DNA from: Candidatus Nealsonbacteria bacterium
Lineage (GTDB): Bacteria; Patescibacteriota; Minisyncoccia; Minisyncoccales; PWPS01
Length of the DNA stretch: 64,000 nt
Assembly (NCBI GenBank): GCA_003555075.1
Contig: PWHW01000002.1
Coordinates: 14,856 to 78,855 of the forward strand
Direction of reading: 5' to 3'
Shown: positions 1 to 64,000 of the stretch, piece by piece
Numbering within the stretch: position 1 is the first letter of the stretch
Layout: each line of letters starts with the position of its first letter
The notes under the pieces: generated by a model
What the model was told of the DNA's origin: nothing
What the model saw: only the letters and a program-made list of their open reading frames with translations
The model's database searches: none
Made by a program: the position numbers and the translations under genes

Positions 1-2
1 GC

Positions 3-818
3 GAAGAAGATTCTCTCATAGATTATGAGGAAGTGAGGGAGATTGCCATGAGAGAAAGGCCGAAATTGATATTTGCGGGGACAACTTCTTACCCTCGTGT
101 TTTGGACTTTGAGAGATTCAGAGAAATAGCCGATGAAGTGGGCGCTTATCTTTGTGCAGATGTCTCTCACATTTCGGGATTGATAGTTGCGGGAGAGCAT
201 CCGAGTCCGACAGATCACGCTCATATCATTACCACTACCACTCATAAAACGCTTCGCGGACCAAGAGGTGCTCTAATAATGGTGACCGAATCAGGAATGA
301 AAAAAGACAGCGATCTGCCTGAAAAAATAAACAAAGCGGTGTTCCCGGGACTTCAGGGAGGGCCACACCAACATCAAATAGCGGCAATAGCGGTTTGCTT
401 GAAAGAAGCAATGAGTGATTCTTTTAAGGAGTATGGAAGCCAAGTGGCAAGGAATGCAAGAATGCTTTCCGAGGAGCTGTCGGAAAAAGGTTTTAAGGTT
501 GTTTCGGGAGGAACCGACAACCATCTCATGCTTCTTGATCTAAAAAGCAAGGATACTACAGGAAAAAAAGCTCAAGAGTTTCTCGAAAAAGCGGGTATTA
601 TTGTCAATAAAAATGCTATTCCGTTCGACCCTCTTCCTCCTGCCACCTCTTCGGGCATAAGACTAGGGACTCCCGCTCTTACTACCAGAGGAATGAAGGA
701 AGAGCAAATGAAGGAAGTGGCAACTCTTATAGATGAGGTGATCAAGGAACCTGGTGAGAAAAAAATTGCGGATATCAGAAGCAGAGTAAAGAGTATCTGC
801 GAAAAGTTTCCAGCTTAA
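3..818 (+). CDS. glyA: Serine hydroxymethyltransferase, C-terminal part (5' end off-window)
   Basis: Reading frame stays open to the window edge. PLP-lysine motif TTTTHKTLRGPRG and FPGLQGGPHQHQIAA are present. Confidence 0.95.
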   Translation, partial: EEDSLIDYEEVREIAMRERPKLIFAGTTSYPRVLDFERFREIADEVGAYLCADVSHISGLIVAGEHPSPTDHAHIITTTTHKTLRGPRGALIMVTESGMKKDSDLPEKINKAVFPGLQGGPHQHQIAAIAVCLKEAMSDSFKEYGSQVARNARMLSEELSEKGFKVVSGGTDNHLMLLDLKSKDTTGKKAQEFLEKAGIIVNKNAIPFDPLPPATSSGIRLGTPALTTRGMKEEQMKEVATLIDEVIKEPGEKKIADIRSRVKSICEKFPA

Positions 819-830
819 TGATCAAAAATC

Positions 831-1649
831 ATGATGATAATGGATGGTAAAAAGATAGCACGAGAAAAGTTTTCGGAACTTGAAGAGAAAATGAAAGAAA
901 GGGTGAACCCTCTTTCTTTGGCGGTGGTTTGCGTGGGAAAGGATCCAGTGTCTTCTGTTTATGTAGGAAAAAAGGAGAAGGAGCTTTCAAAAAGAGGTGT
1001 TGTTGTTTCTGTCTATAATTATAAGAAAGACATACAAGAGAAGAGGTTAAAAGAGGAAGTCCGTTCTTTGAAAGAGAATGGGATCATTGTGCAACTTCCT
1101 TTGCCGGAAAGCCTTCAAACTCGTGAAGTACTTGATTCTATCAAGAAAGAAAAGGATGTTGACCTTCTTTCTTCCGTTTCTTGCGGTGAGTTTTACACAG
1201 GGACCGCAAAGACCACCCCTCCCGTGGTGGGTGCGGTAAGCACTCTTCTTGAAGAGTATAAAGTAGAGTGTAAGGGAAAGAATGTGGTACTTATCGGAGG
1301 AGGAGCGCTGGTCGGAAAACCTTTGGCAATTCATTTCATAAAAGAAGAGGCTACCGTTACTGTTGTTAATAGATACACGAAAAATCTTAAGTTATTCACA
1401 AGAGAAGCAGATATTCTGGTTTCCGGAGCGGGAAAACCGGGGCTCATAAGGGGTGATATGGTGAAAGAAGGATCAACGGTCATTGATGCGGGCACAAGCA
1501 GTAGCTCGGGAGAATTAAAAGGAGATGTTGATGCGGATTCTCTAAAGGATAAACCGTCACTTTTTTCACCTGTTCCCGGAGGGGTGGGACCTTTGACGGT
1601 CTATCATTTGGCAAACAACCTAAGATTATTGGAAAATGATAATAGATAA
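831..1649 (+). CDS. folD: Bifunctional methylene-THF dehydrogenase / methenyl-THF cyclohydrolase
   Basis: Motifs IIVQLPLP, VVLIGGGALVGKPLA and PVPGGVGPLT. Lies directly after glyA. Confidence 0.93.
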   Translation: MMIMDGKKIAREKFSELEEKMKERVNPLSLAVVCVGKDPVSSVYVGKKEKELSKRGVVVSVYNYKKDIQEKRLKEEVRSLKENGIIVQLPLPESLQTREVLDSIKKEKDVDLLSSVSCGEFYTGTAKTTPPVVGAVSTLLEEYKVECKGKNVVLIGGGALVGKPLAIHFIKEEATVTVVNRYTKNLKLFTREADILVSGAGKPGLIRGDMVKEGSTVIDAGTSSSSGELKGDVDADSLKDKPSLFSPVPGGVGPLTVYHLANNLRLLENDNR

Positions 1650-2172
1650 AAATGCATTGTTTTTATTGAATGAGCTAACGGGAAGATATTTCTATCTAGA
1701 TTTCTTCTTCTTTTTTCTGGCGGACATACTTCCTTATCTCCTTGCTCTTCCGTTCTTATATCTTCTTTTAAGGAATATGAAGAAACATGGGTGGTTTGCA
1801 GGAGAAGCTCTTTTTGCAGGATTCTTTGCAAGGTATGCTTTGGTAGAACCAATTCGTCATATATTCCCCAGAGAGAGGCCTTATCAAATATTTGAAGAGA
1901 TCAACCTCATTCTCCCTTTCAAGGAAAGTCTCTCTTATCCTTCAGGGCATATGGCTTTCTTGTTCGCACTATCCACCATAGTGTTTTCTCATAATGAGAA
2001 ATGGGGAGTATTGTTTTATGTACTTTCTTTCATTTCGGGTTTTTCCAGGGTGGTCACAGGCATTCATTGGCCCCTTGACGTACTTTCCGGGATGCTTCTG
2101 GGTATTTTGGGCGGAATGATCATAGAGGGCATGGCAAGAGCCATTAAAAAAGAAAAAGAAAAGGGGGATTGA
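1636..2172 (+). CDS. PAP2-family membrane phosphatase (undecaprenyl-diphosphatase-like)
   Basis: PAP2 motifs PSGH and SRVVTGIHWPLDV, with several hydrophobic helices. Confidence 0.8.
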   Translation: MIIDKNALFLLNELTGRYFYLDFFFFFLADILPYLLALPFLYLLLRNMKKHGWFAGEALFAGFFARYALVEPIRHIFPRERPYQIFEEINLILPFKESLSYPSGHMAFLFALSTIVFSHNEKWGVLFYVLSFISGFSRVVTGIHWPLDVLSGMLLGILGGMIIEGMARAIKKEKEKGD

Positions 2173-2229
2173 CAGCAAGGGGAATAATTTTATAATTGCC
2201 GCAAAAATTTTGAAATAGGAGGGATAAAG

Positions 2230-2382
2230 ATGGCGGACCTCACTCTCTGCCTGAGGATCATCGACAAACTTACAAAGGAGATGAGGTATGTTGATGCTCC
2301 GGTGAGAGAGCAGCACAGAAAAAAAATAATACAGGTGCACGAAGAGATATACCATATGCTGTGTTCGGGGGGTTGCTCGTAA
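2230..2382 (+). CDS. Small hypothetical protein (50 aa), absent from the ORF track
   Basis: ATG 7 nt after AGGAGGG. The ORF MADLTLCLRIIDKLTKEMRYVDAP...CSGGCS is followed by a terminator hairpin. Confidence 0.35.
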   Translation: MADLTLCLRIIDKLTKEMRYVDAPVREQHRKKIIQVHEEIYHMLCSGGCS

Positions 2383-2391
2383 TCCACTTTA

Positions 2392-2419
2392 AAACCCGGT
2401 TTTTTGCCGGGTTTTCGTT
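2392..2419. terminator. Bidirectional intrinsic terminator (small ORF on +, tRNA-Leu on -)
   Basis: AAACCCGG / CCGGGTTT stem with a 7-nt loop. T-runs are present on both strands. Confidence 0.6.
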
Positions 2420-2506
2420 TGGTGCCGAGGGCGGGATTCGAACCCGCACGGGCTTGGGCCCACGGCATTTTGAGTGCCGCGTGTATACCAGTTCCACCAC
2501 CTCGGC
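2420..2506 (-). tRNA. tRNA-Leu (anticodon CAA), long variable arm, CCA encoded
   Basis: Hand-folded cloverleaf: acceptor GCCGAGG/CCTCGGC, anticodon loop CTCAAAA, T-arm GCGGGTTCGAATCCCGC, 3' ACCA. Confidence 0.9.
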
Positions 2507-2609
2507 TTTAAAAGCTTTTATATTCTACCAAAAAAGCTTCTCTTGTAAAATACGAAAATTTTGTTATACTCAATCCCGACCATAAAAGGAGGAATTCAGT
2601 GATAATTAT

Positions 2610-2996
2610 ATGAGAACCACCAAGAAGACCCAATATGCTCTACGTGCAATGATATTGCTTGGAAAGAAAGAAGAGTCAAGACCTTTGAGTTATATTGCAA
2701 AAAAGGAAGGTATTTCTGTTCATTATTTGGAAAAGATTTTTTCTAAGCTTGAGGAGAGCGGTCTTGTGGAATCCAAAAGAGGAACTAAAGGGGGTTATTT
2801 CTTAAAAAAGAATTCCAGCAATGTAACATTGGAAGACATATTCAACGCTGTCGGAGAAGATGTCTCTGTTGCTGATTGTGTGACAAGCGGTTGTTCACGC
2901 AACAAAAAGTGCAAAGCTGCCAAAGCTTGGAAAAAGATAGATGAAAAAATAAAGAACGCACTTTCTTCTATAAAATTATCAGATTTATTGGATTAA
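2610..2996 (+). CDS. Rrf2-family transcriptional regulator (IscR-like)
   Basis: N-terminal wHTH pattern TQYALRAM...IAKKEGISVHYLEKIFSKL. Cys cluster CVTSGCSRNKKC. Sits upstream of iscS/iscU. Confidence 0.85.
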   Translation: MRTTKKTQYALRAMILLGKKEESRPLSYIAKKEGISVHYLEKIFSKLEESGLVESKRGTKGGYFLKKNSSNVTLEDIFNAVGEDVSVADCVTSGCSRNKKCKAAKAWKKIDEKIKNALSSIKLSDLLD

Positions 2997-2998
2997 AA

Positions 2999-4144
2999 AT
3001 GAAAAAAATATATCTTGATTATGCGGCAACTACTCCTGTTGATAAGGAGGTTTCCCGGAAGATAGAAGTCTTCTCGGAGGATAAGTTCGGGAACCCCTCA
3101 TCCCTTCATTCGTTCGGGCAAGAAGCTCTTTTTGCCATGGACCATTCGAGGGAAGTGGTCGCTGATTTTCTTAATTGTAAAAGAAAAGAGGTTTATTTTC
3201 TTTCTTCTGCAACAGAGGCCAATAATTTGGCAGTGTTTGGGGTTTTAAAAAAAAGAAATGATCCTCATGTTATCGCCTCTCCTATTGAACATAAGGCGGT
3301 ACTGGAGCCGATAAAAAGAAGCGGGGCGAGCTTTGACCATCTTCCTGTTTCGAGTGATGGAATTGTTAAAAAAGAAAAATTGAAGGAATTGATAAGAGAG
3401 AATACAGTCCTTGTTTCCATAGGGTATGCAAACAGTGAGATAGGAACGTTACAACCCTTAAAAGAGATAAGTGAGATCATCAGGGAGGAGAACAAAAAAA
3501 GAAAAGAAAAAATAATTTTCCACACAGATGCCGTACAAGCAGCGAATTACCTATCTTGCGATGTACAAAGTTTGGGAGTTGACCTTTTGACGATAAGCGG
3601 GCACAAGATGTACGGACCAAAGGGAGCAGCGGCACTTTTCATTAAAGAGGGCGTTGATGTTTCTCCCATTATTTATGGTGCTTCTCAAGAAAAAGGATTG
3701 AGGCCCGGAACAGAGAATGTTTATGCGATAGCCGGATTGGCCGCTGCTATAGAGGTCCTGGATAAGAATGACAATGAAAGGACCGAGGAGTTGAGGGACA
3801 GGATTGTAAGAGGAGTTTTAAGCGAGTTACCCGATGCCAAAGTGAACGGAAGCATGAAAGATAGGCTTCCCAATAACATTAATTTTACTTTCAAAGGAGC
3901 AGAAGGGGAAAGTATAATGATCGCCTTGGATAGAGAGGGAGTGGCCGTATCGACCGGTTCGGCATGTGCCTCTAATTCGTTATCCCCCTCTCATGTACTT
4001 CTTTCACTGGGGCTTTCTCATGAAGAGGCGCACGGGTCCATAAGAGTCTCCTTGGGACGCTTTACAACCAAAGAGGAGGTTGATTTTTTCATAGAAAAAT
4101 TGCCTTCTATAGTTAATAAATTAAGAATGATCTCGGGAAAATGA
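2999..4144 (+). CDS. iscS: Cysteine desulfurase, class I (NifS/IscS type)
   Basis: PLP-lysine motif SGHKMYGPKG and catalytic loop STGSACAS. Confidence 0.92.
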   Translation: MKKIYLDYAATTPVDKEVSRKIEVFSEDKFGNPSSLHSFGQEALFAMDHSREVVADFLNCKRKEVYFLSSATEANNLAVFGVLKKRNDPHVIASPIEHKAVLEPIKRSGASFDHLPVSSDGIVKKEKLKELIRENTVLVSIGYANSEIGTLQPLKEISEIIREENKKRKEKIIFHTDAVQAANYLSCDVQSLGVDLLTISGHKMYGPKGAAALFIKEGVDVSPIIYGASQEKGLRPGTENVYAIAGLAAAIEVLDKNDNERTEELRDRIVRGVLSELPDAKVNGSMKDRLPNNINFTFKGAEGESIMIALDREGVAVSTGSACASNSLSPSHVLLSLGLSHEEAHGSIRVSLGRFTTKEEVDFFIEKLPSIVNKLRMISGK

Positions 4145-4524
4145 AAAACAAAGGATATTATTCAGAGGAAACAATGAAGAGATTTTTGAACCCCGAGCAC
4201 TTTGGAGAGATGAAGGATGCAAACGGAGTGGGTAAAGTGGGTAATCCTCGTTGCGGAGATGAGATGACGGTTTATATAAAAGTAGAAGAGGGAATAATAA
4301 AGAAGGCATCCTTCCAGACCTGGGGCTGTGCGGCTGCAATCGCTACTTCTGATGTTGTATGTGAAATGGTCAAGGGTAAGCATGTTAAAGAAGCACTTTC
4401 TCTCACCGAGAAGGAGATGGTGGAAAAGCTAAAAAAGCTACCGGCGCTTAAAGTGCATTGCGCCTCTTTAGCCATAAAAGGACTTAAGGAAGCTATTGAT
4501 GATTACGGAAAAGAGGGCAAATAA
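4141..4524 (+). CDS. iscU: Fe-S cluster assembly scaffold (IscU/NifU N-terminal type)
   Basis: Three conserved Cys contexts: NPRCGD, WGCAAAIA and HCASLA. ATGA overlap with iscS. Confidence 0.9.
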   Translation: MKNKGYYSEETMKRFLNPEHFGEMKDANGVGKVGNPRCGDEMTVYIKVEEGIIKKASFQTWGCAAAIATSDVVCEMVKGKHVKEALSLTEKEMVEKLKKLPALKVHCASLAIKGLKEAIDDYGKEGK

Positions 4525-5533
4525 AAAGAGAGTGTTAGTGGGTCTTTCGGGGGGAGTAGATTCCTCTGCGGCTTCCGTGATACTCAAAGAGAAAGGTTAT
4601 TCGGTAACAGGGATCTTCTTGGAATTCTGGGAAGAAGGAGCGTGTTGCAATTCTCAGGCTCAAGAGAGAGCGAGGGATGTTTGCAGGAGACTTAATATTC
4701 CTTTTTACGTATTGAATGTGAAAAGGGAATTCAAAGAAAGAGTTGTAAATTATTTTTTGGAATCCTACAAAAAAGGGGAAACTCCCAATCCTTGTGTGGT
4801 CTGTAACAAGGAAGTGAAGTTCAGGACCCTAGTGGAAAAACTTATTTCCTTTGACTCCGATTATATTGCTACGGGCCATTATGTACGTAAAGATGAATCC
4901 GGCGATGATGTGCGTTTATTGAAAGGAGCGGACAAAAAAAAGGATCAATCTTATTTTCTTTGGAATATTAAAAAAGAATGGCTTCCTTCCATTTTATTTC
5001 CCTTGGGAGAGCTCAAAAAAGAAGAAGTAAGGAATATAGCGAGAAGACACGATCTTCCTGTCGCAAATGTAAGAGAATCTCAAGAAGTGTGCTTTGTGGA
5101 TGGGAGCATGAAAAGATTCTTAAAAAATAATCTCGGAGGGGAGTCGGGTGATATTTTTGATAAAGAGGGGAGTTTTTTGGGAAGGCATAATGGTCTTTTT
5201 CATTATACTATTGGCCAAAGAAAGGGTCTTGGGCTTTCCGGCGGGCCATATTATGTCCTCTTCAAGGACCTTAAAAATAATCAATTGGTGGTTACAAAAG
5301 ATGAAAAAGATATTTGCAAAAAAGAACTTTTCTTTAAAGATGGTAACTTTATTAGAAGAGAAAGATTTCCTTTTGAGGCAGAGGTGAAAATAAGATATAA
5401 CACCCAGGCTTCCAAGGCAATTGTTGAAGAAGAAAAAGTGACATTTCTAAAACCGCAAAGAGCCGTAGCAACCGGTCAATCAGCGGTATTTTACAAAGGG
5501 GAAGAGCTTATAGGAGGAGGAGTGATAAAATGA
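4496..5533 (+). CDS. mnmA: tRNA-specific 2-thiouridylase
   Basis: PP-loop VLVGLSGGVDSS, plus NPCVVCN and ATGHY motifs. Confidence 0.93.
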   Translation: MMITEKRANKKRVLVGLSGGVDSSAASVILKEKGYSVTGIFLEFWEEGACCNSQAQERARDVCRRLNIPFYVLNVKREFKERVVNYFLESYKKGETPNPCVVCNKEVKFRTLVEKLISFDSDYIATGHYVRKDESGDDVRLLKGADKKKDQSYFLWNIKKEWLPSILFPLGELKKEEVRNIARRHDLPVANVRESQEVCFVDGSMKRFLKNNLGGESGDIFDKEGSFLGRHNGLFHYTIGQRKGLGLSGGPYYVLFKDLKNNQLVVTKDEKDICKKELFFKDGNFIRRERFPFEAEVKIRYNTQASKAIVEEEKVTFLKPQRAVATGQSAVFYKGEELIGGGVIK

Positions 5534-5760
5534 TCTTAACTCATAATAAAATTGAGATAAAAACTATGTTCAATGAAAATAGTAAATTATCGGAAATAAT
5601 AAGAACAGAAAAAGGGAGGGAGATTCTGGAAAGGTATGGAGTTCCCTGCCTTTCTTGTGCGATGTTCTCCAGCGAGGCGGATCAGTTAAAGATAGGAGAG
5701 GTGGCCGATATATACAAACTTGATAAAGATGCCATATTAAAGGAATTAAACGAACAATGA
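5530..5760 (+). CDS. DUF1858-like small redox-disulfide (CxxC) protein
   Basis: Pattern ILERYGVPCLSCAM...LDKDAILKELN resembles the hybrid-cluster-protein-associated redox disulfide domain. ATGA overlap with mnmA. Confidence 0.6.
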   Translation: MILTHNKIEIKTMFNENSKLSEIIRTEKGREILERYGVPCLSCAMFSSEADQLKIGEVADIYKLDKDAILKELNEQ

Positions 5761-5764
5761 TCTT

Positions 5765-6922
5765 ATGCAAAGTAATATTTGCGCAATTTGCCATTACGGT
5801 GAAATAGGGCTGAAAGGAAAGAACCGCCGGTTCTTTGAAAGACAGCTGGTATCAAACATCAGGGAGTTACTGCCCGATTCGGACGTTTCCGCTCCGCGAG
5901 GAAGAGTGGTGGTGTCAAGCAACAGAAAGGATCTAAAAGAAATTCTTGAAAGGATCCCCGGAATTGTTTATTTCTTTTTTGCGGAAGTTGTTAATTCTTC
6001 TATTGAAGATATGGAAAAAAGAGCAGTAACTCTTTTGAAAGAAAGAAACTTTGAGAGTTTCAGGGTTACGGTGAAGAGGTCGGACAAATCCTTTGAACTT
6101 TCTTCTTATGAGATTGCCTGCAAACTGGGAGAAGTAATAAACAAAGAAACGGGGAAGAGAGTGGATCTTTCTAACCCTGATATTACTTGCTGGGTAGAGA
6201 TACATCCGAAGGTTACTTATATTTATGTTGAAAAGATGAAAGGAGTTGGAGGCCTTCCCGTGGGAACAGGCGGAAAGGCGGTATCTCTTTTATCGGGAGG
6301 TATAGACTCACCTGTCGCATCCTTTAGGACAATAAAAAGAGGGGTGAAAAATATATTCGTTCATTTTCATGCTTATCCCACTACTTCCAAAGAATCAATT
6401 GATAAGGCAAAGAGCATTACGAGCAAGCTTTCTTCTTATCAAGGAGAAACAACGCTTTACCTCATTCCTTTTGATGAATTGCAAAAAGAGATAGTTCTTG
6501 GAGCAAAGGAAAGCTTAAGAGTGCTTTTATATCGTAGGATCATGGTGAGCATTGCCTGCGAGATTGCTAAAAAAGAAGGTGCGGGAGCATTGGTGACCGG
6601 TGAAAGCTTGGGGCAGGTCGCCTCTCAAACAATGGAGAATATAAGGGTGACCGATGATGCTGCTGATATTCCCATTTTTCGTCCTCTTTTGGGTTATGAT
6701 AAAGAAGAGATCATAGAAGAAGCAAAGAACCTGGGTACTTATGATATATCCATCCTTCCTGAGGATGATTGTTGCGTCAGGTTCCTGCCCCATAACCCGG
6801 AAACCAAAGGAGAAATACATGTCACAAAAACGGAAGAAGAAAGGATTTTAAACAAGGACTCCGTCATAAGGGAGGTGATTGAGAATTCCGAGAGAGAAAT
6901 CATCAGACCACGATTTCTATGA
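5765..6922 (+). CDS. thiI: tRNA 4-thiouridine synthase ThiI (no rhodanese domain)
   Basis: Ferredoxin-like/THUMP N-terminus and PP-loop LLSGGIDSPVA. At 385 aa it ends right after the PP-ATPase domain. Confidence 0.9.
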   Translation: MQSNICAICHYGEIGLKGKNRRFFERQLVSNIRELLPDSDVSAPRGRVVVSSNRKDLKEILERIPGIVYFFFAEVVNSSIEDMEKRAVTLLKERNFESFRVTVKRSDKSFELSSYEIACKLGEVINKETGKRVDLSNPDITCWVEIHPKVTYIYVEKMKGVGGLPVGTGGKAVSLLSGGIDSPVASFRTIKRGVKNIFVHFHAYPTTSKESIDKAKSITSKLSSYQGETTLYLIPFDELQKEIVLGAKESLRVLLYRRIMVSIACEIAKKEGAGALVTGESLGQVASQTMENIRVTDDAADIPIFRPLLGYDKEEIIEEAKNLGTYDISILPEDDCCVRFLPHNPETKGEIHVTKTEEERILNKDSVIREVIENSEREIIRPRFL

Positions 6923-7176
6923 ATAATAAAAAATTCAAAAAAAAGGTTCATGAAGTGGTCAAAAGAATTCCCCCGGGTGTTACTTTCAGCTATAAAGAGG
7001 TTGCCAAAAGAGCGGGAAATCGCAGGGCTTGCAGGGCGGTGGGAAAAATATTGAGCAACAATAAGGATACCTCTATTCCCTGTCACAGGGTTATAAGAGC
7101 GGACGGATCCATCGGAGGTTATAACGAGGGGATGAAAGAAAAAATAAAAAAATTACGAAAAGAGGGAGCGATGTAG
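6919..7176 (+). CDS. Methylated-DNA-protein-cysteine methyltransferase, DNA-binding/active-site domain only (85 aa)
   Basis: Active-site motif IPCHRVIRADGSIGGY. ATGA overlap with thiI. Confidence 0.8.
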   Translation: MNNKKFKKKVHEVVKRIPPGVTFSYKEVAKRAGNRRACRAVGKILSNNKDTSIPCHRVIRADGSIGGYNEGMKEKIKKLRKEGAM

Positions 7177-7262
7177 GTTGAAAGACCTTCTTCTTTTTTG
7201 TATAATCTTTAAGCTTTCAAAGGTCATCGCAAAAATAACGACGACAAATTTTTATTATTTTT

Positions 7263-7424
7263 ATGAGTGAAGGTTATTGCGTAAAGTGTAGAGAAAAGAG
7301 GGAGATGGAGAACGAGGAAGAGGTAGAAATAAGAGGAAAGGGGGACACAAAAAAAAGAGCTCTTACCGGCACCTGTCCTTTTTGCAAAAAAAAGATATTC
7401 AAAATACTGGGAAAGGCGAATTAA
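7263..7424 (+). CDS. Zinc-ribbon miniprotein (53 aa), absent from the ORF track
   Basis: MSEGYCVKCREK...LTGTCPFCKKKIFKILGKAN carries two CxxC pairs about 30 aa apart. The 80-aa ORF on the opposite strand has no motifs. Confidence 0.5.
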   Translation: MSEGYCVKCREKREMENEEEVEIRGKGDTKKRALTGTCPFCKKKIFKILGKAN

Positions 7425-7469
7425 TCCTTTCTTAAATAAGGCTGCCCTGAGAGGCGGTTTCGGCATTCT

Positions 7470-8309
7470 ATGAAAAAAGAGCTCGTTTTGGGGTTGGCGA
7501 CATTGATCCTTTTTGTCTTAAATCTTTTTTCTTGGAATTTTCTTTTATTCCTAAACGAAAATGAATTCAGGGTTATTTTCTTTGATGTGGGGCAAGGGGA
7601 TGCCATACTTATCAGAACGCCTCAGAATCATCATATTTTGATCGATGGCGGTCCGGGGGAAAAGATCTTGGAAAAGCTGGAAGATGAGATTCCTTTTTTG
7701 TATAAACATATAGACCTTGTTATCTTAACCCATCCGCATTATGACCATGTTTCCGGTCTTTTTGGAGTAATAGAATATTATGATGTTGAGGAGATAATTT
7801 GTACCGGAGTGACGGGGGAAGAAAGGGTTTCAAGAAAATGGAAGAAGTTGTTGAAAAAGGAGGGGTATAAGAAGGCCATGGCGGGAAAAAGAATATCTGG
7901 AAATAACTTTTATCTCGATATCTTGTATCCTGAAGAAGAATTGAAAGGAAAGAAAGTGAGTGATTTGAACGAAGCTTCTGTGGTTTCTCGTTTTGTTTTT
8001 GATGATAGCTACAGTTTTCTTTTTACAGGAGATGCATACAAGAAACAGGAAGGAGAGATATTGGATAGTTGCAACCAAGAATGCGATCTTGATACCGATA
8101 TTCTAAAAGTGGGGCACCACGGATCTAACACCTCTACTTCGGAGAAGTTTCTTCTTGAAACTTCTCCCAGTGAAGCGGTGATAATGGTAGGAAAGGATAA
8201 TCCTTATGGGCATCCGCACAGAGATGTTATCAGGAGACTCAAGTCATTTGGGGTGGAAGTGAGGAGAACTGACAAAGAAGGTGATATAATCTTCAAAAAG
8301 GAAATGTAA
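7470..8309 (+). CDS. ComEC/Rec2-related metallo-beta-lactamase domain protein, membrane anchored
   Basis: N-terminal TM helix, then FFDVGQGDAILI, HPHYDHVSGL and KVGHHGS motifs typical of the ComEC C-terminal MBL domain. Confidence 0.8.
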   Translation: MKKELVLGLATLILFVLNLFSWNFLLFLNENEFRVIFFDVGQGDAILIRTPQNHHILIDGGPGEKILEKLEDEIPFLYKHIDLVILTHPHYDHVSGLFGVIEYYDVEEIICTGVTGEERVSRKWKKLLKKEGYKKAMAGKRISGNNFYLDILYPEEELKGKKVSDLNEASVVSRFVFDDSYSFLFTGDAYKKQEGEILDSCNQECDLDTDILKVGHHGSNTSTSEKFLLETSPSEAVIMVGKDNPYGHPHRDVIRRLKSFGVEVRRTDKEGDIIFKKEM

Positions 8310-8383
8310 AAAAGTGAGATTTGTAGTTTAACGTTTTTTTTATATAATTATCCCAGGAATTTAAAAGATAAAGATAGAAAAAA

Positions 8384-9091
8384 ATGAATAACAACGAAGA
8401 GTTCGATCTATCGCAACTTCCCGACGCGGAACTTCCTCCAACAAAAGAGGATTTTCGGGAAACCTTCCAATGGAGGATCTTTCGGATCATGGCCGAATTC
8501 GTGGAAGGTTTTCAATTCGTTACGGATTTTAAGAAATCGGTAACCATATTCGGTTCCAGTTCTTTCAGTGAGAATAATGAGAACTATGAAAAAGCGAGGC
8601 TTTTGGGGCAGATGCTTGCTAGGAATGATTTTGCTGTGATCACAGGAGGGGGGCCGGGAATAATGGAAGCGGCAAACAGAGGAGCGCACGAAAAAGACGG
8701 AGATTCGGTGGGTATAAACATTCAAATAGAAACAGGAGAAAGAGCCAATAAATATTTGAAGCACTCCATAGGATTCTATTATTTCTTTACTCGTAAGGTC
8801 ATGCTCTCTTTTTCTTTCTCGGGGTATATATTTTTTCCCGGAGGATTTGGAACCCTTGACGAATTCTTTGAAATAATTACTCTTGTTCAAACAAAAAAGA
8901 TTCCCAAAAAGGTTGCCGTGGTGGCGGTGGGAAGAGATTATTGGGAACCTCTTTTTGAGTGGATAAGAAATGATCTTTGTTATAAGTATAAAACAATAAA
9001 AGAGGAGAATTTGGAGATATTTCATTTGGTTGATACGCCTGAAGAAGCTTTGGAGATCGTGAAAAGGACCATTGAAGAAAACAATAATTAA
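8384..9091 (+). CDS. LOG-family (TIGR00730-like) nucleotide 5'-monophosphate nucleosidase
   Basis: Motifs GGGPGIMEAANRGA and PGGFGTLDEFFE. Confidence 0.85.
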   Translation: MNNNEEFDLSQLPDAELPPTKEDFRETFQWRIFRIMAEFVEGFQFVTDFKKSVTIFGSSSFSENNENYEKARLLGQMLARNDFAVITGGGPGIMEAANRGAHEKDGDSVGINIQIETGERANKYLKHSIGFYYFFTRKVMLSFSFSGYIFFPGGFGTLDEFFEIITLVQTKKIPKKVAVVAVGRDYWEPLFEWIRNDLCYKYKTIKEENLEIFHLVDTPEEALEIVKRTIEENNN

Positions 9092-9151
9092 TTTATGAAT
9101 TTTAGGAGGTCTGTTTGAAATTGAGGAAGGTGATCATATAAGAACAGACTC

Positions 9152-10231
9152 ATGTGCAAAATGAAGGATCTGGAATTTCCCATCTTTAAGACAAAAATGG
9201 ATAACGACCGAAAGTTCGATCTTTCCGATCCCAAAGGAAGAGAGGAATATTTTTCATTCAAAGCGGGAAACGAAATAGAGAAAATAAGGAGTTTTCTCGA
9301 TCAAAGCGCCTTTATTATATATCTTCTGGGAAAGAAAAGTGCCGGAAAAGGTACATACTCCAAGATGTTCTCTGAAGTGATAGATCCCGAAAAGATAGAT
9401 CATTTTTCCATAGGAGATATGATCAGGGACCTTGATAAAGAGCTTGAAGACGAGAAAAAGAGTGAAGAACTTTTTGATTTTTTGGAAGAAAATTATAGAG
9501 GGTGGCACTCTCTGGAAGAAATAAAAGATATTCTCAAAGGAAGGAGCACCTCAAAGCTTCTTCCCACAGACCTTATTCTTACTTTAGTAAAAAGGGAGAT
9601 CGCAAAAAGGGGAAGAAAAGTTATTTTTATTGATGGTTTTCCGAGGGACATGGATCAGATATCCTATTCACTTTTCTTTAGGGATCTTATCGGATATCGT
9701 GACGATGCGGATTTCTTTGCTCTTATTGATGTTCCCGAGCAAGTGATTGACGAGAGAATAAAATGGAGGAGAATTTGCCATAAGTGCAACACTTCACGAA
9801 ACTTGAAACTACTCCCCACCTCTAAGGTGGAATACGATAAAGAGACAGGTGAGTTTCATCTTGTTTGTGATAATCCCGGTTGCGATGGTGGAAGAATGGA
9901 AAGGAAAGAGGGGGATGAGAGAGGGATTGCTCCCATCAAGGAAAGACTTGATATGGATGAGAAGCTCATAAAACAAGCGTTCAATCTTTATGGGATTCCC
10001 AAGATCCTTCTTAGAAATTCTGTTCCTGTGAATAAGGCAGAAGAATATGTTTCCTATTATGAGCTTACTCCGGAATACAACTATCATTTCAATGAAGAAA
10101 AGGGGGAAGTGGAGATAAAAGAAACGCCTTGGACGATAAAGGATGAAAACGGTGTGGAGAGTTATAGCTTATTGGCTCCTCCGGTAGTAGTTTCTTTTAT
10201 AAAGCAGCTTGCAGATCTTCTTAAGGTGTAA
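9152..10231 (+). CDS. Divergent adenylate-kinase-family protein with Zn-ribbon LID and N-/C-terminal extensions (359 aa)
   Basis: P-loop GKKSAGKGT, IDGFPRD, and LID CHKC...CDNPGC. A canonical adk is present elsewhere at 34305. Confidence 0.7.
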   Translation: MCKMKDLEFPIFKTKMDNDRKFDLSDPKGREEYFSFKAGNEIEKIRSFLDQSAFIIYLLGKKSAGKGTYSKMFSEVIDPEKIDHFSIGDMIRDLDKELEDEKKSEELFDFLEENYRGWHSLEEIKDILKGRSTSKLLPTDLILTLVKREIAKRGRKVIFIDGFPRDMDQISYSLFFRDLIGYRDDADFFALIDVPEQVIDERIKWRRICHKCNTSRNLKLLPTSKVEYDKETGEFHLVCDNPGCDGGRMERKEGDERGIAPIKERLDMDEKLIKQAFNLYGIPKILLRNSVPVNKAEEYVSYYELTPEYNYHFNEEKGEVEIKETPWTIKDENGVESYSLLAPPVVVSFIKQLADLLKV

Positions 10232-10237
10232 TAAGTA

Positions 10238-10266
10238 TTGACCCTTTTTTAGTAGAACGATATAAT
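10238..10266 (+). promoter_or_regulatory. Sigma-70-type promoter (TTGACC-17 nt-TATAAT)
   Basis: -35 at 10238-10243 and -10 at 10261-10266, with exact 17-nt spacing. Confidence 0.6.
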
Positions 10267-10272
10267 TGTAAA

Positions 10273-10436
10273 TACCCGCTCGTTAAAAAAAGAATCTGAC
10301 ATTGCACTTTTTTAGGGAGCCGCAAATGACCCTTGTCCCGTGGGGCAAGGCTGAGGCACCCACTTGAGTATATTCTCAGATTTCTTATGACGAGCGGGCT
10401 TAAGATCACCTCCTTACACGGAGGTGATCTTTTTTT
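10273..10436 (+). ncRNA. Candidate structured sRNA (rod-like, 6S-like architecture; class unassigned)
   Basis: Has its own promoter and terminator and no credible ORF. Nested helices 10275-10285/10388-10398, 10290-10299/10376-10386, 10315-10321/10355-10361 and 10331-10338/10343-10350 surround a 15/14-nt central bubble. Confidence 0.5.
10403..10436 (+). terminator. Intrinsic terminator (11-bp stem plus T7)
   Basis: AGATCACCTCC / GGAGGTGATCT stem with loop TTACAC, followed by TTTTTTT. Confidence 0.8.
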
Positions 10437-10550
10437 GACAAAATTCTTTTGGAAAAAATAAAGATAAATTTATCCTATATCGACTCTTGTTTTTTGACGA
10501 GGGTTTGTTATAGTTCAACTGTTGTTATAAAAATTAATCACCAAAGAGCC

Positions 10551-10796
10551 ATGTGGGATCAAATAAAACAGGCCAAGGAACTTCAAAGATTACAAGGAGA
10601 ACTCAAAAAAGAGAAGGTGGAGGTAAGCGAAAGTGGTGTGAGAATGGTTGTGAACGGAAAGATGGAAGTGGAAGAGGTAGAATTGAGCGAAGGGGTTTCA
10701 AAAGAGGAGCAAGAAAGAGCAGTCAAAAAATGTTTCAACGAAGCAATGAAAAAAGTGCAGATGGCGGCTGCGCAAAAAATGCAGTCCATGCGATGA
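10551..10796 (+). CDS. ybaB: YbaB/EbfC-family nucleoid-associated protein
   Basis: MWDQIKQAKELQRLQGEL...VEVSESGVRMVVNGKMEVEEVEL...AVKKCFNEAMKKVQ matches the family pattern. The upstream part of the track ORF (TTG start) is discarded. Confidence 0.85.
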   Translation: MWDQIKQAKELQRLQGELKKEKVEVSESGVRMVVNGKMEVEEVELSEGVSKEEQERAVKKCFNEAMKKVQMAAAQKMQSMR

Positions 10797-10817
10797 CATG
10801 AATCTTGCAGAAGATAG

Positions 10818-10849
10818 ACCCCTCTTTGCAGAAGAGGGGTTTTTATTTT
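10818..10849 (+). terminator. Intrinsic terminator after ybaB
   Basis: ACCCCTCTT / AAGAGGGGT stem followed by a TTTTTATTTT tract. Confidence 0.7.
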
Positions 10850-10862
10850 ATAAGGAGAGGAG

Positions 10863-10891
10863 TTGCTATTTTGTTCTTATATACTTATAAT
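10863..10891 (+). promoter_or_regulatory. Candidate promoter (TTGCTA-17 nt-TATAAT) for the 10917-15894 operon
   Basis: -35 at 10863-10868 and -10 at 10886-10891. Confidence 0.5.
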
Positions 10892-10916
10892 AAAGGCAAT
10901 AAATTCAAATTTATCT

Positions 10917-11306
10917 ATGTCCCAAGAAAGAATAGGAGAAATCAGCAAGGAAATAGTGCAAGAGTGGTATAAAGAGAAAGGTGTCTCTCCGGAAGAAATG
11001 GAGGGTGAGAAAGAGAAGGAAAAAAAAGAGGAAAAGGAAGAACAGGAAAGACTGTCCTCCTTTGACCCCCCTCCTCCCAAATTCACTCCCTTAACAGAAA
11101 AAGAGCAAGAAGAGGTGGAAATGAGAGAGAAGGAAAAAGAGTTGCTGGTAAAGGATAAGATCAAGAATCTTTTGAATTTAGCAGAAGAGAAAGGGCTTGA
11201 GAGATCCATAAAGGAAGCGGAGAAGGAAAATGATCCTTTTTTACTTGATGTTTACCATGATGTGCTTGCAAAAGAAGCTGCTTATAAGAGATTCTTAGAA
11301 AAATGA
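10917..11306 (+). CDS. Hypothetical acidic Glu/Lys-rich protein (129 aa)
   Basis: First ATG downstream of the promoter. Sequence has EKEKEKKEEKEEQE and a PPPPKF tract, with no TM helix. Stop is 4 nt before the next gene. Confidence 0.6.
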   Translation: MSQERIGEISKEIVQEWYKEKGVSPEEMEGEKEKEKKEEKEEQERLSSFDPPPPKFTPLTEKEQEEVEMREKEKELLVKDKIKNLLNLAEEKGLERSIKEAEKENDPFLLDVYHDVLAKEAAYKRFLEK

Positions 11307-11310
11307 AAAA

Positions 11311-13740
11311 ATGAATATTCCTTTGGATCAAATTCTTATAATAGTGGGTATCGGGGTGGTCTTACTATTGGCCATTTTTTTCTTTGTAAAGAAAAGAAGA
11401 AAGGGAATGCTTGACAGGAGTCTTGATATGACTCTTTTTCTTGTAAGGTTGCCAAAGCACGAAGAGGATGATGGGAGCGGAAAAGAGGAGGAGAAGAAAA
11501 AGATATCCAAAATGGAACAATTTTATTCCAATTTTCTTTACCTTGATAAAGGAGAGAATTTTTTTTCCAGGATCATTCATGGTTTTCCGAGAGTAGTGTT
11601 GGAAATAGCGTCAGAGGTTGGAGAGAGGGATATTTCTTTTTATGTTGCCGTTCCCTCAAGATATGAAAGTGCTTTAAACAAATATGTTCAAGGAATTTAT
11701 TCGGGTGCCATTGTCGAAAAGATTCCCGGAGACTACACTATGTTCGAGCCCGAAGGAGAAGTATCCGCATCCTATTTGACACAAAAGAGCAACTTCTTTC
11801 TTCCTCTTAATACTTATGAGGACCTAGCAAGAGATCCTCTTGAATCAATTGTCAATTCTGTAACCAATATAAGCGCCGATGAGGGCTCGGCCGTACAGAT
11901 AGTTATTCGACCCACTTTGTTCGATCTAAGGAAGAGAGGTGAGAAAGTTCTTAAAGAGATCACTGAAAACAAGAAAAGTTTGAACGAAGCAACGATCAAA
12001 ACAGAAGAAAGTTCTTTCAAGAAATTCTTAAGAGATATTACAGGAGTTCTTTCAAAAGAAAGTAAAGAAAAGAAAGAAGGAAAGGATCTTCGTGTGGACG
12101 AGGCCACCATTGATCTTATAAGAAAAAAAATAGAAAAACAGGGCTTTGAGGTGAATATACGTCTTATGGCAGCGGCTAAGAGCAGAGAAGACGCAGACAA
12201 AGTTCTCTCTAATCTTGAAAGCAGTTTTTCTCAGTTCACCTCCGGAGTCAACAGTTTTAATATAAAGAGGGTCAAAAGAAAAAAAGCTCTAAAGAGAATG
12301 GTGTATGATTTTAGTTTCAGAGAGTTCAAAAAAGGCCAGTCTTGCATACTGAATTCTACTGAGCTTACGGGAATTTATCATTTTCCTCTTTCTCACATAG
12401 AAAGTCCTTATATAAAATGGGTAAGATCCAAAGAAGCTCCCCCTCCTTCCGAACTTCCTAAAAGCGGACCCGTGCTCTTGGGGGAAGCTGTCTATAGAGG
12501 CGAAAGAAAGGAAGTTTATATAGCTTCTCGGGATGACAGAAGAAGGCACTTCTATATCATAGGACAGACGGGTGTTGGTAAAACATCGCTAATGAAGGAG
12601 AAGATCAGGCAGGATATGAAGAATGGGGAGGGGGTAGGAGTGATAGATCCTAACGGAGATCTGATAGAAGATACCTTGGCAAATGTTCCCAAGAACAGGA
12701 TTGACGATGTAGTGCTTTTTGAGCCTTTCGACAGGGAAAGGCCTTGCGGATTGAATATGCTTGAATGGGAAACTCCCGAACAGCGTGACTTTGCGATGTC
12801 CGAGATGGTAATGATCTTTAATCAACTCTTTGACCAAGCAATTGTTGGTCCCATGTTCGAATATTATATGAGAAATGCCATGGCGGCGTTGATGGCGGAC
12901 AAAGATGACCCGGGCACGGTGGCCGAGATCCCAAGGATATTTTCAGATGATGAGTTCATGGAAAAGAAGCTGAGAAATGTTTCCGACCATATGGTAAGAA
13001 ACTTTTGGTTCAGGGAGTGGAAGCAAACCACAGGGCAAACAAGATCCGATATGCTCGGGTATGTAGTTTCAAAGATCGGAAGATTCGTTACTGATGAAAT
13101 GATGAGGAATATTATAGGCCAACAAAGATCAAGCTTTGATCTAAGTAAAATAATGGATGAAAGAAAAATATTTCTAGCCAATTTATCCAAAGGGCTTACA
13201 GGAGAGATAAACAGTTCTTTGCTTGGAATGATACTGGTTTCTAAAATGCAAATTTCCGCTTTTAGAAGAGCGGCTCTTCCGGAAGAGGAAAGAAAAGATT
13301 TTTATTTGTATGTTGACGAGTTTCAAAACTTTACTACCGATAGTGTGGCCACCATACTTTCGGAAGCTAGAAAATATAGGCTCAACCTTATTCTTGCACA
13401 CCAATATATGCCGCAACTCAGGGAAGAGATAAAGAATGCGGTAATGGGCAATGTGGGGACTGTTGCTTCCTATAGAATAGGAGTGGATGATGCGGAATTC
13501 ATGGAGAGGCAGTTTTCTCCCAATTTCTCTAAGTTTGATCTGGGAAATATAGATAATTATCAGTACATAATTCGAATGCTTATAAACAACCGGGTCACAT
13601 CTCCTTTTAAGATAGCTGCTCCCAAACCCTCTCCCGGGGATGCCGGTGTTGCTATGAAGGCTAGAAAGATATCAAAAGTGAAACACGGAAGACCGAAAGC
13701 AATAGTGGAGAGAGAGATAAAAGAAAGAGCAAAATTATGA
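11311..13740 (+). CDS. TraD/TrwB/VirD4-family (type IV coupling protein-like) P-loop ATPase with N-terminal TM anchor and an uncharacterised ~390-aa N-domain
   Basis: TM helix ILIIVGIGVVLLLAIFFFV. Walker A GQTGVGKT (12562-12585), VIDPNGD, Walker B FYLYVDEFQNF, and ARKYRLNLILAHQYMPQL. Confidence 0.8.
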   Translation: MNIPLDQILIIVGIGVVLLLAIFFFVKKRRKGMLDRSLDMTLFLVRLPKHEEDDGSGKEEEKKKISKMEQFYSNFLYLDKGENFFSRIIHGFPRVVLEIASEVGERDISFYVAVPSRYESALNKYVQGIYSGAIVEKIPGDYTMFEPEGEVSASYLTQKSNFFLPLNTYEDLARDPLESIVNSVTNISADEGSAVQIVIRPTLFDLRKRGEKVLKEITENKKSLNEATIKTEESSFKKFLRDITGVLSKESKEKKEGKDLRVDEATIDLIRKKIEKQGFEVNIRLMAAAKSREDADKVLSNLESSFSQFTSGVNSFNIKRVKRKKALKRMVYDFSFREFKKGQSCILNSTELTGIYHFPLSHIESPYIKWVRSKEAPPPSELPKSGPVLLGEAVYRGERKEVYIASRDDRRRHFYIIGQTGVGKTSLMKEKIRQDMKNGEGVGVIDPNGDLIEDTLANVPKNRIDDVVLFEPFDRERPCGLNMLEWETPEQRDFAMSEMVMIFNQLFDQAIVGPMFEYYMRNAMAALMADKDDPGTVAEIPRIFSDDEFMEKKLRNVSDHMVRNFWFREWKQTTGQTRSDMLGYVVSKIGRFVTDEMMRNIIGQQRSSFDLSKIMDERKIFLANLSKGLTGEINSSLLGMILVSKMQISAFRRAALPEEERKDFYLYVDEFQNFTTDSVATILSEARKYRLNLILAHQYMPQLREEIKNAVMGNVGTVASYRIGVDDAEFMERQFSPNFSKFDLGNIDNYQYIIRMLINNRVTSPFKIAAPKPSPGDAGVAMKARKISKVKHGRPKAIVEREIKERAKL

Positions 13741-13799
13741 CTTTACGTAATTCATTAATTATTTTATAGTTGAATAAAAGTAAAGATCTAGTTTTTAAT

Positions 13800-15668
13800 A
13801 TGGAAAAAAAAGAAAACAGGGAAAAGCAAGAAGAGAAAGGTTTTTACACAAAAAAGATAGAAGAGATAGAGAATGAGTTAAAGGAAAAGAGTGATAACAT
13901 TGATTCTTTGCAAGGAAAAGCAAAAGAAAGAGCTCAAGAAGAAGTGAGTGTGTTAAAAGAGAATTTGGAAAACGTAAAAAAGGAGGCAAAAGAGTTGGAG
14001 CTAAAAGAAGAGGAGCAAGAGGGGGAAGTTTCTGCAAGGGAGTTCCAGGAAGGAGAGAAGCACGAGGAAGAGCAAAAAGAAGGAATTTATGAAGAAGAAC
14101 CCTCTTCGGAAACTGGAGATGATCTGGAAAGAGAATACGGAAAGAAGGTCGTAGAGAAATGGATGGATACGCGTGAGATAACGCCCACCATCAATCCGGA
14201 ATTAAGAAAGAAATTATCAGGTGTTCTGGAAAATGAACAGGTAGAGAGTTCCGCACGTTTGGCAAAAGAATATTTGGAAGAAAAGAATTATAATGTAGAG
14301 AATAAAAATGAGGAAGAGTTGTTGAGCCTGGTATATGGAGATGAGAGCTTTAAAGAAAGATTGAAAAGCAATAAACATGCTGCAAGACTGGGAATGTTAA
14401 AGGAGGCGATCGAGAGGTCGAGAGGAAAAATGACATACAACGAGAGATTACTTGCCTTCAATGAGATTGCGGAGGGTGATTTCCAAGGAATGCCGGAGGA
14501 AAAGAAGGATGTATTAAAGGAATTATATGAGGCGGTAACAGGAGAAAGGTTGGAAGAAGAGGCGCAAAGAAATGTGAAAACAGCGGAAGATGAAGTATTT
14601 AACATGATGGGAGTTGAAGTTACTGATGAAGAATTACTTCAAGCGGAAAAGGAGAATCGAGGAAGGGTGGTGCACGGAAAAAAGAAAGGAAGAGAGGTGG
14701 ATGGAGAAAGGTGGGAAGATTTGAGCAGTGAGGAAAAAAGAGAGGTGCTCAAGGATGATAAAATAGAGGAGATCAAAGGAAAAATATCGGGAGCTGCTGG
14801 AAGTGAACCTAGTCATGCGGAGCTCATCTGGCTCTCCAGGAAGGGCGTGGATTTTGAGGACATTGAAAATATCAGGATGGAAAAAAGAAAGAAAGGAGAA
14901 GGATTTATAAGTAAAATACCTTTTTTGGGAAAAAAGGAGAGAGTTCTTGTTGTTGAAGGTAGCGATGGCAAAGAAAGAGAGATAAATTTAGAGGAACCCT
15001 CTGAGCAGGGAAGGAAAGAGATAGAGGAGCACAACAGAAATGTGAAGGAAGAGGGCGCCGGAGTGTCGATGAACAAAGAGGGGGAATTGGAAATGGTAAA
15101 GAGTTATCTTAGTAAGCTGAGTGAAGAAGAAAAAAAGAGGGATATTGAAAAAGAAGTGGAAAGAGAGAAAGAGAATATACTGGAGAAGTATTGCAATGAC
15201 CAAGAAGAATTCGTGGAGTTGGCTTATGAAAATGTAAAAAAGAAGCTGGCCTCGGTTGAAGAGATAACCGGCGGAGATAGCAAGGAAAGGGTCATAAAAA
15301 GAGAAAGGGATCCTTTGCATGAAGGGGGAAAAAGTCTTAACTTTGAAACTTCAATGGAAGAGTTTGCACAACTATGCAAGGACCCGAGATTTAAGGAGGG
15401 TATGAAGGAAATAATAGAAGCGATGAAGAAAAGAGGTATGGATACGGAGGAGATCAAGGAGTTGGTCAAAGAGGATGAAGAAAAAAAGGGGGAGAAAAAG
15501 GCTGAGACCGAAAAAGAGAAAAAACCTGAAGAAAAGAAAGGAACACCGGAGTCGAAGGGGTTCTTGGAAGGTAAAGCCAAAGAGTCATTGACCTTTTTTG
15601 TCTTTATTGCTCTTGCCGCACTGATGATGATCGCTGCGGCAATGGAAGGAAAGGGAAAGAAAAAATAA
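13800..15668 (+). CDS. Glu/Lys-rich polyampholyte protein with a single C-terminal TM helix (tail-anchored topology)
   Basis: 622 aa from the first ATG (a TTG at 13770 is also possible). No signal peptide. C-terminus is LTFFVFIALAALMMIAAAMEGKGKKK. Confidence 0.65.
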   Translation: MEKKENREKQEEKGFYTKKIEEIENELKEKSDNIDSLQGKAKERAQEEVSVLKENLENVKKEAKELELKEEEQEGEVSAREFQEGEKHEEEQKEGIYEEEPSSETGDDLEREYGKKVVEKWMDTREITPTINPELRKKLSGVLENEQVESSARLAKEYLEEKNYNVENKNEEELLSLVYGDESFKERLKSNKHAARLGMLKEAIERSRGKMTYNERLLAFNEIAEGDFQGMPEEKKDVLKELYEAVTGERLEEEAQRNVKTAEDEVFNMMGVEVTDEELLQAEKENRGRVVHGKKKGREVDGERWEDLSSEEKREVLKDDKIEEIKGKISGAAGSEPSHAELIWLSRKGVDFEDIENIRMEKRKKGEGFISKIPFLGKKERVLVVEGSDGKEREINLEEPSEQGRKEIEEHNRNVKEEGAGVSMNKEGELEMVKSYLSKLSEEEKKRDIEKEVEREKENILEKYCNDQEEFVELAYENVKKKLASVEEITGGDSKERVIKRERDPLHEGGKSLNFETSMEEFAQLCKDPRFKEGMKEIIEAMKKRGMDTEEIKELVKEDEEKKGEKKAETEKEKKPEEKKGTPESKGFLEGKAKESLTFFVFIALAALMMIAAAMEGKGKKK

Positions 15669-15690
15669 TAATCATTTATTGATGTAGAAT

Positions 15691-15894
15691 ATGGATCAGA
15701 ATGAGCTCATAAAAAACAATCCTCTAAGTGAAATGGTCCGGGCGGCCCCTATAAGTGATGGTCAAAAGAATGAACTTTTGGAAGTCATTCCTCATCTCAA
15801 TGAGGAAGAAAGAGTAAAACTTCTCGAGAATCTTAAGGATATATTGCTAATGGAAACGGAAAAAAGAGATACCTTAAAGGATATAAGGAAGTAA
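15691..15894 (+). CDS. Small hypothetical protein (67 aa), last gene of the operon
   Basis: ATG 22 nt after the previous stop. Predicted helical and charged, with no recognisable motif. Confidence 0.5.
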   Translation: MDQNELIKNNPLSEMVRAAPISDGQKNELLEVIPHLNEEERVKLLENLKDILLMETEKRDTLKDIRK

Positions 15895-15895
15895 T

Positions 15896-16903
15896 TTATA
15901 CTCTTTTCTCTTTAGCCTTCTTTCTCAGATTCTCCGCTTTATCGGTCTCGTCTACGACACTTCCTATAATTTGCTCTAAAACATCTTCCAGGGTCACAAC
16001 ACCTGCGGTTCCCCCGAATTCATCAACTACAATTGCCAAATGACAGCGTTGCTTCCTAAAGACGGGTATTAACTCGTCTATTTTTTTATCCTCAGGCACT
16101 GTAGTTACTTCAGGATCGGCGAAATTAGCCACTTGCTCCTCTTCTTTTCCTTTTGTTAAGGCTATAAGTAGATCCCGTTGGTGACATATTCCTATGATAT
16201 TGTCGAGATTTTCGTGATATATTGGTATGCGTGAATGACTTGAAGAACAGATATCATCTTTTATATCTTTCAATGCTCTTTTGCTACTAAAAGCTGTTAT
16301 CATGATCCTCGGAGTCATTATATCTTTTGTCTTCAGGTCGTTGAGCAAAAAAACTCTATGTATCATTTCTTTCTCATCTTCTTCGATCACTCCTTCTGCA
16401 AAACTGATGTTGCTGAGAGTGCGTATTTCTTCTTCGGATATGGTTTTTTTCTTCTTTGGGATGGGTTTTGTAAAAAACTCGATCAAAATTATCAAGGGAG
16501 AGAACAACTTGGTTCCGTAAAAAAGAGGTTTTGCCAAGAGTAGACTTATGGGTGTTGCAAAAGTCTCTCCAATGGTCTTTGGTATTATCTCTGCGAAAAT
16601 TATCACCAAGAATGTCAAAATGGCGGAAAATATTCCTATTTTTGCACTTCCAAGAAATTCCGCAGCAATGTTTCCCACTAATACACTTCCTGCGATGTTG
16701 AAAATGTTCGTAAAGACGACCAAGACGGTAATGGTGGGCCTCATATCCTTTTTGATTCTCAAAAGATACTCAGCGCCCCTTTTCTCTTTACTTTTAAGTA
16801 TCTTTGCTCCATTGAGAGATGTACTAAAAAGAGCCGCTTCGGTAGCGGAGAACATTCCGGATCCAATTAGCATGATCATTACGGCGAATATAAGATTCTC
16901 CAT
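15896..16903 (-). CDS. CNNM/CorB-type DUF21 plus CBS-pair membrane protein (putative Mg/Co transporter)
   Basis: N-terminal multi-TM DUF21 region, then a CBS pair (IMTPRIMI..., HLAIVVDEFGGTAGVVTLEDVLEQIIG). Confidence 0.85.
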   Translation of the reverse strand: MENLIFAVMIMLIGSGMFSATEAALFSTSLNGAKILKSKEKRGAEYLLRIKKDMRPTITVLVVFTNIFNIAGSVLVGNIAAEFLGSAKIGIFSAILTFLVIIFAEIIPKTIGETFATPISLLLAKPLFYGTKLFSPLIILIEFFTKPIPKKKKTISEEEIRTLSNISFAEGVIEEDEKEMIHRVFLLNDLKTKDIMTPRIMITAFSSKRALKDIKDDICSSSHSRIPIYHENLDNIIGICHQRDLLIALTKGKEEEQVANFADPEVTTVPEDKKIDELIPVFRKQRCHLAIVVDEFGGTAGVVTLEDVLEQIIGSVVDETDKAENLRKKAKEKRV

Positions 16904-16933
16904 GATTCTTTATTCAGATTATAAGAGTAAAGA

Positions 16934-16959
16934 ATAAAAAAAGGCAGGTTTCCCTGCCT
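16934..16959 (-). terminator. Intrinsic terminator for 16958-17227
   Basis: On the minus strand: AGGCAGG GAAA CCTGCCT followed by TTTTTTT. It overlaps the stop codon. Confidence 0.6.
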
Positions 16960-17227
16960 AAACGAACCTTTTCCCGAACTTCACATAATTGAAGGCCATT
17001 TCGAGTATCGAATCTTCTTTTAACAGATCCCAGTTTGGTTGGTGAGTGGTGTAAACAAGTTGACATTCGACGAAATTATAGGCCTCTCCGTATCCAAAAC
17101 AAGAAGGTTCCGGTATTGGATGCGGTGAAAGTTCCTCTCTTCCTATTTTCTTTCTTTCTCTTTGCTTTTTTACGTACCTTCTTATTCTTTCGATCTTTTC
17201 TTCACGGGAAAAATGATCTTTTTTCAA
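16958..17227 (-). CDS. Hypothetical protein (89 aa)
   Basis: ORF with a terminator and a basic N-terminus (RIRRYVKKQRERKK). No recognised motif. Confidence 0.45.
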   Translation of the reverse strand: MKKDHFSREEKIERIRRYVKKQRERKKIGREELSPHPIPEPSCFGYGEAYNFVECQLVYTTHQPNWDLLKEDSILEMAFNYVKFGKRFV

Positions 17228-17290
17228 CCTCTATCCCTCCTTTGTTCTATTGAATCCCAGTCAATCGGTGTTATTAAGGATTCATAATTG

Positions 17291-17364
17291 TCGGGCCGGC
17301 CGGATTTGAACCGGCGATCTCACGCACCCCATGCGTGCGCCCTAAGCCTCTAGGCCACGGCCCG
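17291..17364 (-). tRNA. tRNA-Pro (anticodon GGG), CCA not encoded
   Basis: Acceptor CGGGCCG/CGGCCCG, anticodon arm CACGC-AUGGGGU-GCGUG, T-arm GCCGGTTCAAATCCGGC. Confidence 0.88.
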
Positions 17365-17365
17365 C

Positions 17366-17587
17366 TCACTTATTCTTACTCAAGGTCTTGATACACCTTG
17401 TACATGCAACCACTTTTTTTCCTGCAAATTCCTTTAGTTCTTTTTGAGAAACACTATGAGGAACAACAATCCTTTGCAAATTAGGCTGCTTCTTTCTTTT
17501 CGGGGTTGGATTGTATTTGGACATCAACTTCTTTCTTCCTCTTTCCATTGCAGGTGATTTTCCGCAAACATCACACTTTTTCGACAT
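17366..17587 (-). CDS. rpmB: 50S ribosomal protein L28
   Basis: MSKKCDVCGK...PNLQ pattern typical of L28. The C-terminus has CTRC, the zinc-binding form. Confidence 0.85.
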   Translation of the reverse strand: MSKKCDVCGKSPAMERGRKKLMSKYNPTPKRKKQPNLQRIVVPHSVSQKELKEFAGKKVVACTRCIKTLSKNK

Positions 17588-17657
17588 CTTATTTTAGTGA
17601 AATTATCTTATAACGCAAGCTACATTATAAAGGAAAAAATATTTTTTTCAAGGAAAA

Positions 17658-17686
17658 TAAAAAAAGCGGGTTATAATTATACCCGC
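17658..17686 (-). terminator. Intrinsic terminator for 17677-18450
   Basis: On the minus strand: GCGGGT...ACCCGC stem followed by TTTTTTTATTTT. The stop codon lies in the loop. Confidence 0.55.
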
Positions 17687-18450
17687 TCTTTAAAGGGTCT
17701 ATTTTTCATTATCTCTTCTATCGTTTCAAGATCATGCTGGTCATCCACATCCATTCCCAATTCGAAAAAATGAGAAAAGATCGGCTTGGCACTTATATTG
17801 TAACGATTTATACGGTCCAATATTTTGTCGATGGAAAGCCCTCCTACAAGATAAAGGAACGGTATCGCTATCCCAAAAAGGGAAGCCATTTTCAAAGGAC
17901 GCTTTCTTGACATCATTATCTTTTCTGTAAGATCCCCGAATTGTTGTAATTTTTTAGGATTCAAACGAAAGATATTTCCTCCGGCAAAAGTACCTTCCTT
18001 TAGAGTTACGAAAGTCTTCTTTATTTCCGGAGGAAAGCACTCCTTGCTTATGAGAGGATAATAAAAATCATGATCACCGGGATATGATCTTTCCAGGAAA
18101 TCGCTAATTGCTTCTTTGGAGATAAAGGGAATATCCGAAGAGCTGACAATGATACTCTTATCTTTCTGGAACACCTTCGAGCCCTTTATGATATTATCGG
18201 TGATACAATCTTCTTGGATGACGAATTTTGCCCCGTAATCGCTTGAAATATCCTGTAGTTCCTCAGGCCCTATTACTGTTATTTCTTTCAATTCTTTCAA
18301 TTCTTGCATTGTTTCTATTATGAAACGAATCATTTCTCTACCATCTTTCATCTTGATAAGCGCTTTGCTTGACACGCCTCCCCTTTTTTCAAGGGGGGAA
18401 TCTCCGCTTCCACCTGCAAGCACAAGACAATTCACTTTTTCAAGGTTCAT
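17677..18450 (-). CDS. MobA-like NTP-transferase (nucleotidyltransferase) family protein
   Basis: N-terminal LVLAGGSG...K signature of GT-A nucleotidyltransferases. Hydrophobic segment near the C-terminus. Confidence 0.7.
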   Translation of the reverse strand: MNLEKVNCLVLAGGSGDSPLEKRGGVSSKALIKMKDGREMIRFIIETMQELKELKEITVIGPEELQDISSDYGAKFVIQEDCITDNIIKGSKVFQKDKSIIVSSSDIPFISKEAISDFLERSYPGDHDFYYPLISKECFPPEIKKTFVTLKEGTFAGGNIFRLNPKKLQQFGDLTEKIMMSRKRPLKMASLFGIAIPFLYLVGGLSIDKILDRINRYNISAKPIFSHFFELGMDVDDQHDLETIEEIMKNRPFKERV

Positions 18451-18545
18451 TTAAGATCCTCCTTTCATTTTTTTATAATACTTCTTTTCCTCTTGAATGT
18501 CAACGAGTTTGATTTAATGCAAAATTCTGTTATCATTAGTGGCGT

Positions 18546-19190
18546 ATGGAAATCTGGATGCTTATCTTTATTGTTCTTATTTTTTCGGCCATATTTCATG
18601 AGTATGCGCATGGTTATGCTGCCTACTCTCTGGGAGATCCCACGGCGAAGAATATGGGAAGACTTACATTAAATCCCATTCCTCATATAGACCCCTTTTT
18701 TACCATACTTTTGCCACTGATAATGATCGTTTTGCCAACCAATTTCATTATAGGGGGAGCAAAACCGGTTCCTGTAAACCCTTTTAATTTGCAAGGAAAA
18801 TACGCTCAATTGAAAGTTGCACTTGCAGGTCCGGGTTCAAACATTTTTTTAGCCTTTCTTTTTGGGATGTTGATTCGCTTTGTTCCTGCAATAAGCGCCA
18901 GTGAGCCTTTATTTTTCGCTTTTGCCTCGGTGGTTTTCATAAATCTTTTACTTGCTGTTTTCAATCTCTTGCCCATACCTCCCCTGGATGGATCTTATAT
19001 CATTTTTACGCTTTTTCCTTCTATTTCGGAAAAAATGAGGGTTTTCTTTGCAGATTACGGCTTTTTCATTTTAATAGCTGTTCTTATTTTATTTGCCAAT
19101 GTATTCTTTTATATACTATTTTTGATAATTTCCGTGTTGTTTTATCCCATTACCGGAATTCCTCTTGCCGAATTCTTTGCTTTGCTCTGA
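18546..19190 (+). CDS. Site-2 protease family (peptidase M50) membrane metalloprotease
   Basis: HEYAHGYAA zinc motif, [18 protein letters not shown], and multiple TM helices. Confidence 0.8.
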
Positions 19191-19248
19191 TGTCGGGAAC
19201 ATTGATGATTTGTGTAAAGAGTTTTATTTGGGTCTTTGGTATGCGGGG

Positions 19249-19276
19249 TTGACTTTGATAGAATTTTGTGTAATAT
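19249..19276 (+). promoter_or_regulatory. Candidate promoter upstream of rpsL (TTGACT-16 nt-TAATAT)
   Basis: -35 at 19249-19254 and -10 at 19271-19276. Confidence 0.45.
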
Positions 19277-19329
19277 ATGGCAGAGTAAAGGCCATTCTCT
19301 GGTCTTTGCGATTTATTTTTGAAAATTAT

Positions 19330-19743
19330 ATGCCGACAATAAATCAACTTATTAAAAAAGGAAGAAAGAAACAAAGGAAGAAGGATAAGTCTCCTGCGCT
19401 TTCTTATGATTTCAATAATGTAAGAAACAGAAGGTCCTATTATCCCTCCCCGTTCAAGAGGGGGGTTTGTACCAAAGTTACTACCATTACCCCCAAGAAA
19501 CCAAATTCGGCACTTCGTAAGGTGGCGAGGGTTCGTGTTTCGAACGGAGCGGAGGTTACCGCCTATATTCCCGGCGAAGGACACAAGCTGCAAGAGCATT
19601 CTGTAGTTCTTATAAGAGGTGGAAGAGTAAAGGATCTTCCCGGTGTAAGATATCATGTGGTGAGAGGGGCTTTGGATACTACCGGAGTGGAAGGAAAGAA
19701 GGGGTCTCGAAGTAAGTATGGAACCAAAAAGGACCAAAAATAA
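19330..19743 (+). CDS. rpsL: 30S ribosomal protein S12
   Basis: [12 protein letters not shown]...[16 protein letters not shown]...[10 protein letters not shown]. The internal ATG is chosen over the 55-aa upstream extension of the track ORF. Confidence 0.95.
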
Positions 19744-19757
19744 TCATAAAAATAGAA

Positions 19758-20237
19758 ATGTTTGAAGAAAAAGGAAAAAAGAGCTATAAGCTGCAACCGA
19801 TAAATCCGGATCCCCGATATGAGAGCGTCATGGTTTCCAAGTTTATAAACCATGTAATGCGGAAAGGTAAAAAGGATACTGCAAGAAAAATAGTTTACAA
19901 GGTCTTTGATAAGATAGCGGAAAAGGAAAAGAAGGACCCTACAGAGGTTTTTGATAATGCCATTTACAACGTTTCTCCGAATATGGAGGTTCGTCCAAAG
20001 AGGGTAGGGGGAGCTACTTATCAAGTTCCCATGAAGGTAAATAAAAAAAGGGCTGTCAGCCTTTCCATGAGGTGGATAGTTCAAGCTGCAAGGTCGAAAA
20101 AAGGAAAAGCGATGCACGAAAAGCTTTTCGAGGAAATTTTAAACGCTTCCAAAAATGAGGGAGAGGCGGTAAAAAAGAAGGAAAACATGCACAAAATGGC
20201 CAAGGCCAACAGGGCCTTCGCATATTTGGCCAAATAA
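19758..20237 (+). CDS. rpsG: 30S ribosomal protein S7
   Basis: S7 consensus ([14 protein letters not shown]) and conserved str-operon order. Confidence 0.95.
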
Positions 20238-20268
20238 TCTAATGACTCTTTTTAATTTTTAGCAAAAT

Positions 20269-22383
20269 ATGCCCAGAGAATATCCCATAGACAGATACCG
20301 AAACATAGGAATCATCGCTCATATAGACGCGGGAAAGACGACTGTAACGGAGCGTTTTCTTTTTTACACAGGAATCTCTCATAAAATAGGGGAAACACAT
20401 GAGGGGGAGGCGGTCATGGATTGGATGTCCCAAGAAAAAGAAAGAGGTATAACCATTACCTCGGCGGCAACTACTTGTTTTTGGGTTCCTTCCGGACTGG
20501 AAAAGAAGAAAGAGAATGAATATAGAATAAACATAATTGATACTCCGGGACACATTGATTTTACTGCCGAGGTCCAAAGGTCTATGAGAGTTCTTGATGG
20601 AGCCATTGTCGTCTTTGACGGAGTAGCGGGAGTGGAGCCGCAATCGGAGACTGTCTGGAGGCAAGCGGATAAGTATAATGTTCCTCGGATTTGTTTCATA
20701 AATAAGATTGATAGAACGGGAGCTTCTTTTGAAGATTCTTTTCAATCTATCAAGGAAAAACTCACTTCTGATGTGGTTGCTGTGCAGCTTCCCGTGGGGG
20801 AGGAAGAGAGCTTTCAAGGAGTTATAGATCTTATTTCTATGAAATTCCTTAAGTTCGAAGGGAAGTTCGGAGAAGTGATAGAAGAAAATGAGATACCGGA
20901 AGAGATGAAGGAAAAAGCAGAGAACTGGAGGGGAGAGATGCTCGAAAAGATAGTTACTGAAGATGAAAAGCTCTTTGAGAAGTATATGGAAGGTCAGGAA
21001 ATAGAAAAGGAGGAGATAAGGAATGCTTTGCGCAAAGCAACTCTGAATTACAAAGCCGTTCCTTTATTCTGTGGCACTGCTTTGAAGAATAAAGGGGTTC
21101 AGCCGGTACTTGATGCAATTTGTCATTATTTTCCCGCTCCTACTGATCTTCCTCCTGTGGAAGGGGTTCACCCAAAAACGGGAGAAGAAATGGTGCGTAA
21201 CTTGAATGATGACGAACCATTCTCGGCCCTGGCCTTTAAACTCGCAAATGATCCATATGTCGGGAGCCTTACTTTTATGAGAGTTTATTCCGGGAAATTA
21301 TCGGGTGGATCCTACATTCTTAATGCCAATAACGGAAAAAAAGAACGTATAAGCCGTATTTTAAGAATGCATGCCGATAAACGTGAGGAGCTTGGAGAGA
21401 TATATGCAGGTGATATTGTGGCAGCAGTAGGATTAAAGGAAACTTATACCGGACACACCCTTTCTGATGAGAATGATCCCATAATACTTGAAGAAATAAG
21501 TTTTCCTGAGCCTGTGGTGTCTATAAGGGTAGAGCCCAAGACCAGAGAGGATCAAGAAAAAATGGGTATTGCGCTAAGGAAGCTTTCAGAAGAGGACCCC
21601 ACCTTTCGAGTATATGGGGATGAAGAGACGGGGGAAACAGTGATCTCCGGAATGGGAGAGTTGCACCTTGATATCATTATCGACAGACTAAAAAGGGAAT
21701 TTAAAGTAGATGCTCAAGTGGGACAACCTCAGGTAGCTTATAAGGAAGCAATAAGAAAAGAAGCGGAAGCAGAAGGAAAATATGTCAAACAAAGTGGCGG
21801 AAGAGGGCAATATGGACATGTCAATCTTCGTATTGAACCTCTCAAGGATAGTGATAAGCGGCTTGAGTTCGTGGATGAGATAAAAGGAGGTGTGATCCCT
21901 CAAGAGTTCATTCCGGCAGTAGAGAAGGGAATAGAGGAAGTAATGGACGAAGGAATACTTGCGGGATGCCCCATTGTGAATGTAAAAGCCACGCTTTATG
22001 ACGGTTCTTTTCATGAAGTGGACTCTTCCAAGATGGCTTTCAAGATAGCCGGCTCTATTGGATTCAAAGAAGCTTACAAAAAAGCAGATCCCGTTGTTCT
22101 GGAGCCCTATATGAAAGTGGAAGTTATCATTCCTGCCGAATTTTTAGGGGATGTCATGGGTGATATTTCTTCAAGGAGGGGCGAAGTGGAATCCAGCGAG
22201 GAAACAAAAGGAAAGATAACTCAGAAAGTCATCAAGGCAAAGGTACCACTTGCAGAGATGTTCGGTTATGTAACCACCTTGCGTTCTCTTACTAAGGGGC
22301 GAGGAAATTATTCCATGGAGTTTGACAGCTACAGAGAAGTTCCTTATAATATTGCGCAGGAAATTATGCGTGGTGAAAGGTAG
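20269..22383 (+). CDS. fusA: Elongation factor G
   Basis: G-domain motifs [17 protein letters not shown] and NKIDR. 704 aa. Confidence 0.97.
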
Positions 22384-22495
22384 TATGTTTAGCTGTGGAC
22401 TTTTTAAGCAAAATAAGATAGTATTATTTATCCAAGCAAAGAGAAAAAATTTAAATCATTATTAATCTTTTAAGTAGGTGCAAAACCAAAAAAAT

Positions 22496-23692
22496 ATGGC
22501 AAAAGAAAAATTTGAAAGAGGAAAACCTCATTTGAATGTCGGAACCATTGGTCATGTGGATCATGGTAAGACTACTCTTACCGCAGGCATAATCAATGCT
22601 CTTCATCTCAAGGGCTATCTTGATAAAAAGGTCAGTGTGGAAGAAATAGATTCTGCTCCTGAAGAAAAGGCAAGAGGGCTTACTATTTCCATCTCCCATA
22701 GAGAATATGAGACCGAAAATAGGCATTATGCTCATATTGATTGCCCCGGACATGCCGACTATGTTAAGAATATGATTACGGGTGCGGCCCAGATGGACGG
22801 CGCCATTCTGGTTGTTTCTGCAACTGATGGACCCATGCCTCAAACCAGGGAACATCTTTTGCTTGCAAGGCAAGTAGGACTTCCTTCACTGGTCGTTTTT
22901 CTTAACAAGGTTGATATGGTTGATGATCAAGAAATGATTGACTTGGTGGAATCGGAGGTAAGAGAACTTTTAAATGAGTATGAATTTCCTGGAGATGAGA
23001 TTCCTATTGTAAAAGGTTCTGCACTGAAGGCTTCGGAAGCTAGCTCTGCGGATGATGAATCTCTCAGTCCCATCATGGAGCTTGTAGAAGCGATGGATTC
23101 TTATATTCCTGCACCGGAAAGGGATGTTGACAAGCCCTTTCTTATGGCAGTGGAAGATGTTTTCTCTATTGAAGGAAGGGGTACGGTAGCTACTGGTAGA
23201 ATCGAAAGAGGAATAATTAAATCGGGTGAAGAAGTGGAGATAGTTGGTCTGCGAGACACTGCGAAGACCACTGTTGTTAGTATCGAAATGTTTAACAAGA
23301 GTCTTGACGAAGGACAAGCGGGAGATAACGCGGGAATCCTTCTCAGAGGAACAAAGAAGGATGATATAGAAAGAGGACAGGTGCTTGCAAAACCAGGATC
23401 CATTACTCCTCATACGGAATTTGAAGCTGAGGTTTACATTCTTGGAAAAGAGGAAGGAGGAAGACATACACCCTTCTTTAAAGGATACAAGCCTCAATTT
23501 TACATGAGAACCACTGATGTTACAGGAGAGGTTGATCTTCCCGAGGGAACTGAAATGGTGATGCCGGGTGATACCGCCAAGCTGAAAGCAAAGCTTATTG
23601 CTCCCATTGCGATGGAAGAAGGTATGCGCTTTGCAATTCGTGAAGGAGGAAAAACCGTAGGAGCTGGAGTGGTAAGCAAGATCACAAAATAG
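22496..23692 (+). CDS. tuf: Elongation factor Tu
   Basis: [36 protein letters not shown] and NKVD. Confidence 0.97.
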
Positions 23693-23730
23693 TTAGCAAG
23701 TAAAATACCAATGATAATTGTTCTTGGTAA

Positions 23731-23757
23731 CATCCTTATGCTATAAGCATAAGGATG
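23731..23757 (+). promoter_or_regulatory. 11-bp perfect hairpin immediately upstream of rpsJ (no T-run)
   Basis: CATCCTTATGC-TATAA-GCATAAGGATG. The 3' arm contains AAGGA, 12 nt before the rpsJ ATG. Confidence 0.35.
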
Positions 23758-23767
23758 TGCTGGGAAC

Positions 23768-24115
23768 ATGGCAGTTTTAAAAAAGAAGGAAATGGCAAAA
23801 GAGAAGGATGTAAAATCGAAAATTCGTATTCGTCTTCGTGCTTATGATCATAAAGTGATCGATACCAGCGCAAGGCAAATCATTGATACTGCTTTACGAC
23901 ACGGGAGTGAAGTGGCTGGACCCACACCCCTTCCAACGGAAATAAAGAAGTATACCGTAAATCGTTCGACTTTTGTTCACAACAAATCGAAAGAGCAGTA
24001 CGAAATCCGAATACACAAAAGGATAATTGATATCCTTAATCCTGGTGCGAAGGTTCTTGATGCATTGCGCAATTTGACTTTGCCTACAGGAGTGAATATT
24101 GAGATCAAGATGTAG
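23768..24115 (+). CDS. rpsJ: 30S ribosomal protein S10
   Basis: KIRIRLRAYDHKVIDTSARQI...PLPT. An alternative start exists at 23792. Confidence 0.93.
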   Translation: MAVLKKKEMAKEKDVKSKIRIRLRAYDHKVIDTSARQIIDTALRHGSEVAGPTPLPTEIKKYTVNRSTFVHNKSKEQYEIRIHKRIIDILNPGAKVLDALRNLTLPTGVNIEIKM

Positions 24116-24213
24116 GCGGGTTTCTTGAATACGATGAGGGTTGAAGGTTTTCGTAAATGAAAATATCGAGGAAAACCTCGGTATTTAGTTTCGTCAAAAA
24201 ATAAAAGCAAAGT

Positions 24214-24822
24214 ATGAAGATGAATTTTATTCTTGGGAAAAAATTAGGAATGACTCAGGTCTTCGATGAAAAAGGAGGCGTACTTCCCGTGACCTTGGTT
24301 GAGGCTGGGCCTTGCGTGGTAACGGATGTAAAAAGCAAAGAAAGAGATGGCTATGATGCGGTGCAGCTCGGGTTTCTCAAGATCAATGAAAAAAAGATTG
24401 AGAAATCAAAAAAGAACAAACCTTATCGTTACCTAAGAGAAATAAGGGGAAATTTTGATGTTTCCCCCGGAGAAAATGTTTCCGTGGAAACCTTTTCAGA
24501 GGGTGACAAGGTAAAAGTGGAAGGGGTATCGAAAGGAAAGGGTTTTGCCGGAGTAATGAAGAGATGGAATTTCAGCGGTGCAGGGAGTAAGACCCATGGC
24601 ACTAAACACAATGAAAGAAAACCCGGTTCTATTGGTTCAATGTTTCCTCAAAGGGTCTTTAAAGGAAAGAAGATGGCTGGAAGAATGGGGACGGACAGTG
24701 TTACGATGAAGAATCTTCAAATAGTAAGCATTGATCCTGAAAAGAATATTATGGCAATCAAAGGAGCTCTTCCTGGAAAGAATAAAGGGCTCTTAAAGAT
24801 AGAAAAGTATGATGAAAGTTGA
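24214..24822 (+). CDS. rplC: 50S ribosomal protein L3
   Basis: LGKKLGMTQVFDEKG...GKGFAGVMKRWNF. Confidence 0.95.
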   Translation: MKMNFILGKKLGMTQVFDEKGGVLPVTLVEAGPCVVTDVKSKERDGYDAVQLGFLKINEKKIEKSKKNKPYRYLREIRGNFDVSPGENVSVETFSEGDKVKVEGVSKGKGFAGVMKRWNFSGAGSKTHGTKHNERKPGSIGSMFPQRVFKGKKMAGRMGTDSVTMKNLQIVSIDPEKNIMAIKGALPGKNKGLLKIEKYDES

Positions 24823-25474
24823 TTTGTACAATAAAGAAGGAAAAAAGACAGGAAAGAAGGTAGATCTTCCTGAGGAAGTGTTCGGATTGAAGGTTAATCC
24901 TGATCTTGTTTATCAAGTGATTCGTGCACAGCAGATGAGAAGAAGGCAGAATACTGCCCATACCAAGGAGAGAGGAGAAGTTAGGGGTGGAGGAAGAAAG
25001 CCTTGGAGACAAAAAGGAACCGGAAGGGCGAGACACGGATCTATACGATCTCCCATTTGGAAAGGAGGAGGTGTTACTTTCGGACCTCGCAAAGAAAGAA
25101 ATTATAAAAAAAAGATCAATAAGAAAGCTAAAAGGAAAGCTCTTTCCATGGTGCTTTCTGCAAAAAGGGAAAATGGCATGATGATCTTTATTACTGACTT
25201 GGATATAAAAGAACCCAAGACTAATGAAATGAGAAATTTACTGGAGAGAATGCCCTGTGAAGGAAGTACTTTAATACTTCTTCCTCAAGTGGATAGAAAT
25301 ATCATTCTTTCTGCGCGTAATATCGAAAAGGTTGATACCATGCAAGTGAGTGATGTAAATCCGCTGGATCTTATGTCTTATAAGAATATTATAGTTCCCA
25401 AGGAGTCACTGGAGATAATGAAAAAGAATCTTGCAAGTAACAGTGAAACAGAAAAAGAAAAAGTCACTCAATAA
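24809..25474 (+). CDS. rplD: 50S ribosomal protein L4
   Basis: RGGGRKPWRQKGTGRARHGSIRSPIWKGGG. Confidence 0.95.
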   Translation: MMKVDLYNKEGKKTGKKVDLPEEVFGLKVNPDLVYQVIRAQQMRRRQNTAHTKERGEVRGGGRKPWRQKGTGRARHGSIRSPIWKGGGVTFGPRKERNYKKKINKKAKRKALSMVLSAKRENGMMIFITDLDIKEPKTNEMRNLLERMPCEGSTLILLPQVDRNIILSARNIEKVDTMQVSDVNPLDLMSYKNIIVPKESLEIMKKNLASNSETEKEKVTQ

Positions 25475-25488
25475 TATTTAAAGAAGAG

Positions 25489-25806
25489 ATGTCCAAAAAG
25501 AATATTACAACCACAGAAAGAAGAAGCGAGAGTAAATATGTTTTAATAAAGCCTCATATCAGCGAGAAAGCTACGGATCTTTCAAATGAGGGCTTTTATG
25601 TTTTTATAGTAAAAAAGGGCGCTAACAAGAGAGAGGTAAAAGATGAAGTGGAAAAGAAGTACAAGGTTAAAGTAGAGAAAGTTATGATGATCAATGTACA
25701 TCCCAAGAAGAAGCGCATAGGAAGAACTGAAGGAGAGACAAAAGGATACAAGAAAGCTATTGTAAAATTAAAAAAAGGGCAAAATATTGATCTGGCCTTG
25801 GTATGA
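25489..25806 (+). CDS. rplW: 50S ribosomal protein L23
   Basis: Operon position and L23 pattern (LIKPHISEKA...KKAIVKL). Confidence 0.92.
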   Translation: MSKKNITTTERRSESKYVLIKPHISEKATDLSNEGFYVFIVKKGANKREVKDEVEKKYKVKVEKVMMINVHPKKKRIGRTEGETKGYKKAIVKLKKGQNIDLALV

Positions 25807-25848
25807 TGATCCAAGGCGGCAAGGTTGACCTTATTATGATTTTGTGTT

Positions 25849-26628
25849 ATGAATTCAAGGGCTAAAAAACGGAAAAATTTACTCACTCCTTTGAAAAAGA
25901 GGGCTGGAAGATCCCATCAGGGGAAGATCACGGTAAGACACAAAGGAGGAGGTGTGAAACGCTTGTATCGCGTGATCACTTTTGGCCAAGAACCTTTTGA
26001 AAAAGAAGGGAAGGTGATTGATATCGAGTACGACCCGAACAGAAGTGCCGACATTGCGCTTGTTGAGTATGAAGGAGGAGAGTGCAAGTATATCTTGGCT
26101 CCTCAGAAGCTAAGGAAGGGCGATAAGATCATTGCTTCCGAAGAAGCGGAAGTGAGACCCGGCAACAGAATGCGACTGAAGAATATTCCCGTGGGAACCA
26201 TGGTTTATAATATTGCTATTCATCCTGATGGAAAAGGAAAGTTAGTTCGCAGCGCCGGGTCGGGCGCGCTTATTCTTGCCCACGAAGGAAAGATGACTCA
26301 TTTGAGAATGCCTTCAAGAGAAGTAAGAAAGATACTTAGCGACTGTTTTGCGACCGTAGGAGAAGTTTCCAATCCTGAGCATCGTTATAGGAATCTTAAA
26401 AAGGCGGGAATTTCAAGAAAGAAAGGAGTAAGACCCACTGTCAGGGGTTCGGTGATGAATCCGGTCGATCATCCTCACGGAGGAGGAGAAGGAAGGCAGC
26501 CCATTGGCATGCCCTCTCCCAAGACGCCATGGGGTAAGAAGGCTAGAGGCGTACGTACAAGGAGAAGAAAATACACTGACAGATATATTATAAAAAGAGG
26601 TGGCAAGAAGAAAAAAGGAAAGAAATAG
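25849..26628 (+). CDS. rplB: 50S ribosomal protein L2
   Basis: GKITVRHKGGGVKR and NPVDHPHGGGEGR. An in-frame TGA at 25837 rules out a longer N-terminus. Confidence 0.95.
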   Translation: MNSRAKKRKNLLTPLKKRAGRSHQGKITVRHKGGGVKRLYRVITFGQEPFEKEGKVIDIEYDPNRSADIALVEYEGGECKYILAPQKLRKGDKIIASEEAEVRPGNRMRLKNIPVGTMVYNIAIHPDGKGKLVRSAGSGALILAHEGKMTHLRMPSREVRKILSDCFATVGEVSNPEHRYRNLKKAGISRKKGVRPTVRGSVMNPVDHPHGGGEGRQPIGMPSPKTPWGKKARGVRTRRRKYTDRYIIKRGGKKKKGKK

Positions 26629-26657
26629 TATAATCACTTAATTAAAAAAGGAGAAAT

Positions 26658-26945
26658 ATGCCCAGAAGTATCAAAAAAGGCCCCTTCATTGACGAAAAGC
26701 TGTTAAAGAAGATCAAGGATGTAAAGCCCGGTGATAAAAAGGCGGTAATAAAGACGTGGTCAAGGAATGCCGTGATCACTCCCGATATGATCGGTTACAC
26801 TTTTGGGGTTTACAACGGAAAAGAACATGTAAAGGTTTATGTTACCGAAGAGATGGTGGGCCATCTTTTGGGAGAATTTTCTCCTACCAAGAAGTTCGTG
26901 AAGCATGGTGGTAAGATGCAACGTGAGCTTGAGAAGAAGAAATAA
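26658..26945 (+). CDS. rpsS: 30S ribosomal protein S19
   Basis: [12 protein letters not shown]...[17 protein letters not shown]. Confidence 0.95.
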
Positions 26946-26959
26946 TTTAGAAAAATAAC

Positions 26960-27478
26960 ATGTCCGTAGAAGCAAAACTTAGATATTCCAGAATCTCTCC
27001 GAGAAAATTCCGACTTGTTGCGGATCTTATTAGAGGTTGTCATGTAACGGAAGCGGAAGAGGTGCTCAAGTTCACCACCAAGCGTCCGGCGCAACCGATG
27101 CTGAAATTATTGCGATCTGCTATTGCCAATGCGGAGCATAATTTTAATTTCAAAAAAGAGAATCTTTATATTGCGGAGGTTAGGGTAGATGGAGGACCTA
27201 TTATGAAGAGGTTTAGGCCACGTGCCCGAGGAGCTGTTTTTCCGATCCATAAAAAAACCTCTCACGTTTCAATAAAATTAAAGGAAAAAGAAGGAGGAGA
27301 GATAAAGAAGAAAGGAAAGAGAGCCAAGATCGAGAAAGTATATAAGACGGAGAAGCCGAAAGAAGAAGATGCTCCGAAAAGAAAAAAGAAAACTTCTGGA
27401 GAGGAGCAAAAGCAGAGCGAAAGCCTGAAAGATACTAAAGGAGAAAGAAAACAAGTATTTAGAAGAAAATCAATATAG
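26960..27478 (+). CDS. rplV: 50S ribosomal protein L22 with Lys/Glu-rich C-terminal extension
   Basis: RISPRKFRLVADLIRG plus the core fold, then a charged tail of about 60 aa. Confidence 0.93.
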   Translation: MSVEAKLRYSRISPRKFRLVADLIRGCHVTEAEEVLKFTTKRPAQPMLKLLRSAIANAEHNFNFKKENLYIAEVRVDGGPIMKRFRPRARGAVFPIHKKTSHVSIKLKEKEGGEIKKKGKRAKIEKVYKTEKPKEEDAPKRKKKTSGEEQKQSESLKDTKGERKQVFRRKSI

Positions 27479-27490
27479 TAAATAAACAAA

Positions 27491-28138
27491 ATGACACATA
27501 AAGTTCACCCAAAAATTTATCGTATAGGAGTTACGAAGAGCTGGGATTCCAAAGGTTTTTATGAGAAGAATTTTTCAAAATTCCTTAAGGAGGACAATGA
27601 GATTCGGGAGCTTCTGCGAAAAGAGCTTCGAACTATGGGAGTCGAAAAGGTGGAAATAGAACGCTCTGCTGAGGAAGTGGGAGTTTTGATCTACAGTTCA
27701 AGACCCGGTCTTATAATAGGAAGAGGAGGAGAAGGAGTTAAGAATTTAAAAGAAAAAATTGAAAAGAGACTTCGAAAAGTTTCCGGAAATGAAAAGAAAA
27801 GTATTCGTCTTGAAATAAAGGAAGTTAAGGATCCTTGGATCTCTGCCTCTCTTGCTGCGAGCGAAATTGCAAGGCAACTTGAAAAGAGACTTCCTTATAG
27901 AAAAGTAGTAAAGCAAGCTTTGCATAAAATAGCTATGCACAAAGAGGTTAAGGGCGTTAGAATCCAAGTAGCCGGAAGACTTAATGGGATAGAGATCGCA
28001 CGTAATGAATTCTTTCAGCAAGGACAGCTAAAACGAGCAACAATCCGGGGTGATCTTGATTATGGTTTTGATATGGCAAGATGTCCTTACGGAGCAATAG
28101 GCATTAAGGTTTTTATTTATAAAGGTGAGAAGTTCTAG
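27491..28138 (+). CDS. rpsC: 30S ribosomal protein S3
   Basis: HKVHPKIYRIG and KH-domain motif LIIGRGGEGVKNL. Confidence 0.95.
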   Translation: MTHKVHPKIYRIGVTKSWDSKGFYEKNFSKFLKEDNEIRELLRKELRTMGVEKVEIERSAEEVGVLIYSSRPGLIIGRGGEGVKNLKEKIEKRLRKVSGNEKKSIRLEIKEVKDPWISASLAASEIARQLEKRLPYRKVVKQALHKIAMHKEVKGVRIQVAGRLNGIEIARNEFFQQGQLKRATIRGDLDYGFDMARCPYGAIGIKVFIYKGEKF

Positions 28139-28140
28139 AT

Positions 28141-28545
28141 ATGCTTTTTCCAAAGAAAGTAAAACACAGAAAGCATCGAAAGAAGGTTCCCAAAGGACCT
28201 GCCAGGAAGGGTTGTTTTGTTAATTTTGGAAGCTACGGATTGAAGGCGGAGCAAGGTGGTCTTGTGAGTGCGAGGCAAATAGAGGCCGCAAGAAGGGCCA
28301 TAATCAGATATCTGAGAAAAGGAGGTAAGATGTGGATAAGAGTCTTTCCGGATAGACCTGTTACCAGAAAAGGGCAGGAGGTGCCAATGGGAGGAGGAAA
28401 AGGTGCCGTGGATCATTATGCGGCTCCGGTAAAAAGCGGAAGAGTTATTTTTGAAATAGATGGTATTCCCGAGGAAAAGGCAAAAGAAGCTTTAAGAAAG
28501 GCGGGCGATAAATTACCTGTAAAGTGTAAGTTTGTAAGAAAGTAA
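28141..28545 (+). CDS. rplP: 50S ribosomal protein L16
   Basis: MLFPKKVKHRK...RQIEAARRAI...MGGGKGAVDHY. Confidence 0.95.
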   Translation: MLFPKKVKHRKHRKKVPKGPARKGCFVNFGSYGLKAEQGGLVSARQIEAARRAIIRYLRKGGKMWIRVFPDRPVTRKGQEVPMGGGKGAVDHYAAPVKSGRVIFEIDGIPEEKAKEALRKAGDKLPVKCKFVRK

Positions 28546-28556
28546 GGTGCAAAACC

Positions 28557-28757
28557 ATGAAACCCAAAGAGATCAGAAAAAAATCTGCGAAGGACTGTTT
28601 GAAGCTTTTAAAGGAAAAGCAAAAAAGATTGCATGATATTAAATTTTCAGGGGCGAGTGGTAAAGAAAAAAACACCAAAGAAGCTTCCAATTTGCGCAAG
28701 GATATTGCAAGGATAAAAACCATTTTAAAAGAGTCAGAAAACAATTATGAGGAATAA
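28557..28757 (+). CDS. rpmC: 50S ribosomal protein L29
   Basis: Size, operon position and helical L29 pattern. Confidence 0.88.
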
Positions 28758-28992
28758 ATTACAAGGCATAGTGGTGTCCGATAAGATGAATAAGACCGTT
28801 GTCGTAGAAGTTCAGCGAAGGAAGGAGCATCCTCGTTACAAGAAGAGGATCAAAGTGCATAAGAGGTACAAGGCTCATGATGAAAACGAGGAGTATAAAG
28901 AAGGAGATAAGGTTGTTATTGAAGAGTGTAGACCTTTGAGCAAAGATAAGAAATGGAAAGTAAAAGGAAAAATGGAAGAAAGGAAGAGTTAA
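28747..28992 (+). CDS. rpsQ: 30S ribosomal protein S17
   Basis: [18 protein letters not shown]...[18 protein letters not shown]. Confidence 0.93.
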
Positions 28993-29023
28993 TTTATTTA
29001 ATTTAGACTTTGTACCAAGGCTT

Positions 29024-29395
29024 ATGATACAAACAGAAACAATGTTGAAGGTTGCCGATAACGCGGGTGCAAAAGAGATACAGTGCTTTCGCGTACTTGG
29101 AGGGACAAGAAAGAAATATGCGCGCATAGGAGATGTAGTGGTTGCTTCCGTAAAGAAGGCGGAACCGCAAAAGGCTGTTAAGAAACATGATGTAGTAAGG
29201 GCGGTTATTGTAAGGCAGAGGTATAATTATCGCAGGAAAGATGGGTCATATGTCAAATTTGATGAGAATGCTGCGGTAATACTTGATGGTAAAACAAATA
29301 AGCCCAAAGGAGGAAGGATATTCGGTCCCGTTCCTCGCGAACTTGCGGAGAAGGGTTTTAAGGAGATAACTACCATGGCAAAGGAGGTGGTATAA
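29024..29395 (+). CDS. rplN: 50S ribosomal protein L14
   Basis: [27 protein letters not shown]. Confidence 0.96.
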
Positions 29396-29438
29396 AAAAG
29401 GATACTGTAAAAATATTAGAAGGTAAAAATATTCGGGA

Positions 29439-29753
29439 ATGAAGATAAAAAAAGGAGACAACGTTTTAGTGATAAAAGGAAAGGATAGGGGAAAGAAAGG
29501 TAAGGTCTTATATGCTTTTCCGAAAGAAAAGAGGGTTTCTGTTGAAGGGGTGAATCTTTTGAAGAAACACATATCCCCTCAGCAACAGAAACAAAAGCAA
29601 AAGGGAAAAGAAAAGACAGGACAGGTAGTAGAATTTCCTGCTCCCTTATCGGTCTCCAATGTTAAACTTTTTTGTGCTAAATGTGAGAAAGGAGTGAGAG
29701 TTACGAAAAAAGAAGGAAAGAGAATTTGTAAAAAATGTAATCAAAAAATATAA
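29439..29753 (+). CDS. rplX: 50S ribosomal protein L24 with C-terminal CxxC...CxxC segment
   Basis: KOW motif MKIKKGDNVLVIKGKDRGKKGKV. C-terminus is FCAKCEKGVRVTKKEGKRICKKCNQKI. Confidence 0.92.
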   Translation: MKIKKGDNVLVIKGKDRGKKGKVLYAFPKEKRVSVEGVNLLKKHISPQQQKQKQKGKEKTGQVVEFPAPLSVSNVKLFCAKCEKGVRVTKKEGKRICKKCNQKI

Positions 29754-30319
29754 TGCAGGACTTAAAGGAAAGGTATAAAAACGAGATAGTTCCGGAATTA
29801 AAGAAAGAGCTTGGAGTTGGAAATGTTTTTGATTGTCCGAGGGTAGAGAAAATAGTGATCAATGTTGGAGTGGGAAGATGGGTGACCAAAGACCCTTCTC
29901 GCAAAGATGAGATACTGGAAAAGATCTTTCACGACCTTTCTTTGATCACGGGTCAAAAACCCCAAGTAAGGAAAGCTAGAAAGTCGATATCCGGTTTTAG
30001 TGTGAAGGAAGGAATGCCGATCGGTGTAAGAGTGACGCTTAGAGGAAAAAGAATGTATCAATTCTTGGAAAAGCTGATAAGTATTGTCTTTCCTCGTATA
30101 AGAGATTTTAAAGGTATTAAAAGATCCTCGGTGGATCAAAGTGGTAATCTCAGCATAGGGATCAAGGAGCAACTTGTTTTTCCCGAAATATCGGCTGATG
30201 ATACGAATTTTCTGTTTGGAATGGAAATAACGGTTGCAACAAGTGCAAAGAGCAAGGAAGAAGGAGTGACTTTACTCAGCAAACTGGGAGTGCCCTTTGA
30301 AAGCAGCGAGAAAAAATAG
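29753..30319 (+). CDS. rplE: 50S ribosomal protein L5
   Basis: [17 protein letters not shown]...[12 protein letters not shown]...FPEI. Confidence 0.95.
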
Positions 30320-30348
30320 ATTTCAATTTACTTAGAGTTAAGATAATT

Positions 30349-30534
30349 ATGGCCAGGAAATCAAAAATAGAAAAATCCAAAGAAAAACCGAAATTTATTC
30401 CCAGAAAGGTTAGGAGGTGTTTTAAGTGTGGAAGAGCGAGGGGTTTCTTGAGAAAGTTCGGTCTTTGCAGGATATGTTTTCGTGAAATGGCAAACAAAGG
30501 GGAGGTGCCTGGAGTAAGAAAATCAAGCTGGTAA
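30349..30534 (+). CDS. rpsN: 30S ribosomal protein S14, type Z (zinc-binding, 61 aa)
   Basis: [23 protein letters not shown]. Confidence 0.94.
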
Positions 30535-30586
30535 AGAGAACAAATTAAAAATATTCCATTTGAATTCATTTTGAGTTTTTATAATT

Positions 30587-30982
30587 ATGTATACAGATCC
30601 AATTGCCGACATGTTAATCAGGATCCGCAATGCGCAAGCGGTGGGAAAGCAAACAGTGGACATTCCCTTTTCTTCGATAAAGCACAGCATTGCTTTATGC
30701 CTTGAAAAGGAGGGTTTCATAGAGAAAGTCTTGAAGAAAAGAAAAGAGAAAAAAAGGTTCTTTAGGATAGTCTTAGGATATGATAAAGAGGGAACTCCTG
30801 TAATAACTCAAATAAAAAGGGTTTCTTCCCCCGGGCAAAGGATCTATAGAAAAAGCAAAGATATGAAAAGAGTGAAAGGAGGAAGAGGGATCTCCATTAT
30901 TTCTACATCAAAAGGAATAATGACGAACAAAGATGCCAAAAGCAAAGAGCTCGGTGGAGAGGTTATTTGTGAAGTGTGGTAA
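30587..30982 (+). CDS. rpsH: 30S ribosomal protein S8
   Basis: DPIADMLIRIRNA...GGEVICEVW. Confidence 0.95.
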   Translation: MYTDPIADMLIRIRNAQAVGKQTVDIPFSSIKHSIALCLEKEGFIEKVLKKRKEKKRFFRIVLGYDKEGTPVITQIKRVSSPGQRIYRKSKDMKRVKGGRGISIISTSKGIMTNKDAKSKELGGEVICEVW

Positions 30983-31023
30983 TCTTCTTTGAAGCAGAAA
31001 AGGAAAAAAATTATTATAAAATT

Positions 31024-31563
31024 ATGTCCAGAATAGGAAAAAAACCGATAAATATTCCTCAAGGAGTGGAGATTAAGAAAGAGGGAGAAATGATAACAGT
31101 AAAAGGCCCCAAAGGGGAACTTTCCTTGGAAGTTCCCGCGGAGATAAGCGTAGAGATCGGGGAAAACGAGATCAATGTGTTGGAAGGAAAAAAGAGTAAA
31201 AAAAGCAAAGCAATGTGGGGAACCTTCAGGTCTTTGATAAGCAATATGGTAACGGGAGTCAAAGAGGGGTATAAAAAAGAACTTCAAGTAAAAGGAGTTG
31301 GTTACCGGGCAGAGATGCAAGGAGAAAATTTGATTTTAAGAGTAGGTTTCTCACACCCGGTGGAAGTGAAAAAGGAAGAAGGAGTGGATTTTTCCGTCAA
31401 CAAAGATATAATAACCGTCTCAGGAACCAAAAAAGATCTGGTTCATAGAATTGCGGCGGAAATCAGGAAAATAAGACCCCCTGAACCCTACAAGGGTAAA
31501 GGAATAAGATATAAAGGTGAGGAGATTACCCTTAAGGAAGGAAAGAAGGGGGCTGGAAAATAA
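31024..31563 (+). CDS. rplF: 50S ribosomal protein L6
   Basis: MSRIGKKPINIPQGVE...GVGYRA. The internal ATG is chosen over the track ORF start. Confidence 0.94.
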   Translation: MSRIGKKPINIPQGVEIKKEGEMITVKGPKGELSLEVPAEISVEIGENEINVLEGKKSKKSKAMWGTFRSLISNMVTGVKEGYKKELQVKGVGYRAEMQGENLILRVGFSHPVEVKKEEGVDFSVNKDIITVSGTKKDLVHRIAAEIRKIRPPEPYKGKGIRYKGEEITLKEGKKGAGK

Positions 31564-31573
31564 ATTGTAAAAT

Positions 31574-31930
31574 ATGATGATGGGAAAAAAAGAAAAACTA
31601 AAAAGAAGACACAAAAGGATAAGAGCGCGTATTTCTGGTACGGAAGAAAGACCTCGGCTTCAAGTGTTTCGTTCCTTGAAGTATACTTATGCACAACTTA
31701 TTGATGACGAAAAGGGAATGACCATTGTTTCTGAAAGTGATGTGGGAGCAGATAGCAAAGGAAAATCTTCCAACAAGACAGCCAGGGCTTTGGATGTCGG
31801 TAAAAGAATAGCAAAAAAAGCCAAAGAAAAAGGAATAGAAGAGGTAGTGTTTGACAGAAAAGGATATCTTTATCATGGCCGTGTTAAGGCTGTAGCCGAG
31901 GGAGCTCGCCAGGAGGGATTAAAATTTTAA
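31574..31930 (+). CDS. rplR: 50S ribosomal protein L18
   Basis: [23 protein letters not shown]...[16 protein letters not shown]. Confidence 0.94.
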
Positions 31931-31936
31931 TATTAA

Positions 31937-32497
31937 ATGGGAAGTATGAAAAAAACCGAAACAAAAAAAGAGTTTGATAGCGAGGTTCTTAGTATAAGCA
32001 GAGTAGAAAGAATGACCGGAGGAGGAAGGAGGTTGAGATTTAGAACGCTTGTTATCGTTGGCGATAAAAGAGGGAGAGTCGGTGCCGGTACGGCAAAGGG
32101 AGGAGATGTGCAGGAATCCATAGAAAAGGCGACCAAGAAGGCCCAAAGATCGGTGGTTAGGGTGCCTATTTCCGAAAGCGGTACCATACCGCACGAAGTA
32201 AAGGCTAAATATGGGGCTGCTACGGTGTTGCTAAAGCCTCAAACTGAAGGAAGGGGTCTTGTTGCCGGTGGAACAGTAAGGACCATATGCTCTATGGCCG
32301 GAATAGTGAATATTTCAGGAAAGATTTTGGGAAATACAAGGAATAAACTGAACAACGCCAAGGCCACCATAAAGGCATTGGAGGAACTCCGAGTTCCACA
32401 AAAAAGCGAGAAGGTTGAGATGGAAGAATACACAGCGGAAGAAGAGAAGAAAGAAGAAAAGAGTGAAAAAAGTGAAAAAGAAAATAAGGAAGAATAA
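31937..32497 (+). CDS. rpsE: 30S ribosomal protein S5 with Glu/Lys-rich C-terminal tail
   Basis: ISRVERMTGGGRRLRFRTLVIVGD..GRVGAG.AKG, followed by an EEKKEEKSEKSEKENKEE tail. Confidence 0.95.
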   Translation: MGSMKKTETKKEFDSEVLSISRVERMTGGGRRLRFRTLVIVGDKRGRVGAGTAKGGDVQESIEKATKKAQRSVVRVPISESGTIPHEVKAKYGAATVLLKPQTEGRGLVAGGTVRTICSMAGIVNISGKILGNTRNKLNNAKATIKALEELRVPQKSEKVEMEEYTAEEEKKEEKSEKSEKENKEE

Positions 32498-32500
32498 AAT

Positions 32501-32944
32501 ATGCAAATACACGAGTTAATACCTAAAAGAAAGAATAAAAAGAAAAAGCGCATTGCTCGAGGAGGAAAGAGAGGAACTTATTCGGGCAAAGGAATGAAGG
32601 GACAAAAATCTCGTGCGGGAGCTAAGATGCAGCCCATGATAAGGGAGCTCATAAAGCGCTATCCGAAGCTCAGGGGTTATAAGTTTTCTCCCCTTTACAG
32701 GGTTCATGTCATAAACATATCCTTTCTTGATAAAATGTTTGAAAGCGGGGATAAAGTGAATAAAAGAGCACTAAGAGAAAAGAAGCTTATAAAAAAAAGC
32801 AGCAAGCTTCCCGTGAAGATCCTGGGTAACGGTGAGACACAGAAAGCATTGCACGTGGAGGGGTGTATTGTCTCTTCTAGTGCAAAGGATAAAATTAAGA
32901 AAGCGGGAGGGAGTGTAACGGAAAATCCAAAGAAGGAGGAATAA
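32501..32944 (+). CDS. rplO: 50S ribosomal protein L15
   Basis: RIARGGKRGTYSGKGMKGQKSRAG. It starts 4 nt after the rpsE stop, leaving no room for rpmD. Confidence 0.94.
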   Translation: MQIHELIPKRKNKKKKRIARGGKRGTYSGKGMKGQKSRAGAKMQPMIRELIKRYPKLRGYKFSPLYRVHVINISFLDKMFESGDKVNKRALREKKLIKKSSKLPVKILGNGETQKALHVEGCIVSSSAKDKIKKAGGSVTENPKKEE

Positions 32945-32969
32945 TGAATCCATTTTTTAAATAAAACCC

Positions 32970-34250
32970 ATGATCAATAAGTTCATAAAAATCTTTCAAG
33001 TTCCCGATCTTCGTAACAGGATACTTTTCATCCTGGGAATTTTTGCTTTGTTCAGGTTCATGGCCAATATTCCGATGCCCGGATTTGATCCGGAAAAAAT
33101 GCAAGAACTATTTGCTAGATTTGAAATGTTTCAATTTGCCGATCTTCTTGTAGGGGGAACTCTTGATCAGTTTTCCATTGTGATGCTGGGTCTTGGGCCA
33201 TATATTACTGCGGTAATTATTATTCAGTTGCTTACTCTTGTTTGGCCACAACTTCAGAAGATGTATCGCGAAGAGGGAGATGCGGGAAGGCAAAAAGTCA
33301 ATCAATACGGGAGAATATTGACCGTGCCCTTTGCGTTCATTCAGGGCTACGGGATGCTTGTTCTGTTTCAAAATCAGCAAGTGCTTCCTCCTTTGGGAGC
33401 TTTGGAGATAATTAATATTTTGATGGTAATTGCCGCAGGAACAGTGTTCTTGATGTGGTTAGGGGAACTTATTTCCGAGAAAGGTATTGGAAATGGTGTC
33501 TCTCTTTTGATCTTTGCAGGTATTATTTCCGCCCTTCCGGCGAACATCGGACACATGATAAGAGAAGTGATGTTTGACCCACAAGCGGTTCCCATGTATC
33601 TTCTTTTCTTTGCACTGGGAATTCCCATTATCATGGGAGTAGTTTATGTAAATGAAGCAAGAAGGAATATACCGGTTTCTTATGCAAGAAGGGTTAGAGG
33701 AAGAAAGATCTATGGGGGTGCTTCTACTTATTTACCATTAAGTCTTAATCCTGCCGGAGTAATTCCCATTATTTTTGCCATGTCCTTAGTAGTTCTCCCT
33801 TCTATGGTGGTTGGCTTTCTTGCTGAAATGGGAGGCACAATAGGAGATGTGGCGAGTACAGTATCCGTATTTCTGGAAACCACTTGGGTGTACGGAGGAT
33901 TGATCTTTATTCTTGTATGTCTTTTTACCTATTTTTATACTGCTGTTACCTTTGATCCGAATAATGTTTCCGAGAATTTGCAAAAAATGGGAGGTTTTGT
34001 GCCGGGAATAAGACCCGGGAAGCCCACTGCAAACTATTTGAGCTATATTTTGAATAGAGTACTTTTTCTTGGAGCTGTCTTTTTGGCAACGGTAGCTGTG
34101 CTTCCCATGATCATTTCGGGTGTTACCGATGTGGAAGCCTTCGGTTTTCTCATAGGAGGTGCTTCCCTCATCATTATTGTGAGCGTGGTACTAGAGACCA
34201 TAAGACAAATAAATGCACAGCTTCAAATGAGAGAATACGAAAGCATATAA
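32970..34250 (+). CDS. secY: Preprotein translocase subunit SecY
   Basis: Ten-TM protein with LGIFALFRFMANIPMPG, GLGPYITAVIIIQLL and GELISEKGIGNGVSLLIFAGI. Confidence 0.97.
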   Translation: MINKFIKIFQVPDLRNRILFILGIFALFRFMANIPMPGFDPEKMQELFARFEMFQFADLLVGGTLDQFSIVMLGLGPYITAVIIIQLLTLVWPQLQKMYREEGDAGRQKVNQYGRILTVPFAFIQGYGMLVLFQNQQVLPPLGALEIINILMVIAAGTVFLMWLGELISEKGIGNGVSLLIFAGIISALPANIGHMIREVMFDPQAVPMYLLFFALGIPIIMGVVYVNEARRNIPVSYARRVRGRKIYGGASTYLPLSLNPAGVIPIIFAMSLVVLPSMVVGFLAEMGGTIGDVASTVSVFLETTWVYGGLIFILVCLFTYFYTAVTFDPNNVSENLQKMGGFVPGIRPGKPTANYLSYILNRVLFLGAVFLATVAVLPMIISGVTDVEAFGFLIGGASLIIIVSVVLETIRQINAQLQMREYESI

Positions 34251-34304
34251 AATTCTCACTCATACTACTATAAAAAGCATCCATTTTGCGTTCTTGCGCT
34301 CAAC

Positions 34305-34883
34305 ATGTCACCAAAGATAATTTTTCTCATAGGAAGGCCCGGATCCGGGAAAGGGACTCAGCTTGATTTTCTTATCGAGGATACCGGATTTGAATTTGTA
34401 AAAACAGGTGTGGAGCTTCGCAAAAGAGCCAAGAAAGATGACTTTATAGGAAAAAAAACAGAAGAAGCTCTCTCGCAAGGAAAATTAATTCCCACTCCGC
34501 TTGTGTTTTTGATATGGATGCCTTTGCTCATTGAATTTCATGAACGTGGAGCAGAAGGTATTATATTTGATGGAAATCCTCGTAAACTATATGAAGCAAA
34601 AATGCTTGAGGAAGTTTTTGAAATGTTTGAATGGAAGGATGTCATAGCTTGTCATATAAAGATAAGTGAAAAAGAAGCTTATCAGCGCTTGAAGAAAAGA
34701 GGAAGAAGTGATGACACAAAAGAAGATATAAAAGAACGGCTCAGTTGGTTTAAGGAAGAAGTAGAACCGGTCATTGAGTATTTTCATAAAAGAGGATTGC
34801 TCTTGGAAATAGATGGGGAACAGTCTGTAGAGGATGTCTGGAAAGAGCTTAAAGAAAAAGTGGAACCTTTTTTGAATGAATGA
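34305..34883 (+). CDS. adk: Adenylate kinase (short-LID type)
   Basis: P-loop GRPGSGKGTQ, GKLIP, and short LID RGRSDDT. Canonical position after secY. Confidence 0.92.
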   Translation: MSPKIIFLIGRPGSGKGTQLDFLIEDTGFEFVKTGVELRKRAKKDDFIGKKTEEALSQGKLIPTPLVFLIWMPLLIEFHERGAEGIIFDGNPRKLYEAKMLEEVFEMFEWKDVIACHIKISEKEAYQRLKKRGRSDDTKEDIKERLSWFKEEVEPVIEYFHKRGLLLEIDGEQSVEDVWKELKEKVEPFLNE

Positions 34884-34884
34884 C

Positions 34885-34910
34885 AAAAAAGAGGAAAAAC
34901 CTCTTTTTTT
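34885..34910 (+). terminator. Weak intrinsic terminator after adk
   Basis: AAAGAGG-AAAAA-CCTCTTT followed by a T-run. Confidence 0.45.
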
Positions 34911-34965
34911 ATTCTCTTATCAAAAATCTTTTTAAGTATCATTGTTTTTTAATGCTTTTGCTGTC

Positions 34966-35715
34966 ATGTTCCATCTAAAGTCGGAAGAAGAAATCAAGAT
35001 AATGCGAAAAGGGGGAAGATTGCTTGCGGAAACAATGGAAGAGATAAAAAGAAGGGCTTTACCAGGGGTTACTACTCTTTCTTTGAATGATCATGCTCAA
35101 GAGCTTATTCTTAAAAAAGGAGGTAAGCCGTCCTTCAAGGGGTATAAAGGTTTTCCGGCAGCACTTTGTACTAGCGTCAATGAGGTCATTGTGCATGGCA
35201 TTCCTTCTAATTATAGATTAAAGGAAGGAGATATACTTTCTCTTGACCTGGGATTTTTCTATAAGGGGTTTCATACTGACATGGCTGTCACTGTTCCCAT
35301 AGGGGATTGCCAAGGAGAGGTATTGCGTCTGTTAAGGGAAACCAAGAAATCTCTCAAAAGAGGGATTAAGAACTCTCGAGAGGGCAATACTTTGGGAGAT
35401 GTTGGAAATACAATATCAAGACACGCAAAAAAAAGCGGTTTTTATGTGATAAAGGGACTTTGCGGGCATGGAATAGGAAAAGAAGTTCACGAGGAACCTC
35501 AAGTGTTGAATGAAGGGAAGAGAAGAAAAGGAGCGAAACTGGTAAAAGGGGCGGTTTTTTGCATTGAGCCGATGTTCTCAACAGGAAGCCCTTATATAAA
35601 AGAGCATGATGATGGCATGGCGATAAAAACGGCGGATGGCTCGCTTTCAGCTCATTTTGAGCATACGATAGCCATAACAGAAAAAGGAACAAAAGTCATA
35701 ACAGGAATCGACTGA
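34966..35715 (+). CDS. map: Methionine aminopeptidase type I
   Basis: VIVHGIP, DLGFFYKGFHTDMA, GHGIG, FCIEPM and FEHT metal-ligand motifs. Confidence 0.94.
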   Translation: MFHLKSEEEIKIMRKGGRLLAETMEEIKRRALPGVTTLSLNDHAQELILKKGGKPSFKGYKGFPAALCTSVNEVIVHGIPSNYRLKEGDILSLDLGFFYKGFHTDMAVTVPIGDCQGEVLRLLRETKKSLKRGIKNSREGNTLGDVGNTISRHAKKSGFYVIKGLCGHGIGKEVHEEPQVLNEGKRRKGAKLVKGAVFCIEPMFSTGSPYIKEHDDGMAIKTADGSLSAHFEHTIAITEKGTKVITGID

Positions 35716-35738
35716 TCGTTTGAATTTAAATTTTCATT

Positions 35739-36803
35739 TTGTATAATGAAGCTATGAATGAACAAAGCGGGGATTCAAAAAACAAAGAAGAGAAAGAAGA
35801 ATTTCCTTCGCAACTTCGTTATGATATTTCTTCAGGGGAGTGGGTAGTGGTAGCTTCCGGGCGTGCCAAGCGTCCCGAGATGTTTCAGAAGGAAAAAAGA
35901 AGCAAAGAAGAGAGTGCGGACAAGGATTGTCCTTTCTGTGATTTCAATACCATAAAGAACGCTCTTACTGTTTTTGAGAATGGACAAAAGGTGGAAGAGG
36001 TTACCGAGAACTGGAGTGCTGTTTCCATTCCCAATAAGTTCCCGGCATTTCTTCCTTCCGATGACTTGAACAAGAGGTACGAGAACAGCTTGTATCTTAC
36101 AATGAATGCAGTGGGATACCACGAAGTGGTGATCACGCGTGATCACCATAAGTCCATGGGAGAATTACCTGTTGACAAAGTAAGAGAGGTGTTTGCGCTT
36201 TACAAGGAAAGATATTTGGAGCTGAAGCAAAAGAAGCATGTAAATTATGTTTCCATTTTTCACAATCATGGAGCAGAAGCGGGCGCTTCTATAACTCATC
36301 CTCATTCCCAAATAATCACTACTCCACTCATAGATGTTGATTTGAATAAAGCGCTCTCAAAAGTGAAGAATTATCACAGGGAGAAGAAGGATTGTATCTA
36401 TTGTCAAATGAACGAATGGGAAATGAAAAGAAAAGAAAGAGTGGTTTATGAGAATGATCTTTTCTTGGTAGTTTGCCCCTTTGCCTCAAAAGCAGCCTTT
36501 CAAGCGATCGTATCTCCCAAAAAACACCTTGCCTATTTTGAGGAGATCACAGATGAGGAGCTTGATCAATTGGCCGATGCTTTCAGTAAAATACTTTCCA
36601 AGCTCTATAAGGGCTTGAATGATCCTCCTTATAATTTCTATCTTCATTGTGCTCCTCATGACGGAATGAATCATGATTATTATCACTGGCACTGGACAAT
36701 ACTTCCCAAAACAGATGTTTGGGCGGGATTTGAGCTTGGAGCCAGGATGGAAATATCCACTATCAAACCGGAAAAAGCGGCTGAATATCTTAGGGAGCAG
36801 TAA
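35739..36803 (+). CDS. Galactose-1-phosphate uridylyltransferase-like HIT-superfamily nucleotidyltransferase
   Basis: Zn motif CPFCDF and active site HPHSQI. Has tandem half-barrel length. An alternative start exists at 35754. Confidence 0.8.
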   Translation: MYNEAMNEQSGDSKNKEEKEEFPSQLRYDISSGEWVVVASGRAKRPEMFQKEKRSKEESADKDCPFCDFNTIKNALTVFENGQKVEEVTENWSAVSIPNKFPAFLPSDDLNKRYENSLYLTMNAVGYHEVVITRDHHKSMGELPVDKVREVFALYKERYLELKQKKHVNYVSIFHNHGAEAGASITHPHSQIITTPLIDVDLNKALSKVKNYHREKKDCIYCQMNEWEMKRKERVVYENDLFLVVCPFASKAAFQAIVSPKKHLAYFEEITDEELDQLADAFSKILSKLYKGLNDPPYNFYLHCAPHDGMNHDYYHWHWTILPKTDVWAGFELGARMEISTIKPEKAAEYLREQ

Positions 36804-36886
36804 AATGAGGGAATAAATGTTTGTGGCGTCATGAGTTTCGGGTAAACTCCTCTCTAATTATTTGGGTTTTCACATGATCATCTTTT

Positions 36887-37591
36887 ATGAAAAGACCACT
36901 TGTAGTAGCAAACTGGAAAATGAATCCTACTTCTCTCCATGAGGCAAGAGATATATCTCTCTCATCGGATGAAAAGGGAGTAGTCATTTGCCCTCCTTTT
37001 GTTTTTATGGAGGCTGTAAAAATGAATATCAAGAATGCAGAGCTCGGAGCACAAGATTGTTACTTAGAAAGCAGCGGATCATTTACAGGAGAAATATCTC
37101 CTCTTATGCTTGGTAATGTCGGTTGCCGGTATGTAATAGTGGGACATTCTGAAAGAAGAAGAGTTTTCAATGAACTACCGGGTATTATCAAAGATAAATT
37201 GAAGGCTGTTCTTGATGCCGGGCTATCCCCGATATTGTGCGTGGGAGAGAATAGTAAAAAGGATGACGCCGAGAGAGTGTTAGAGGAGCAACTTGGTGAT
37301 ATAGTGGAATATTTGGAGGATAATGTGATAATAGCCTACGAACCGGTTTTTGCGATCGGAACAGGGGAGGCTTGTTCTCCCGGTTTAGCAAAGAAGAGGA
37401 GAGAGCATATCAAGGAATTCATAAGAAGCAAGAGATCGAATATAGTCCCTTCTTTTCTTTATGGCGGAAGCGTTGGACCGGAAAATGCTGCTTGCTATAT
37501 TGAAGAAGCTGGTTTTGACGGTCTTCTTGTCGGAGGGGCTTCCCTTGAAAGTGATAAATTCAATATCATCTTGCAAAAACTGGGCTGGTAG
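36887..37591 (+). CDS. tpiA: Triosephosphate isomerase
   Basis: VVANWKMN, VIVGHSERR, AYEPVFAIGTG and LYGGSV. Confidence 0.93.
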   Translation: MKRPLVVANWKMNPTSLHEARDISLSSDEKGVVICPPFVFMEAVKMNIKNAELGAQDCYLESSGSFTGEISPLMLGNVGCRYVIVGHSERRRVFNELPGIIKDKLKAVLDAGLSPILCVGENSKKDDAERVLEEQLGDIVEYLEDNVIIAYEPVFAIGTGEACSPGLAKKRREHIKEFIRSKRSNIVPSFLYGGSVGPENAACYIEEAGFDGLLVGGASLESDKFNIILQKLGW

Positions 37592-37634
37592 TTATTATTG
37601 AAGAGAGTATGGAAATTTTGATAAACTTGTCTTT

Positions 37635-38096
37635 ATGAAGAAAGATTTTTTTAATCCAACAAAAGGTTTTCTGAGCTTTAAAGAAGTGGCGAAAGAGATT
37701 CTTGATTACATGGAAGAACCTGGAGAGTACAGTATAATAGTAGGCTCTGACTCACCTTCTTCCGGCACTCCGCATTTTCCGGTTGCGGTTGTTGTGCTTA
37801 GGATTGGAAGGGGAGGACGTTTCTTTCTCAGGAAGACCAGTTATTCCCGCAAAAGGTTTCATAACACAAGGGAAAGGGTGATGGAAGAGGTTTTTCTTTC
37901 TTGTAAGATGGCTCTGGAACTAAAAGATGCCTTGAACTTCTCCGATGTTTTTTATATTCATGCTGATATAGGTGAGAATGGAAGAACTAAAAGCATGATA
38001 AAAGAGGTTACCAATTTCATTCGAGGCAACGGATTTGAACCCAAGATCAAACCGGAAGGGTTTGTGGCCTCTAATTTGGCTGATAGATATACATAA
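37635..38096 (+). CDS. YkuK/DUF458-like (RNase H-fold) protein
   Basis: IVGSDS...VVVLRIGRGGRFF...IHADIGENG...KPEGFVASNLADRY resembles the DUF458 pattern recalled from memory. Confidence 0.55.
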   Translation: MKKDFFNPTKGFLSFKEVAKEILDYMEEPGEYSIIVGSDSPSSGTPHFPVAVVVLRIGRGGRFFLRKTSYSRKRFHNTRERVMEEVFLSCKMALELKDALNFSDVFYIHADIGENGRTKSMIKEVTNFIRGNGFEPKIKPEGFVASNLADRYT

Positions 38097-38104
38097 TTTA
38101 TTTT

Positions 38105-39973
38105 ATGAAAAGCAAGGAAATAAGAGAAAAGTTTTTGGAATTCTATAAGAAAAAGGATCATGCTCAGATCCCGTCCGCTCCCCTTGTTCCCGACAAAGAC
38201 TCCACTCTTCTCTTTGTTAATTCGGGAATGTTCCCTCTTGTTCCTTATTTATTGGGAGAGGAGCATCCCGAAGGAAAACGTTTGGTTAATTATCAAAAAT
38301 GTTTCAGAAGTGATGATATAGAGGAAATAGGGGACATGAGGCATACCACTTTTTTTGAGATGCTTGGAAATTGGTCTTTGGGAGATTATTTCAAGGAAGA
38401 GCAACTCAAGTGGGCTTTTGAATTTTTTGTTGATGAGCTTGGCTTGGACCCCGGCAGACTTTATGTTTCTGTGCATAGAGGTAACCCCGATACGGGAATA
38501 GAGAGAGATAAAGATTCGGTCAGGATATGGAAGAATATCTTCAAAAAGAGGGGTGTGGAAGCAAAAGATGTTGATTTTGCCGAGAAAGAGGGAATGAAAG
38601 GAGGGCGAATCTTTTATTATCCTGACAAAGAGAATTGGTGGTCTCGAGCGGGTGTTCCGGAGAATATGCCACCCGGAGAGCCTGGAGGGCCGGATAGTGA
38701 GGTATTTTACGACCTCGGAGAAGATCTGGGGCACCACAAAAGATCCCCCTTCAAGGACAATCCTTGTCATATAAATTGTGATTGTGGACGTTTTATAGAA
38801 ATAGGGAATAGTGTTTTCATAGAGTTTATCAAAAAGGAGAATGGCTTTGAAAAGCTTCCCAAGCAGAATGTTGATTTTGGAGGAGGCCTTGAAAGGCTTG
38901 CTATGATAACTCAGGGTAAAACAAGTATTTTTGAAGCGGACATTTTTCTTCCCATCATTAAAGAGATCGAAAAGCTCTCTTCTTGTAACTACAGAGATAT
39001 GGTGCGATCTTTTGAGATCATTGCCGATCACATCAAAGCGGCAACTTTCATCCTGGGCGATGAAAGAGGTGTGACTCCTTCCAACAAGGAACAAGGTTAT
39101 TTTGTAAGACGTCTTATAAGAAGAGCTATCAGGCACGGAAGACAACTGGACATTACTTCCGATAGGTGGTTGAGTGCGGTTGCGGAAAGGGTTGTTGAGG
39201 TGTATAAGGATATCTACCCGGAAATAGAGAAGAATGCTGATCATATCTATGAGAACCTGGAAAAAGAAGGAAGTGAATTTCAAAGAACATTAAAGAAAGG
39301 GCTCAAGGAATTCCATAAGTTAAATGAAAAGAAAGAGATAAGCGGTGAGGAAGCGGCTTTCTTATATCAAACGTATGGATTTCCAATAGAGCTCACAGAG
39401 GAGATGGCTCTGGAAAGAGGCCAGGGAGTTGACAAGGAAGGATTCTATCGGGAAATGGAAAAACATAAAGAACTTTCGCGGGAGTATTCTGCAGGATCTT
39501 TTAAAAGCGGACTTGGAGAAAATAATGATGAGACGATCAAGCTTCACACCGCTACCCATCTTTTGCTTGCTTCTCTGAGAAAGATTTTAGGCAGTGATGT
39601 ATATCAGGAAGGAAGCAATATTACTTCTGAGAGGTTGCGATTTGATTTTTCCTTTGACAGAAAAATAACAGAAGAGGAGAAAAAACGAGTGGAGGAGCTG
39701 GTCAATGAAATGATAAAAAAGGATCTGCTTGTAAAAAAGGAAGAAATGAAGCTTGACGATGCTTTAGAAGTGGGAGCGCTTGCCTCTTTTAGAGAAAAAT
39801 ATCCCTCGAAAGTATGGGTTTACTCTATTCATGACGAAAAAGGAGATGTTTATTCCAAAGAGATATGTACCGGGCCTCATGTGAAAAGAACCTCTGAGCT
39901 TGGAAAATTTTCAATAAAGAAAGAGGAGGCTTGCTCTTCAGGAGTAAGAAGGATAAAGGCAGTACTTCTTTAG
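38105..39973 (+). CDS. alaS: Alanyl-tRNA synthetase, short form (622 aa; no C-Ala/DHHA1 region)
   Basis: MKSKEIREKFLEFYKKKDH..IPSAPLVP..DSTLLFVNSGM, editing-domain HTATHLL and CTGPHV. The protein ends shortly after the editing domain. Confidence 0.92.
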   Translation: MKSKEIREKFLEFYKKKDHAQIPSAPLVPDKDSTLLFVNSGMFPLVPYLLGEEHPEGKRLVNYQKCFRSDDIEEIGDMRHTTFFEMLGNWSLGDYFKEEQLKWAFEFFVDELGLDPGRLYVSVHRGNPDTGIERDKDSVRIWKNIFKKRGVEAKDVDFAEKEGMKGGRIFYYPDKENWWSRAGVPENMPPGEPGGPDSEVFYDLGEDLGHHKRSPFKDNPCHINCDCGRFIEIGNSVFIEFIKKENGFEKLPKQNVDFGGGLERLAMITQGKTSIFEADIFLPIIKEIEKLSSCNYRDMVRSFEIIADHIKAATFILGDERGVTPSNKEQGYFVRRLIRRAIRHGRQLDITSDRWLSAVAERVVEVYKDIYPEIEKNADHIYENLEKEGSEFQRTLKKGLKEFHKLNEKKEISGEEAAFLYQTYGFPIELTEEMALERGQGVDKEGFYREMEKHKELSREYSAGSFKSGLGENNDETIKLHTATHLLLASLRKILGSDVYQEGSNITSERLRFDFSFDRKITEEEKKRVEELVNEMIKKDLLVKKEEMKLDDALEVGALASFREKYPSKVWVYSIHDEKGDVYSKEICTGPHVKRTSELGKFSIKKEEACSSGVRRIKAVLL

Positions 39974-40060
39974 AGATTCTTTCTCTTAAAGCGTTACAAT
40001 TGCCATTTTAAACCAAATGATGTAGATTGTTATTACAAGCATAATCAAAGGACAAGGAAA

Positions 40061-41254
40061 ATGAGAAAAAAAGTAATTGATATATATCCCCCCTCCGGAG
40101 AAGGGACGGTAACAGGGAACGTTCATGCGAAAGAAAAAAGAGAAAGAGGTGGTAAAGGAAAATGGATCCTTGGTTTACTCTTTTTATTGGTGATTGTTGG
40201 AGGTTATTTGTATTATTCTTCTTATGGAACGGTAGTAGTTGCGAGTCCTTCTACTGTTACTATTGAGGAAGCAAGGGAGTTATTGGTGCGCGGATCCGGA
40301 TCAGTGGGAACCGGCGAGGTTAGAGGTATATTGTTGAGTGAGACCTTGGAAGGGTCAAGAGAATTCCCTATAGAAGAAACAAGAACCATGGAAGAAAGAG
40401 CAGAGGGAGAGATAAAAGTTTGCCAAGATTACTCAGATTCTCCGAGGAAGTATGTAGAAAGAACAAGATTTATCTCCGACGAAGGGAAGTTGTTTGAAGC
40501 TACCGAATCCTTCGTGTTACCGGGTGTTCATGAAAATGACGGGTGTGCATGGGTAGATGCAATTGCGGCAGAAACAGGGGAAGATTACAATCTTTCGGAG
40601 AACTCCAGCTTTGCCCTGCCGGGACTTGAAGGAACCGGATTGTACGGAAGAGTTAAGGGTAAGTCCTTTAACTTGAAGAAGGAAGGTTTCTCAAAAGAAG
40701 TTCCTTATTTGGATGAGAGGACTATGGAAAATGCGGAAAAAGAAATGTTGAACGAACTTTCAAGTAGGGGAAGAGAAAGGATAGATGAAGAATATGGAGA
40801 GAATTACTATCTTGGAATGGATGCGCAATATACCGCGGAAGTTATAGAAAGAGATTTTGAGGAAAAAGAGGATGAAGACACTTTCGACTTCAAGTTGAGG
40901 ATCAGAGTAAGGGCAATGGGAATAGAAAAGGATAGTGTCTATGATTTTATCTATGAAATTTTGCCGGAAGATCATACTTGGCGCAAAGAAGATGACAAAA
41001 TTTCTTTTAACCTTAAAAGAATAAACTTTGAAGATAAAGAAGGGGATGCTACCATGAATTTTTATGGTGAAATTTATAAGGATATTGACAGGGAGAGGGT
41101 AAAAAGAGAGATAATCGGTCTTGATTTCAAAGAAGCGGAGAAGGTACTAAGAGAAGAATTGGAAGTGGATGATTTAAGCATAAGGACTTTCCCGTTTGGA
41201 CTTTCCAGAGTTGCGAATAATCCTGATAGAATAAGAATAGAATTGGATTTTTGA
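40061..41254 (+). CDS. Membrane-anchored hypothetical protein (possible baseplate-J-like fold)
   Basis: One TM helix (WILGLLFLLVIVGGYLYY). The segment TRFISDEGKLFEA...VDAIAAETGEDYNL...ALPGLEG recalls baseplate J/gp47-like proteins. Confidence 0.5.
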   Translation: MRKKVIDIYPPSGEGTVTGNVHAKEKRERGGKGKWILGLLFLLVIVGGYLYYSSYGTVVVASPSTVTIEEARELLVRGSGSVGTGEVRGILLSETLEGSREFPIEETRTMEERAEGEIKVCQDYSDSPRKYVERTRFISDEGKLFEATESFVLPGVHENDGCAWVDAIAAETGEDYNLSENSSFALPGLEGTGLYGRVKGKSFNLKKEGFSKEVPYLDERTMENAEKEMLNELSSRGRERIDEEYGENYYLGMDAQYTAEVIERDFEEKEDEDTFDFKLRIRVRAMGIEKDSVYDFIYEILPEDHTWRKEDDKISFNLKRINFEDKEGDATMNFYGEIYKDIDRERVKREIIGLDFKEAEKVLREELEVDDLSIRTFPFGLSRVANNPDRIRIELDF

Positions 41255-41305
41255 CCATAGAACCTTATTGCCAATAAGGAAAGCATATTTGTTTATCAAG
41301 CGGGT

Positions 41306-41334
41306 TTGACAAAATTTTAAAAACTTGTTATTCT
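41306..41334 (+). promoter_or_regulatory. Candidate promoter upstream of infA (TTGACA-17 nt-TATTCT)
   Basis: -35 at 41306-41311 and -10 at 41329-41334. Confidence 0.45.
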
Positions 41335-41346
41335 TTCAGACTGTAA

Positions 41347-41556
41347 ATGAGTTCTACCAGTAAACAAAAAGGAATTGTCTTGGAAGCTTTGCCAAATACA
41401 CATTTCAAGGTTAGGCTTGATGATGGCACGGAGATCAATGCGCATCTTGCAGGAAAACTGAGGGTGCACAGAATAAAGGTGCTTCCCGGAGATAAGGTTA
41501 CGGTAGAGATGAGCGATTATGACAACACCAAGGGCAGAATCGTTTATCGTGGGTAG
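41347..41556 (+). CDS. infA: Translation initiation factor IF-1
   Basis: [56 protein letters not shown]. Confidence 0.96.
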
Positions 41557-41652
41557 AATCTTCTTGCTCAAATCTCATGCAAGAATTTAAAATGCGTTAC
41601 GCAGGATTTTTATTTTTCTATGGAATTCTGCGTTGTTTTATGAAGCTTATCT

Positions 41653-41766
41653 ATGAAAGTCCAATCTTCAGTAAAAAGAATTTGTAAGGATTGTAAGGTT
41701 ATCAGAAGAGGTAACCGTGTTTATGTTATCTGTAAGAATAAGAAGCACAAGCAGAGACAGGGATAA
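41653..41766 (+). CDS. rpmJ: 50S ribosomal protein L36 (37 aa; absent from the ORF track)
   Basis: [37 protein letters not shown]. Confidence 0.93.
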
Positions 41767-41808
41767 ATTTCTCACGAAAGAAAAATCATCTAAATAAAAT
41801 CAAAGAAC

Positions 41809-42195
41809 ATGCGAATTGCCGGAATAAGCATACCAAAGGAAAAGAGAGTGGTAATTTCCCTTACCTACATTTACGGTATTGGAAACTCGCTTAGCAAGAA
41901 AATCCTGAAGGAAGCAAAGATCAATGAATCAAAAAGAGTCAGTGATCTTACTGATAATGAGACAAAGAAATTGAGAGAAGCTATCGAGAGGAAATATAAA
42001 ACAGAGGGAGAGTTAAGAAGAGAGAGAAGGGAGGCTGTTGACAGGTTAAGACGTATTGAATGCTATCGGGGCATGCGTCATAAAAAGAGTCTTCCTGTCA
42101 GAGGTCAAAATACTCGTACAAACAGTCGAACAGTAAGAGGGAATGTAAGGAAAATCGCGGGTTCCGGAAAGAAGGCTCCTCCGGCTCCTAAATAA
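41809..42195 (+). CDS. rpsM: 30S ribosomal protein S13
   Basis: [25 protein letters not shown]...[20 protein letters not shown]. Confidence 0.95.
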
Positions 42196-42232
42196 ACAGG
42201 TAAATTGAACGTAATTCATTTCTATATAGAAT

Positions 42233-42688
42233 ATGGGAAAAAAAAGAGTAGTTGAAAAAACAGAAAAAGAACTTCTTGAGGAAAGGGAAAAAATAGAGGA
42301 AGCAAAAAAGGAGAAGAAAGGAAAGGTAAAAAGAAGAAAGAGTATCGATTACGGTTGTATTTATATATCTGCTTCTTACAACAATACGATGATGAATATC
42401 ACCGATAGAGAAGGGAGGGTTTTAGCATGGGCCAGTGCCGGCAGCTTGGGCTTTAAAGGCACCAAGAAAGCTACTCCCTTTGCTGCTTCGGAAGTGGCTG
42501 GTGTAATTGCGGAAAAAGCGGAAAAGCTGGGTGTAAAGGAGGTTGATATTTATGTCAAAGGTGTGGGAACCGGAAGGTCTTCAGCGCTTCGTGCTTTGGC
42601 GTCAAGGAATATGACCATTAATTCAATAAAAGATATTACTCCCATTCCTCATAATGGATGCCGTCCGAGGAAGGCAAGGAGAGTGTAG
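42233..42688 (+). CDS. rpsK: 30S ribosomal protein S11 with charged N-terminal extension
   Basis: IYISASYNNTMMNITD..G..LAWASAGSLGFKGTKKATPFAA...TPIPHNGCRP. Confidence 0.95.
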   Translation: MGKKRVVEKTEKELLEEREKIEEAKKEKKGKVKRRKSIDYGCIYISASYNNTMMNITDREGRVLAWASAGSLGFKGTKKATPFAASEVAGVIAEKAEKLGVKEVDIYVKGVGTGRSSALRALASRNMTINSIKDITPIPHNGCRPRKARRV

Positions 42689-42705
42689 TTAAAAATTCAT
42701 AGAAT

Positions 42706-43338
42706 ATGAAAAAAAGTCCAGAATGTAAAAAATGTCGTCGGGTCGGGGCTAAACTTTTTCTAAAAGGGGAAAAATGTGATTCTCAAAAATGTCCGATGAT
42801 CAAGAAACCCTATTCTCCCGGCGAGAAACCAAAAAGAAGGAAAGGACCTTTGTCTCAATACGGAAAGGAGCTTACAGAGAAGCAAAAGTTGCGTTATTGG
42901 TATGATCTCAAGGAAAAGCAGCTTCTCAAATATGTTAAATCGATCATAAGAAAGCAAGAAAGGTCAGAGGCAGCGGGAGATCAGTTATTGAAAAAATTGG
43001 AATCCAGATTGGATAATACAGTCTATCGTGCTGGATTTGCGGATTCTAGGTCCAAGGCAAGGCAGATGATAAATCACGGATTCTTCAATGTTAATGAAAG
43101 GCCCGTGGATAGACCTTCTTATCAATTGAAAGTGGGAGATGTTATTTCTGTACGTTCCGGAAAAAAGAACCGAAGGGATTTTGAGGATTTTGAGGAAAGA
43201 ATGAAGAATTTCACGCCACCTTCTTGGATTTCTCTTGATAAAAAGAAAATGGAAGCCAAGAAAACTGGTGAAGCGGTGGTGGAGGATATAGCTCCTCCCG
43301 TAGAAATATCATCTATATTTGAGTTCTATTCACGATAG
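42706..43338 (+). CDS. rpsD: 30S ribosomal protein S4 (zinc-ribbon form)
   Basis: CKKCRRVGAKLFLKGEKCDSQKCP and S4 domain RLDNTVYRAGFADSRSKARQMINHG. Confidence 0.95.
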   Translation: MKKSPECKKCRRVGAKLFLKGEKCDSQKCPMIKKPYSPGEKPKRRKGPLSQYGKELTEKQKLRYWYDLKEKQLLKYVKSIIRKQERSEAAGDQLLKKLESRLDNTVYRAGFADSRSKARQMINHGFFNVNERPVDRPSYQLKVGDVISVRSGKKNRRDFEDFEERMKNFTPPSWISLDKKKMEAKKTGEAVVEDIAPPVEISSIFEFYSR

Positions 43339-43376
43339 TTTTAGAGCAAGTTTATTAAAATATCTAAATCATACTT

Positions 43377-44321
43377 ATGATGATTCCGTTACCATCAAAA
43401 CCTAAAATTGTAGAAAAGAAGGCAGAGAATAAAGCCCTCTTTAAAGTGGAATCTCTTTATCCGGGGTATGGTGTTACCGTAGGGAATAGCATGCGTCGGG
43501 TTCTGTTGTCTTCTTTGGGAGGTGCTGCAATTACCAAAGTGAAGATAAATGGAGTTAATCATGAGTTCTCTACCATATCGGGAGCAATAGAAGATGTTAT
43601 CACAGTGATTCTTAACTTGAAAGAGCTTCGTTTTCGAGTTTACTCCGATGAGGAGCAGGTTGCAAAGCTGAAGGTTAAAGGAGAAAAAGAGGTAAAGGGG
43701 TCTGACTTCAATCTCCCGAGTCAGGTGGAACTAAAGAACCCGGATGCTCACATTGCAACACTGACAAGCAAGAACGCTTCTTTAGAGATGGAAGTAGGAA
43801 TAGAAAGGGGAATAGGGTATTCTTCCGCAGAAGATAGAAAGGAGGAGAAATTGGAGGTAGGTCAAATACTTATTGATTCTATCTTTACCCCTGTTAAACG
43901 TGCCAGTTTTCATGTGGAAAATATGAGAGTGGGAAAACGAACCGATTTTGACCGACTGTACATGGAGGTTGAAACTGATGGAACGATTGCCCCCGAGGAA
44001 GCCTTTTCGAGTGCAGCGGATATACTTTCCAGACATTTTTCATTGGTCTCTTCCTTTGAAGAAGAGGAAGTCAAGAAAGACGAAAAAGAAGCGGGAGAAG
44101 TACCCAAGGAAGCTGGTGACTCAGCAATGGCAATAGAAGAATTGGGCATTTCAACTCGCATAACCAATATTTTAAAGGATAATGGGATAAAAGAGGCGGA
44201 AGACCTTTCAAAGTTCACGGAGGAAGGACTTTTATCTTTCAAAGGAATGGGAAAGAAGGGAGTTGAAGAAATAAAAAAAGCTTTAAAAAAGAAGGGATTT
44301 CAACTTAAAATAAAAGAGTAA
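43377..44321 (+). CDS. rpoA: DNA-directed RNA polymerase alpha subunit
   Basis: NTD GYGVTVGNSMRRVLLSSL. CTD helix-hairpin-helix ELGISTRITNILKDNGI. Confidence 0.95.
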   Translation: MMIPLPSKPKIVEKKAENKALFKVESLYPGYGVTVGNSMRRVLLSSLGGAAITKVKINGVNHEFSTISGAIEDVITVILNLKELRFRVYSDEEQVAKLKVKGEKEVKGSDFNLPSQVELKNPDAHIATLTSKNASLEMEVGIERGIGYSSAEDRKEEKLEVGQILIDSIFTPVKRASFHVENMRVGKRTDFDRLYMEVETDGTIAPEEAFSSAADILSRHFSLVSSFEEEEVKKDEKEAGEVPKEAGDSAMAIEELGISTRITNILKDNGIKEAEDLSKFTEEGLLSFKGMGKKGVEEIKKALKKKGFQLKIKE

Positions 44322-44332
44322 TCGGTTATTGT

Positions 44333-44680
44333 ATGCCAAGAATAAAGAACAAAAGAAGATTTGGAAGGAAAAGGGATCAGAGGCGTGCTCTTCTCGTTTC
44401 TCTCTCGCGAGCTCTTGTTATGAATGAAAAGATAAAAACTACGGAGGCTAAAGCCAAAGAGCTTCGTTCTTTCATTGAGAAACTTATCACCAGGGCAAAG
44501 GAGGATAATATCAAAAACAGAAGGGTCTTGGCCAGTAGGTTGTCTGACGAGATTGCGGAGAAGTTGATAAAAGAGATAGCGCCGAGGTACAAGGAGAGAT
44601 CAGGGGGGTATACAAGGATAATAAAGGCCAATCCTCGCAAAGAGGATGGAGCAAGGATGGCCATTATTGAATTCGTGTAA
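44333..44680 (+). CDS. rplQ: 50S ribosomal protein L17
   Basis: RFGRKRDQRRALL...GGYTRIIK..PRKEDGARMAIIEFV. Confidence 0.95.
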   Translation: MPRIKNKRRFGRKRDQRRALLVSLSRALVMNEKIKTTEAKAKELRSFIEKLITRAKEDNIKNRRVLASRLSDEIAEKLIKEIAPRYKERSGGYTRIIKANPRKEDGARMAIIEFV

Positions 44681-44703
44681 GTAAATATTTAGAAGGGAAA
44701 AAT

Positions 44704-45054
44704 ATGGAAGAAAGAAAAGTACATACAATTGACGCTTCAAAAAAACCCTTGGGAAGGCTTGCCTCTCAGATTGCTGTCTTGCTTATGGGAAAGCATAAGG
44801 AGGACTATGTTCCCAACAGAGACAAGGGGGACTTTGTAAAAGTTCAAAATATAGAGAGCATGACCCTTACAGGGAAAAAGGAGGAAGATAAGATATATTA
44901 TCATCATACGGGATATCCGGGAGGTCTCAAGAAGACGCCCTATAATAAGCTTATCGAGAAAGATTCCGGTGCGGCGCTTAAAAAGGCTGTTTATGGGATG
45001 CTTCCCAAGAACAAGTTAAGGAAGGAAAGAATAAAAAGACTTAAAATCGAATAA
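44704..45054 (+). CDS. rplM: 50S ribosomal protein L13 (short, 116 aa)
   Basis: IDASKKPLGRLASQIAVLLMGKHK..Y.PN.D.GDFV...HHTGYPGGLK. Confidence 0.93.
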   Translation: MEERKVHTIDASKKPLGRLASQIAVLLMGKHKEDYVPNRDKGDFVKVQNIESMTLTGKKEEDKIYYHHTGYPGGLKKTPYNKLIEKDSGAALKKAVYGMLPKNKLRKERIKRLKIE

Positions 45055-45057
45055 ATT

Positions 45058-45474
45058 ATGGCTACTAAAGAGAAAAAATCCTCTGCTAAGTTCTATCAAG
45101 GAGTGGGAAGAAGAAAGACCTCTACTTCCATAGTTCGGTTGTATGAAAAAAAGAAGGGAGGCTTTTCGGTGAATGGCCTTGATCTTGATAATTATTTTTC
45201 CGAGTTCAGCTTAAGGAAGACAGCAAGCGATCCTCTTGAAAAACTTGGTCTTTCGGATAAGTTTCTTGTTTCTGTAAAGGTTTTTGGGGGAGGAAAGAAG
45301 TCTCAATCGGAAGCTGTGAGGCATGGGATAGCAAGGGCACTAATGAACTTTGATGAAAATTTGCGAAAGCAACTGAAGACAGCTGGTTATCTCACAAGGG
45401 ATCCGCGAATGAGAGAGAGGAAAAAGCCCGGTCTAAGAAGAGCAAGAAGAGCTCCTCAGTGGAGGAAGCGGTAG
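45058..45474 (+). CDS. rpsI: 30S ribosomal protein S9
   Basis: GVGRRKTSTSIVRL...GGGKKSQSEAVRHGIARAL...RDPRMRERKKPGLRRARRAPQWRKR. Confidence 0.95.
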   Translation: MATKEKKSSAKFYQGVGRRKTSTSIVRLYEKKKGGFSVNGLDLDNYFSEFSLRKTASDPLEKLGLSDKFLVSVKVFGGGKKSQSEAVRHGIARALMNFDENLRKQLKTAGYLTRDPRMRERKKPGLRRARRAPQWRKR

Positions 45475-45521
45475 TTTTTAAGTTAGAAAAAAAAGTAAAG
45501 GAACGATGAACGGATATTGTG

Positions 45522-45556
45522 AGCGTTGTAATGCCTGGTGCTGCAACGCTTTTTTC
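45522..45556 (+). terminator. Intrinsic terminator after rpsI
   Basis: AGCGTTG...CAACGCT stem followed by TTTTT. Confidence 0.55.
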
Positions 45557-45565
45557 ATCCTTCAG

Positions 45566-45594
45566 TTGCCATTTGGAATGCTCTGTAATATAAT
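45566..45594 (+). promoter_or_regulatory. Candidate promoter for murA (TTGCCA-17 nt-TATAAT)
   Basis: -35 at 45566-45571 and -10 at 45589-45594. Confidence 0.55.
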
Positions 45595-45661
45595 AACAAA
45601 GCAATAATTGACCAATAAACCAGGGCAGGCTTTGTCATTCGTTTGTCCGTTTGAATTTATT

Positions 45662-46954
45662 ATGGCTGACAAATTAATTATTGAGGGAAAAAGTAAACTG
45701 AAAGGATCAATAGATGTACGAGGATCAAAGAATGCTGCTACCCCTATTATTGCTGCCACCCTTCTAACCTCTTCTCCCTGCACTCTGGACAACATTCCTC
45801 TTGTGGATGACGTAAAGAAAATGCTCGAGATCATTGAGAGACTGGGTGCGGAAGTAGAGTTCTTGGAAAAGAGGAAAGTAAGGATCACAGCCAAGAATAT
45901 AAGACCCGAAAATCTTAATTTTGATCTTGTCAATAAGATGAGATCCTCCATTCTTCTTGTGGGGCCGCTTGTTGCACGCTTTGGATTCGTAAAGATTCCT
46001 CAGCCGGGAGGTTGTGTTATTGGATCTCGTTCCATAGACACTCATCTCGATGCTTTTTCTGAAATGGGGGTCAAGATCACGGAATTCGGCCTTAAAAAGA
46101 ATGGATCTAGAAGCTCCAATGTTTATCATTTTACTGCAAATGAAAGAATTAAAGGAAAAGAAATAGTTCTTGACGAGTTCTCTGTAACAGCAACGGAGAA
46201 TGTGCTTATGGCTGCTACCTTGGCAAAAGGAGAGACTGTTATAAATATAGCGGCTGCTGAACCTCATGTTCAGGATTTGGCAAGATTTCTTAAAAAATTG
46301 GGGGCGGATATAAAAGGAGAGGGAACAAACATCATTGAAGTAAAAGGAAAGGATCGCCTTGGAGGAGCGCAGCACTTTATCTCTTACGATTATGTGGAGG
46401 CGGGGACTTTCATACTCCTTGCTCTGGCTGCCAAGGGGGAGGTAAAGATCAAAAATGTTCCTGTTGAACACTTAAAACTTTTTATATCAAAACTGAAGAG
46501 TTGCGGAGGAAAAATAAAGGTCAAAGGAAACGACGTTGTCGTTTCACCTTCCAAGCTTTGTATAAACAAGATCCAAACGCTACCTTATCCGGGCATTCCT
46601 ACCGACCTGCAAGCACCGTTAGGAGTTCTTTCTACACAGGCTGAAGGACTTACTCTTATTCATGATCCTCTTTATGAAGGGAGATTGAAGTACTTGGAGC
46701 AACTCAATAAAATGGGAGCGGAAATAGTGGTTTGTGATCCTCATAGAGCTATAATAAACGGTCCTACGAGATTGCACGGTGTAAAACTTGATCCTTTGGA
46801 CCTTAGAGCGGGTGCGGCTCTTATTATTGCCGGACTAGTTGCGGAAGGAACCACGGTAATACGAGACATTTCTCAAGCTGATAGAGGTTATGAGGAGATA
46901 GAAAAAAGGCTTTGTGAGTTAGGAGCCAAGATAAAAAGAGTCAAGAATTCTTAG
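45662..46954 (+). CDS. murA: UDP-N-acetylglucosamine 1-carboxyvinyltransferase
   Basis: MADKLIIEGKSKLKGSIDVRGSKNA and active-site loop PGGCVIGSRSIDTHL. The internal ATG is chosen over the track start. Confidence 0.95.
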   Translation: MADKLIIEGKSKLKGSIDVRGSKNAATPIIAATLLTSSPCTLDNIPLVDDVKKMLEIIERLGAEVEFLEKRKVRITAKNIRPENLNFDLVNKMRSSILLVGPLVARFGFVKIPQPGGCVIGSRSIDTHLDAFSEMGVKITEFGLKKNGSRSSNVYHFTANERIKGKEIVLDEFSVTATENVLMAATLAKGETVINIAAAEPHVQDLARFLKKLGADIKGEGTNIIEVKGKDRLGGAQHFISYDYVEAGTFILLALAAKGEVKIKNVPVEHLKLFISKLKSCGGKIKVKGNDVVVSPSKLCINKIQTLPYPGIPTDLQAPLGVLSTQAEGLTLIHDPLYEGRLKYLEQLNKMGAEIVVCDPHRAIINGPTRLHGVKLDPLDLRAGAALIIAGLVAEGTTVIRDISQADRGYEEIEKRLCELGAKIKRVKNS

Positions 46955-47027
46955 CAATGTGCTCTTCTTGATTTCCTACTTTGGTTAAAATATTGAAAAT
47001 CTTCCAAAAATTGAAAATTAACAAATT

Positions 47028-48029
47028 ATGTTTTCACGTAAAATAGGAATAGATTTAGGGACCTGCAATTCACTTGTTTTTGCCCCCGGGAAAGAAATAA
47101 TTTTGAACGAACCTTCGGTGGTGGCGGTTAGCGTTTATGAGAACAAGATACTTGCTGTAGGAAAAGAGGCTAAAGAAATGACGGGAAGAACTCCTGATGA
47201 GATAAGAGTTTATCGTCCTCTGCGTGACGGGGTTATTGCTGAATACAGAATAACGGAGGCCATGCTAACTCATTTTATAAAGAAGTCTCCTGGCCTTAAA
47301 TTCATCAAACCAGAGCTTATGATCGGTGTGCCTGCCGGGATCACTTCTACGGAAAAGAGAGCGGTGGTCGAAGCGGGGGTTTCTGCAGGAGCGAGAGCCG
47401 TGTATGCTGTCAAAGAACCTATTTTGGCAGCAATTGGAGCGGGAATTCCCATTGAATCTTGTGCGGGGCATATGGTGGTTGACATAGGAGGGGGAACCAC
47501 GGAAATAGCAGTAATCTCTTTGGGAGGTATCGTTGTTGCGCGTTCTTTGAGAGTGGCAGGTGACAGTATGGATTTCGAGATATCAAATTACGTGAAGAAT
47601 AAACATAATGTTGCTCTCGGAGAAAAAAGTGTAGAAGAAGTTAAGACTACTATAGGAACGGCTATTGCGGAAAACGAGGAAATGGAGATGGAGGTAAGAG
47701 GAAGAGATCTTGTTTCCGGATTACCCAAAACCATCAAAGTTTCTTCGGGAGAAGTTTATGAGGCCACTTTGGGCACAATGGAGGAAATAGTAAAAGTTAT
47801 TAAGCAGGTTTTGAGAGAAACTCCTCCCGAGCTATCGGCGGATATCATGGATAAAGGAATGATATTAACGGGAGGAGGAGCACTTCTTAGAAATATAGAC
47901 GTACTTATTACTGAAAAGACGGGAGTGCCTTCTTTTGTTGCAGAAGATGCTCTTTTGTCCGTGGCAAAAGGGGCGGGAGCGGTGCTTGATAATTTGGATG
48001 CTTATAAAAAAAGCATGATGAGCAAATAG
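47028..48029 (+). CDS. mreB: Rod-shape-determining actin homolog MreB (paralog 1)
   Basis: IGIDLGTCNSLVF, EPSVVAV, VDIGGGTTEIAV and LTGGGALLRNID. Confidence 0.93.
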   Translation: MFSRKIGIDLGTCNSLVFAPGKEIILNEPSVVAVSVYENKILAVGKEAKEMTGRTPDEIRVYRPLRDGVIAEYRITEAMLTHFIKKSPGLKFIKPELMIGVPAGITSTEKRAVVEAGVSAGARAVYAVKEPILAAIGAGIPIESCAGHMVVDIGGGTTEIAVISLGGIVVARSLRVAGDSMDFEISNYVKNKHNVALGEKSVEEVKTTIGTAIAENEEMEMEVRGRDLVSGLPKTIKVSSGEVYEATLGTMEEIVKVIKQVLRETPPELSADIMDKGMILTGGGALLRNIDVLITEKTGVPSFVAEDALLSVAKGAGAVLDNLDAYKKSMMSK

Positions 48030-48032
48030 TAG

Positions 48033-48911
48033 ATGATTATTGGCCACAAAAAACAAATCCAAAGATTGCAAGCTTTACACAAAAGAGGTCAGATTCCTCA
48101 TTCCCTTCTTTTTTCAGGTCCCGAGGGTACGGGAAAGAAAGTGGTTGCCAACTGGTTCTTGAAGATGATAAATTGCCTTAAGGAGGCTTCCTGTGGAATA
48201 TGTGATAACTGCAGGGCAATAGAAGAGAATGTGCACCCCGATGTGTTCCGCGTAGCTCCTCAAGGCAAAGAGATACATCTTGGTCAGGTAGAAGAAATGA
48301 TGGAGAGAATTTCCCATAAAGGAGTTAAGGCACGACTCAAGGGGGTCTTGATAGATAATGCTCATCTTATGAATCTTCAAGCACAAAATTCTCTTTTGAA
48401 GGTGCTTGAAGAACCCCCGCAGGACACCTTGATAATTCTTATTACAGAGTATCCGCGAGTATTGTTGCCCACTATCACTTCCAGAACTTTTTGTTTCAAG
48501 TTCTCCTTTGTTCCTCAAGAGGAGATTGCAGAGTCTTTGTCAGACAAGGAGGCGGCATTTCTTTCTGTGGGAAGGCCCGGATTGGCGATAAAATGCAAGA
48601 ATTGTTCCCGGGAAAAAGAGAGAATGGAATCAAGAAAAGAGGAGGCAAAAAAAGTTGTGGAAGGGGATATTTCAGAGCGTTTTTCTACAATAAAGAAAGT
48701 GATAAAAGAAGAAAGAACGGAAGAATTTTTATCGCACCTCCTGAGGATTACTAAAGATGGTATGAAGAGGAGCTTAGAAGAGGGGAAGTGCACTGATAGT
48801 CACAGAGAGGTTATAAAGGAAATAGAGAGAACACTGTTTCTCTATTCAAAAACAAATATAAATAAGCAACTTGCTCTTGAGAGGATAGCAATAAAATTGC
48901 AAACTTGCTGA
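48033..48911 (+). CDS. holB: DNA polymerase III delta-prime subunit
   Basis: IPHSLLFSGPEGTGKKVVA, Zn module C..CGICDNC, and NSLLKVLEEPP. Confidence 0.85.
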   Translation: MIIGHKKQIQRLQALHKRGQIPHSLLFSGPEGTGKKVVANWFLKMINCLKEASCGICDNCRAIEENVHPDVFRVAPQGKEIHLGQVEEMMERISHKGVKARLKGVLIDNAHLMNLQAQNSLLKVLEEPPQDTLIILITEYPRVLLPTITSRTFCFKFSFVPQEEIAESLSDKEAAFLSVGRPGLAIKCKNCSREKERMESRKEEAKKVVEGDISERFSTIKKVIKEERTEEFLSHLLRITKDGMKRSLEEGKCTDSHREVIKEIERTLFLYSKTNINKQLALERIAIKLQTC

Positions 48912-48976
48912 TGGACAGAGGTGATATCCATTAAGAATGAATTTATTTTTAAAATCATTATAACAAAAGACCAAAT

Positions 48977-49537
48977 ATGTCTGACTACAAAAAAATCATA
49001 GAGGAAGTAAAACCCGAAATGCAAAAGGCGGTGGATTATTTTACGGAAGATATAAAAAGAGTGAGAACCGACAGAGCAACCCCTTCTTTGGTAGAGGATG
49101 TAGTAGTAAATTGTTTTGATCAAAAAATGCCGTTAAAGCAACTTGCGGCGATCTCTTGTCCCGAGAAAAGACAAATACTTATTCAACCGTGGGATAAGAG
49201 TTATACAAAGGATATTGTGGCAGGAATACAAAAATCGGAAACCGACCTCAGTCCCGTGGTAGAGGGAAATCAAATAAGAATAACACTTCCTCCTCTTACA
49301 GAGGAGTATAGAAAGGAGCTTTTAAGGATCCTTTCGGGAAAGAAAGAGGAAGCAAGAGTTGTTTTAAGGAAGGCGCGAGAAGAAGCTTGGAAAAAGATAC
49401 AAGATGGTTGCAAGGACGGGGAAATAATGGAGGATGACAAGTATAAGGCAAAGGATGAACTTCAAAAGGTGATTGATGAATATAATGAAAAACTGGAAGA
49501 GGTCGCCAAAAACAAAGAAGAAGAAATAAAATCATGA
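48977..49537 (+). CDS. frr: Ribosome recycling factor
   Basis: RTDRATPSLVEDVVVNCFDQKMPLKQLAAIS...LTEEYRKELLR. Confidence 0.94.
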   Translation: MSDYKKIIEEVKPEMQKAVDYFTEDIKRVRTDRATPSLVEDVVVNCFDQKMPLKQLAAISCPEKRQILIQPWDKSYTKDIVAGIQKSETDLSPVVEGNQIRITLPPLTEEYRKELLRILSGKKEEARVVLRKAREEAWKKIQDGCKDGEIMEDDKYKAKDELQKVIDEYNEKLEEVAKNKEEEIKS

Positions 49538-50577
49538 ATATAGTGATAATCATTCTTAGCTTAGTACTCCTTATAACCCTGCATGAGCTTGGGCATTTTA
49601 TTTTTGCTCGCAGATACGGAGTCAAAGTGGAGGAGTTCGGAATAGGAATTCCACCAAGGGTGTTGGGAAAGAAGTTGGGTGAGACGATATATTCTTTGAA
49701 TTTAATACCTCTTGGAGGGTTTGTTAGAATGAAAGGAGAGGAGGAGAGATCAGGGGAAAAGGGTAGTTTTTCTGAAAAACCCATTTGGCAGAGGGCGATC
49801 ATAATTGTAGCGGGAGTGGTTAGTTTCTGGGTGCTGGCAGCCCTGATATTTAGCCTTGTATTCTTTTCCTGGGGCAAGGCAGCTTTAGTGGAGGAAGGTT
49901 CAAGCAAGGAGGGCACTGTGCTAATAGTGGCAGCGAAAAGCTTTGATGTAGAATCTTTTGACGATATGAGGGTCGAAGAGGAGGTGGTTGAAGTGGATGG
50001 AGAAAAAGTTGTCCAAGGAAGTATTTTAAAAGAAAGGATAAAGGAGGGAGCGGAAACTATTACGGTAAAAAGAGGCGAAAAAAAGGAAGTGATCTCTCTG
50101 GACGGCAAACAAGAAAAATTCTTGGAAAGTTTTTTTGTAGGGAACTATAGAATGGAAAGAATGAGCCTTTTTGCCTCTCTGGTGGAAGGACCAAAAGAAA
50201 CGTTCCGTGTCAGTGCTTTTCAAGTGAAAGGGCTTGGTTTGCTTGCCCAAGGAGTGTTTTCCGGCGAGGGATTACCTGAAGGGATGGAAGTAGGGGGACC
50301 CGTCATGATAGGAAGTATGGCACTTGATGCTATGGACAGAGGTGTTGGAGATTATCTTTACTTTGTGGCTGTAATAGCATCTGTACTTGCGGTGATAAAC
50401 ATACTTCCCATTCCGGCGCTTGATGGAGGCAGGTTGTTCTTTTTACTCATAGAAAAATTAAAAGGCGCTCCTATTCCTCAGAAAGTGGAGCAGGGGTTGA
50501 ATGCAGCTTTTTTTCTTTTGCTCATCAGTTTTATGATCTATATAACCTATGGGGATATAGTAGGACTCATAAATTAA
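49534..50577 (+). CDS. rseP: RseP-type site-2 protease (peptidase M50 with PDZ-like insert)
   Basis: HELGHFIFARRYGVKVEEFGIG, LGGFVRMKGE and NILPIPALDGGR. Confidence 0.88.
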   Translation: MNIVIIILSLVLLITLHELGHFIFARRYGVKVEEFGIGIPPRVLGKKLGETIYSLNLIPLGGFVRMKGEEERSGEKGSFSEKPIWQRAIIIVAGVVSFWVLAALIFSLVFFSWGKAALVEEGSSKEGTVLIVAAKSFDVESFDDMRVEEEVVEVDGEKVVQGSILKERIKEGAETITVKRGEKKEVISLDGKQEKFLESFFVGNYRMERMSLFASLVEGPKETFRVSAFQVKGLGLLAQGVFSGEGLPEGMEVGGPVMIGSMALDAMDRGVGDYLYFVAVIASVLAVINILPIPALDGGRLFFLLIEKLKGAPIPQKVEQGLNAAFFLLLISFMIYITYGDIVGLIN

Positions 50578-50584
50578 ACAAACC

Positions 50585-51826
50585 ATGAGACAATCATCAT
50601 TTTTTATCAGAACCAAAAAAGAAGAAATAAAAGGAGAGCCTTCACTGAACGCGCAACTTCTTTTAAGGGGTGGATTTGTTAACAAAGAAATGGCAGGGGT
50701 TTATTCTTATTTACCCATGGGATTGAAAGTTTTAAAAAAGATAGAGAACATAATAAGAGAAGAAATGAGAACAAAGTTAGGAGCCCAAGAGGTTCTTATG
50801 CCCGCTCTTCATCCTTTGGAAAATTATAAAGCTACTGGAAGGAGCGAGATGGACGTTCTTTTTCATACCGATCTTAACGGCGGGGGGAAACTTGTCTTGG
50901 GGCAAAGTCATGAAGAAATAGTTGTTCCTCTTTTAAAAAAATTTATTTCTTCTTACAGGGATCTTCCCCTGGGAGTTTTTCAAATACAAACAAAGTTCAG
51001 GAACGAGTTACGAGCAAAGTCGGGAATACTCAGAGGAAGAGAATTTTTAATGAAGGATCTTTACTCTTTCCATGAGGACGAAGAGTGTCTTGCGGAATAC
51101 TATGAGAGATCCAAAGAAGCATACCATAGTATTTTTAATAGACTTGGGATAGGTGACAGGACTTACCTTACTTTTGCATCAGGAGGAACTTTTTCCGATT
51201 ATTCCCATGAGTTCCAAACGATTACTGAATCAGGAGAAGATGACGTTTATCTTTGTAAGGAATGTAATGTAGGGATAAACGAGGAAATAATAGAAGAAAA
51301 CCCCTGTTGTCCTTCTTGTGAGAAAAATAAAAATGAGTTGCGAAAAGAAAGGGCGATCGAGGTTGGTAACATCTTTCCTTTGAATACCAGATTTTCAGAC
51401 CCCTTTTCTTTGACTTACAAGAGCAAGAATGGTGAAGAAAGACCGGTATTCATGGGATGTTATGGAATCGGAGTTAGTCGAGCAATGGGAGCGGTGGTTG
51501 AAATTCTTTCCGATGAAAAAGGTATTGTTTGGCCCAAGGAGATATCCCCTTTTTCTGTTCATATTATTTCTTTGGAGAAGAATGAGGAAGCGGAAAAGAT
51601 ATATCAAAAGTTGATTGATGCAGGAATGGAAGTGCTCCTTGATGATCGTGATAGTAGTCCCGGAGAAAAGTTTGCAGAGAGTGACCTGATGGGTATTCCT
51701 GTTAGGATTGTTGTTAGTGAAAAAACTTTACGAAGTGATTCAGTGGAATTCAAAAAAAGAACAGAGAAAGAAGCAGAGCTTATTAAAATAGAGGAAATAG
51801 TGTCTTATGTTGAACAAAATATTTAA
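50585..51826 (+). CDS. proS: Prolyl-tRNA synthetase, bacterial-type core without INS editing domain (413 aa)
   Basis: LLLRGGFVNKEMAGVYSYLPMGLKVLKKIENIIREEM, motif 2 FRNELRAKSGILRGREF, and motif 3 GCYGIGVSR. CKEC...CPSC occupies the position where INS normally sits. Confidence 0.9.
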   Translation: MRQSSFFIRTKKEEIKGEPSLNAQLLLRGGFVNKEMAGVYSYLPMGLKVLKKIENIIREEMRTKLGAQEVLMPALHPLENYKATGRSEMDVLFHTDLNGGGKLVLGQSHEEIVVPLLKKFISSYRDLPLGVFQIQTKFRNELRAKSGILRGREFLMKDLYSFHEDEECLAEYYERSKEAYHSIFNRLGIGDRTYLTFASGGTFSDYSHEFQTITESGEDDVYLCKECNVGINEEIIEENPCCPSCEKNKNELRKERAIEVGNIFPLNTRFSDPFSLTYKSKNGEERPVFMGCYGIGVSRAMGAVVEILSDEKGIVWPKEISPFSVHIISLEKNEEAEKIYQKLIDAGMEVLLDDRDSSPGEKFAESDLMGIPVRIVVSEKTLRSDSVEFKKRTEKEAELIKIEEIVSYVEQNI

Positions 51827-52862
51827 TAAATTTTCCATGGATATTGGCATTGATCTTGGAACGGCCAATTGTTTGGTTTATGTAAAAGGAAAAGGGATCA
51901 TTCTTTCGGAGCCTTCTGTGGTTGCCGTTAATAATAAGACAGGACAGGTTTTGGCCATAGGAGAGGAGGCACGAAAGATGGTTGGAAAGACTCCGGGGCA
52001 TATTGTTGCAACCAGACCTCTTGTAGCGGGAGTAGTTTCCGATTTTGATGTCACTGAGCACATGCTTCGTTATTTCATAGAAAAGGCAAGTGACGCTCAA
52101 GGATTTTCATTCCATCCTCGTCCCAAAGTGGTAATAGGAATCCCTTGCGGTGTTACGGAAGTAGAGAGAAGAGCAGTAGAAGATGCGGGAAAGAACGCGG
52201 GAGCTGGAAAGGTTTATTTGATCGAGGAGCCTATGGCGGCAGCCATCGGAGTGAGGCTTCCTATTCAGGATCCGGGAGGAAATTTTGTGGTTGATATTGG
52301 AGGAGGGACAACGGAAGTGGCAGTAATGTCCTTGGGAGGGATCGTAAGATCCAAAAGTTTACGAATTGCAGGTGATAAGCTCAATGAGGATATAATAAAT
52401 TTTGCGGAAAAGGAGTATAAATTATTTATTGGTGAAAGGACTGCGGAAGAAGTCAAGATGAGAATAGGATCTGCAATTCCCATGGAAGAAAAAACAGAGT
52501 CTTCTATAAAGGGAAGAAATATGGTTACTGGTCTTCCTGAAGAAGTGACTGTTACAGATGCCGATATAAGAAAAGCTATAGAAAAATCGGTTGGTGAGAT
52601 AGTAAGTACCATAAAAGATACGATAGAAGAAGTTCCTCCCGAGCTTCTTTCCGACATTATGTCCAAGGGAATATATCTCCTGGGGGGAGGAAGTTTACTC
52701 AAAGGACTTGATAAGCTTATTGAGGAAGAAACAAAAGTAAAGACGCAAGTCGGTGACGATCCTTTAACAGCGGTTGTGAGAGGAGCCGGGTATGCTCTTG
52801 AGCACCTTGATGAACACACAGAGATATTTCTGGAAACTGAGGATCTTGAACCTCCCAAGTAA
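51807..52862 (+). CDS. mreB: Rod-shape-determining actin homolog MreB (paralog 2)
   Basis: IGIDLGTANCLVY, VDIGGGTTEVAV and LLGGGSLLKGLD. Overlaps the proS 3' end by 20 nt. Confidence 0.93.
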   Translation: MLNKIFNKFSMDIGIDLGTANCLVYVKGKGIILSEPSVVAVNNKTGQVLAIGEEARKMVGKTPGHIVATRPLVAGVVSDFDVTEHMLRYFIEKASDAQGFSFHPRPKVVIGIPCGVTEVERRAVEDAGKNAGAGKVYLIEEPMAAAIGVRLPIQDPGGNFVVDIGGGTTEVAVMSLGGIVRSKSLRIAGDKLNEDIINFAEKEYKLFIGERTAEEVKMRIGSAIPMEEKTESSIKGRNMVTGLPEEVTVTDADIRKAIEKSVGEIVSTIKDTIEEVPPELLSDIMSKGIYLLGGGSLLKGLDKLIEEETKVKTQVGDDPLTAVVRGAGYALEHLDEHTEIFLETEDLEPPK

Positions 52863-52882
52863 AAATTTTTTAATTGAGAACT

Positions 52883-53167
52883 ATGATCGAAAAAAGAGAA
52901 ATAGAAAAACTTGCCTTTCTCTCCAGAATAAGACTTGACAATAAGGATGCCAAGGAGATCAGAGAGGATTTGGAATCTATTTTAGGGTATGTGCAAAAAC
53001 TTAAGAACGTCAATACTGAGGACGTGGAACCCTTGTTTCATTTTCCGGAATTGAAGAATGTGGTAAGAGAGGATAAGCCGTGTACGGTAAACAGAGAAAC
53101 TCAAAAAGAAATGATGAGAATGGGCAAGGACAAGGATGATTATTTAAAAGTTGAATCAATACTGTAA
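52883..53167 (+). CDS. gatC: Asp/Glu-tRNA amidotransferase subunit C
   Basis: IEKLAFLSRIRL...ILGYVQKLKNVNTEDVEP. Confidence 0.88.
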   Translation: MIEKREIEKLAFLSRIRLDNKDAKEIREDLESILGYVQKLKNVNTEDVEPLFHFPELKNVVREDKPCTVNRETQKEMMRMGKDKDDYLKVESIL

Positions 53168-53174
53168 TAAAAAT

Positions 53175-54566
53175 ATGGTTGCAACAACTATCAAAGAAAC
53201 ACAAGAAAAACTGAGAAAAGGAGAGATTTCTTATAAAGAGCTACTTTCCGGATTTTTGTCACGTATCAAAGAAAGGAACGAAGAGACCAACGCGCTACTT
53301 TCCGTTATGGAAAAGCAATCCGAAAAAATAAAAAATGTAAGCAGCGAACTTCCTTTATATGGTGCTGTTTTTGCTATAAAAGATAATATTTTGATAAAAG
53401 GAGAAAGTTGCACTGCGGGGTCTAAGCTTTTGGAGCACTATAGGGCGCCCTTTGATGCTACGGTAATTGAAAAAATAAGGAGGAATGGTGGAGTATTCAT
53501 AGGAAAGGCGAATATGGATGAGTTTGCAATGGGTTCTTCTAGTGAGAATTCCGCTTTCGGTGAAATAAGGAACCCTTATGACCTTGAAAAAGTTCCCGGC
53601 GGTTCTTCAGGTGGTTGCGCTGTTGCAGTAAAAGATGGGATGTGCAATGCCGCTCTTGGTTCTGACACGGGAGGTTCCATAAGGCAGCCCGCGGCATTTT
53701 GTGGAGTAGTGGGATTTAAGCCCACTTATGGAACTGTGTCGCGTTATGGAGTTATCAGTATGGCCTCTTCATTTGACCAGGTAGGACCTTTTGCTAATAG
53801 CGTGGAGGATGCGCAACTTATATTTGAAACCATAAGAGGGAAGGACGAAAAGGATTCGGTGACCAGTAACTTCGAGAAAAAAGAAGCACCAAAGAGTATA
53901 AAAGTTGGAATTCCAGAAGAATATTTTGTTGAAGGGATGGAGAAAGAGGTTGAGGACGCTATCAAGGAGGCCATATCAAAGATAGAGAAGAATGATATAG
54001 AAGTAGTTAATGTTAATCTCCCTCATACGGAATATGCTTTGCCTGCCTATGAGATCATCATGGCTTCCGAGGTTTCGGCAAACATGGCACGTTATGATGG
54101 TATCAGATATGGACTGGAATTTGATAGGCCTGCGGCAAAGAGTATAGAGGAGGCTTATCTTAAGAATCGCGGAGGAGGCTTTGGAAAAGAGGCGAGAAGG
54201 AGAATAATATTGGGAACATATACTCTTTCTGCTGGATATTATGATGCTTATTACATAAAGGCACAAAAAGTAAGGAATCTTATTGCAAGTGATTTTAGCG
54301 ATGCTTTTAAAAAGGTGGATGTCATACTTGCTCCGGCAACTCCTACTCTTCCCTTTAACATAGGAGAGAAGGTGGAGGATCCGCTCTCAATGCATTTATC
54401 TGATATTTTCACTGTTACTTCCAATCTTGCTGGTCTTCCGGCTCTTTCGATTCCATGTGGGGAGAGAAAGGGGCTTCCTGTTGGCATGCAGGTTATTGGT
54501 GATAGATTCAATGAAGATATTTTATTTCATGTATCCAAAAAACTTGAAAAAATATGGAAGAAATGA
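53175..54566 (+). CDS. gatA: Asp/Glu-tRNA amidotransferase subunit A
   Basis: Amidase signature GGSSGGCAVAV...GSDTGGSIRQPAAFCGVVGFKPTYG. No gatB follows. Confidence 0.94.
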   Translation: MVATTIKETQEKLRKGEISYKELLSGFLSRIKERNEETNALLSVMEKQSEKIKNVSSELPLYGAVFAIKDNILIKGESCTAGSKLLEHYRAPFDATVIEKIRRNGGVFIGKANMDEFAMGSSSENSAFGEIRNPYDLEKVPGGSSGGCAVAVKDGMCNAALGSDTGGSIRQPAAFCGVVGFKPTYGTVSRYGVISMASSFDQVGPFANSVEDAQLIFETIRGKDEKDSVTSNFEKKEAPKSIKVGIPEEYFVEGMEKEVEDAIKEAISKIEKNDIEVVNVNLPHTEYALPAYEIIMASEVSANMARYDGIRYGLEFDRPAAKSIEEAYLKNRGGGFGKEARRRIILGTYTLSAGYYDAYYIKAQKVRNLIASDFSDAFKKVDVILAPATPTLPFNIGEKVEDPLSMHLSDIFTVTSNLAGLPALSIPCGERKGLPVGMQVIGDRFNEDILFHVSKKLEKIWKK

Positions 54567-55111
54567 TCACAGAAATAACGGAACATATTGAGGAATTCCT
54601 CATACATATTGCCAATCCCGAACTTATTTCTCCGGACTTCTTTATTGTATGGCAATCATTACGGGTGATGTTTATCGTTGTTACCTTGTTTTTTGTAGGT
54701 ATTCTTTTATACCTTCTAATGAAGAGCGATTATTTAACATATCGTTTCAAAGAGGATTTTGTGGAAAGAAAGAAAACCAAACCGTTTTTGAATGTTAAGA
54801 TAAAAAAGGATTGGGGGGAGATAATGTCTCATGCCAATCATGAGAACGAATCAGAACGAAAACTTGCGGTTATCGAGGCTGATGATGCTTTAAACGACGC
54901 TCTTTCTCAGCTCGGGTATGAGGGAGAGGATCTTTTGGAGAAACTCAAGGGATTAACGGAAGAGATCGTGCCCAATATCAAGGATTTGCAAGAAGCTCAC
55001 AAAGAGAGAAGAGATATTGTATATGACCCCAATAAAGGGCTTTCCAAAGAGGAAGCAAAGGAACTTATTGCTGTTTACGAAGAGACCTTTCGTTATTTCC
55101 AGATCTTTTAA
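54554..55111 (+). CDS. Hypothetical single-pass membrane protein (185 aa)
   Basis: TM helix MFIVVTLFFVGILLYLL and a helical charged C-domain. No recognised motif. Confidence 0.5.
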   Translation: MEEMITEITEHIEEFLIHIANPELISPDFFIVWQSLRVMFIVVTLFFVGILLYLLMKSDYLTYRFKEDFVERKKTKPFLNVKIKKDWGEIMSHANHENESERKLAVIEADDALNDALSQLGYEGEDLLEKLKGLTEEIVPNIKDLQEAHKERRDIVYDPNKGLSKEEAKELIAVYEETFRYFQIF

Positions 55112-55114
55112 TTA

Positions 55115-55143
55115 TTGACAATTTCTTTTTAATTTTGTAGCAT
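55115..55143 (+). promoter_or_regulatory. Candidate promoter for the tRNA operon (TTGACA-17 nt-TAGCAT)
   Basis: -35 at 55115-55120 and -10 at 55138-55143. Confidence 0.5.
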
Positions 55144-55172
55144 TACGCTGTAGTTCCCTTGATTGATTACAC

Positions 55173-55243
55173 AGCGGGGTAGTGAAATGGTATCATTTAG
55201 GGCCCATAACCCTAAGTTCCAGGTTCGAATCCTGGCCCCGCAA
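55173..55243 (+). tRNA. tRNA-Met (CAU), initiator-like
   Basis: Three consecutive G-C pairs closing the anticodon stem (GGG/CCC), a 1:72 A-A mismatch, T-arm CCAGGTTCGAATCCTGG, and anticodon loop CCCAUAA. Confidence 0.8.
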
Positions 55244-55270
55244 CATTCTTATAAATATGTGTTCCAGAGG

Positions 55271-55344
55271 GTCAGGGTAGCTCAGTTGGTTAGAGCGAGG
55301 GACTCATAAGCCCTAGGCCGTGGGTTCGAATCCCACCCCTGACA
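55271..55344 (+). tRNA. tRNA with CAU anticodon (elongator Met or lysidine-modified Ile2)
   Basis: Acceptor GTCAGGG/CCCTGAC, D-arm GCTCAGTTGGTTAGAGC, anticodon loop CUCAUAA, T-arm GTGGGTTCGAATCCCAC. Confidence 0.85.
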
Positions 55345-55376
55345 CATTGTTCATTTCAAGAATGATAAAGCAACAT

Positions 55377-55452
55377 GCGGCCGTAGCTTAGTCCGGCTTA
55401 AAGCGCCTCCCTGTCACGGAGGAGATCGTGGGTTCGAATCCCATCGGCCGCG
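55377..55452 (+). tRNA. tRNA-Asp (anticodon GUC)
   Basis: Acceptor GCGGCCG/CGGCCGC, anticodon arm CCTCC-CTGTCAC-GGAGG, T-arm GTGGGTTCGAATCCCAT. Confidence 0.88.
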
Positions 55453-55457
55453 CCCTC

Positions 55458-55489
55458 GAAACCTCTTTTATCAAGGGGTTTCTTTTTTT
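55458..55489 (+). terminator. Intrinsic terminator after the tRNA operon
   Basis: GAAACCTCTT / AAGGGGTTTC stem followed by TTTTTTT. Confidence 0.75.
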
Positions 55490-55497
55490 AAATAAGT

Positions 55498-55526
55498 TTG
55501 ATTTTATTGCGTTTTTGAGCTAGAAT
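55498..55526 (+). promoter_or_regulatory. Candidate promoter for pheST (TTGATT-17 nt-TAGAAT)
   Basis: -35 at 55498-55503 and -10 at 55521-55526. Confidence 0.5.
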
Positions 55527-55598
55527 TAACGTACAGTTTCCTTTTGGTATTTCACATTCTTATAGGAGGAATGTTTCCGTAAAAGGGTATTAGATTAA

Positions 55599-56636
55599 AT
55601 GGTAAAAAGAATGAAATCGGAAGATATAGACCAACTAAAGGATCGTTTCTTGAAGGAGGTCAAAAAAGAAAATAGTTCTAAAGAAAGGAAAAAGATCTGC
55701 AAAAGATATATAGAGGAGGAATTATCCTCTGTTTTTTGTTCTTTGAAGAATTTGTCCGGGGAAAGAAAAGCCGAGATCGGAAAAAAGGCCAATGAATTAA
55801 GAAAACTTATCTCTGACCTTTTGGAGAACGAAAAAGAAAAAGTTTTTCAAGCAGAAAAAGAATTTGATATAACTCTTCCCGGAAAAAACGTGGAACTGGG
55901 GAGTATTCACCCCATCACTAAGCTTCAAAAAAAATGCGAGAGAATTTTTCTTCGTATGGGCTTTGCCATTGCCGAGGGTCCGGAGCTTGAGAATGAATGG
56001 TATAACTTTGATGCTTTGAATTTTGAAGAGGACCATCCTGTAAGAGAGATGCAGGATACGCTTTTTGTAAAGCAAAAGAACAGAGAAGAACTTCCTTCTC
56101 AGGAACGGTTTTTAATGAGGACTCATACTTCTCCGGTACAAGTGCGATACATGAAAGACAGAGAGCCTCCTTTCAGGATTATTGTTCCGGGAAGAGTATT
56201 TAGAAACGAAGCTACCGACAGCTCTCATGAGATAAACTTTTATCAATTGGAAGGGCTTATGGTAGGCGAGAATATATCAGTGGCCAATTTTAGATCTGTT
56301 GTCGGTTATTTTTTCAAAGAACTCTTTGATGCTGATGTGGGTATACGCTTAAGACCATCCTTTTTTCCTTTCACGGAACCTTCTTTTGAAGTGGATGTCA
56401 GCTGCTCTATTTGTGAAAAGAAAGGTTGTTCGGTATGCAAAAAGACGGGTTGGATCGAGGTGATGGGAGCGGGAATGGTTCATCCCAACGTTCTAAGGAG
56501 TGCGGATGTCGACCCTTCTTATTTTAATGGATTCGCTTTCGGCCTTGGAATTGACAGAATAGCAATGATCAAGCACAAGATAGATGACATAAGGCTTTTT
56601 TATAGTGGTGACCTGAGATTCTTAAGGCAATTTTAA
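55599..56636 (+). CDS. pheS: Phenylalanyl-tRNA synthetase alpha subunit
   Basis: Motif 2 FRNEATDSSHEINFYQLEG, motif 3 GFAFGLGIDRIAM, and a CSIC..C..C zinc knuckle. Confidence 0.95.
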   Translation: MVKRMKSEDIDQLKDRFLKEVKKENSSKERKKICKRYIEEELSSVFCSLKNLSGERKAEIGKKANELRKLISDLLENEKEKVFQAEKEFDITLPGKNVELGSIHPITKLQKKCERIFLRMGFAIAEGPELENEWYNFDALNFEEDHPVREMQDTLFVKQKNREELPSQERFLMRTHTSPVQVRYMKDREPPFRIIVPGRVFRNEATDSSHEINFYQLEGLMVGENISVANFRSVVGYFFKELFDADVGIRLRPSFFPFTEPSFEVDVSCSICEKKGCSVCKKTGWIEVMGAGMVHPNVLRSADVDPSYFNGFAFGLGIDRIAMIKHKIDDIRLFYSGDLRFLRQF

Positions 56637-56647
56637 GGAAAAAAAGC

Positions 56648-58651
56648 ATGAAATTATCTTACGACTTCATACAATCTTTTTTTAAGGAAAAACTTCCTCC
56701 TCCCGACCAACTTGCGGACCTTCTGATGATGCACTTCTTTGAAGTGGAGGAGATTCAGAGAACAAGAGATGATTTTGTTTTGGATGTAGATATTCTTTCC
56801 AGTAGAGCAAGTGATTGCCTCTCTCATATGGGTGTTGCAAGGGAGATAGCTGCTATTGCGGAAATGAAGTACAGTCTTCCCGAAAGGAGAGTGAAGGAAG
56901 GAAGAGAAGAGATATTCGGAAAGGTTGATGTGGAAGTGAAGGATGATTGTCATCGATATATGCTTCGTGGAATTGAAGGTGTGAAGGTGGGAGAGTCACC
57001 TTCTTATATAAAAAAGAGACTTAGGTCTTGTGGCGTTAAACCTATAAATAATGTGGTTGATATAACCAATTACGTAATGCTTGAAACAGGCCAGCCTCTT
57101 CATGGCTTTGATGCCGCTAAGATAGAAGGGGAAAAGGTGGTTGTTAGACGTGCAAAGAAAAGAGAAAAGATCGTTACTCTTGATGAAAAAAGATATGAAC
57201 TTGATGAAGATGTTCTTGTGATTGCAGATGAGTTTTCTCCGATAGGAATTGCCGGCATAAAAGGGGGTATTGTTCCGGAGATTGATAAAAGTACTGAAAC
57301 TGTCTATTTAGAAGCGGCCAACTTTGATTCAAAGTCAATAAGAAAGGGTTCTCGAAGTGTTGGAATAAGAACCGATGCTTCCTTGAGGTTTGAATATGGA
57401 ATTCCTTGTGAGCTTGCAGAGGTAGCCATGGAAAGAGCTGTCGCAATGATTTGTGATATAGCCAAAGGAAAGGCTTTGAAAGGAGTGATTGATTATTATC
57501 CCGAAAAAACAAGAAGGCCGGAAATAAGTTTTGAGGCGGAAGAGGTGAGAAATATATTGGGGGTCGAGGTTCCTTTAAAGAACATGGAAAAGATACTGAG
57601 AAGTTTGGAATTTAAAGTGCAAAGAAATAATAATGCTTTTTATGTTATTCCTCCGTACTTTCGATTGGACATAAAAGAAAAAGAGGATGTAGTGGAGGAA
57701 ATCGGAAGGACCTATGGTTATGAGAACATCAAAGAGGATCCTCCAAGGGAAATTATAGTTCCTCGTGAAAGGGCTGGAGAATTTCTTGCCGAGGAAGATT
57801 CAAAGAGGTCATGGGAAGCTCTTGGATTTTTTGAAAGCTACAACTATTCTTTTATAAATGAGAAAATGTCTTTTCCTTTTAATAGAAAGGAGTTGATAGA
57901 AATGGAAAAACCCGTCAGCTTGGAATTCAAGTATTTGAGACCGTCCCTTTTACCGGGTCTTTTGAGAAATCTGAGGGACAACGAAATGAATTTCAAGGAA
58001 GTAAAGTTGTTTGAAATAGGAAAAGTATTTCGAAAGAAAGAAGAGGAGGTTTCGGAAAGAAAGATGATGGCACTTCTTTCTTCGGCTGATGATTTTCATG
58101 AAATGAAAGGGAAATTGAATAAATTCTTTGAAAGAATTCTTATCGATGAAGTTTCTTACAATGAATGTGAGGATAAAGGAGGATTGTTTAACGAGCATCA
58201 TGTGGCAAAGGTACTTTATGGGGGTGAGGTGATTGGCTGCTTCGGAGAGATATCCGAAGATATCAGAAAAAGATTGAAGCTAAAGAGCAATGCAATGATG
58301 GGAGAGTTTGATTTTGAGAAGGTGCAGGAGCTGCATAAGGAAACAAAAGAGTACGATCCCGTGTCAAGATTTCCTTCTTCCAGAAGAGATATAGCTTTAC
58401 TTGTTCCGCAAGAAACACTTTATGATGAAGTTTTGCAAAAGATAAGAAAGGCAGGAGGTAAGACCTTGCGCAATATAGAACTTTTTGATGTTTACAAAGG
58501 AAAAGAGATTCCCGAAGGGATGAAGAACTTTGCTTTTCGTTTATACTTCCAGCATAAAGGGAAAACCCTTACCTCAAAAGAGGTCAACAGGATGTACGAG
58601 AAAATAATAGCGGTTTTGGAGGAGGTTTCTGATTGGAAAGTGAGGAAATAA
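56648..58651 (+). CDS. pheT: Phenylalanyl-tRNA synthetase beta subunit, short form (667 aa)
   Basis: B3/4 (DITNYVMLETGQPLHGFD), B5 and FDX-ACB-like C-terminus. The N-terminal OB-fold tRNA-binding domain appears absent. Confidence 0.92.
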   Translation: MKLSYDFIQSFFKEKLPPPDQLADLLMMHFFEVEEIQRTRDDFVLDVDILSSRASDCLSHMGVAREIAAIAEMKYSLPERRVKEGREEIFGKVDVEVKDDCHRYMLRGIEGVKVGESPSYIKKRLRSCGVKPINNVVDITNYVMLETGQPLHGFDAAKIEGEKVVVRRAKKREKIVTLDEKRYELDEDVLVIADEFSPIGIAGIKGGIVPEIDKSTETVYLEAANFDSKSIRKGSRSVGIRTDASLRFEYGIPCELAEVAMERAVAMICDIAKGKALKGVIDYYPEKTRRPEISFEAEEVRNILGVEVPLKNMEKILRSLEFKVQRNNNAFYVIPPYFRLDIKEKEDVVEEIGRTYGYENIKEDPPREIIVPRERAGEFLAEEDSKRSWEALGFFESYNYSFINEKMSFPFNRKELIEMEKPVSLEFKYLRPSLLPGLLRNLRDNEMNFKEVKLFEIGKVFRKKEEEVSERKMMALLSSADDFHEMKGKLNKFFERILIDEVSYNECEDKGGLFNEHHVAKVLYGGEVIGCFGEISEDIRKRLKLKSNAMMGEFDFEKVQELHKETKEYDPVSRFPSSRRDIALLVPQETLYDEVLQKIRKAGGKTLRNIELFDVYKGKEIPEGMKNFAFRLYFQHKGKTLTSKEVNRMYEKIIAVLEEVSDWKVRK

Positions 58652-58730
58652 CCTCAATGTTCCAAATCTCAAAGAGTTGAGTCTGTTTTTATTGTGCGTA
58701 TCAAAAGCTTTAAAAAGAAATTAAAAATAA

Positions 58731-60653
<1,923 letters not shown>

Positions 60654-60667
60654 GAAGAAAAATGAAA

Positions 60668-60696
60668 TTGACAAAAGGGGGTTTTTCTCATATAAT
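60668..60696 (+). promoter_or_regulatory. Perfect consensus sigma-70 promoter (TTGACA-17 nt-TATAAT) for secE-nusG-rplK
   Basis: -35 at 60668-60673 and -10 at 60691-60696. Confidence 0.65.
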
Positions 60697-60728
60697 TACG
60701 CAGTATTTGCCAAGTTTTGAAGAGAAAT

Positions 60729-60908
60729 ATGAACAAAATAACTAAATTTTTAAGAGAAGTGAAACAAGAGGTAAGAAAAGTCACTTGGTTGTCAAGGGCG
60801 GAAACTTTGCGTTACTCTTTAATGGTAGTTGTTGCCTCCTTTTTGGTGGCTGCTTATCTTGGAGGAATAGATTATTTAGTAACAAACCTTCTTGATAGGT
60901 TTATTTAA
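60729..60908 (+). CDS. secE: Preprotein translocase subunit SecE
   Basis: FLREVKQEVRKVTWLSRAE followed by one TM helix. Lies immediately upstream of nusG. Confidence 0.88.
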   Translation: MNKITKFLREVKQEVRKVTWLSRAETLRYSLMVVVASFLVAAYLGGIDYLVTNLLDRFI

Positions 60909-60916
60909 GAAATAAA

Positions 60917-61462
60917 ATGGGAAGACAAGAAGCTACACAAGAAAAGAAGTGGTATGTCATTCATACTTATTCGGGGTATGAGGAGGCGGTTGCAAAGAAC
61001 TTGAAGCAAAGAATAGAATCTTTTGGAATGGAAGACAGGATTTTTGAAGTTATAGTTCCCAAAGAAAAAAAGATCAGAATAAAGGATGGAAAAAGAAAAG
61101 AGGTAGAAGAAAAGCTTTATCCGGGATATGTGCTTGTTCAAATGATAGTTACTGATGACTCTTGGTATGTGGTAAGGAATACGCCCAATGTTAGCGGATT
61201 TGTGGGGGCCGGGGTTACTCCTGTGCCGCTTTCCGAGGAAGAGGTAGATAATTTAATGAAGAGAATAAAACAGGAAGTTCCTCATTATAAAATAAATGTT
61301 GAAGAAGGTGATACGGTAAAGATAACCGATGGACCGTTCAAGGATTTTGACGGAAAGGTTTCTGAGGTTGATAAAGAAAGAGGAAAGGTTAAAGTGCTCG
61401 TGAACATGTTTGGAAGGGACACCTCCGTGGAATTGGATTCGTTACAGATAAAGAAATTATAA
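60917..61462 (+). CDS. nusG: Transcription termination/antitermination factor NusG
   Basis: KKWYVIHTYSGYE, PGYVLV, and KOW motif GDTVKITDGPFKDFDGKV. Confidence 0.95.
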   Translation: MGRQEATQEKKWYVIHTYSGYEEAVAKNLKQRIESFGMEDRIFEVIVPKEKKIRIKDGKRKEVEEKLYPGYVLVQMIVTDDSWYVVRNTPNVSGFVGAGVTPVPLSEEEVDNLMKRIKQEVPHYKINVEEGDTVKITDGPFKDFDGKVSEVDKERGKVKVLVNMFGRDTSVELDSLQIKKL

Positions 61463-61527
61463 AAGAAGAGGATTACAAAAAGTAAAAGTGAAAAATTCGA
61501 GGAAAAATAAGAATTTTTGATCAAGTT

Positions 61528-61956
61528 ATGGCGAATAAGAACGTAAAAGCTGTTGTAAAACTACAAATAGAGGCAGGAAAAGCAACTCCTGCTCCTCCGA
61601 TCGGACCCGCTTTGGCACAATACGGGATCAATATGGGTCAGTTTTGCACGGATTTCAACAATAGAACTCAGGACAGAATGGGATCTACAGTTCCTGTCGA
61701 AATAACAGTTTATGAGGGTGGAAAGTATGAATTCATACTTAAAGAACCTCCTTCTTCCGAGCTTATCCTTAAGGAGATCGGAATAGAGAAAGGTTCGGGA
61801 AGCCCCAAGAAGAAAAAGGCTGGAAAGATAACTAAAGAGCAATTAAGGAAGGTTGCGGAGAAAAAAATGGCAGATCTTAACACTGACGACACGGAGGCGG
61901 CGATGCGTATTCTTGAAGGCACTGCAAGAAGTATGGGAGTAGAGGGGGTGGAATAG
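61528..61956 (+). CDS. rplK: 50S ribosomal protein L11
   Basis: [31 protein letters not shown]. Confidence 0.96.
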
Positions 61957-61996
61957 ATAATTGATATTTAATTTTTATTGACTGTATTTTATTTTC

Positions 61997-62500
61997 ATGC
62001 GTCCTCCTAAGGATCGTTACTACTTGAATATATCCAAAGAAGTTGCCGAAAGGTCAACTTGTTTTAGGAACAAAGGAGGCGCAATAATTGTGAGGGGTGA
62101 TCAAATAGTGGCTACCGGCTACATAGGTGCTCCTCGAAAAACAAAGGATTGCCTTGAAAGAGGCAATTGTTTGCGTGATAAGATGGATATTCCTCATGGG
62201 AAGAATTATGAGATATGCCGCAGTGTTCATTGCGAGCAAAATTGCATAATAAATGCGGCCAGAGCGGGCGTTAGTTTGTACGGGGGCGATATCTATATTT
62301 ATCTCGAAAGAAGGAACGGGGAAAGAATAAACTCTTTTCCCTGTTTTATTTGTAAAAAAATGATCATTAATGCCGGAATAAAAAGGGCGATATGTTCTAC
62401 CAAGGAAGGAGAGATGAGGATCTTTGATGTCGAAGAATGGACAAAGGATTGGCAGGAAAGAGATATTTTAGATGATAAAGATCAATACGGCGAGAAATGA
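61997..62500 (+). CDS. dCMP deaminase (ComEB-type cytidine/deoxycytidylate deaminase)
   Basis: Zinc motifs HCEQNCI and PCFICKKMIINAGI. Confidence 0.88.
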   Translation: MRPPKDRYYLNISKEVAERSTCFRNKGGAIIVRGDQIVATGYIGAPRKTKDCLERGNCLRDKMDIPHGKNYEICRSVHCEQNCIINAARAGVSLYGGDIYIYLERRNGERINSFPCFICKKMIINAGIKRAICSTKEGEMRIFDVEEWTKDWQERDILDDKDQYGEK

Positions 62501-63060
62501 AAAAAGAATTGATAGGCATCATCGGAGAAAATGGTTCCGGAAAAGATACTTTTTGTGAGTTTCTCAGAGAAAGTCTTTCTTCGGAAAGAGTGGAGTTTTT
62601 AAAATTTTCCGATCCTTTAACGGAGGTTCTGCACATTTTTTTTGACAAAGTAAGTAGAGAGGATCAGCAGTGGCTGGTGAATAATTTGAGAGAACGATTT
62701 GGAAAAGACATTCTAACAAAGGCAATAGAGAAAAAAATCAAGCAATCCAAAAAGGAAATTTGTGTTTTGAATGGAATAAGAGTATTTGACGATTATCTTT
62801 TTTTAAAAGAAAAAGAGGGTTATCTCATATATGTGACTGCAAGCAAGGAAAGGAGATGGGAGAGGCTTAATAAAAGGGGGGAGAAAAGAGATGACAGGGC
62901 AAGCTTTGAGGAATTCTTAAAGAAAGAAGATAATCCCACCGAAAGAGATATTCCTGAAATAGGAAAATATGCCGATTTTGTTGTTGATAACAATAGTGGT
63001 CTTGGTAATTTAAAAGAGCAAGCCTTAGAAGTAATAAAGAAAATAAATGAAAAAGGGTAA
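62497..63060 (+). CDS. P-loop nucleotide kinase family protein (putative dNMP kinase)
   Basis: Walker A GENGSGKDT, about 187 aa. ATGA-coupled between the dCMP deaminase and tmk. Confidence 0.6.
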   Translation: MKKELIGIIGENGSGKDTFCEFLRESLSSERVEFLKFSDPLTEVLHIFFDKVSREDQQWLVNNLRERFGKDILTKAIEKKIKQSKKEICVLNGIRVFDDYLFLKEKEGYLIYVTASKERRWERLNKRGEKRDDRASFEEFLKKEDNPTERDIPEIGKYADFVVDNNSGLGNLKEQALEVIKKINEKG

Positions 63061-63691
63061 GTTTATAGTCGTAGAAGGGCTCGATGGGTCCGGGAAGGCT
63101 ACCCAAGTGAATCTTCTCGTGGAAGTACTAAGGGGTAGAGGTGAAGAAGTGGAGGTCATTGACTTTCCTCAATATGAAAAAAAGTCTTCGGGGTTGATTG
63201 AGGAATATTTATCCGGTAAATATGGGAGTGCAAAAGAGGTGGGGCCCAAGATAGCCTCTATTTTTTATGCTTGTGACAGATACGATGCTTCTTTCAAGAT
63301 AAAAAAATGGCTTGAAGACGGAAAACTTGTTATAGCGGATCGTTATGTGAGTTCTAATGCGGGCCATCAAGGGGGGAAGATAAAAAAGGAGTCTGAGAGA
63401 AGGGAATTCTTGGAATGGCTTTATGATTTGGAATATGGGCTTTTTGGCTTGCCAAGACCTGATAAGATAATTTTTTTAAAGACCACTCCCGAATTTTCCA
63501 TAAAAGCGATCAAGGAAAAGAAAGGAAAAGACATTCACGAAAAGGATAAGGAGCACCTCAAAGGAGCTTATGAGGTTTACAATTATTTGGCAAAGAACGA
63601 GAAGAACTTTGAGACAGTGGAAGTGTCTAGGGACGGGGAATTTCTTTCTCCCGAGGCAATAAATGAAAGGATACTAAAATTAATTTCTTAA
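63047..63691 (+). CDS. tmk: Thymidylate kinase
   Basis: GKFIVVEGLDGSGKATQ and DRY motifs. Confidence 0.93.
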   Translation: MKKGKFIVVEGLDGSGKATQVNLLVEVLRGRGEEVEVIDFPQYEKKSSGLIEEYLSGKYGSAKEVGPKIASIFYACDRYDASFKIKKWLEDGKLVIADRYVSSNAGHQGGKIKKESERREFLEWLYDLEYGLFGLPRPDKIIFLKTTPEFSIKAIKEKKGKDIHEKDKEHLKGAYEVYNYLAKNEKNFETVEVSRDGEFLSPEAINERILKLIS

Positions 63692-63694
63692 ATC

Positions 63695-64000
63695 ATGAAG
63701 CAATACTTGGCAGCACTTGATCATATTATGAGGAATGGAGATGACAGAGATGATAGAACGGGAGTAGGCACCAAAGCGGTATTTGGAATGCAAATGAGAT
63801 ATGATCTTCAAAAAGGTTTTCCTGCGGTGACCACCAAAAAATTGGCCTTTAAAATGGTCAAAGCGGAGTTGCTGTGGTTCATAAAAGGGACGAGAGACAT
63901 AAAAGAATTACAAAGAATGGGATGTCATATCTGGGATGCCAACATCAATGCTGAATATTGGAAAAAGAAGGCCCAGTTTGAGGGTGATGCGGGAAGGATT
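63695..64000 (+). CDS. thyA: Thymidylate synthase ThyA, N-terminal part (3' end off-window)
   Basis: MKQYLAALDHIMRNGDDRDDRTGVGTKAVFGMQMRYDLQKGFPAVTTKKL. The frame is open to the window end and is not in the ORF track. Confidence 0.93.
   Translation, partial: MKQYLAALDHIMRNGDDRDDRTGVGTKAVFGMQMRYDLQKGFPAVTTKKLAFKMVKAELLWFIKGTRDIKELQRMGCHIWDANINAEYWKKKAQFEGDAGRI

Follow-up and report, generated by a model that had tools for sequence, protein, structure and literature searches.

The window, by which we mean the whole 64,000-nt stretch of Nealsonbacteria DNA analysed here, carries a compact transcription unit at 10238-10438 on the forward strand, made up of a promoter, a rod-shaped RNA at 10275-10398 and an intrinsic terminator (Table 1). 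The unit lies between an adenylate-kinase-like ORF (359 aa, stop codon at 10229-10231) and a same-strand ybaB gene (start codon at 10551, Pfam YbaB_DNA_bd). The promoter named in the original prediction is present and of the sigma-70 type, and it tops the six promoter-like sites found within 9000-12000; transcription is predicted to start at ~10273-10274. With these predicted ends, the transcript would be ~165 nt long including the terminator hairpin, and the rod itself ~124 nt. The T7 tract of the terminator is as first described, while the stem proved to be 12 bp instead of the 11 bp claimed, and the distance of ~113 nt that had been given between the terminator and ybaB is correct. Between the kinase stop codon and the promoter we found no terminator, and the terminator of the unit therefore probably also stops read-through from the upstream kinase gene. 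An identical kinase gene is present on soda-lake sediment contigs (GCA_003552105.1; JGI 3300000557), which have no called gene in the kinase-ybaB interval. The 64-kb window contains one copy of the RNA, and the only Rfam 15 matches in it at gathering thresholds are five tRNAs.

Table 1. Coordinates of the promoter, RNA segments and terminator of the unit in the window (P1 to P4 denote helices).
Feature	Position	Strand	Remarks
Sigma-70-type promoter	10238..10266	+	11/12 consensus match
-35 box TTGACC	10238-10243	+	17-nt spacer to the -10 box
-10 box TATAAT	10261-10266	+	
P1, 5' strand	10275..10285	+	terminal helix of closing stem; partner 10388-10398; 11 bp in MFE fold
P2, 5' strand (GAAUCUGA)	10292..10299	+	closing-stem side of bubble; partner 10376-10383
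Central bubble, 5' strand (CAUUGCACUUUUUUA)	10300..10314	+	15 nt; unstructured; U-rich beside P3
P3, 5' strand, GGGAGCC with extension GCA	10315..10324	+	apical side of bubble; partner 10352-10361
5'-side bulge AAUGAC between P3 and P4	10325..10330	+	family consensus WAUGAU, from alignments
P4 apical hairpin	10331..10350	+	8 bp, 10331-10338/10343-10350
P3, 3' strand (UGAGGCACCC)	10352..10361	+	covariation; equals gggcaCCC of the 6S consensus
Central bubble, 3' strand (ACUUGAGUAUAUUC)	10362..10375	+	14 nt; column counts and alignment to the 6S consensus
P2, 3' strand (UCAGAUUU)	10376..10383	+	MFE fold, covariation
P1, 3' strand	10388..10398	+	MFE fold, covariation
Intrinsic terminator	10402..10438	+	12-bp stem, 6-nt loop (10402-10431); T7 tract (10432-10438)

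The predicted fold of the transcript is far more stable than expected from its composition. The MFE of 10272-10436 is -71.5 kcal/mol, as compared to -40.0 +/- 4.2 kcal/mol over 200 dinucleotide shuffles, and no shuffle was as stable as the native sequence (z = -7.58). The helices that had been drawn from the sequence alone largely recur in the MFE fold. These include the 11-bp terminal helix P1, the GGGAGCC/GGCACCC pairing of P3, which holds an internal A.A mismatch, the asymmetric loop, and the 8-bp apical helix P4, closed by a CGUG tetraloop at 10339-10342 that is YNNG across the family. The second nested helix is also there, with the MFE fold placing it at 10292-10299/10376-10383.

The same RNA recurs in related genomes. 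Our sample comprised 80 loci in GTDB genomes around homologues of the kinase (60-88% identity), which carry the source names Nealsonbacteria, Parcubacteria or Patescibacteria. An nhmmer search with the window RNA gave 42 matches, all on the same strand and directly downstream of the kinase gene, and a covariance model built from 20 of them (R1), with E < 1e-4, detected one copy each in 66 of the 81 sources. A further model built from the 66 sequences (R2) added four loci, and overall the RNA is present in 70 of the 80. Five of the ten loci that lack it end within ~90 nt of the kinase gene; it is absent from L003, L030, L051, L077 and L080 despite adequate flanking sequence. Because the loci were fetched via the kinase gene, the linkage between RNA and kinase is partly built into the sampling. 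There are two departures from the usual arrangement, L033, where RNA and kinase gene have opposite orientations, and L074, where the two are 1.3 kb apart.

The flanking signals are conserved along with the RNA. A promoter with at least 10 of 12 matches is found in 54 of the 66 homologous loci, its -10 box ends 6-10 nt ahead of the first paired base of the rod in 53, and a T-run occurs no more than 70 nt past the rod in 60; for L040, L076, L048, L025 and L027, the T-run is 0-3 nt past the closing stem. The rod is 113-141 nt long across the family, with a mean of 126 nt. No conserved ORF runs over the RNA in the 66 homologues, where the longest ORFs range from 5 to 64 aa on the plus strand and from 1 to 63 aa on the minus strand, in line with the claim that the stretch holds no credible ORF. 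We thus rejected a small-protein reading, given that the ORFs across the RNA vary between 1 and 64 aa and are not conserved. A degenerate DNA pattern caught just 25 of the 80 local loci, and looser patterns would yield thousands of chance matches. The unit as a whole is well beyond chance, because promoter, rod and terminator recur in 70 loci with compensatory changes. At the level of sequence comparison, these data confirm the stretch as a real, conserved and separately transcribed small RNA gene.

The rod is strongly supported by covariation. In an alignment of the 66 sequences that was fitted to the model structure (A4), and in which pairing is thereby somewhat inflated, standard pairs fill 93.6% of cells, compared to 67.8% in the shuffled alignment and 37-52% with the 3' partners displaced by 1-3 columns. 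The search for compensatory changes among relatives that had been proposed with the original prediction was carried out on this alignment, and changes with both sides varying were found at 27 of 29 pairs, with a covariation score of 0.736 against controls of at most 0.108. RNAalifold run on a plain MAFFT alignment independently finds P2, P3 and P4, with 14 compensatory pairs. Across the 66 sequences, all 8 modelled pairs of P1 show compensatory changes, as do all 8 pairs of P4, where 98.4% of cells are paired. P2 offers a clear example in the switch between A-U and G-C at alignment columns 44/179, which divides 28 sequences from 28. The GGG/CCC end of P3 is nearly invariant and its distal pairs covary, with the extension pair A10324-U10352 retained in 60 of 66.

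The loop at the center of the rod is conserved in another way. Conservation does not extend to the pairs that the MFE fold places within the bubble (56.9% paired, as compared to 53.3% in shuffles and 54-59% in shifted controls), and the bubble's 5' strand is virtually free of self-structure across the 66 sequences (mean -0.35 kcal/mol). The large internal loop described at 10300-10314/10362-10375 is therefore a conserved open bubble, whose 5' strand measures ~13-18 nt and whose 3' strand 11-17 nt across the family. A10362 and C10363, at its apical edge, are invariant in 66 of 66. We also considered a K-turn (L7Ae-type) site in the P3-P4 loop, which fits the window RNA and its close relatives (...AAU-GA / GA-GGC). 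Comparison with the family disfavors it, since the 3' GA is not conserved, being replaced by UA, UC, UU or AA in many members, and the region partly covaries as the P3 extension.

The outcome of comparing the family with Rfam depends on the member. For the window itself, no 6S match was obtained with Rfam 15 at gathering thresholds, and scans of the RNA and its surroundings at E <= 10, over 411 nt and 133 nt, returned nothing credible, with no 6S or SRP match; neither was there a riboswitch match. In contrast, in scans just as small, two homologues match the 6S/SsrS model RF00013 over model positions 1-187, namely L062:4318-4457 (34.8 bits, E = 7.4e-6) and L044:3454-3591 (25.6 bits, E = 1.3e-3), with E-values that are already multiplied by 4227 families. 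Both intervals coincide with R1 matches (E = 3.2e-12 and 2.4e-8, respectively), and both RNAs occupy the same post-kinase position as the other members. No tested family member attains the RF00013 gathering score of 46.4 bits, an operational cut-off and not a biological property, and the L062 and L044 matches are thus significant yet sub-threshold. There was no 6S match for L069 scanned alone, nor for 15 loci scanned together (69 kb), the latter probably due to stricter filters and E-value scaling in the joint scan. Compared with the model, the RNA is shorter by 15-20 positions per strand in the closing stem and by ~26 in the apical arm, which leads to the low RF00013 scores. 6S detection is thus marginal in the family, and as the window copy itself has no match, its assignment rests on homology to the detected members. 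In the opposite direction, R2 gave no match on E. coli ssrS (L084, filters off; the test sequence was checked and is 100% identical to ssrS). Since E. coli 6S RNA is too diverged, this null is uninformative and does not count as a negative.

What the two alignments add is the position of the similarity. Three separate sequence blocks fall at the right structural places, in the terminal helix, the CuGA segment and the GGGagccc core. P1 of many members (GCCCUGC/GCGGGGC) aligns to the terminal helix of the model (ccCUgcgg/ccgcGGgg), and P2 aligns to the CuGA segment, the downstream duplex of the 6S consensus. The Rfam 6S consensus reads ...CuGAgCCgAaaauuuuuauaauaGGGagcccucuuU ... agagggcaCCCACCUggaAcag..., and the family consensus reads ...UCUGR..(U-rich)..A-GGGAGYC ... 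GRCACCCAC(Y)UGGA.... The L062 and L044 alignments identify the conserved core of the family, GGGAG.../...CACCCAC(Y)UGGA, with the part of the 6S consensus that flanks the central bubble apically, and the family consensus carries the 6S signature beside the bubble (GGGag... / ...caCCCACCUggaA). Within this core, the family coincides with GGGagccc ... gggcaCCCACCUggaA beside the bubble, the P3 5' strand being the GGGagccc of the Rfam consensus, and the 3' strand of the bubble corresponds to ACCUggaA.

The 6S-like reading put forward in the original prediction is thus supported by covariation, by the open bubble, by the alignments of L062 and L044 to RF00013, and by a core that equals the 6S consensus. 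We consider it likely, with a probability of about 0.8, that the window at 10238-10438 (+) carries an ssrS-type gene encoding a miniaturised, divergent 6S RNA of Nealsonbacteria-type Patescibacteria. On that assignment, the RNA is a reduced variant of 6S RNA and represents no new kind of RNA and no new principle.

A 6S assignment would bring with it a predicted mode of action. By analogy with 6S RNAs of E. coli and B. subtilis, the rod would mimic an open promoter and sit in the holoenzyme of housekeeping sigma and RNA polymerase, filling its DNA channel. The 3' bubble strand (10362-10375), led by A10362-C10363, would replace the non-template -10 region, the 5' bubble strand (10300-10314) would serve as template, and P2 would be the counterpart of the 6S downstream duplex. 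When nucleotides are abundant, polymerase could copy a short pRNA from ~10300-10303 into P2, and a pRNA of 12-14 nt would unzip P2 such that the enzyme is released. In E. coli 6S RNA, pRNA initiation occurs at U44; from this position and the alignments of L062 and L044 to RF00013, we infer that the pRNA start lies within 10300-10303. By the same analogy, the window RNA would be expected to bind RNA polymerase and to direct synthesis of a product RNA. These assignments follow what is described for 6S RNA, an open-promoter mimic that binds the housekeeping holoenzyme and is rod-shaped, having two imperfect arms and a bubble at the center (PMC8876501; PMC8414754). It has a -10-like element in the 3' bubble strand, as located in E. 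coli 6S RNA (PMC8876501), and a -35-like element in the apical arm, and pRNA copied from the 5' bubble strand into P2 refolds the 6S RNA and frees the enzyme (PMC8876501; PMC8414754).

The family also departs from canonical 6S RNA in several respects. Typical 6S RNAs are ~160-200 nt long (PMC8414754; PMC8876501); the window rod is 124 nt, and ~165 nt is reached only if the mature RNA retains the terminator hairpin. The rod is about one third shorter than a typical 6S RNA (~125 nt, where the model has 187 positions), both arms being cut, and the apical arm, at 47 nt against ~73 model positions (~20 bp-equivalents), barely reaches the site of the -35 mimic. GG at pRNA position 4/5 or 5/6 is widely conserved among 6S RNAs (PMC8414754). 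The template strand is devoid of CC around 10292-10305, which makes the GG motif impossible in the product RNA. 6S templates also have an A just 3' of the pRNA start (PMC8414754), and here an A does stand beside the candidate start (C10300-A10301), with A in 42 of 66 sequences at alignment column 48.

The elements that drive release in the model 6S RNAs gave a similar picture. A hairpin can form in the 3' bubble strand of the window RNA (-3.9 kcal/mol, z = -3.9). Such an E. coli-type hairpin is found in ~25 of 66 members, with weak covariation (72.9% against 70.3% shuffled), which speaks against it as a conserved release element. A B. subtilis-type helix formed on collapse of the central bubble is likewise disfavored, as its duplex energies match those of shuffles (mean z = 0.10). 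Neither release element of the model 6S RNAs is clearly conserved, and the WAUGAU bulge and the A.A mismatch in P3 are unexplained by the 6S model. One tentative reading of these departures, which we rate as possible though on balance doubtful, is that Nealsonbacteria/Minisyncoccales have a naturally minimised 6S RNA that has mostly lost the arm bearing the -35 mimic, has lost both known release elements and makes no GG pRNA. It could be a minimal promoter mimic with a different mode of release, or it could have been re-purposed, for example as a permanently bound RNA, or as one whose expression is coupled to the upstream nucleotide kinase such that polymerase availability tracks nucleotide supply.

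These same departures are what lends some weight to a different explanation, in which the RNA is a lineage-specific sRNA with another job (a protein sponge, a base-pairing regulator or a partner of the kinase) and is 6S-like, or descended from 6S RNA, without binding polymerase. The window copy and most tested members have no RF00013 match, both arms are shortened, the WAUGAU bulge and the P3 A.A mismatch are foreign to the 6S model, neither the GG motif of the pRNA nor the release helices were found, and the RNA is closely linked to the ADK-like kinase (70 of 80 loci). However, two members align to the 6S model significantly and over its full length, in three sequence blocks, and what promoter mimicry requires is just such an open bubble, with an apical edge of invariant bases. 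The linkage is also a less telling argument than it seems, being in part a product of kinase-based sampling, and linkage of 6S RNA to one neighbor gene within a taxon is normal (PMC8414754). Overall, we regard another job for the RNA as unlikely. A second possibility that starts from the kinase, and one that we consider very unlikely, is that the RNA belongs to the kinase mRNA, as a 3'-UTR or terminator module that mainly stabilises or terminates the upstream transcript. It would account for the position of the RNA immediately downstream of the kinase gene, for the missing terminator between the kinase stop codon and the RNA, and for the terminator-like closing stem plus U-run of some members. 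Yet in most loci a near-consensus promoter intervenes, at a fixed distance from the first helix, the RNA is turned around in L033 and lies far from the kinase gene in L074, a terminator needs far less than ~125 nt of covarying structure that includes an invariant open loop, and the 6S model matches count against it too.

The other neighbor, ybaB, suggested the alternative raised in the original prediction, a cis-acting leader or riboswitch controlling that gene, as the RNA precedes it in the same orientation, its terminator lying 113 nt ahead of the ybaB start. This did not hold up in the wider sample. Only 12 of 80 loci have ybaB downstream of the RNA, at distances from ~35 nt to > 1 kb; L003 has kinase and ybaB in succession and no intervening RNA; and tRNA genes come after the RNA in L076, L060 and L069, with other genes elsewhere. 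Rfam scans of the window gave no match to a riboswitch family, there is no alternative antiterminator pairing, and the terminator is a separate, self-contained hairpin. With a promoter and terminator of its own, ybaB next to it in 12 of 80 loci, and the arrangements in L033 and L074, a ybaB leader is ruled out for practical purposes and a mere 3' UTR is disfavored. The gene order brings to mind yet another RNA, since the SRP RNA gene of Firmicutes is near dnaX-ybaB-recR. Besides the adjacent ybaB, the rod shape and the greater conservation of the apical half than of the closing stem would fit SRP (4.5S) RNA. We nonetheless rejected this identity, to which we give the least credence of all, because no SRP model (RF00169 and relatives) matched even at E <= 10 and the apical domain is wrong: an apical YNNG sits on a plain covarying helix, without a GNAR loop or the conserved symmetric and asymmetric loops. 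The 6S model matches argue against it as well.

Returning to a miniaturised 6S RNA as the preferred reading, its significance lies in where it was found. 6S RNA restrains housekeeping transcription globally and is most familiar from the transition from stationary phase to outgrowth. In full-text searches we found no literature on 6S RNA or other housekeeping ncRNAs in Patescibacteria or the candidate phyla radiation. Our data suggest that the ultra-small, host-dependent Patescibacteria (CPR) keep a 6S-type regulator, one third shorter, that is missed by the curated Rfam model. As no publication was found and the curated model misses the family, we think the family is worth a new seed alignment. 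The 70 sequences and their covariation-backed structure could seed a new model, such that these genes are no longer annotated as empty intergenic DNA. The results further hint at a role for the sequestration of RNA polymerase even when the genome measures no more than 0.6-1 Mb.

Among known RNAs, the closest counterparts are the 6S/SsrS RNAs of E. coli and B. subtilis (6S-1). Shared features are a closing stem, a big open bubble and an apical stem, with imperfect arms, together with conserved G-C pairs and GGGAG.../...CACCCAC(C/U)UGGA, the CUGA downstream duplex and a CCCUGC/GCGGGG terminal helix. Like those genes, the RNA gene is single copy, has a strong housekeeping-type promoter and keeps family-level synteny with a neighbor gene, in agreement with the conservation of 6S gene neighborhoods at the family level (PMC8414754). 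Unlike them, the family has a rod of 113-141 nt against 187, with losses affecting the closing stem and most of all the apical arm, scores under the Rfam gathering threshold or has no match, and carries an extra intrinsic-terminator hairpin at the 3' end. Furthermore, its template is without CC, the 3'-bubble hairpin is present in a minority, and the signal of a collapse helix was not seen.

More distant comparisons are also instructive. At ~300 nt, the Ms1 RNA of Actinobacteria is much longer. It resembles the family as a 6S-related, rod-like RNA that binds RNA polymerase, a property that we would expect of the window RNA by analogy; it differs in that it is reported to bind the core enzyme and not the holoenzyme (PMC9130861). 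The non-canonical 6S candidates of Weissella have in common with the family a syntenic locus, a TATAAT promoter, a Rho-independent terminator, and weak or failed detection in covariance-model searches (PMC8414754). In that case a rod with a bubble was not confirmed, whereas covariation supports the rod of the family strongly.

A further parallel to the reduced size comes from the laboratory. B. subtilis 6S-1 RNAs cut down to 78-82 nt are still able to go through the whole 6S cycle in vitro; these constructs, 6S78 and 6S82cp, bind sigma-A polymerase ~10-fold more weakly, template pRNA and are released (PMC8876501). A naturally short 6S RNA is therefore mechanistically plausible. Like 6S78 and 6S82cp (PMC8876501), the family has a central bubble between short helical arms, although its members are natural RNAs with ~20 bp-equivalents per arm and a WAUGAU apical bulge, and not laboratory constructs. 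The family is thus a natural counterpart of the engineered minimal 6S RNAs, and can serve to probe which parts of a promoter mimic are indispensable.

The 6S-like RNA, a probable miniaturised 6S RNA, belongs to a conserved gene order in which a metallo-beta-lactamase (ComEC-like) gene is followed by a LOG/lysine-decarboxylase-like gene, a kinase gene and then the RNA. The product of this kinase gene, an adenylate-kinase-family protein of 356-359 aa, is unusually long for its family, carries both N- and C-terminal extensions, and has four invariant cysteines (C206, C209, C236 and C241). More than 4000 homologues were found, and the protein is apparently typical of Parcubacteria. Some of the 80 related loci fetched around kinase homologues (L001-L080) depart from this synteny: L033 has the RNA in the orientation opposite to that of the kinase gene, and in L074 the RNA is found 1.3 kb downstream of the gene. 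The RNA is also missing from five loci with sufficient flanking sequence (L003, L030, L051, L077 and L080); in L003, the kinase gene is followed directly by ybaB.

Directly past ybaB in the window, we noted a hairpin that is terminator-like in both strand directions, and after it a promoter-like site (TTGCTA-17-TATAAT, 10/12 matches) where an ORF of 147 aa begins, for which a Pfam search gave no match. Further on, a 632-aa ORF downstream of a TrwB/VirD4-like ATPase gene has an extreme Glu and Lys content and a hydrophobic segment at its end. The only Rfam matches at gathering level in the 64-kb window were five tRNA genes, three of which form a cluster; SRP RNA, tmRNA and RNase P RNA were not found there at this level.

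Positions of features in the window and in related loci
Feature	Position	Strand
Adenylate-kinase-family protein gene (homologues in L001-L080)	window 9152-10231	+
WAUGAU bulge, 5´ side of P4	window 10325-10330, with 10351-10354
Bidirectional terminator-like hairpin	window 10816-10842
Promoter-like site	window 10863-10891
TrwB/VirD4-like ATPase, 809 aa	window 11311-13740
632-aa ORF	window 13770-15668	+
tRNA genes (five)	window 55173-55452; 2423-2506; 17291-17364	+; -; -
RNA, T-run at closing stem	L040:4087-4232
RNA, T-run at closing stem	L076:3131-3272
RNA, T-run at closing stem	L048:4136-4285
RNA, T-run at closing stem	L025:2770-2918
RNA, T-run at closing stem	L027:4107-4249
RNA, opposite orientation	L033:4133-4278	-
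RNA, 1.3 kb downstream	L074:5334-5480
RNA, enlarged apical arm	L066:4167-4325

The window copy and most other family members have a separate terminator hairpin. In five members (L040, L076, L048, L025 and L027), the rod itself resembles a terminator, because four or more consecutive T residues follow its closing stem, starting 0-3 nt past it.

Two features of the apical arm are not accounted for by the 6S assignment: the WAUGAU bulge, kept in most family members, and a conserved A.A mismatch in helix P3, replaced by A-U in L053 and L055. Both could represent a protein or sigma contact. The L066 RNA, with a rod of 141 nt, contains about 30 additional nt in its apical arm and may represent a stage linking full-length 6S RNA with the short family.
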